Shown piece after piece: positions 1-39,887 of a stretch of DNA of 39,887 nt. Each line of letters opens with the position of its first letter. Positions within the stretch are counted from its first letter, which is position 1. Made by a program: the position numbers and the translations under genes. Below the pieces are notes generated by a model, which was not told the DNA's origin, made no database searches, and was given only the letters and a program-made list of their open reading frames with translations. The DNA is from Atractiella rhizophila. Taxonomy: Eukaryota. The stretch is from NCBI GenBank assembly GCA_021432655.1, contig MU271289.1:62001-101887 (forward strand), read 5' to 3'.

Positions 1-1798
1 AGAGAGAGTGACCTGCGACGGATGTGCAACAACCATCGTGACGGGTTATTGGGTTTGTAAGCTGTGTGGAAGAAGTTTTTGTCTAGATTGCAAGCAACGG
101 TTGCTTCAAGAGCATGGGATGATTGAGAAAGGGAAGAGGAAGAAGCCGGCCAAGTCTAGGGGGAAAACAGTAGGGGAACGAACCGAACTCGTGGTTGATT
201 CTACTTTCTGCCGATTGCAGGAGTGCCTTGACAAACAGACGCATGACGAATCCACGCTCCTCCCTTTCACTTCCATCACGATGAAGGATATACACCAGCT
301 ACTCGAAGAAGTTACTAACTACCTCTCTTCTGTTAATTTTCTCGACGCTGGTTTTTCAGCCCTTCATCTTCCCCCATCGATTGAACGCGTGGATCCTCAC
401 CCTGGAGAAGTTGAACCGTATTACTTGATGCGCATGGAAACCTTTTCCATGCAGCATTTTCGTCAGATCTGGGAGATGCGGCCCGCGCCCCCAGTCGTGG
501 TACAGGGGATCGAGTTCGGGGAGAATTGGTCGATGAGGGAGTTGAGTGATTTGTATGGCGATCAAGATGTCGATGTGATGGAGACTCAATCGGGGGAAGA
601 GTGGGAAGGACACCTTCGGGATGTCCTGGAGGAGATGCGTAAACCTGAGAGGGTAAAAAACATGATCCTACGCGTCAAAGTAGGTCTTCCATCTTTACTT
701 AACATTTTTGAGGCGACATTGTTTTGAAAGAGCTATGGTTTGTGTAGGACTGGCCGAAGGAACGCTTTTCAGAAGCTGAAGGCCTTGAAGAGATGTACCG
801 AGAGTTGACTGAGGTTCTTCCTGCTCCAGAGTAAGCGATCTGTGTGACCATTGGCGAGGTTGACACTCGACAGATACACGCTTGAATATGGGACACTAAA
901 TATTCTCAGCTACTTGCCGAAAAACTATTTGACTCCAGACATTGGAGCCAGGTGCATTCTCAATGGTTTTGCTGATATCTAGCTCTGATGCTGTTGAAGG
1001 TTCGATTTTGCGTTAGGATCCTCACTTCAAGAAGGGACGAATGGAACAAGCAAGTTGCGAGTCGATGCCGCAGATGAAGGTGATCATGCGAACCCTCACA
1101 TTGCCAGACTCACTAAGCATTGCTCTAGTGAACATCATGGTTTATTCTTTGCCCGTTAGTGGAACTCGAGGCACGACAGTGTGGGACATCTTTCCTATTG
1201 AGGAGACACCAAAGGTGAGTATTACTTAGCAGTTTGTTGGCTTGGAAATTTAGTGTTCAATTAGCTCCGAGCATACCTGCGTACCATCCAAGCTGAAGAA
1301 AATTTTTGCTCCATTTCGCACGCGGAATCAAATTTGGACGACCCCATTCTTTCTGTACAGTTCTATCTGGACTCAACAAAGCTGAAAATTTTGGACGAAA
1401 AGTACGACATCAAGAGGTATAGGATCTACCAGCAACCGGGAGATGCCATCTTCATACCTGCAGGTTGCCCGAAGCAGGTACGTTCCACTTGTCGAGGCTA
1501 TCTGCTTGGCGTGGGATGACATCTGGCTGGAAAAGTCGTGCAATCTTTCGAACGCAGCCAACATATTCACAAACTTCATTCCGCCTTGTACCGTGTCCAC
1601 TGTTCTTGACATCACCAGACAAATGCGACAACAGGTAAGCATTTGTTATATGGTTCAAAAGGATCCTTTGTGACAAAGAGAATCTAGACCCGCGACGGGA
1701 CGACACTTGATGACGCTGTTGGGGGGAAGAGCGTGTGCCATTGGGTTTATAAAGCGTGTCAGCATTACGAGAAACTGAGAACTGAGCAGAACATGTAG
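1..1798 (+). CDS. KDM3/JMJD1-type JmjC-domain protein with Cys-rich zinc finger; 5'-incomplete, multi-exon; predicted catalytically inactive
   Basis: CDGC..CKLCGRSFCLDC zinc finger. Spliced JmjC segments DWP..F, GTSKLRVDAADEVNIMVY, TVWDIF, DPILSVQFYLD and RIYQQPGDAIFIPAGCPKQ match the KDM3 pattern. First in-frame stop in the last exon I could assign is TAG at 1796-1798. Confidence 0.85.
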
Positions 1799-2445
1799 GG
1801 GTCTGGACGTCGGATTATCTTGAACATGAATGGCGCAGCTGATTTAACCGACGAAGACTCAAGCATGGAACCCTCAATGGAAATGGCTCCCCGTTTCCAT
1901 GCTAGCAACAGTTGTGCATCACATTGCGCCGAGCACTCAGCAGAATCTCGAACAACTTCCTCCCAACATGAGATATTCCGTGACTAGACTTGTCGGGATC
2001 GTTGGGACGCAGGGTGATAGCTGGCGAAGCTGGAATGCACTCGAGCCAGGTCAAGTGAATATTTAAATGCCGAAGTTTGGACTTCAGTGCTTTCAACGGT
2101 ACAACCAAGAAGATATCAGACCGCCATCTGGATTTTGACGGTTGCTGGCTACTCTGCAGGAAAACAATATCACCATGAGCCTTCGCGCGCCATTTCGTAG
2201 TTCTCGCTTCCGCAGTGGAGCCAGATTACAGCTTCAGGTGTCAGCACATTCAGAACTTGCCAGGGACTTTTACATGGACGATACATGGACGAGACTGATA
2301 ATGTGCAAATTAGCACTGGATTCTGCCATTCTGATCCATCGGCTGCCCAGTGAGCTTCGCGCTATGTTCTGAAAACAGGCACCAGACACATAATAAGAGA
2401 TACGGTATGTATTAAACCTGAGTTATGCGTGGCGGATATTAAACC

Positions 2446-3369
2446 TCAATCATTTTTCAGCTTTGCGTCGTAGTACTCAGGATACGTTCGTCGGTACCTG
2501 AAACCCTTCAGAGTCGAGAACTAAATAGCCAAAAGATACGCACCCTAAAAGCCACTCTCCAATCAAAACTCCAACAACAACGTTCATTCCTTTTGCTATC
2601 CATAAGGGAGGCTAAATGGCACATCATAGGTCAAATATCGCTCACAGGGGATAAAAAATACACATACGTCTGCCAGGAGGACATCGGCGGAATGCAAGAA
2701 CAACAAAACTTGAAATAACGATGGTTGGACAATTGATTGCTCGCAATCTTGGAAGTAGGAATAGAGATTCCGTAGAAATCGCTCGTCGAAACTAGAAGGG
2801 CAGTTGTTGGAAGATGATTCAAAGCGAAGAATGCAAATGTTCCCACCCGTTCTCCTCGGGATCAACCCAAATATCGACTAAGAAAAGGTGTGACATAGGA
2901 GTCCCGAGCCTTGAACAGGAAATACGAACCGACCATGTCTTCCTCTGGACTATCATTCCTGCAAAAGGCAGTGAACAAACCGTCCTCTGCAGGGCGGAGA
3001 GGAAACGTACCAGAAGGTATGACGAGCCATGGCGGGCTGATGAAACAGGTCAACTCAAGTCTCAAAGGCAGTAAAGTGACTGCATACGATAACAATTTCT
3101 CCATCTTGCTCGGTCTTAGTCATTTTCTGACCGTTGAGTTTGAATCCAGCGGTTCCTCGAACGATGCGGAAGGTCTCATGTTGAAACTTGTGGAGATGGT
3201 AAGGTGGATTGTGCTTGTCCTTCTCTCCCCATGCCGAACATTTTATTGTTTCCCTGAGGACAGTATAATTACCCTCCTTAAACCACTCCACACTCCGTGA
3301 CCCTCCGAAGACAGTCAACTTGGAAGAGTGGGCGGTGGTTGATCTCTTGAAATTTGAGAAACCCAACAT
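2446..3369 (-). CDS. Cupin (RmlC-like) domain protein, multi-exon with several short exons
   Basis: Cupin motif 1 PPYHLHKFQHETFRIVRG and spliced motif 2 IVIPAMARHTFWN, followed by FDERFLRNLYSYFQDC..PSLFQVLLFL and ending LGYRRTYPEYYDAKLKND*. Confidence 0.8.
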
Positions 3370-3890
3370 GATGACGATTCGGGAATTGAACGAGTCTGGT
3401 CAAGTATTGCTTGTCAGTCAAGCCGCGGGATGGCGTTAAGTGAAAACCGCGAACCAAGCTATGAACCAAGAAGTAGCCTTTGGGATTTAAGCACGAACCT
3501 GAAGGTGGTCGTCTTGAACCCTCTGGAGCTTTCTCATCCAGCAACTGAGCAAGCATCTCCTTTTGAAAGGCTTCTGGCGGTGCACAAAAATCCTGTGCGG
3601 TCGCCTCTACCCTTGCGTTGCCCGTCCGACGTTGTTGCTGTTGTCCGGTGTGGTGGTTACAAGCGATGTCGGGCCTAGGGAAGCTCGCTCTTCGGCAAAG
3701 CAAGTGTTCATCCCTCTGTTGCACATCCATGTAGATCATGTAAAGTAAGTTGTGGAACTCAACGGCGTATGCAGAGACGGTTAGAGGGAAATTATTAGTG
3801 GTACCGCAGTGACGCCTCAAGCGACAGTGACTATTTACCTATATAATGTAAGAGCACTATTCATCTCACGGCGGAAACGCAGTCGCCACC

Positions 3891-4596
3891 ATGTCTACCA
3901 AAAGCACGGTCAAATCGATGGATATAGCATACTTTTCCATTAGCAAAGGATTTAGAAAGAGGAAGCATCGACAGGCTCTAAGTTGTGAACATTGTAGAAA
4001 ACGAAGGATGAGATGTGATCGGTACGTTGTGAACCTATTTCCTTCCGGGTGCACCATCAAGTGCTTACTGTATTTTGCATTCTCTGATGTGACAGTCAAA
4101 TACAAGTCGGTGTCCCCCGGAGTCGGATAGCAGGGTCTAACAAGAATGACAGTGTGGTTCGTGCACAACGAAGGGGCTGACATGCGTATGGGAAGGTGAG
4201 AATTTACATCTTATATATCCCCAACTCAACCTTGGAATGCAGAGGGAGTCTTTCCGTGAGTTCTGATCATATATCCGCCGCCTGGACGAGCTCAAATCTT
4301 GCAGCACGGTCAATGCTGTGGAAGACATTAACGAGTTACGGCAAACGATCACAGAGCTCCGAGCACAATTAGCAGTAAAGAGAGTGTCATCTGAAAAAGA
4401 AGAGTCACAGTCTAGTCCTAAAGCTTCCGAAGGTGGACTTTCGCCACCTTCGTCCATGAGCCCATCGATTGAAACCTGCGTGCTTGAGAAAGTGACAGAA
4501 GATGCTGTTCTTTCCGATTTTGTCCAAACCCTGTTGTCTCTAACTTTCTACAAAACCGTAAAACAGTCAAGCTCAGAATACGCCCTTGATTCTTGA
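3891..4596 (+). CDS. Short Zn(II)2Cys6 binuclear-cluster transcription factor
   Basis: Joining exons 3891-4021, 4096-4105, 4153-4195, 4243-4255 and 4305-4596 gives CEHCRKRRMRCDRQIQCGSCTTKGLTC (CX2CX6CX5CX2CX6C), then a coiled coil INELRQTITELRAQL. The 3' end could extend by further splicing. Confidence 0.85.
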
Positions 4597-5144
4597 CCAC
4601 TGTGTTTGGCACATTATATCAGTTTTGTTTAGGTTATTCTGATCCTGATACGCGGCAACTCAACACTACTCTATTCATGTAATATACACCTGGTAGCTAC
4701 TGCAGATGTTTGCTTTCAGCCTCACGCCATCAAAGCTCTACGACCCACTCTTCGGGTCTGGATATTGCCTGACCAAATGCTGGTATATAACAAGGGTAAT
4801 AGCAAGGAACGCAACGGTCCAGCTACGTCAAGGCAGAAAGCTCAATCCCCTTAAAGAAAAAATAGAGGCTCTTACAAGAACCATGTCAACGCCTGCAACT
4901 CAAGTTATTCTAAAATTTCCTCTTTGGTGACTTTCACCATCATTTTCCTGACTTCGGAACCTATGGAGAAGCAAACCATACAAACAAGTTAGCCGAACAA
5001 AAATGAAATTTTAGGAATTTGAAATATTTCATTAGCTGCCAACATTCACCAACACCCAACACAAAGATCACCAAAGAGTCCTAATCGACCTCCAACAAAC
5101 TCAGGACAAAAGCTGTCACAAATCGTCCTCCTTGCACCGGAACC

Positions 5145-6711
5145 ATGAATTCCAGTGGCATCAAACTTTTTAGTGGGACCTCGCACCCCGAACTTGCCAA
5201 CTTGATCGCCCGCCGTTTGGGCATCCCGCTTTCAAAGTCAACCGTTTCGACTTTACCTTCTGGCGAGCTAAGCATTACCCTTCGTATGGTGTTTTCATCG
5301 TCAAGCCTGAGCTGACTTTTCTATTCTGCAGACGAGAGTGTTCGAAATGCAGATGTCTACATTTTATGCACTTCTTCTTCTCCTATTACCCCTACCAATC
5401 GGTCTCTGTTTGAGCTCCTCATTATGATTCATTCCGCTAAGATAGCATCGTATGTCTGTTCCTCCTTTTCTTGACTTAAACTCAGTTTGACCTTTTTTTT
5501 ACCACACAGGGCTCATCGAATCACTGCCCTTCTTCCCATCTTCTCCTACGCTCGACAAGATAAAAAGGATAAATCCCGTGCTCCTATCACCGCCAAGCTA
5601 GTTGCAAACTTGATTCAAGGCGCAGGAGCAGATCATGTCATCGTGCGTCTTGGCGAATGCTGAATTGTCATTGTTGACAGGCCTGGGCGGCAGACGATGG
5701 ATTTGCACGCATCTCAGATCCAAGGATTCTTCTCCTTGCCAGTTGACAATCTCTATGCCGAACCAACGATGTTAAATTATATCCGATCCACAGTCGATTT
5801 GGAAAGAGCGGTTGTCGTTTCTCCCGATGCAGGAGGAGCCAAGCGGTTGGTATTCCCCTTGTCGAGAAATGCGTACGTGCTAACACAGACGATTTGTTCC
5901 TCCGCATGAATAGGGCAGCGTCCATAGCTACTCATTTAGGCATCGAATTTGCCTTGTTTCACAAGGAGAGGAAGAAGGCCAACGAAATTTCCAGGATGGT
6001 TTTGGTCGGTGATGTGAAAGGAAAGACTGCGATCATGGTCGACGATATGGTCACCTTCTCTGCTTCTTCCCCAAAGAATGAGCAGATCTGTTGATGGACG
6101 GATATGGCTAACAGGCGGACACTTGCGGTACTGTTTGTCAAGCGGCGAGACACCTGCAAGAAGCCGGTGCCACAAGCATCATCGCACTTGTGACACATGG
6201 CATCCTCTCAGGTACGTCTTTTCCCTTCCCTTCTCTGCCTGGATGATACAGGCTTCCATGGGAATAGGGAAAGCGATCCAGAACATTTCCGCATCTCCTC
6301 TCTCCCACGTTGTTGTTACAAACACCATCCCTCAAGAGGCTCACCTCATCGCTTGTCCCAAGCTCGTGGAGTTAGACATTTCTCATGTGCTTGCGGAAAC
6401 CATCCGGCGGTCCCATTACGGAGAATCGTATGTCTTCTCCTTTCCGCCCCATCCTCAAGAAAGGTGAAAATGGCGACAGGATATCCTACCTCTTCGATGC
6501 GGTACCGTTCTCTGAGAATACCTTCGGAAATCAAGGCCGCAGTCGTAGCTCGACGATGGGATTGAGCGTAGCAAGCTCGGAGGGGAAGGAGATGGTGGAT
6601 GGACTCGCACTCGGAGGTGCAGAGACGGGAGAGGGAGAAAGCGGGTTTACGATCAGGACCTTGCATGACGAGAAGGAAAAGGTGCCTGTCAAAGTAGAGG
6701 GTGGATTGTAA
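5145..6711 (+). CDS. PRS: Ribose-phosphate pyrophosphokinase (PRPP synthetase), multi-exon
   Basis: [93 protein letters not shown](I)SYLF. Confidence 0.97.
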
Positions 6712-7032
6712 GGCTCACATTATATAAGCGTTGATGAATAACGGTGTACTTGTATCTGTCTCAAGGGATTAATAGAATTTGATTACATTTCAGCTCGAAC
6801 TCGAACTTTCCTTGCAACGGCTACGAAGTCATTCCAATGCTCCTCTAGACTAGTGTCCCTAGCCACCTTCACTTAGAGATACGAATGCTGGGGATTTCTA
6901 GAGAATAATGTACTCCACCCCCAAACAACTAGTGCTCCGCGTTGGAAAGTGAAAGCTATAGTTCCATATTCATGTCTCTGTGAAACACTATCACCTTTCA
7001 AGCATGCATAGCTGTCAAGAAACTCACTAGAA

Positions 7033-9764
7033 CTACTCCCCAACAAGCCGTAATCGATTTTTGACCATTTCTCTCCGACTCCAATGCTCATCGCCGGCAA
7101 GAAAATCTGCCCTGACGACTTTCCCCCTCCTTAATACCCTCCCATTCCGTTCCCATTTGACATATACTCCTTCCCTCTTCCCATCGTAGAAGGCGGAAGC
7201 CTCTTCCGTCATGTCTTTGAGCTTTTGATTGAACGGAATCGTCTTCGCACGCAGAATAAGAGGGACAGCCCTGATACCTTCTCCTGCCTCTTCGTCCACG
7301 TGTGTATCCCTCAGTAGATCCTCAAGTAATTCTCTTGCATACCAAGTGTCGTCTTTCCGGTCATACAGGTCGAAAGCATAAAACCAGTCCTCGAGCCTGT
7401 CATATTGAATGCTGTGTTTCGCGACGAGCCATTCCCCGAAGAGAATGTAGCGTTCGAGGAAGGTATCATCTCGACCGAGGATTTTTTGGAGTTGACATGA
7501 ATGGGTGTGAAGCCATGAGGAAATGAGAGAGAATTGGGGGTGCTCCCCTGAGTGGATGTAGTGTGAGCGATTCTGGATACGAATTCCTCCAGAAGACGAG
7601 AGAGAGAACCCAAGCTGAGCCCCATCAACCTGTCCCCAACACAGTTCATTAATGCTACTTCGAACAAAGGACTAGCCACCTTTTCAGTGATGACTAATTC
7701 TGTACCATCCTCTAATTTTTCATTGATTTCAGCGTCTACCAGATCATCTTGCCCCACCGCGCCAAGGTCCAAAAGGTGGGCCGTCCTAGGAAACTTGAAA
7801 AATGCTATCTCGCCTCCATTACCCCCAAGTAATCTGACAACCTGCTCCGCCTGCTCCATGCTCCTCACAGTGATTACAGCTTTCCAGCCTTCGGCGATGG
7901 TTGGTCGCTCCAGCATTTTCGCGAAAGACCTAATAGCTACCTCCACCCTGTTCCCCGGTTGGAGGGTCGGATGGCCGCTTCTTCTTTGCGCTCTTTGGAT
8001 ACACAGGTCAAGAGAAGGATAGAAGAATATGGTTACAGGCGTCCTCGCCCAAGTTGTTAGGGAGAGGATGCGTACCCTATCTACTCTAGAAGCATTCACG
8101 CGGTCGATAATAGTTTTCCTGCTGGACATTCTCGCCATGGAAGATTCGAGATCCCCTTTTCGGAGAGAAGAGGCTTCGAATCGTGCGTCATCACCGCTCA
8201 CAATCCTCCACCTGTCTTTAGCCTGGCAAGACCGGTTGAGACGTTCCCTCACCCAGCTCTTCCCGCTCCCAGGCAACCCAACAAGGACAAGCAGATCGAC
8301 CTCTTCTCCAACAGGAGGGAGTGTACCTTCAACCTCCAACTTTGAAGTAACAGCTGTCTCTTCAACAGTCGGAAGAGGGGGAAGGATCGATCCTGTCTTC
8401 CAAGCTCTCCTTTCGACGCGACGCACGAAATCTTCCTGCTCTGTCGTCTCGATCGATTCAGGCCTCAACTGTCTGAGTAAATCAATGGCCTGAGTGGCAG
8501 TCATTGCAGGTGTGGCGCTCCGCGACGATGAAGAGCCAGTACTTATTGGGAGTCCTGTGCCGTGCAGTGAAAGATAAGCGCCGAGAACAGCGCCAGCTCT
8601 GCCCTTCCCGCCTCCACAATGAACCAACACTCCGCCTTCCTCCTCCTCAACAGCTTGAATAAATCTGCGAAGGAACAGGTCAAACTGTTCCACTGATGGC
8701 GCGCGGTAGTTTTCCACTGGTAAATAAAGCCGCTTCATACAGGTTCCATCGAACCAGCGCTCCGGGAGTGGTTGCTCTTCTGTCAACGTAACAACTGTTT
8801 CGATGCCAATTGAACGAAGGAGGCGAATGCCTTGAGCATGACGAGGAGTAGACATGCCGTACAAAGTGAACGGGATGATAGGCGAGAAGAATCGAGGAAG
8901 TTCGTTCCAGTCTTCGTAGTATTCATCTCCACGATATGAGTTTACGGATGTGGGAAGCGAAGAGGATTGTTTTCTGAGTGTGCAAACGAGCAAGCGTCTG
9001 CGAGGTTCGCTACTTTGCGGGTAGTGCGGAGTGGTCAACCAAGCGTCGCGCACTATTCTCCTAACTTCCTTCTTCCAAGGACGCAATAAGTGCCTCCTCA
9101 CTATTCGATCCATGCATCCCGTCCCATCTTCGAGCATCGCATCCAGCTCTTCCTTCTCTTCCGTCGTAAATAATGGTGGAAGGGTAGGGCAGCGAACAAT
9201 GTGCTTCAGAGAGTACCGAGTGACCTTTTCTTCTCCGTGTGCCAAAGCAAAATGGAGCGCACGTCCATAAGCCAGTATTGAGATTTTCCCACCGTAGGAA
9301 TCTCCGAGACGTATCCATGATTTAGATGAAGATGGATAGAGTGAACAGAGCAAGTTACTCGCTTGTCGCTCGTATGGAGGAGTGAGAGAAAGCGCGTCTA
9401 GTTGACTTTCGGTCCAGGTGGAAAGGAACGGCCGCGACAGCGAAGAGGTGAGGCTCCAAGGCAATGGAGTGAGTTTGAGCTGACGACGGATATGGCTCCC
9501 AAACGCATAGAGCACTTGGTGTTCGTCTTTCAGCTGGGTCGTAACCACGTGATACGTTCCTCGAGCCGATAAAGCCTCTACGTCCTGCAAAATAGATTGC
9601 AGAACTCCCCTATCGCGCAATGACAGGGAAGACGCCTCAGAAGAGGTCAGGATGGTGAGATTTAACGGTGTGGCCGACGGAATAGAGGGGGCGAAGAGTG
9701 ATACTTCGCCAGTTATATTGGAAAAGGAGATGGCGCCGTCAGTTATTGTTTGGATTGCGGACAT
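7033..9764 (-). CDS. Multidomain RNA repair protein: degenerate 2H-like N-terminus, dual-specificity (CX5R) phosphatase, P-loop polynucleotide kinase and ATP-dependent RNA ligase; about 893 aa
   Basis: HCGGGKGR at 8598-8621; GLPGSGKS at 8256-8279 with IIDRVN and RAQRRSGHPTL; FFKFPRTAHL. Removing a 50-nt GT-AG intron (7630-7679) gives ligase motif I EKVDG, then QNRS, LFGEW, YAFDLYD, EGVYVK and RGKVVR, reading in frame into the 7033-7299 ORF. Confidence 0.92.
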
Positions 9765-10074
9765 ACTGGTCTATGTTACTAGAGTCGCCAAAAGGTATGG
9801 GACTAAGCGGATGAAAGATTGACGATACTTGAAGAGAATAGAAAAGAAGACAGGGAAGAGGCCTCAGAAGAGGTCAAGATGGTGAGATTTAACGGTGTGG
9901 CCGACGGAATAGAGGGGGCGAAGAGTGATACTTCGCCGGTTATATTGGAAAAGGAGATGGCGCCGTCAGTTATTGTTTGGATTGCGGACATACTGGTCTA
10001 CGTTACTAGAGTCGCCAAAAGGTATGGGACTAAGCGGATGAAAGATTGACGATACTTGAAGAGAATAGAAAAGA
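9622..10074. repeat. Tandem direct duplication (9622-9847 and 9849-10074, period 227 bp) of the first ~47 codons and upstream sequence of the RNA-repair gene
   Basis: Direct comparison shows 4 substitutions between copies. The ORF track shows MSAIQTITDGAISF... starting at both 9764 and 9991. Confidence 0.97.
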
Positions 10075-11256
10075 CGGTGGAAAGGAGTCAGTACTGCGTC
10101 AATCCAAGTCAACTCGAAATGCTAGCGGTGCAGGAGGATTTCAGCTGTTGAGAATCATAAGTCCAACAGTGGCCATACTCTGTTATAACGCAGATGATGT
10201 CCTCTCGAGTTAGGTTAATAGAGAGTTATATTGATGGACCACAAAAAAACAAACAAGACACCCAGCAGAGGCTGCAGCTCTTCTCGTTAGTGCAAAAGGT
10301 TCTGCCCGACTGCTGTAATTGCGCTGAAATCTTTCCTCTGGTCTACTCTGGCCTCAAATTTGCCTCAGAGCGGAAGGAAAAAGGAAACAGAAGAAATGGT
10401 TCTTGTCAGGTCACGTGTCTGTTGTGACAAAGTCGGAACCGACAGTGGTCGGTTTACTTTTTGCTTTTCTGAAAATCACCCACTTGAACTGCGTTCACTT
10501 CTGCATTTCTACACATTCAACATCACACGGCTCCTATCAGAACTGTCCCCCGCGTGTATGCTACAGCCGCTTCTTGACTTGATAGAGGTTCGCACGTCCA
10601 AAATAACTCCATTGCAAACCCAGTCAGGCCTCGAATTCAGTCGTTCTGAATTGAAGAGTGCATTTGGATGGTCACCTCTTAAGGCGTCCAGCTCCGTCTC
10701 TTAGTCCATATCCTATTCCTCAGTATCCCAAGAAATTGTTGTCGCCCCTAGTCACCAGCCAGGAGCATAATTCCTCGACTGTTTCCACCAATTGTTCATC
10801 GGTTCTCTCGGAGCCTCCCGTCCTGTCCTGCAGTTGAGGGTAGCAATTCTCCGACTCAGCTGGCGCATTGTAGCTCCTGGATGCTACTGATGCAAGAAAC
10901 AGTCGACGTTGCTTAAGCTGATTCTGAGAGCGGGCAGACTCTTTCTTCCTTTTTACCTGTGCTCACGCTTCAGGCACATGACGCTGAGAGATGGACGAAG
11001 AGTTTTAATCCGATATGGCGCACAATCCCCAGCTCGCTGGTTTATTTACAGTGCTTATGCCCGATGTCACGTCTGTATTGGCAGTCACCGATAAAGAAAG
11101 AGGAGGTGGAGGAAAGGACTCTCCTCTACACAACTTAGAGTCCGAATTCGGATTACCTTGCCGCAGAGGTACAAAGTGTGTGAATCTCTCTCGCCTCCTT
11201 TCCGTCTACTCTATCGTTTAAATCTGTTTACGACGTTCCAACTTGCGAGGGAAACT

Positions 11257-12031
11257 ATGTCAAACTACTACGAAAACAACATGCTGCCCGGTGTGCGCCG
11301 AATTGTCACGGGACACAATGCTGAAGGGAAAGCCATATTCATTCATGATGAAACTTTCAAGTCAGATCCAGTTGGACGATCGGGCAAAGTTGGATTTAAA
11401 GTGTGTCTTCTTCATCCGCACTTCTACGCAATTTAACGAACATTTATGATAGGCCTTGTATGAGACGGAAAAGGTGCCAGGTAAGGACCTGGGGGAGTTG
11501 TGTAATCCGAGATCAAGCATCTCATTCTGCCTTCATAGCAAACAACGATGATCCTTTCCACGACCCCATGTTTAACGATGTTAACGACATTGCCAACAAA
11601 GAAGGAACGATTTTGAGGATCGTCGATTATGCCCCCACGTCAAAAGATGACAAGCCATATGTCCACCGAACCGAAAGCGTAGATTATGGAATTGTCATGT
11701 CTGGAGAGATCACTTGCGTGCTTGACTCTGGCGAGGAGAAGATAATCCATGCAGGAGACGTCGTCATTCAGCGCGGTAAGTTCTGCGTCCTGCCATTCAC
11801 CTTGCTAAAGCAGCGCAATAGGAACATCTCATGGATGGATCAACCATGGAGAAGAGTGGTGCCGTATTATATTCACCTCCATCGGTCAGTATTCCTTCCT
11901 TCTCATCATCTGCTTTCACGCAAACCCTGGTTGCAGCTACGCATCCTGCAAGAATCGGGGATAAGGTACTTGGAAGGGAAGGCTACCTGCCAGAACATGT
12001 TGCAACAAAGGGCCACAAACCCCCAAAATAA
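11257..12031 (+). CDS. Cupin_2-type protein, copy A
   Basis: RRIVTGHNAEGKA, LRIVDYAP, HRTESVDYGIVMSGEI..LDSGEE..GDVVIQRG and, after an intron, TSHGWIN; ends GHKPPK*. Confidence 0.88.
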
Positions 12032-12340
12032 TTTCCTTTGTGAGTCGTCCTCGAAAAATACGGGACACACGTACCTTAGCTCGCTTTGTCTCAGTTGTAG
12101 CTTCAAAGAAGGAGTTGTGCAAGATTTTCGGTTTAGGGTCAACGATGATCTTGGTGTCTATAAAGTTCTAATGAAAATCTTTCAGTTACAAAACACTGGA
12201 ATATCTCAGGAGTTCTGCTCCGCTGTTTGATGTATGTTATTTCTTCCAAACCCCCGTGTAATGTTCTTGAATCAGCAGGATTAAACAATGCAAATCAGGG
12301 GAGGAATCAATCTAAAGACGTACCTTCAACCAGCAAAAAT

Positions 12341-13553
12341 TCAGATATTTGTGGCAGCAGAAAGATTTGCCGCCTTTTCAAAGTCTTTCAAGAACCTCCA
12401 CCTCCCTATCATCTTCAACTCTCCGCTCCCCCAGGTTAGATGCGCTGGGTACAGAGGCAAGACGTCTAGGAGACTGCTATCGTGCGCAACGATGACAAGA
12501 ACGTCCTGATGGGCGTCGAAAGCTTTCATCCTTTCCAATGAGACCAAAGCTTGATCAAGGTCGACGTTCATGATCGGGCTTAGCTCGTAGAAGGGCATAG
12601 TCCGATAATCCCCCTGCGGCTCTGTAGACGACTGAGGATGTGCATGTTCAAACAGTGAACCGAGGCAGGCCGTGTTGGTGAAAGGCCCATCGAAAGGAGA
12701 CGGAGTGATGCTGGGAGTGGGAGATGAATGGTCGGTCGGAACTCGCCTACATGATGTGCAGTGTCGCCTCCCAAGAAGACAAACTTTGTATCCGAGATTC
12801 GAGCCAGGCCGGCAATGTGGTCGTGAGCTGTGAAAAGATCTCACGTTTCGTTGAAAGAAGATGGAACAGAAAACGACGCACTGTGCCCAGGCGCCTGGAG
12901 GAGATAAAAACTTCCATCTTCAAAATAATCCAACGCCTTCAAGCCTCCGATCTCCAACTCTGCGTTACTGAAGTCAAGTTCTACCAGCTCTCTTCCTTCG
13001 AATGCGTCTTGAACCACGACTGCATCCGGGTTCGCTGGATAGCCAGGATATGTAGCTTTATTGCTTTTGAATCCTGGACCTACAACAAGAGCGGTGGTTT
13101 TTGGGAAGAGGGACGGATCTCCGGTGTGATCAATATGATGATGAGACCATATTATGGCGTTGATGAGTTCGAGGTGGAGTTGGTTGGCTTTTAACTGATC
13201 CGCTACATCCAGAGTAATGTCCATAGCGGCTTTTGCAAACTCGATTTGACCCAGAACTACGAGGTGAGTGTACTCAGTTAATGAAGCATCAACACCCCAA
13301 TAAGTAGAAACATACTTGCAGGGGGCTGCTTCTCCTTCCATGCTTTCATCAACCCGAGGTCAAACAGCACCTTCTTTCCGATCCTTTCGTTCTCAACTAG
13401 AAAGCTGAAGCAGGGGATGTCCAGGATGTCATGCCCAGTGATCTGCCTTGTAACGACATAGGCGGTAGGCACCGTCGTCCGTCCACCGTGGATAAGAGAA
13501 ACACGAACGTTGGTGCCTCGAAAGGCAGGAAGACTTAGGGTATCAGAAGACAT
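12341..13553 (-). pseudogene. Metallo-beta-lactamase-fold hydrolase (lactonase/lactamase-like), copy A, frameshifted
   Basis: VLFDLG, SHHHIDHTGD, APGH and GGDTAHH are present, but 4 nt (GACT on +) are missing at 12710/12711 relative to copy B, shifting the frame before the final VAHD motif. Confidence 0.82.
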
Positions 13554-14781
13554 GTCTGTTACGCTCAGGGCAAGATGATTCAATCTTTCTCAGTCAAAGA
13601 GAAGCCATTTTATATGCTCATTGACTAGGACTGCTGACAATGAAATCGGTGATTGAGATGAACTTGGTCACAATTCAAGCAAAATCTGACATAAATGTCG
13701 ATTCTTCTTGTCGGCACGAGGCAGGAGACGGAGAAAATAGCGACAACACTTGCAATACATTATCACTGCATGCATCTACCTGGGAAGAAGAGGAATCCAA
13801 TGATTTCAAGGAGGTATTCCTCAGGTCGAGTAACGGAAACGTTGTGGATTCAACATGAAGGATTAAACCCCAGTAGTTCATCTTCTCTGCTCATAAACGA
13901 CCAGCCGTAGAGCAATAAGCCCATATTGCATCACGCTGTAGTCTCATAGCACGGAGGAACCAGAGTTCGCCTGCCCAACTCGCTCTTTTGGAAACTGAAC
14001 TCCGACGAACCGATTCGTTGGTGGAGCAGTACTTCGCTCCGGAGACCAAACCGGAGGTATTGATGAGAAAGCTGAAGGAATGCAATAAGTGGTTACCTCC
14101 ACATCTTTTCGGTGTTGAAACTTTGAAGTTCCAGCTAATGTCGATGGAAGGACATCGACCCTTTAAAAGTGCTACGAGGAATGAAATAATCAGGCCAGCA
14201 CTTCTGATGAACTTGAGGAAATCAACAAGATATCCACACTACAACACACAACAGGCAGGGGAAACAGGAACAAGGGTACCTGAATGCCTCCTCGGATAAA
14301 ATAGTTCACTGACTTTTGCACTGAGTTCATGACAATCGCTGTCTCAATGAAGCCACCTCGCCCATTCGACAGTCTGTCGTCCTTAGGGTATGACCTTGAC
14401 TGCCTCCGCATCGTTGGTCAGCCCGAGTGGTGTTGGTTTGAGTTGGATGTAACACGATGATTCGTTCACTGATACAAGTGGTGACAGTCCGAAGTGAGAG
14501 ACCAAGCCAAAAGGTGTACTGTCCCCACGACCTGGAGAACTCTTGGATTTAGGTAATTTGTCGCCTCCACCTCTGCTGTCTCGTCGAGCTGTGTCATGGT
14601 TCGAGCAACAAGGTACTAATAACCGTGTCAAACATAGCATGTGGATCATTTTCGGCTTGAGGATAGAATTTACAACATCGAGGAGTCGAAAACACGCAAA
14701 TTGAGCATCATGGTATGGAGGAGCAAAGAGAGGAGCAAAGACAAACAGAAAACAGAAAACGGGATCGATGATAAAGCATGG

Positions 14782-15213
14782 TTACTTTTTGGAAGGTTTG
14801 GGTCGAGCGAAAGTTCCCGTCTCGAGCACTAACTCTCTCAAGAAGGTATTCTCCTTCCTGAGGCTTTCAGCTTCGCTTGTCAGCTCTTGCACCCTTTCCT
14901 CAAGCTGGGAAGCCGACTTCTTCAGCTCCATCTCTCGCTTCTTCTTCCTTGCTCTAAACTTCGCTGCAATGAGGGATCAATTCAGTCCCAGCTATCAACG
15001 TGAATGGCACAACGCACCCGATGCAATTGTATTCCGTCGTCTGCGCTCTTCAGCACTCTCTTCCCCCTCCTCCTCGCCATCGACGTCTTTTGATTTCTCC
15101 TTCTTCCAGCTCGCTCCATTGCGTAGCTTTGTCTTTGAAGCTGATAAAATATCGTCGATGTCGTTTTCGAACATCCCAGGAGACGAAACTGAGGGAGAAG
15201 TGATGTTTGGCAA
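14782..15213 (-). pseudogene. 5'-truncated copy of the MetR/Cys-3-like bZIP gene; bZIP domain intact, possibly expressed
   Basis: EERRRRNTIAS|AKFRARKKKRE..LEERVQELTSEAESLRKENTFLRELV. Homology to copy B ends at the A22 run. In-frame ATGs at 15174 and, across the junction, 15261. Confidence 0.7.
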
Positions 15214-15917
15214 AAAAAAAAAAAAAAAAAAAAGAGGTTCGCACGTCCAAAATAACTCCATTGCAAACCCAGTCAGGCCTCGAATTCAGTCGTTCTGAAT
15301 TGAAGAGTGCATTTGGATGGTCACCTCTTAAGGCGTCCAGCTCCGTCTCTTAGTCCATATCCTATTCCTCAGTATCCCAAGAAATTGTTGTCGCCCCTAG
15401 TCACCAGCCAGGAGCATAATTCCTCGACTGTTTCCACCAATTGTTCATCGGTTCTCTCGGAGCCTCCCGTCCTGTCCTGCAGTTGAGGGTAGCAATTCTC
15501 CGAGTCAGCTGGCGCATAGTAGCTCCTGGATGCTACTGATGCAAGAAACAGGTGACGTAGCTTAAGCTGATTGTGAGAGCGCGCAGACTCTTTCTTCCTT
15601 TTTACCTGTGCTCACGCGCTCACGCTTCAGGCACACGACGTTGAGAGATGGACGAAGAGTTTTAATCGGATATGGCGCACAATCCTCAGTTCGCTGGTTT
15701 ATTTACAGTGCTTATGCCCGATGCCACGTCTGTATTGACAGTCACCGATCAAGAAAGAGGAGGTGGAGGAAAGGACTCTCCTCTACACAACTTAGAGTCC
15801 GAATTCGGATTACCTTCCCGCAGTGGTACAAAAGTGTTTGAGTCTCTCTCGCCTCCTTTTCCGTCGACTCTATCGTCTAAATCGGCTCAGGACGTTCCAA
15901 CTTGCGAGGGAAATACT

Positions 15918-16691
15918 ATGTCGAACTATTACGCAAACAACAAGCTGCCTGGTGTGCGCCGAATTGTCACGGGTCACAACGCTGAAGGGAAAGCCGTATT
16001 CATTCATGATGAAACTTTCAAGTCAGATCCAGTTGGACGATCGGGCAAAGTGGGATTTAAAGTGTGTCTTCTTCATGTGCATTTCTACGCAACTTAACGA
16101 ACATTTATGATAGGCCTTGTATGAGACGGAAAAGGTGCCAGGTAAGGACTTGGGGAGTTGTGTAATTCGAGATCTCGCATCTCATTTCGCATTCATAGCA
16201 AACAACAATGATCCTTTCCACGACCCCATGTTTAACGATGTTAACGACATTGCCAACAAAGAAGGAACGATTTTGAGGATCGTCGATTATGCCCCTACGT
16301 CAAAAGATGACAAGCCATATGTCCACCGAACCGAAAGCGTGGATTATGGAATTGTCATGTCTGGAGAGATCACTTGCGTGCTTGACTCTGGCGAGGAGAA
16401 GATAATCCATGCAGGAGACGTCGTCATTCAGCGCGGTAAGTTCTGCGTCCTTCCATTCACCTTGCTAAAGCAGCGCAATAGGAACATCTCATGGATGGAT
16501 CAACCATGGAGAAGAGTGGTGCCGTATTGTATTCACCTCCATCGGTCAGTATTCCTTCCTTCTCATCATCTGCTTTCACGCAAACCCTGGTTGCAGCTAT
16601 GCATCCTGCAAGAGTCGGGGATAAGGTACTTGGAAGGGAAGGCTACCTGCCAGAACATGTTGCAACAAAGGGCCACAAACCCCAAAAATAA
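15918..16691 (+). CDS. Cupin_2-type protein, copy B
   Basis: Same motifs and exon layout as copy A: MSNYYANNKLPGVRRIVTGH..HRTESVDYG..QRG|TSHGWIN..GHKPQK*. Confidence 0.88.
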
Positions 16692-17000
16692 TTTCCTTTG
16701 TGAGTCGTCCTCGAAAAATACGGGGCACACGTACCTTAGCTCGCTTTGTCTCAGTTGTAGCTTCAAAGAAGGAGTTGTGCAAGATTTTTGGTTTACGGTC
16801 AACGATGATCTTAGTGTCTATAAAGTTCTAATGAAAATCTTTCAGTTACAAAACACTGGAATATCTCAGGAGTTCTGCTCCGCTGTTTGATGTATGTTAT
16901 TTCTTCCACACCCCCGTGTAATGTTCTTGAATCAGCAGGATTAAACAATGCAAATCAGGGGAGGAATCAATCTAAAGACGTACCTTCAACCAGCAAAAAT

Positions 17001-18217
17001 TCAGATATTTGTGGCAGCAGAAAGATTTGCCGCCTTTTCAAAGTCTTTCAAGAACCTCCACCTCCCTCTCATCTTCAACTCTCCGCTCCCCCAGGTTAGA
17101 TGCGCTGGGTACAGAGGCAAGACGTCTAGGAGACTGCTATCGTGCGCAACGATGACAAGAACGTCCTGATGGGCGTCGAAAGCTTTCATCCTTTCCAATG
17201 AGACCAAAGCTTGATCAAGGTCGACGTTCATGATCGGGCTTAGCTCGTAGAAGGGCATAGTCCGATAATCCCCCTGCGGCTCTGTAGAAGACTGAGGATG
17301 TGCATATTCAAACAGTGAACCGAGGCAGGCCGTGTTGGTGAAAGGCCCATCGAAAGGAGACGGAGTGATGGACTCTGGGAGTGGGAGATGAATGGTCGGT
17401 CGGAACTCGCCTACATGATGTGCAGTGTCGCCTCCCAAGAAGACAAACTTTGTATCCGAGATTCGAGCCAGGCCGGCAATGTGGTCGTGAGCTGTGAAAA
17501 GATCTCACGTTTCGTTGAAAGAAGATGGAACAGAAAACGACGCACTGTGCCCAGGCGCCTGGAGGAGATAAAAACTTCCATCTTCAAAATAATCCAACGC
17601 CTTCAAGCCTCCGATCTCCAACTCTGCGTTACTGAAGTCAAGTTCTACCAGCTCTCTTCCTTCGAATGCGTCTTGAACCACGACTGCATCCGGGTTCGCT
17701 GGATAGCCAGGATATGTAGCTTTATTGCTTTTGAATCCTGGACCTACAACAAGAGCGGTGGTTTTTGGAAAGAGGGACGGATCTCCGGTGTGATCAATAT
17801 GATGATGAGACCATATTATGGCGTTGATGAGTTCGAGAGGGAGTTGGTTGGCTTTTAACTGATCCGCTACATCCTGCGTAATGTCCATAGCGGCTTTTGC
17901 AAACTCGATTTGACCCAGAACTACGAGGTGAGTGTACTCAGTTAATGAAGCATCAACACCCCAATAAGTAGAAACATACTTGCAGGGGGCTGCTTCTCCT
18001 TCCATGCTTTCATCAACCCGAGGTCAAACAGCACCTTCTTTCCGATCCTTTCGTTCTCAACTAGAAAGCTGAAGCATGGGATGTCCAGGATGTCATGCCC
18101 AGTGATTTGCTTCGTAACGACATAGGCGGTAGGCACCGTCGTCCGCCCACAGTGGATAAGAGAAACACGAACGTTGGTGCCTCGAAAGGCAGGAAGACTT
18201 AGGTTATCAGAAGACAT
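17001..18217 (-). CDS. Metallo-beta-lactamase-fold hydrolase (N-acyl-homoserine-lactonase / fungal lactamase-like), copy B, intact
   Basis: Full set of di-metal ligands: HxHxDH (SHHHIDH), PGH, GGD and AHD. FSFLVEN..KVLFDLG N-terminus; two introns. Confidence 0.9.
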
Positions 18218-19465
18218 GTCTGTTACGCTCAGGGAAAGGTGATTCAATCTCTCTCAGTCGAGAAGCTCTTTTATATGCTCATTCACCAGCGTGCTGACAA
18301 TGAAGTCGGTGATTGAGATGAACTTGGTCACAATTCAGCAAAATCTGACATAAATGTCTATTCTTCTTGTCGGCACGAAGCAGGGAGACGGAGAGAATCA
18401 TGAATAGGGACACTTGCAGTACATGCTTACTGCATGTATCTACCTGGAGGGAGGAGGAATCCAAATGATTTCAAGGAGATAGTCCTCAGGTGGAGTGACA
18501 GAAACGTTGTGTATCCAACATGAAGGATTAAACTCCATCAGTTCACCTTCTCTGCTCATAAACGACCAGCCGTAGAGCAATATGCCCATTATTGCATCGC
18601 GCTGTAGTCTCATCGCACGTAGAGCAAACCAGAGTTTGCCTGCTCAACTCGCTCTTCTGCAAACTAAACTCCGACGAACTGATTCGTCAGTGGAGCAGTA
18701 CTTCGCTCCGGAGACCAAACCGGAGGTATTGATGAGAAAGCTGAAGAAATGCAAAAGTGGTTACCTCCACATCTTTATTACGGTGTCGAAGCTTTGAAGT
18801 TCCAGCTAAAGACGATGGAAGGACATCGCCCCCTCCAAATATGCGAAGGAATGAGATAATCCGACCAACAGTTCTGATAAACTTAGGAAATCATCAAGAT
18901 ATCCACGCCACACACACAAGAGGCAGGAGAAACAGGAACAGCGGTACCTGAATGCCACCTCAGATAAAATAGCTCACTAACTTTTGCACTGAGCTCGCGA
19001 CAATCGCCCTCTCAATGATGCCTCCTCGCCCATTGAACAGTCTGTCGTCCTTAGGGTATGACCTTGAGTGAATGCGAAGTCAGTCCTCCGCATCGTTGGT
19101 CCGCCAGTCACGGTGGTGTTGGTTGGAGTTGACTGCAACACATCCGCTGATGCAAGGATGACAGGATGACAGTCCAAATTGAGAGACCAAGCTGGCAGGT
19201 GTACTGTACCTACGACTGAGAGGACTCGAGGATTTAGGTAATTTGTTACCTCCACCTCTGTTGTCTCAAGCTGTTCTCGTGGTTTGGCGGCGGGAGTAAC
19301 AAGGTACTAACAACTTTGTCAACAGAGAACAGAGCATGCGGGTCATTTTCAACCTCGGGATAGAATTTACAACATCGAGGCGTCGAAACATGCAAATTGA
19401 GCATCATGGTATGGAGGAGCACAGACAAACGGAAAACCGGGTCGCGGGTCGACGATAAAGCGTAG

Positions 19466-20177
19466 TTATTTTTTGGAAGGTTTGGGTCGAGCGAAAGTTC
19501 CCGTCTCGAGCACTAACTCTCTCAAAAAGGTATTCTCCTTCCTAAGACTTTCAGCCTCGCTCGTCAACTCTTGCACCCTTTCCTCCAGCTGGGAAGCCGA
19601 TTTCTTCAGCTCCATCTCTCGCTTCTTCTTCCTTGCTCTAAACTTTGCTGCAATGAGGTATCAATTCAGTTTCCCAGATATCAAAGCGAATGGGACAACG
19701 AACCCGACGCAATTGTATTCCGTCGTCTGCGCTCTTCGGCACTCTCTTCCCCCTCCTCCTCGCCATCGACATCCTTTGATTTCTCCTTCTTCCAGCTCGC
19801 TCCGTTGCGTAGCTTTGTCTTTGAAGCTGATAAAATATCGTCGATGTCGTTTTCGAACATCCCAGGAGACGAAACTGAGGGAGAAGTGATGTTTGGCAAG
19901 GAGAGGAACGACTCCTCCAAGAAAGAGCCGCTGGGAGTGGACTGGAGACTGGGACGGTATTGTCGGCTCGTGCCTTGTTGCAAACCCGGACTCGAAGGCG
20001 TTTTAAACGTCTCTGTGTGTACAGTACATCGTCAATCACTTGAAGGAACGAATGAGTGAACGAACGTGTTGACCATAACGTTAAGGAGTCCTGGAGTCCA
20101 GGTTCATCAAGTGGAGAAGGAAAGCCAAAATCAAAATTGGGCGACTCTTTCCTACGATCCTTCGAAGGCCAACTCAT
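19466..20177 (-). CDS. bZIP transcription factor resembling MetR/Cys-3/Zip1 sulfur regulators
   Basis: Spliced basic region RRRRNTIASAKFRARKKKRE plus leucine zipper ending ENTFLRELV. N-terminal QDSLTLWSTQTF resembles the DDLxxWxNxxF element of MetR-type proteins. The orthology is an inference. Confidence 0.8.
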
Positions 20178-20470
20178 TGTGTGAAAGGTTGTGATCCAGG
20201 TCCAAACAGAGAAAAGCCAAAATTTCAGAGGGGAAGAGCATGGCGTTCGCACTATTGCTCACTTATAAATGGATGGAGAATGGCCTCATTTCATGGCGGA
20301 ATGTTGCGCAATCGCGGAGAGGAGTATGAAGGCCATTCAGGAACCTGTCCACCACATCCAAGGCGTTAGTTCGACGCGCTTGCTCGCAATAATTCGCCAT
20401 ATCGTTCTGCGTTATTGTTCTTGAGCTGGGTGAAGGTGTGATGTCGGAATCGGAATCCCGTTTGGCAAAG

Positions 20471-20478
20471 CACGTGAC
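20471..20478 (-). promoter_or_regulatory. GTCACGTG (Cbf1-type site) about 300 bp upstream of the bZIP gene
   Basis: Exact RTCACGTG match upstream of a putative sulfur-regulatory bZIP. Confidence 0.3.
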
Positions 20479-21331
20479 TAAGCTGACTTTGGCTATCATT
20501 CGTTCATGTGCCTTCATTCATGTGCAGAAAGTGCGTTTGCGACCAGCCTGCATTATACGCAGAACCAAATATTGGCGCGGATCTGTTGCTGTCGTAAGGA
20601 GAAGAAGCCGAAAGACGAAGGATATGATTGCGCTCCAAATATTCAAGAAGGATCAAGCTAAACAGGGACAAGAAGTCAAATTCGAATTAAGGACACAAAA
20701 AATCTCTTCCTGGCGCGGTGATGAGGCTTTTTTTGCCCGCCTAACATTGTCAGGGTTGGGCATCCACTCGAACTGGCAGAAGCGTTGACGGCAGCGCCAT
20801 CCGCCTTGCGCTATCAGCCACTGTTCGACAAGCCGGTTAATACAGGTATTTAGCAGATTGGAAACAAAACAGCTTACTTAGAAAAGAGGATGTACAACCT
20901 GGACGCAACATGTGGCATTTTACCAATTAACGATGAATCAACGCGCTCTGATATGGCGTGAAATCCGATCTAAGTTCAAAGATGAGCACAATACTCGCGG
21001 CACGAATCGCAAGACTACTTACCTATGATGTCCAACCAGTTGCTCCACAATGGTGCCTCTACACCAGGTAGAAATTGTGAAGAAATGATTCGCAAAAAAG
21101 GGATACATCCTCTCCATGGACCAACCAGATAGAAATCAGGACAGTTACGAATTATTAACAGCCCTGAAACAATGTACGTCGAACGTAAACAACAAACATT
21201 TGAAGACTAAATGACAAATGACAACGGTTCCGCAATTACAATTCTAAACAGATCTGACAACGATACTCCAGCTCAAAGTAATATAAGGAACAAAAATTTA
21301 TGAGGAAATTCGAAATTCAGAACATCAGGGA

Positions 21332-23820
21332 TCATCGCTTCGTTTTCCCCCGTCCCCGCCCTCGAGCGGCTGGTCCGCCCCCCCCTCCTTTCGTCTTCTT
21401 CGACACCGGCAGTCCCATGGAACCCAATGTTGAATTCGGTCCTCCCGCTTCATCCTCTCCGTCGCCTGTTTCCACATTCCCCCGCTTGGTCCCTCTGGGA
21501 GGAGATGTTGACGATGAATTCGCTGCAGGGAGCCCGTGTGACGGTGCTACAGGAGTCTGGGGCAAGCTCGGTATCCCTGAAGACGATATAATCCCGTTAA
21601 ACGGATGTCCCGGATGATTTGACCCCGCTGTAGCTTGCGGTTGAGTTGGCGGCGCATATGAGTGGTGGTGGAACATAGTTTGAGTCTGTGGTCGGTTTGC
21701 GGAAGGTGGTAGGGATGGAGGTTGGAGAGGTATTGATTGTGAATGGAGTTGAGACTGGTTCGAGAACGGCATTGTTGGGGGAGGCATCGAGTGAGATAGG
21801 AGACCAGTTTGTGGTGGTGGATGATTGTGAGGAAGTGGTGCCGGACGAGGGGGATCTTTCATGCGCGAAATTTTCGTGCGAATGCGGGAAACGCTCTTTT
21901 CCGCTACTCGATCGAGTCTATCCAACAGTTTTGAGATGTTCTCATCACTCAGATCGATTTCTGGATTCTGTTTGCGCAGTTCCGCAATATCGTTTGCGAC
22001 GAACTCGCAATACGCCTTCGTAGCAGCTACAGTTCAAAATTCAGTGAAATTTACACGAAAGATAATGGAAGGACGCACCCAAAGGATCCATCGTTGCATG
22101 GTCTTTTGACCAAGCGAACACAGGGCGCATCTTGTGAAACGTTTCCGCCATATGTAGCTGGGCGTAGATCGTAGGTGAGACTCCCCAAGGACCTGTTGGA
22201 TTCTCAGGAATCATTTGCTGGATCTCGCTCATTGTGCTCTGTAGTGACCCGCTGCTGCTGGATCCGATGCTCCGACTTGCTGGCGGTTGCTTGACTTGAT
22301 AGCAAAAATGGTATCCTTGCGAAGCCGTGAATTCCAGAAACGACAACCTCAAAACAAACGATCGCGGCGATAGGGGGCTCCCAGCGAGGTCAACCTCATT
22401 TGGTAGCGCGGGTTGTCGAGAGAAACGAAATCTCAGCGTTCCCACCTGCTCCGTGATTGCTCCCATCTCATACTTCTGAACCAGCGTCCCCTTGCCTTCG
22501 AGCATTCGTCCCAAATACTTCATGGTTCTGTCTTCGCTGCACCAAACTACTTGCTCGACGACTTCTGACTCCAGCTGGAAGTTGAGATGGCGAACTTTGT
22601 CCTTGTGCATCTTCGAAAAGAGTTGTGGCAGAATGGAGAAGTAGGCACGAAACATAGCGGTATCGTTCGTGTCAATGTTGTAGAGATTGAACACTGCCTT
22701 CGCGTCCGTAGCAAAGAAGCGTTGACAAAGCTCTCTAAAATCTTCAATTCTTCCACCATCCTACCGCCAAATCATCATCAAAGAATCAGAGCTAGTAAAA
22801 TATCTCACCCTGAACACTTTGTTCAAAGCTAGATTAAAGTTACTGACTAGAGCAAGGCCATCACTTGGCGGCACAGGAGCGCACTCGATTGTGGAATCAT
22901 CTCTGTCACGCAACAGTCAAGCCATAGTTAACCCCCACTTCAGCTTGAACAAACACGCATACGTACTCAATGCGAGGCGGCGCGGACTCAGGCAGCATCG
23001 ACATCGCTGACGGATGGCCGCTCAAGATCTCCAATATATTTCCCTGTCTTGCGTTAGCTTCTTTCGCTTGCGCTTCTAACGCCTCTGCCTTCTGCATATT
23101 CTTGTCACCCATGGTCTGATAGACCCGAGCATGCAGCATCTGATCCTGTGACCTTGGCCCGATCGGTCTGCCATTCGCTGCATTCACAGATGTCGGTTGC
23201 GGTTGTGGTCCCTGAGGAGGAGGCGGACCGGGCTGTGAGCCGCCAGCGGAGGTTATAGGAGGAGGAGGGGGATGGGGATGATGTTGAACAGGGTGTTGTT
23301 GCGGTTGAGCGGGGTATGGAGGTCGATTTTGCGGCGGCATCATGTTCATTCTTGGTGTAGGTGGCGGATTCGCATGAGCGGGTGAATTGCTGTGGAAGGT
23401 CGGGGACGATTGCGGTACGTTGGCGTTCTGATTTGCTTGGGCTTGCGCCTGTGCCTGAGCCTGAGCTGAAGCATATAGCTGCTGAGCCCGAGCTTGATTG
23501 AGTTGACCGTATGCCCTTTGTTTCTGGGCTTCGGAGAGCATGCCCTGGTTTGTATTCGGTCCGAGAGTCAAGTGAGGGGGATGTGGATGCGGGTGCGGGT
23601 GGGCTCTTGCTGGACCTGGATACTGCTGGTGTTGCCCATAACCTTGCGGCGGGGCTACGGGGTATGTAGGAATCGAGCTTGGGGGTATTCCCAACGCTTG
23701 CTGGGCGGAGCCGTGAGGAGAGTGAGCATAGGGGTTCATCGGATTTGATGGCGTTGGCCCTGAGTGTGGATGAAGAGCTGGTGGCGGGTGGGAAACGTTG
23801 GGAAGAGGTTGTGCCATCAT
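21332..23820 (-). CDS. LIM-domain-binding (LDB1/SEUSS; fungal Mfg1/PtaB/Adn1-like) transcriptional co-regulator
   Basis: Pro/Gln/His-rich N-terminus; central domain with WWKN..F, FSILPQLF and PENPTGPWGVSPTIYAQLHMAETFHKMRPVF; low-complexity basic C-terminus. Confidence 0.65.
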
Positions 23821-25027
23821 GAGGGCAGGCTGATCAGGGTCGTCAGGAGAGGCGAATGCCGTGTATTGACGAGTTTGGGAGGAGATAGATCGGGAGGAAC
23901 CTGTAGTCGGGCAAAAGAACCGTAAGAAACGAGATGTAGAGATAAAGATTTAGTTATTGAAGACCTGGTGAACAGAACAACGCAAATTGCAAGCAACAAT
24001 ATTTGCACTTCACTGGACATGCGTCGCTCGGAAGTTTAGATACTTTTATTCCACCAAATCACCTCAAATGCCGTTCCACCCTTCTATTTCCACGATAAGG
24101 CAAGTTGATAGAGAACAAAATGAAGCGGGGTTCATTTGTGGCGATTTCAAATTAGTCCAACAAAGTACTCCAAGCAACCGCAAACAATGCCTCACATCAG
24201 ACGATAAGCATTCAATTTATAAGCCAATCAAAATATCAACCCGACATGCATGACAGGAGATTGAATAATGAGAGAAAGCACAACGTGGATTCGACACAGG
24301 CAACTTCCCGGAGAAGTTAACGTCCACTTCTAAGCAAAAGACAATTCGCAACACATGTTAGTCGTAATTGCGTGCTTAGAACCGCACTCCAAAGGAGGGA
24401 AAAGCTGGGACTTGAACGTCCTCAAAGTGTAACGAGCGCACGTAATCTGAACTGAATTTGTGAAAAAGTCGCGAGGATGGCAGTAGGAGTTACGGTTCGA
24501 GGTGACAGAGCTTAATGACTCTGGCGCCTCGTCACCTCTCAAGAATGGCCAAATATGATGGACCAATGAATAGAAGTCCAGAAAATGTGACTTGATTCAC
24601 GAGCGGAACAGCGCAGACGGTCACAACGACATGCCTCCCCACACTCCCGGCAATCCCTATCACACAAAATGCTCACCCAGTTCCTCTCTCCACTTGTTGG
24701 TGCCTCTATCTTCGAATCAATTTCTTGACAGTGATACAACACTTCCTAGTCCCTGAATCCGACACTCGACGGCTTGGTGGTAAATCAAGACGAATCAAAC
24801 TCTTTGTTCTCCGTCAAGACCACGTGCGTCAGAAAAATTCGTTCTAGGTGACTTGTGAGGGGAACCTTCTGGGCGGTGAGGATATCGAAGCGTGCGACGT
24901 GCTGCTAAAGGGTGTTGGAGGCTTTGGGATGCAGGCGCGGATCGACTGGCGGATCTGGGCAAGAGAATGAAAGCAGTCTGCCGAAGTTTGAGTTTCATTA
25001 GTACTTTCCTATCTTGGACATTATAGC

Positions 25028-25037
25028 ATCACGTGAT
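25028..25037. promoter_or_regulatory. Palindromic E-box ATCACGTGAT (Cbf1/bHLH-type site) about 90 bp upstream of the ARO7 start
   Basis: Perfect 10-bp palindrome matching RTCACGTG in a promoter-proximal position; function not shown. Confidence 0.35.
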
Positions 25038-25123
25038 CAATTTGAGAAGTGTTCCCGAAAGAAAGAATATTGATCGAATTCCAGTGATTTCGGCTCTAGA
25101 ACGTCTCATATTATTGGCTGGAA

Positions 25124-26285
25124 ATGTCTGTCAACTTCTTTTCCAAAGACCCCCTCGATCTCTCGGCCATACGCGCCACGCTCATCCGCCTCGAGGACAC
25201 TATTATCTTTTCCCTTATCGAAAGAGCACAGTTCTCTCATAACCCAAACATGTACAAGCCCACGAGAGAAATCCCACAGTTCAAAGATATGGATTTTGAC
25301 GGGACCTGGTTGGACTGGTTTCTCGCAGAGACAGAGGCAGTCCATGGTGCGTTCCTGCATTCCGTTGAGCTCGAAAGCAGGGGCTGATCACTACCTATGT
25401 GGAACAGCCAAGTGTAGACGGTATGAGAGGTATGTAAAATTATATCTATTGTTTAAAATATCATGCGAATGCATTATTCAGCCCGGACGAACACCCCTTC
25501 ACGGAGCGCTCCAAGCTCCCAAACGCGATCCTTCCAGCCATCAACTATCCGACGGTCTTGCATCCTCAAGCTTCAGAACACGTCAACGTGAATGGAGAGA
25601 TCACAAAGTTCTACATCGATCGCATCGTACCTAATATCACGAAGGAAGCCACTGCAGCCCTGGGTGGTGGTTCAGATGATGATGGTGCGGCTGCCCTTTC
25701 CTGGAGTTGCAAGTGTTTAAGTATTATTAAATCAACTTAGGGAACTATGGGAGCGCTGTTACGAGAGACATTGAATGTTTGCAGGCTTTAAGTCGGAGGA
25801 TCCACTTCGGTTCGTCCTCTTCAACGAGCTCTGAAAGCAGCTGATAACCTGCGAAACAGGCATGTTCGTGTCAGAATCCAAATTTCGAGACAAGCCCTCC
25901 GACTTCATCCCGCACATCGAACTAGCGAAAATATCTTCACCATCATCAGAAGAATATAAAGCAAGTTACTCTGCACTCGATAACCTCATATATAAGCCAG
26001 CAGTCGAAGCTGCTCTGCTGAAGCGATTGGCGAAGAAGGCACGGATATATGGGAGCGATTTGAATACAGAGAGTGGGAGTGCGGAGGAAGCGGCGCTGAA
26101 GGTTGATGTTGAGGAAGTGGTTGGGTTATACAAGGATTGGGTCATTCCATTGACAAAGAAAGTCGAGGTTAGCCTTTTTCATCTTCCTTGACGTTCTTAA
26201 GACCGTTTGGGTACAGGTTGATTATCTCCTGAGACGGCTAGAAGGTTTGTCTGCAGAAGAGATCGAAAAACTGCGAAGTATGTAA
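25124..26285 (+). CDS. ARO7: Chorismate mutase (eukaryotic AroQ type), multi-exon
   Basis: [87 protein letters not shown]. Confidence 0.97.
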
Positions 26286-27052
26286 AACATCAACGGATGA
26301 AGCGGTACAATGCCTTTCTTTAACATTGCGAAGTCGATTGCCCAAATGGTTCCACAATTAATGGTTTGTGGCGTGACATCCCGCAACACGCGGGACTGAT
26401 CACCATATATGGCTTTGGCTCCCGAGTCTTCAATAGGCACTTGGGAAGTTCTTATCCAGACAAGCTTTCTTCATATTTCTTCTTGATGGCCACGAGTCAG
26501 CATCTGGTAGCGGAAGCTACAGTGATGAATATTCGATAATTTTTGACAATAATGTGGTGTGCCAACAAACAATCACCATAAGAACGTCCGAGAAGGGGTA
26601 TTTCGAACTTCAGCAAGGCGTCTCGGGCTGTTGACAAAATAATTTTTTCGTTCTCATTATATCGCCTACCCTGCTAAGAAGATGGGAACCACGACTTTCA
26701 AATTCTTCTCTTCGTAACCATGTTGCCTTTGCACTGGCCGATCAACTTGCTGTCCGTTTCTATGCTCTATGGAGTGAGTAGCGGATTGGGCTGCTTTGTG
26801 GACGATGTCCATTAAGGACTAAACCTTCGTGACAGATAAGATCGACAACGCGATTTATATCCTGCTTCATGATAAGGCAATGTCAGGCGACTCTGATTGT
26901 TTCCTTCATAGAGCGTGATAATCTGGGCGTTGATGAGGAATGTAGAAAACGCTTGAGGCAGTTAAATAATTCTAGTTAGAGTGTTGACGAACGGCATATC
27001 CTTCCGAACCATGTAAACGAAGATCGACTTGAACTTGAACGAGATGTGGAGG

Positions 27053-29300
27053 TCAGCCCATATTCCATCGCCTTACTCCAGGCCTCCTCCGATCTCTTTT
27101 CTCACCCTCCCTCCAACTATCCGATTCATCCGGAACCTCCCAATTCCACGCCTTGCCCTTTCCTCCTCTGAGTTCTACAACATTCTCTAATTCCTTCTCC
27201 TTGCCTTTACCTACCATGACAAAAGCTCTATCCTCAGTCGCAGCCCAGAACACTCCGAGACCTTTCATCTGCCCTTCTGTATCGCACAGCGCAACCACAG
27301 TCCCCAGCATGGCAGCGAGTTTGTCATTCTCTGGCAGTTCTGCAGAGGTCATGGTGACAAGGCGTAGGTTCCTGAGGGGCAAGGAGTAAATATGCGATTT
27401 TGGCCGAAAGTGTGCGTAAAGCGCAAGAGAGCGGAGAAGTGGAGGCGGCCAACGGGGGGAAAGTGGCGAGGGGAGCAAGCTGTAGAGTTCCTTTGCAATT
27501 GTGGAGGATGGAGGACGCGATGAGTGGGGACAATCAAGTTCCCATGGTTCGAGAAATCTGCCTCTGACAGTAGGACGAACAAGGTCGTCTATAAATCGAA
27601 CCAAATCACCACCCAGACCTTTATTCCACCCATGTGTATTGACGACAAGAGGGACAAAATCCTTTCTTTTTTTCCTCAAGGGTGTTTCAGTAACCGGCGT
27701 AGCAACGTCTTCCATCCAATGAGGTATTCGATTGTCCTCCTCTTCCGATGTTCCATACTGCACTTCTGCGACATACAGTTGAAAGCACTCCTCAATTGCT
27801 TTCTGGTAGGTGAGTGGAAAGTCAGATGGAGAGTGGACACCCAGCCAGACCGCCTTTCTGATCTGCCATCCATCGAAGTCCGTCCATGACGGGCCTATGC
27901 ACGGGTTGGGTAAGTGGATTTCAACCGGGCGTGAATGCAGTGGACGGACCAATGACAGGCGTGGATCTTACTGCCAGACTCACACAACCTCCTCCGGCTC
28001 CTATTTCTCCTTGCCCCAAGTCAGTCTCGAGCCAAGCCACGCGTTCATAGCTTCCAAATCTGAAAGTCAATACCCCACTTCCCAAAAGTTCGACACACTA
28101 ACCGAGTCAACAAGGTGTTCACGGCCTCACGATTGAAAGTGCTCTTTCCTACTCGCCTCGCACCAGTAATGAAGACAGTGAGTCGGTCGTCCTTCTCTTC
28201 CAGATCGTTTAGGCAAGAGGTCCACGACTCGTGCTGAGATGCAGGAATAACAGGAGGGTGAGGCGGGAAAGACATGCCTGATACCTACCCCCCCATTAGT
28301 CACAGAAAGCAAGTAGTGAAATAGGCATTACAATTCCCCAGCAATGAGCGCGAGAGGATAGAGCGATAAACTGCTCCTCGAGGAATGCAGGCAGCGGCCA
28401 AATACCCCCACGGCGTTGTAAGGATTCCTCCAGATATTCCAAAGCATTGCCGGAGTCTTTGAGGGATATGATGCAGGTGAAGGTGCCTTGTAAGTTCGAA
28501 TGTGTGAATGCCTCAAGGTCATATTCGCTCCCTTTAGGATGTGCAAGGACGGGAAGTGGGCTGTTCAGTGGTGCGGCTATTTGGAACGTCTCGGCGGTAT
28601 TTGAGAGCTTTCGATTGTAGGAGTAGCAATTGATTTTGAGAGTGCCCGATAAGACAGATATTTCTAGATTGCCACAGACCACGAGAGACTAAGTAACGGT
28701 TGAGTTTCACTAGTCAATAATGGTGGAGAACTTTACTTCAGCAGTCTTCAATCCAATGAGAACTACTTCCTCCTCTTCTACATTAAGCCGTGAGAAGTTC
28801 ACCCCATCTTGTGGCTGCCATTTCGAAAACTCGTACTGCGCAGGCGGTGGAGGAGAAAGTGGGCGACGGGCAACAGGAAAGGCATCATCAATTGATCTAG
28901 CATCATCAAGAGCAGACGGTGGTCTTGAAGGTTGTAGTTGTTGAGAATTGGGTATAACTGTCGGAGCGTAATATCTCCCCTTCTTCAGATCCTTCTTTCG
29001 ACGCTGTCGCTTTGGAGATCTCGTTACTAAGGTTGCCGTGAGTTCAGCATCTTGTCTATCAGGCGTTTCAACCTCATCATTCTCTGAAGATGAGGAAGAG
29101 TCAGAGGATGGTACTGATCGTTGGGGGGAGCGAGATACAGTCGGTGATGCAAACGAGAGGGACTGAGAAATGTCTTCTTGTTGTTGCAATTTTCGGAACG
29201 CTAAAGCAGACATCGGAACTGATGATTGGCTGGGGATGACTGGTTGGGAGGCTGGTGGAGCGGAAGGGGGTGAATCGTGGTGTAATTTTCGCTTCTTCAT
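27053..29300 (-). CDS. GRC3: Polynucleotide 5'-hydroxyl kinase Grc3/Nol9 (Clp1 family)
   Basis: P-loop ITGARRVGKSTFNREAVNTLL, a DLGQ-type segment, PCIGPSWT, WLGVHSP and PLVVNTHGWNKGLG; low-complexity N-terminus with MSALAFRK. Confidence 0.88.
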
Positions 29301-30197
29301 TTTTAGAGGCTAAATATTCCACTGTGAGTAAGGATATCGACTGCGAGCTGGCTTTTGGCTCAAGGAGAAATCAGGGTTTGAATGGCTTGGGAACTAAGAA
29401 TTGTCCAGACGAACACGCTTCGCATAACTGAAACTTGAATTCATCTTGCCAGCTTGCGGCGCGCTTTGCCTTATTTCCAACTCCTTCTTTCAGTCCCAGT
29501 CATCTTTTTCAGGTTACATAAAATCTCAAACAGTCTACCAATACTCATCTCCTTTCAATCAGGTTGTAAGTGCGAGCTCTAAGAAAAGAAAATGCACAAT
29601 AGGCTGTGCGTGAGCTTTGATTTATAGCTTTGCAGGATCTCAGACATCAGCCATGGCATTGACATCGATATGAAGGTCTATCAATATGGATGTTAAGCGT
29701 GAAAAGCGATGGAACAGAGGCATTTTAGTTACCATGGAACGTGGCTGTACAGAGCTTCAAAAACCATCTAAGGTGTTCACATTAAATGCGGAATTGCTGA
29801 AGATGTTGTGCCATAAACGCATCTCAAGCAATGCTCTATAACAAGAATATCGAGAAAAACAACTTCAAATTGAAACACGCCTAAGATCATCACAAGGAAG
29901 AACTCACTCCCTGTACCAAGCGGTAGATATTCTCTCACACAAATAGCTCTCTTCTGCGCACTGTCAGCCAAAGATACACTGCAGAAGATACACTGCAGAC
30001 AGTACACAAAAATCTTGTGAAACAAGGTTCGGGCCGTTCGATCAGATGCGACACCAACCTATAGGCACTTCCTTACCTGACAGTACTTTGAGGCTATTCA
30101 ATGTACAGACGACCTTCTTTCATTGGTTGGTGCCGAAGGAACGAGGGACGAGCTAAAACTCAAGTTCGAGTTTTAACAAGCCAGTAGTAGCAAATGG

Positions 30198-32923
30198 TCA
30201 TGTAAATTCATTTGCCATTCGGATCTCGGCATTTTCCTCCAGCCACTCCATCCATTTCTTTAGATAATCGCTCCCTTTCGATACCGTTGAGGAATCCCCT
30301 ACCACTGCAAGGTGTCTGTGCCATGTTCAGCTGAAGGAAGAGACAAGGTCCTGGTCTTACCGTTTGGCACGGGTCATAGCCACATTTAGGCGGCGCTTTT
30401 CTTTCAGAAAGCCTACTTCTCTCTAACAAGACTAGTTAGTTGTTCCGACGCATTGAAAGAGAGCGTACTTCTGAGTTCGATCGCACAAGTGTGACGATGA
30501 CTGCCTCCTTCTCCCGGCCTTGAAATCCGTCAATAGACCCAATTTCTAACTCTGGGTATCGTAATCTAAGGAGCGAAGACAGCAAAGCCACTTGAGCATT
30601 GTAAGGAGATATGATCGCAATTGCGGAAGGAGGAATTTTCGCTTCAATCTGCTTCCTGGTTGTGACGATGGCTGAGAATGAAGGTATGCTCACCAAGGTC
30701 TCAACATGTGTGACGACCAACGAAGCTTCGTTTTCGTTGCTCTTCGAATCCGAATCGACAAGTAAATTTTTTTCATCCCCCTCTGACCGTTCATACATAT
30801 CTGTACCTGCAGCTGTAGTCTCGTCAAGTTTGTTGATCCAGATGTCAGATAATGAAGGTAGGGACGTACTATCGATGAAAAGAACAGGTTCACTCAGTGC
30901 CTCATCGTCTGAACCAGGTACAAGATCGCTCAACAATCGAAGTTTGACGCTCTCGTCACTGATGAGCTCGTTGTCGTACAGTACCTCTGAAGGGAAAGCG
31001 CAGATCTTTTCGTGCATCCGATATTGGACCTTTAGCATACGAGATATCGATTTTCCATGCCGTTTCAACAAACGGTCAAACATCGTGATCTCCAACGAAG
31101 TTGAAAACGGCAGAGGATCCGTGGACTTTGAAGGAATCGACAATGATTTAGATCCCGTTTCCACCCCTTTCTTCAAATCGTCTTTCTTGCCTTTTATCTT
31201 CTTGTCCTTAACTGAGCCAGCGGCGGCTTTGGTCTTGACCTTCTTCTCTTCCAGTCTATCTCGAGACTTCACAGTGGGCGGAAGTTGTAAATGGTCCCCC
31301 GCAAGAATAAGCTTCCTCCCTTTCAGAATGGGTATCCAACACGCAGGCTCGATTGCTTGTGCAGCTTCGTCGATGATGACCACGTCAAAGCTCTCGTTCT
31401 GGATTTGTCGACTTCCGGCACTGTAAATCCAAAATCAAGCTCAATTTCTTCGCAGTTTTTGGAGGAGAACAGTACCCGTGGCAGGTGCACAACACAATCT
31501 TGGCTCCACCAATGATCTCCTTCGTTACTCCCACTTCCCGTTTCCTATACCTATTGTCCAAAGCAGTAATGAATAAGGAATATACAGGAATAAGCGAAAA
31601 TTGACGTACTCTTTTCTCAAATCTCCAACCTGTTGCCATGCCTCCTTCCTAAACTTTCCTCGCAACTTTCCTCCCTTTAGCTCTGCCAAAGTCTTCTCAA
31701 GCTCATCTTTGACATCTTTCACTATTCTTTGCTTTTCTTTGTTAGCTGCCACATGTCTTCTTGGCGAGGAGGGGCGAAGACCTACTGGCCAGAGGAAGAG
31801 TTGGCTGTATTGTAGTCCAGAGTCGCCGTCAGAAGGGAGGGGAGAATGCGCGCGGGATGACCGAGACGGATGAGAGGTAGTTTGTGTGGTACGAGGCGTT
31901 CGAGCAAATTGTCTAGAAATACATACGGTCAATATGCTATTTGTCATGGTGAAACTAAGGGTGCTGCACCAACTGAAAGGTTCGAGCCGCCGCATACCAA
32001 GACTCTCATCCCCTTCGCATTTTCTGTGGGGGAAGGAGCTGGCGGCGCGACGAGCTGCCTAATAATTTCCACCAGGGTCTTTGTCTTTCCAGTCCCTTTG
32101 CCACCGTTCAGATTGCATTGTAGAAAAGTAACACGAAGTACCCGGTGGTCCATGAATTAGAGCCAGCTCGGGCTGGGCAAGAGCAAAGGCCACGGCTTCC
32201 TTCTGGCTGTCGTTCAATGTCGTATCTAAGAACTGGACTGGGGGTGGAGATTGTTGTGCTGGAGAGGGAGCAGAGAGGGAGAGGAGTACTGAGGTGAGTG
32301 AGGAAGGAGACGGTCTGGATGTCGTCTCTCCTGTTCCATCAACCCCCGCAAAAATGGATTGTAGTCGTTCGAGCGTCTTCACCATACGCGTGTGTACCAC
32401 CGTATTCGCCAACTTGAGTCTGCGATTGATTTAATTTCAGCCTGACGCTCTCAACAAAAGAAGGCGGAGGCGGAACTCACATTCTGCATCTCTCTGGAAG
32501 ATCTAATTCCTTTCCTCCCGTCCCCTTCTCTTCCACAACAACAGTAATCCTGCCCTCCTGCACCCTACTCACAACACCCTCAGCTCTATACTCTAGTTTT
32601 CCCTTCCCTCCCTTCTCTTTCTCCTCCTTCATATCAGTCACCCCCGCCAGATCGCCAACCCTAAAACTGGTGCCCAACTCTCTGCTGGAGGCACCGACCG
32701 CGCTCTCGCGCTCGAATTCAATGACAGTCTTTCCTCCAAGTCCAACGGAGAGTGACGAGACGGAGAGGTTGTTGAGTGCGAGACCGGCCCGTTCTAGTTC
32801 GCGCGCGGAGACGGAGGTGTGAAGGAGAGCCATCTCTGCGTTGTCGATCGAGTGCTCCTCTTCGAGGAGAGATAGAAGGTGGGCGAGGAAGGCGGAACAG
32901 GAAGAAGGCGTGGAGAAAGACAT
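30198..32923 (-). CDS. HCS1: Upf1-like SF1 helicase of the Hcs1/IGHMBP2 type
   Basis: LERAGLALNNL..VGLGGKT..FRVGD N-terminus; LNDSQKEAV, IHGPPG|TGKT, IIDEAAQA, LAGDHLQLPPT, QYRMH, SPYNAQV, DGFQGREKE, RRLNVAMTRAKR. Confidence 0.93.
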
Positions 32924-34298
32924 GGTAGTCTATTTGTGCGTAGATAAGGTCTGCATTGAGAGGTGATCAGTCGTGACTCTGTGGAGTTTTTGGAGGAGTT
33001 GTGATGGTGCGAACAACAAGCAATGCAGATCCCGCCACATCTTCAGTTCTTAATCACAACACACCTCCAGCATATGAAAATTAACACAATAGACCTGTTA
33101 TGCACACTCAAGACCCATCAACTAGAATCGTAGACTAGTGATTGACTTTGTGATATATAAATTCATGTTATGCGCAACTGAAGTGATCCAATCCAAATTG
33201 AAGAGTCCAACTAGCCCGAGGCACAATCTGAGACCAGATATTAGGGGTCAAAGTGCACAAGGGGGGATTTGCATAAGTGGCCCTATCGCTCAGATGCAAA
33301 ATACTTCAACACATAATGCATTCGGCAGGATGGAGAAAATGGGGAAGTGAAAGTCAGCCTAAGTGCTCCTGCAAATACCAGAAAATTAGTTCTGTGTGTC
33401 CATGGTATTTTCCGCTGTGTGACTACGTATATACGGAAGAGCAAGAACTTGAGTGTAGTAAATGGAACATATTTAATCCTCCTGTTTAAACAGATCAAAG
33501 AGGAAGGCATAAACACGAGGATTGCAAAGTCTGATTCTTGTAGGTGCCGACTCTGGCTCTCGAACCATTGGAATATATACTCGCGGTTTGGAACAACGGG
33601 GTAGGATCTCAAAAACGTGAAGTCCACTGAAGAACGGCAATGACAACCGAGTCCTAAGTGCTGCTGGACCCCTTCTCCAGTAGGGTCTCCCACGACCTGA
33701 TGATTACTCGTTTATATATCCTTCTAGCATGGCAATTCTGATGCTCTGAGCTCTGAGGATCCAGGCAGAAAGAGTCTGAAAGTCGTAGAACAACGACATG
33801 GCTGCCAGCTCAGATGTTGCAGGTCGAGCAAAGATGAATGAAGTAAGTTGGTACCGTGATATCATGATTCAATCTGGCACTCTCAGGGAAGCTATCTAGC
33901 CCAAGAAGTTCTCGTCTCTTGTACTACTGGACGAATGATTGGGAGAATCGATGTCAGCGACAACAACCTGGCCGCTCACCTCGTTGCAGTTGTTTCTCCC
34001 TATGAGGTTAAGCTCACCGACGAGCGTTAAACTGGTTTTCCCTATTCCCTGCCTTTCTCTGGTTCCCTCGATCTCAAACGATGAATGATCGACTGAATGT
34101 AGAACTAAACCAATACTAAGCATGCGGAGCTGACCGAACTGTAGTGGCAGCGGCGATAAGTCTACCACCTGCTTTGCTTTGCGACTTTGCGAGTCCCCAG
34201 CCAGCTTGAGACTCAGCAGCCAGCACAACAACTCCAGCAGCGCTCAGCCCGGCGCTCAGCCACAGCACTCATTAACACCTAACACTCACTACGCCACC

Positions 34299-37200
34299 AT
34301 GGCACACTACCTCCAGGACGATCCCTACTCAAGCACCGAGCACAATCCCCTCACACACCGTCGGCCGACGAACTACTCCAACGCATCCTTCTCCAAGTCC
34401 GACGAGGCAGGCATCTACTACGACCCCAGGGACCCCAACTACGACAACTCCGATGCGAGGTCCTATCGCAGCTACAACTCCACCGCGCCCCTCAATCGCA
34501 ACCAAGGCTATCCGCCTTCGTCTAACGGACACGGAGGATACGGAGGCGGATACGCTGCTGGATATCCGCCTTACTCTCCTCCCATGCAGTCGCAATACGT
34601 CCCTCCGTCCGGAGTTCCCGTCTCTCTCCAACGCAACAAGACGACCACCACCCGCGGCAACTTTGTCGTCTCCTGTCCCGTCCCGGACAGCTTGAAACAT
34701 ATGATATCTAACGAAGTGAAGGGGATGGGAGTGAGGGAGGAAGAGGTGTACAAGATGCGGTATAGCGCGGTCACGTGTGATCCGGACGAGTTTAAGAATA
34801 AGGGATTCACTTTGAGAGGGAGCGAGTGGGGTAGAGAGTGCGAGCTCCTCGTCGTGGGTACCATGTACAATGAGGATGGTGAGCTTTTTGCTTTTTGGAT
34901 GTGTGGATGTGTCGATCTGTGGGAAGAGGTGCAGCTGCTCTATTTTCGGCTGATCTTCTGGTTGCTGCTATGTCAAATCCGCTAGCATGCCTCCCATGCA
35001 TATGCTAGAAAATGCTGCGCTGTGACATGTCATCCAATGTCAATGTCATCTGTTCCTATGTACACGATTCTGTGTCTAGGGGACAAATACAAGAGAATTA
35101 ATTACATGATTAGAGATATTGTTGTTGTGGAGAACTTATCAAAAATGAAGAGAGGGAGGACACATTCTTCGTCGCATACAACGAATGGAAGTGCTCCTAC
35201 ACCAATGGCAATTACGACATGTCTTCATTTATTGCGGCAAGGATCTTTGATCATTTGCTCCATCATCGCTGTCCTACTTCCTGATCCTCGCTGGTCATCA
35301 TGCTAATATTGCCAACCAACACAGAGGTCCTCTTCTGCCGCACATTCAACTCGATCGTCAAAAACGCCGCACACCTCGCCTCCCGAACCAAATCCAAGAC
35401 CTGGGGCACATCCAGCACTCCCGCCTGGCAAAAGATGACGGTGGTCATCGTCTCCGACGGTCGCTCCAAAGTGAACCAACGAACATTGAAGGTCCTCGGT
35501 CTGTTGGGAGTATACCAAGAAGGGGTGGCGAAGGATACGATCGCGGGAAAGGACGTGCAGGCTCATGTTTTCGAATATACCACCACCGTCACCGTCTCCC
35601 CTGAAGGCGATGTCAAGCCTTCGGGTATCCCGGTACAGGTCATCTTTTGTTTGAAGGAGCAGAATAAGAAGAAGTTGAACTCCCATCGTTGGTTCTTTAA
35701 TGCTTTTGCTAATACTCTGAAGCCGAACGTTTGCGTTTTGATCGAGTGCGTCTTTTCTTCTTGTGTTCGTATTTTTTGGAGGTATGGCTGATGGATGACG
35801 GGAAGTGTGGGCACGAAGCCGTCTGGGACGTCTATTTATCATCTTTGGAAGGCTTTCGATAAGGATAAAGAGATTGGAGGTGCCTGCGGAGAAATATGCG
35901 TAGACACAGGGCGGGGATGTGGTGGTCTCCTCAATCCATTGGTCGCCGCTCAGAACTTCGAGTACAAAATGTCGAGTGCGTCTCTCTCATGATCCCACCT
36001 TCCACTTCTCCAAGATTTTAATTTCTGACGGATAGATATCCTCGATAAGCCCCTCGAATCAGTCTTCGGTTACATTTCCGTATTGCCTGGTGCTTTCTCG
36101 GCCTATCGATATCGCGCTCTCCTCAACGATTCCAGAGGCGAAGGTCCTCTGGCTACTTATTTTAGGGGAGAGAAGTTCCATGAGCCGGGGTTCACAGCTG
36201 GCATCTTTGAGTCCAATATGTACCTCGCCGAAGATCGTGTCCTGTGTTTCGTGCGTCTCTTTCTTGCTCAGATAGTAGACTTTGGCTGAGAGAAAGGAAT
36301 CAGGAAATCGTGACGAAGAAACATGAGGCGTGGAAACTCAAAGTAGGTTTTTGCAGCTTCCTATGCCTCCTATGCTCAACAGTACGCTGTACAGTATGTC
36401 AAGAGCGCCAAAGCGAGCACAGACGTGCCTGAAAAAGGTTCGTCTTCTCTCTTTGTTCACAAAGATGGTTGAATTGATGAGGAAGGAAGTTCCTGAGTTT
36501 ATCTCTCAGCGACGACGATGGCTCAACGGATCTTTCTTCGCCGGTGTCTATGCCGTCGCTCTCTTTTATCGCATTTGGTCTTCTGGACAAAGCTTCTTCC
36601 GGAAAATTTGGCTCCAGATCGAATTCGCATACATCGCTTTCACGTGAGTTCCCTCGCCCTTTGTTCTGCTTGCGACGGGAAGAACCAACTGAGACATTCA
36701 ACAGCATACTGTTCACCTGGATCGCACCTGCGTAATATTTCTTCACCTGGTCTTAGTCCTCCGAGTCTAAATGTTGCGGAACAGTAACTTCTACCTCGCC
36801 TTCTTCTTCCTTACCGATTCTGCAACCTCTGACCCGAATAACGATCCGTTTGGTGGATCGGGAGCTGATGTCTTGCAAATCCTGACCAGCATTTACATCG
36901 GCCTCCTCTTCGTCATTCTTGGTATGCCTTCACACCCATTGTTTAACTCTTGGTGTTAAGTGGGCCATTTTACAGTTTGCGCTCTCGGGAATCGCCCGCA
37001 GGGCTCGAATCTCGCCTATACAGGAGTCATATTTTGTTTCGCAAGTAAGTCTAGTCTTGCCGTTGGATTATGGCGAATGCTAAACTCTGGTGCTCAGTCA
37101 TTTTCGGTATCACCCTCTATTGTGCTGCGTGGACCCTGTGCGCTCCCTCTCCTTCATTGCGTCGTCATGTCTGTTGATGTTTTGTTGAACTAGCTATGTT

Positions 37201-37990
37201 GCTCTGCCGCACAACTTCGCGGATTGGAAGGACTTCAACAAACTCCTCGAGGACAGCGCTATACGTAACATTCTCATCTCCATTCTAGCAACCTACGGTC
37301 TTTACATCGCCTCGAGCTTTCTTCACTTCGAGCCATGGCACATGTTCACTTCCTTCATTCAATACCTCTTCCTTCTTCCCTCCTTCGTCAATGTCCTCGG
37401 AATCTACTCCATGTCTAATTTGCATGACGTCTCTTGGGGCACGAAGGGTCAATCTGGACCAGCGAAGGACTTGGGAGCTGTGAAGACCGCCAAAGGGGAG
37501 AAGGAGGGGGAAGACACGTTAGAATATGATATGGCGAAGAAGGAAGATATCGATGCGATGTGGCACCAGATGAGGAAGGAAATGGGCGTGAAACAGATTG
37601 AAGTCCATCAAAAACGTGATGCGGACACGAGACAGAAGGATCATTACGCCAACTTCCGTACTAACGTTTGTCGCCTCCTTTGCAAAGCAAATAAGCAGAA
37701 TCCCTGACTCAAACGGTGCAATAGGTCGTGCTCTTGTATTTGGGGACCAACATCTTCCTCATCATCTTCTTTACTTCTAAATTCTGGCTCAACCTAGTCA
37801 AAGGCTTCGTGAACGACAAAGGGCAAGCAGTTAATCCTTATATGGTATTTATTTTCTGGTGCGTGTCCTCCTCCGTCTCTCTCTGAGAATATCGAACCTG
37901 AACCCGTTTTGCAGGAGTGTGGCTGGAACCTCAGCCTTCCGATTCTTCGGCAGTGTCTGGTACCTAATCCTGAGGGCAGTCGGTTGGTGA
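34299..37990 (+). CDS. CHS: Chitin synthase (division 1, class I-III), multi-exon
   Basis: [85 protein letters not shown]; ends YLILRAVGW*. Confidence 0.97.
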
Positions 37991-38430
37991 CGTTTTCGTG
38001 TTTCGTCATTTTGTTTCTTCTCCTACTCTCTTGAATTTGGACGTTGGTTATTCGTTGCAACGACTATTGAATAGTATTTACGCATACGCGCGTCTGAAAC
38101 TCCGTTTTTGTAATTACTACTGTCTCTACACTCCAAGACTGGATAACAATCCCATATACCTGATTCCTGATTATGCCTGAACCCATGAACCATTGCCTCT
38201 GTCTGCACCCGTGAGCCAAAATTTAACGTATTTTGGAGATCCTTTCGAATTCGTAGGAATACTAATGCGACCGTTGGAGAGCTGGTGCAGCATTGCTTGT
38301 TATCCCATATAGCTATAGTTGTGCAGACTGATCAGAACTATTACTCATAGAGAAAAAGTGCCAAAACTTTATCTTCCTCCAACGTCAACATTGGCAACGG
38401 GCAACATTTCAAAAGGACCACTTGCTCAAA

Positions 38431-39887
38431 ATGTCTGCTAGCGCAACCCATAATTCTCCCTTCATTCCTCACATCTCACATAGTCAAATCCCAGTCGGAA
38501 CGCAAGGTGGCGAAGGAGGAAGTGAGCTGGCTGAAGGAGCGACTTGGAGAGTACGAACAGACACATGAAAAGTTAGAGCGTATGCAACAGGAAGAAACCC
38601 AATGGGAGGCTAGGGTGAGATTCTCACTATTGGTTGATGCTGTGGGAAGAGTGGAACCGTGTTCTGTCCATGCTTTCTGGCCTGTCCGTTGAATTGCAAG
38701 ACTCAGCAAAATGTAAAGGCAGTCAAAGCGCCTATAACTTCTCTGCGTTTGCTTCAGAGGCTCTTAATACAATATCCCTTGTATCAATAAACACCTATTC
38801 TCGATGAAAGTATGGCGTTTCTTCTTGCTAAACATCTGCTGCAACTGCTAAACGAAATTTGCTGCCACAAAGCTTGCGGACTAGTTGTGCTTGCATTGGC
38901 GGTTGATGCCTTTCCAGCATTCTACCATGACCACGTCCCTGCCAAAGCTGCAATATGGGCAGCATTCTCTTATATCCTCGTTGCGCAGGGAAGGACATTA
39001 AATGTATTTTACGTACTACTACATTTTCTCCTGCGTGAAGTGCAAGTAAAGCTGAAATGAAGTCCACCACCATATGAACAGATACCAGATGCATCTCCTT
39101 CTGCTGCCTACTTCCCAAGCGAACTGGTTCAGCCAAACACCATAACGCTGCGTCTGAACCCTCCTACCTTCCGTCCATTCTCCAATTCAGCGTCGTCTCC
39201 AACAAGCACATCATCCGCCGCTTCATCTCCCGAGGAACACGAACCTATATACTATGCCTCATACAGCGTGGCCCAAGCGCGCTCCTTCATCCCGCGTCGA
39301 ATAGAGGGTACGTTGTTCTCGATTCAGGAGGTAATCAGATTAATGCCTAGTCCAGAGATTAGGCGGAGCATAAGAGAAAAGGAAGAGCGAGTTCGGCTTC
39401 TTGAACAGTCAAAGGACGAGGCGTGGTCAGTGCCGGACGACTGGAAGATCACAGCTACGGGACAAGTGCGTTGTTCTCTACTACTCGCTTCAGCTGCATA
39501 TTGATTTTGGGAGCATAGGTGCTAAACGAAGATAATCTCCCCATCTTCGACATTTATGAGGAAGAGCCACCGGCCCCATCCACTTCCACTTCCGCTTCCC
39601 CTTCTGCAACTTCTGATGCTCTTCCCCACCCGCAAACGCCAAAGAGGAACTTCTTGATCTCAAATAAAAGCGGGTGGAAGCCTCCCAACAAACGCGACAT
39701 TGTGAATGGAGAAGGAATACCAATACTTGGGCTACATCCTACAGGAGAGAAAGCGAGTCCTGTTGCGAGTACGAGCAGAGAGAAGTTAAGAATCTCGGAT
39801 GAGACTCATAGGATGCTGGATGAGTTGGAGGTTGAGGAGGAATTGGAGGAGCTGCAGAAGAAGGAAACAGGGGACATGGAAGCAGAG
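38431..39887 (+). CDS. URI/Bud27-like unconventional prefoldin; 3'-incomplete, start uncertain
   Basis: Splicing out 38615-39081 gives WLKERLGEYEQTHEKL..WEAR|IPDASPSAAYFPSELVQPNTITLRL..YYASYSVAQARSFIPRRIE (alpha-prefoldin-like). The next exon has VLNEDNLPIFDIYEE and an acidic LDELEVEEE segment, as in URI-type proteins. Confidence 0.6.

Follow-up and report, generated by a model that had tools for sequence, protein, structure and literature searches.

Swiss Army Knife (SAK) proteins are said to have been described first, in silico, by Burroughs and Aravind in Nucleic Acids Res 2016. An N-terminal 2H-SAK domain (PF22547) is typical of these proteins, if not universal among them. No biochemical work on the SAK family turned up in full-text literature searches, in agreement with the first-pass annotation of the present locus, which knew of no biochemical characterisation. 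For one type of component, a polynucleotide kinase, experimental work is available: PMC11571804 describes Mucorales kinases that phosphorylate 5'-OH RNA, and DNA as well, and that depend on an essential aspartate. Two of them, MciKIN and RazKIN, are presented there as free-standing, GTP-specific enzymes acting in splicing.

The window analysed here, a stretch of 39,887 nucleotides of Atractiella rhizophila DNA, carries a gene whose product contains, in this order, a 2H remnant, a TPR-like helical region, a cysteine phosphatase, a polynucleotide 5'-OH kinase and an RNA ligase. With this domain order and the mechanism proposed below, the gene probably encodes a SAK-family RNA end-healing and sealing protein.

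Gene structure and splicing

On the minus strand, the gene runs from an ATG at 9762-9764 to a TAG at 7033-7035 and possesses one coding intron. Its features are the following:

7680..9764, minus strand: coding exon 1, residues 1-695 (translation; identical to residues 1-695 of the deposited P0003; spanned by the X10 contig without a joint)
7630..7679, minus strand: coding intron of 50 nt, GT..AG on the gene strand (sequence; 50-nt skip in the X10 contig)
7033..7629, minus strand: coding exon 2, residues 696-893 and the stop codon TAG at 7033-7035 (translation; Pfam RNA_ligase 2.9e-26 with the exon alone)
6978..7027, minus strand: second intron of 50 nt, GTGAGT..CAG, in the 3' untranslated region, 5 nt past the stop codon (sequence; contig ends)
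9622..10074, no strand: tandem duplication, 227 bp in 2.0 copies, 98% alike, the repeat comprising the first 143 nt of the coding sequence and 84 nt upstream

Exon 1 encodes 695 aa and ends on the lysine codon of ligase motif I (AAG, 7680-7682), directly behind which the coding intron is located. The coding part of exon 2 (7036-7629) encodes 198 aa, among which ligase motifs Ia to V are found. In the spliced product ...VITEK is followed directly by VDGAQLGFS..., which gives the motif I sequence EKVDG, while the unspliced frame reads through to a stop at 7311 and loses all ligase motifs beyond the lysine.

The spliced product of 893 aa is letter-for-letter identical to P0003, a deposited hypothetical protein of A. 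rhizophila. Transcript evidence came from four public runs (X10, X3, X6 and X1), of which only X10 spans the coding intron. One 3263-nt contig of X10 (depth 87; the kind of run, RNA or not, is not on record) covers 7028-7627 and 7678-9847, and its joint skips exactly 50 nt, CT..AC on the plus strand, so that the coding intron is absent from it. The runs X3, X6 and X1 yielded 1, 2 and 4 contigs of 151-220 nt, respectively, located outside the coding intron. The first-pass annotation had predicted this 50-nt intron behind the motif-I lysine from the letters of the DNA, and both the identity with P0003 and the intron-less X10 contig confirm it. At the 3' side of the gene, the loose ends of contigs at 7028 (X10 and X1) run on into positions 6948-6977 of the window.

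The upstream copy of the 227-bp repeat opens a 64-aa frame beginning MSAIQTITDG, and the X10 contig contains a single copy of the repeat. The neighbouring genes, a PRPP-synthetase-like fragment and a cupin, are uninformative on function.

Domain architecture and family membership

Five regions were delineated on the spliced protein:

9447..9758, minus strand: 2H phosphoesterase remnant, residues 3-106 (hhalign to relatives, column counts)
9015..9428, minus strand: TPR-like helical repeat region, residues 113-250 (AF2 model, fold matches, family profile)
8424..8897, minus strand: cysteine (DSP-type) phosphatase, residues 290-447 (PF22784; aligned to 25xa, DUSP23 and ShufPTP)
7839..8303, minus strand: P-loop polynucleotide 5'-OH kinase, residues 488-642 (AAA_33, family profile, pairwise alignment)
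7036..7799, minus strand: ATP-dependent RNA ligase nucleotidyltransferase domain, residues 656-893, interrupted by the intron (PF09414 on the spliced protein)

The Pfam search returned PTP-SAK (PF22784, 1.3e-46), AAA_33 (1.6e-6) and RNA_ligase (PF09414, 7.9e-30), and the E-values for the phosphatase and the ligase show that these two matches are not due to chance. As the Pfam name for the phosphatase domain is 'Swiss Army Knife protein, DSP-PTPase', the resemblance to the predicted 'Swiss army knife' proteins, previously noted from the layout, turns out to be actual family membership. The PF22784 match scored 158.9 bits against a cutoff of 27, extended over profile positions 1-153 of 153 and retained the CX5R motif, and it is followed collinearly, on one chain, by AAA_33 (aa 491-617) and a C-terminal RNA_ligase (aa 689-866). 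The 2H-SAK domain with its two HxT motifs was the one element of this architecture lacking at the N-terminus. Full-length relatives with 32-44% identity possess 2H-SAK, PTP-SAK, AAA_33 and RNA_ligase in the same order. At E<=1e-30 the family comprised 421 cluster representatives, and the best 120 matches listed included many Basidiomycota, a single genus of Ascomycota, one chytrid and bdelloid rotifers.

Catalytic columns were counted in an alignment of 32 family members. C383, R389, K502, D525, R555, N557, R591, R595, D697, E848, K853, R863 and K865 were invariant (32/32), and K695 and E761 were each found in 31 members. The Atractiella protein thus belongs to the SAK family and keeps all the catalytic residues checked in its phosphatase, kinase and ligase modules. 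Pfam, profile and fold matches for each domain support the three domain calls of the first-pass annotation (phosphatase, P-loop kinase and ligase), and the motifs named there (HCGGGKGR, GLPGSGKS, KVDG across the splice, GEW, FDL, EGVYVK and RGK) are all present in the translations. Overall, its sequence characterizes the protein as an ordinary member of an already catalogued family, with predicted activities.

Phosphatase, kinase and ligase modules

In the phosphatase, C383 (8616-8618) is located inside the P-loop HCGGGKGR, whose lysine (CGGGKGR) is present in 32 of the 32 family members. The usual general-acid position, an Asp in related phosphatases, is occupied by N352, and Asn was found there in 29 of the 32 members, Atractiella included. 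Such an Asn would be unexpected in an enzyme that expels a ribose hydroxyl. The closest solved phosphatases were DUSP23 and archaeal PTPs, named as protein phosphatases.

The kinase possesses the motifs GLPGSGKS (K502), DRxN and RxxxRxxHPT, as well as D525, which aligns with the essential aspartate of the Mucorales kinases in a pairwise alignment with 9d8a. The best solved matches of the family profile were the Rhizopus kinase 9d8a (7.9e-30) and a related chain, 9drz (4.6e-29), followed by bacterial Pnkp (7e-14) and mammalian PNKP (7e-12).

The ligase contains all the residues of motifs I (K695), Ia (R716), III (E761), IIIa (FDL, 781-783), IV (E848/K853) and V (R863/K865), and was modelled by AF2 with a pLDDT of 89.2. 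Its fold was closest to NgrRnl (Z 13.2, rmsd 3.1, 166 aligned), T4 Rnl2 (Z 12.5) and REL1 (Z 11.9), with weaker matches to Trl1 (Z 8.9), DNA ligases (Z <=9.0) and the Pnkp ligase (Z 6.0), and Foldseek ranks 1-13 were all NgrRnl entries. At the sequence level, a ligase-only profile matched NgrRnl among PDB sequences (4e-6), while exon 2 alone matched no ligase there. In motif I, residue 700 is Gln, as against Asn in 31 of the 32 relatives. Only ~25 residues follow motif V and the segment ahead of the ligase is the kinase; neither the C-terminal domain of Rnl2 nor the N-terminal OB-like module of Rnl5 was found. Stand-alone relatives of the same minimal ligase type exist (225-250 aa). Its motifs and modelled fold suggest that the domain is a minimal Rnl2/Rnl5-like ligase.

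Decay of the N-terminal 2H module

Residues 3-106 are collinear with the 2H domain of relatives (hhalign against 23 relatives with intact 2H: probability 65%, E 6e-5), but both HxT histidines are replaced (N35, S104). No 2H domain was detected in the Atractiella protein by Pfam even at E<=10, nor by a custom 2H profile. The AF2 pLDDT of the remnant is low or patchy, and a 2H fold was not found for residues 1-110 in this poorly modelled segment. Among 260 relatives examined, 196 matched the 2H profile (E<=1e-3), with both histidines kept in 154 of the 196; the remaining 64, many of them short, had no strong 2H match. The histidines have been lost repeatedly across the family, as at least 20 of the 196 relatives have a decaying 2H domain. 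From these substitutions, the 2H module of the Atractiella protein is predicted to be a catalytically dead remnant.

The region at residues 113-250 was modelled with pLDDT values mostly of 80-98 per 10-residue block, and of 68-78 around aa 191-220. Its best fold matches were TPR proteins, at scores that common helical arrangements reach (Z 8.0, rmsd 2.2, 80 residues), and the family profile also reaches consensus TPR chains. With the N-terminal model, Foldseek returned nothing at E<=0.001. 'TPR-like' thus describes the shape of the model alone.

These results bear on the description of the system as self-contained in the first-pass annotation. The fourth module, which would open 2',3'-cyclic phosphates, had been overlooked and is apparently dead here, so that it is doubtful whether this copy could repair such ends in a self-contained way. 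The decay of this module, intact in most relatives that carry it, and the Asn at the general-acid position of the phosphatase are the two features added to that earlier reading.

Proposed mechanism and alternative explanations

We infer the RNA substrate, the enzymatic activities and the biological role from the features above. The kinase would phosphorylate the 5'-OH end left by an endonuclease, the cysteine phosphatase would remove the 2'- or 3'-phosphate to leave a 2'-OH,3'-OH end, and the ligase, adenylylated on K695, would seal the 3'-OH to the 5'-phosphate. Unlike the junction made by Trl1, at which a 2'-phosphate stays behind, the product would be an ordinary phosphodiester. Opening of the 2',3'-cyclic phosphate would come first and, in most relatives, would fall to the 2H domain; as both 2H histidines are gone in Atractiella, either ends pre-opened by another enzyme would be needed or the phosphatase would have to cope with them.

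As an alternative, the phosphatase of the same protein might act on phosphoanhydrides (5'-triphosphate or 5'-diphosphate RNA) or on a non-nucleic-acid substrate instead of healing 3' ends. The Asp to Asn replacement in 29 of the 32 members would suit such an activity. RNA 5'-triphosphate cysteine phosphatases (the metazoan capping enzyme triphosphatase, baculovirus BVP and PIR1/DUSP11) also lack the general-acid Asp, and the invariant P-loop lysine would suit a polyanionic substrate, without specifying which. However, most relatives fuse an upstream 2H domain, whose 2'- or 3'-phosphate product an Rnl2-like ligase can use only after the action of a phosphomonoesterase, and RNA triphosphatase structures were absent from the best 60 of 95 profile matches. 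This alternative, with either kind of substrate, is thus considered unlikely; under it, 5' ends would be prepared in two ways, by the kinase and by the phosphatase, with only ready-made 3'-OH ends being sealable.

Two further explanations concern the nucleic acid and the pathway. Many relatives are named 'ATP dependent DNA ligase' in databases, the match of the family kinase profile extends to mammalian PNKP, and the Mucorales kinases accept DNA too (PMC11571804), as would be expected if a PNKP-like healer were combined with a DNA ligase in a DNA end-processing and joining enzyme. This is very improbable, given that the ligase matches Pfam RNA_ligase and no DNA ligase model, that its fold scores are at most 9.0 for DNA ligases versus 11.9-13.2 for RNA ligases, and that an OB domain is absent from the short segment beyond motif V. 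Moreover, the 2H phosphoesterase of the relatives fits 2',3'-cyclic RNA ends, and such ends cannot form on DNA. That the SAK protein replaces Trl1 as the tRNA-splicing and HAC1 ligase of the fungus is likewise a very improbable explanation, for which the Mucorales offer the precedent: they are fungi departing from canonical Trl1 (PMC11571804), and among solved structures none is closer to the Atractiella kinase than their splicing kinase. Yet the distribution of the family is patchy among the best 120 matches listed and loss of the 2H histidines has recurred among its members, a pattern of an accessory rather than an essential gene, and Trl1-type enzymes are the rule in fungi according to the literature, including PMC11571804.

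RNA end healing and sealing by an accessory enzyme therefore remains the preferred reading. If it holds, many fungi and bdelloid rotifers own, beside their splicing ligase, a second self-standing RNA heal-and-seal enzyme made of parts unlike those of Trl1, T4 Pnkp or RtcB. A more tentative extension is that SAK proteins form a 'clean-junction' pathway of fungal RNA repair that bypasses the Trl1 2'-phosphate/Tpt1 route. Their cysteine phosphatase, devoid of the usual general acid, might then heal RNA 2'/3'-phosphate ends, an activity without precedent in its superfamily, and the 2H decay might mean that the phosphodiesterase is dispensable, cyclic ends being handled by the phosphatase or by another enzyme. 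The Atractiella copy, with its phosphodiesterase presumably dead and the other three modules intact, would be a natural experiment in this respect. If the activities are as proposed, biochemistry of the family would define a new RNA ligase clade and show the cysteine phosphatase fold in a new role, and could possibly reveal a defence against ribotoxins; an anti-ribotoxin role is, for the moment, a matter of speculation.

Comparison with known RNA repair systems

The SAK proteins are the closest described system, with which the Atractiella protein shares the strong PTP-SAK match, the phosphatase-kinase-RNA ligase order and similarity over the full length; it differs from them in having just a collinear remnant (N35, S104) in place of a detectable 2H-SAK domain.

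Fungal and plant Trl1 likewise combine a kinase and a ligase in one polypeptide, and SAK relatives add a 2H domain, for 5'-OH/2',3'-cyclic phosphate ends. The architecture of Trl1 (N-terminal Rnl1/Trl1-type ligase, central kinase and C-terminal 2H phosphodiesterase) is nevertheless not that of the Atractiella protein, in which the domains come in reversed order and the additional cysteine phosphatase implies that the 2'-phosphate on which Trl1 depends would be taken off. The Pfam matches at E<=0.01 included no Trl1 family. The first-pass annotation was thus right to set the protein apart from Trl1, in view of its PF09414-type C-terminal ligase and of the fold scores (13.2 for NgrRnl versus 8.9 for Trl1).

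As in phage T4 Pnkp with Rnl2 or Rnl1, and in bacterial Pnkp, a kinase and a phosphatase would supply 5'-phosphate and 3'-OH ends to a classic ligase. Bacterial Pnkp (Pnkp-Hen1) also has its ligase at the C-terminus and a related kinase domain. The Atractiella phosphatase is a cysteine enzyme (CX5R), neither of the DxDxT nor of the binuclear metallophosphoesterase type found in these systems, and NCBIfam TIGR04075, the bacterial Pnkp model, matched the kinase part only (22.9 bits against a cutoff of 750).

The nick-sealing RNA ligases NgrRnl (Rnl5) of Naegleria gruberi, T4 Rnl2 and Trypanosoma REL1 provide the closest solved folds and profile matches for the ligase and share all its nucleotidyltransferase motifs, but the accessory modules of Rnl2 and Rnl5 are absent in Atractiella and the sequence similarity is weak, at 4e-6 at best. 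Finally, the Mucorales RNA 5'-OH kinases (PDB 9d8a), the best solved match for the kinase, have the same P-loop, 5'-OH-activating Asp, DRxN and RxxxRxxHPT; they are stand-alone proteins, whereas the Atractiella kinase is fused in a multi-domain chain.

Gene structure and splicing

The gene for the Swiss Army Knife (SAK) protein lies on the minus strand, in which a stop-to-stop frame (7311-9770) holds an ATG at 9764 and the ligase motifs occupy a second, separate frame (7033-7671). The features of the gene and its flanks are as follows.

7680-9764, minus strand: exon 1, translated into 695 residues ending in ...VITEK
7679 down to 7630, minus strand: coding intron of 50 bases, GT at its start and AG at its end
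7036-7629, minus strand: exon 2, translated into 198 residues starting VDGAQLGFS, followed by TAG at 7033-7035
6978-7027, minus strand: 50-nt intron of the 3' UTR (GTGAGT..CAG), 5 nt past the stop codon
5747-6467, plus strand: phosphoribosyl-pyrophosphate-synthetase-like gene fragments, convergent with the SAK gene
11400-12230, plus strand: cupin-domain frame, upstream of the SAK gene

The spliced product (893 residues) had exactly the sequence of a database entry, P0003 ('hypothetical protein BT69DRAFT_1296205 [Atractiella rhizophila]'), whose numbering is used here. Ten public sequencing runs had words in common with the window, and contigs were compared from four of them. In run X10, for which the kind of run is not recorded and which held 0.81 of the words, one 3263-nt contig with 14 differences from the window spanned 7028-7627 and 7678-9847, and its sole joint in the coding region omitted exactly the 50-base coding intron. 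In this contig and in one contig of a second run (X1), the sequence following 7028 was that of window 6948-6977, so that a second 50-nt intron, absent from both, is placed at 6978-7027. Because two canonical gene-strand introns are absent from it, the X10 contig is most simply read as a transcript. The three other compared runs gave short pieces only, away from the coding intron. The intron at 7630-7679 that the first-pass annotation had proposed in the ligase region is thus borne out by the translations, the identity with P0003 and the X10 contig.

A 227-bp unit, comprising the first 143 coding nt of the SAK gene together with the 84 nt that precede them, is present in tandem at 9622-10074 (2.0 copies, 98% alike), and its upstream copy begins a 64-aa frame sharing its first 47 residues with the SAK protein. 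The X10 contig passes directly from 9847 to about 10075 and therefore carries one copy; a difference between strains, or a collapse or artefact of assembly, could account for this. Transcription of both copies would turn the upstream ATG into the start of an upstream open reading frame. Neither the PRPP-synthetase-like nor the cupin flanking gene showed an apparent functional link to the SAK gene.

Family membership and distribution

Pfam scans of the separate exons and of the spliced protein assigned residues 290-447 to PF22784 ('Swiss Army Knife protein, DSP-PTPase phosphatase domain'; 1.3e-46, full profile length), residues 491-617 to AAA_33 (1.6e-6) and residues 689-866 to PF09414 (RNA_ligase; 7.9e-30), the first of these matches agreeing with the resemblance to 'Swiss army knife' RNA-repair proteins noted earlier. 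In NCBIfam, residues 488-642 weakly matched the kinase part of bacterial Pnkp (22.9 bits, cutoff 750).

The exon 1 search, in which 8000 candidates were scored, returned 296 proteins at E ≤ 1e-5. Among the 120 matches listed, most had 750-950 residues, 32-44% identity and the same Pfam set, and their sources included many Agaricomycetes, Kwoniella, Rhodosporidiobolus, Sporobolomyces, Pseudogymnoascus, the chytrid Blyttiomyces and the bdelloid rotifers Adineta and Rotaria. When 1.84 billion cluster representatives were searched exhaustively, 421 of them matched at E ≤ 1e-30; the family is large, with curated Pfam models in place. The bdelloid forms were full-length or, at 577 aa, devoid of the N-terminal region, and a family fragment was named from Phytophthora cactorum.

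Phosphatase, kinase and ligase modules

The best solved matches of the phosphatase were 25xa ('dual specificity protein phosphatase family protein'), human DUSP23, a designed archaeal-type PTP and SsoPTP. Its P-loop (HCGGGKGRAG) was invariant in the 32 aligned family members. Asn352 stood opposite the Asp of the 'PDF' loop in all three alignments with solved phosphatases, and this column held Asn in 29 and Asp in three of the 32 members. The 'PDF'-loop Asp is the general acid of the cysteine phosphatase superfamily, and superfamily members acting on RNA 5'-triphosphates do without it. The main alternative to a role at 2'/3'-phosphate ends is thus another substrate, such as RNA 5'-triphosphates, which the shared lack of Asp favours; Asn352 would still be compatible with the putative 2'/3'-phosphate role, without fixing the substrate.

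With a profile of the 32 members (A1), the kinase matched a Rhizopus azygosporus RNA kinase (9d8a, 7.9e-30), a related chain (9drz, 4.6e-29), the Clostridium thermocellum Pnkp kinase domain (7e-14), mammalian PNKP (7e-12) and Pnkp1 (1e-6), and no Trl1-named kinase chain occurred among the best 60 of 95 PDB matches. In PMC11571804, Mucorales kinases are described as phosphorylating 5'-OH RNA and DNA, preferring GTP and requiring an aspartate after the P-loop. In the pairwise alignment with the Mucorales kinase, GLPGSGKS, D525-D526, DRxN and RxxxRxxHPT of P0003 fell on equivalent motifs, and all of these residues were invariant in the 32 members. The stand-alone tRNA-splicing kinase of Mucorales may belong to a SAK-type clade and not descend from Trl1.

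Exon 2 alone matched no solved structure by sequence. Its search gave, in the near-length class, 51 proteins with 32-42% identity, consisting of partial SAK models and free-standing proteins of 225-250 residues, one of them attributed to the bacterium Pontiella desulfatans; the rotifer, Phytophthora and bacterial occurrences hint at horizontal transmission, with a bacterial source for the ligase module. A ligase-only profile (A2; 30 sequences from this search) matched NgrRnl (4e-6), Aquifex 3qwu (6e-6), Palaeococcus Rnl 8uce (1.8e-5), Pab1020 (1.4e-3) and T4 Rnl2 (7.9e-3). The AlphaFold model of exon 2, which excludes the first 40 residues of the ligase domain and with them the motif-I lysine K695, was confident (pLDDT 89.2, pTM 0.87). 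Foldseek ranked NgrRnl entries 1-13 (best 5.7e-5), followed by REL1 and T4 Rnl2.

Fold matches of the exon 2 model (all-against-all aligner)
NgrRnl: Z 13.2, rmsd 3.1, 166 aligned
T4 Rnl2: Z 12.5 and 12.4
REL1: Z 11.9
MthRnl: Z 9.2
T4 Rnl1: Z 9.1
DNA ligases: Z 9.0 or less
Trl1: Z 8.9
C12orf29-type ligase: Z 3.8

The lower score to Trl1 than to NgrRnl is in line with the first-pass statement that the enzyme is not Trl1. The nucleotidyltransferase motifs were complete and conserved in 31-32 of the 32 members; motif I (KVDGAQ) carries Gln700 (7615-7617), where 31 members have Asn and NgrRnl has Ser.

Putative 2H remnant and helical region

In all four relatives scanned, residues ~10-124 matched PF22547 ('2H-SAK, Swiss Army Knife 2H phosphoesterase domain'; 1e-20 to 9e-24), a domain bearing the motifs YHITL and FHITLS. 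P0003 gave no match to it, even when its first 125 residues were scanned separately at a threshold of E ≤ 10. Residues 3-106 nevertheless aligned collinearly to a profile of 23 intact-2H relatives (probability 65%, E 6e-5), placing PLNLTILT on PYHITLLT and PLPWSLT on PPKxFHIT; the histidine positions are thus N35 and S104, in columns with His in 24 and 23 rows of the 32-member alignment. The AlphaFold model of residues 1-260 was poor over residues 1-30 (pLDDT <50) and patchy up to 110. Residues 113-250 were modelled as a helical repeat, for the most part well (pLDDT per block mostly 80-98; 68-78 around residues 191-220). Its best fold matches were TPR proteins, with Z 8.0 and rmsd 2.2 over 80 aligned residues; common helical arrangements reach such a score as well. 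Foldseek returned nothing for the N-terminal model at E ≤ 0.001.

When 260 relatives were screened with a purpose-built 2H profile, 196 matched at E ≤ 1e-3 and 154 of these kept both histidines. One or both were missing in the alignment of the other 42, in 17 of them solely through a gap at the first motif, perhaps because the gene models are truncated. The 64 without a strong match were mostly short, with 14, P0003 included, of at least 784 residues. Given these losses and absent matches, 2H decay is recurrent in the family, with P0003 at its far end. The phosphatase, kinase and ligase calls of the first-pass annotation hold, but its three-domain reading overlooked the relatives' fourth module, of which a remnant is recognized here.

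Predicted repair route and comparison with known systems

The domain architecture of P0003 is established, and catalytic residues are retained in three modules. The gene thus adds one more member to an already catalogued family with predicted enzymatic activities, its sole distinctive trait being a dead phosphodiesterase module; the first-pass observation was correct and its reading essentially so. The founding paper of the family is reportedly in-silico work, and the non-subscription literature searched contained neither a biochemical study of SAK proteins, of which the first-pass annotation likewise knew none, nor a mention of the Pfam SAK names. The papers that came up concerned Trl1, Mucorales enzymes, NgrRnl, 2H enzymes and related subjects. 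An anti-ribotoxin role is plausible.

By analogy with T4 Pnkp/Rnl2, Trl1 and 2H enzymes, the 2H domain of typical SAK proteins would open the 2',3'-cyclic phosphate and the cysteine phosphatase would clear the monoester left by this step. The kinase would phosphorylate the 5'-OH, and the Rnl2/Rnl5-like ligase would join 3'-OH to 5'-phosphate via lysyl-AMP on K695. The opening of the cyclic phosphate is probably missing in P0003. With no more than some 25 residues beyond motif V, the ligase of P0003 has neither an OB domain nor the C-terminal domain that Rnl2 possesses. Whereas the Trl1 route leaves a 2'-phosphate at the junction, the SAK route would leave none.
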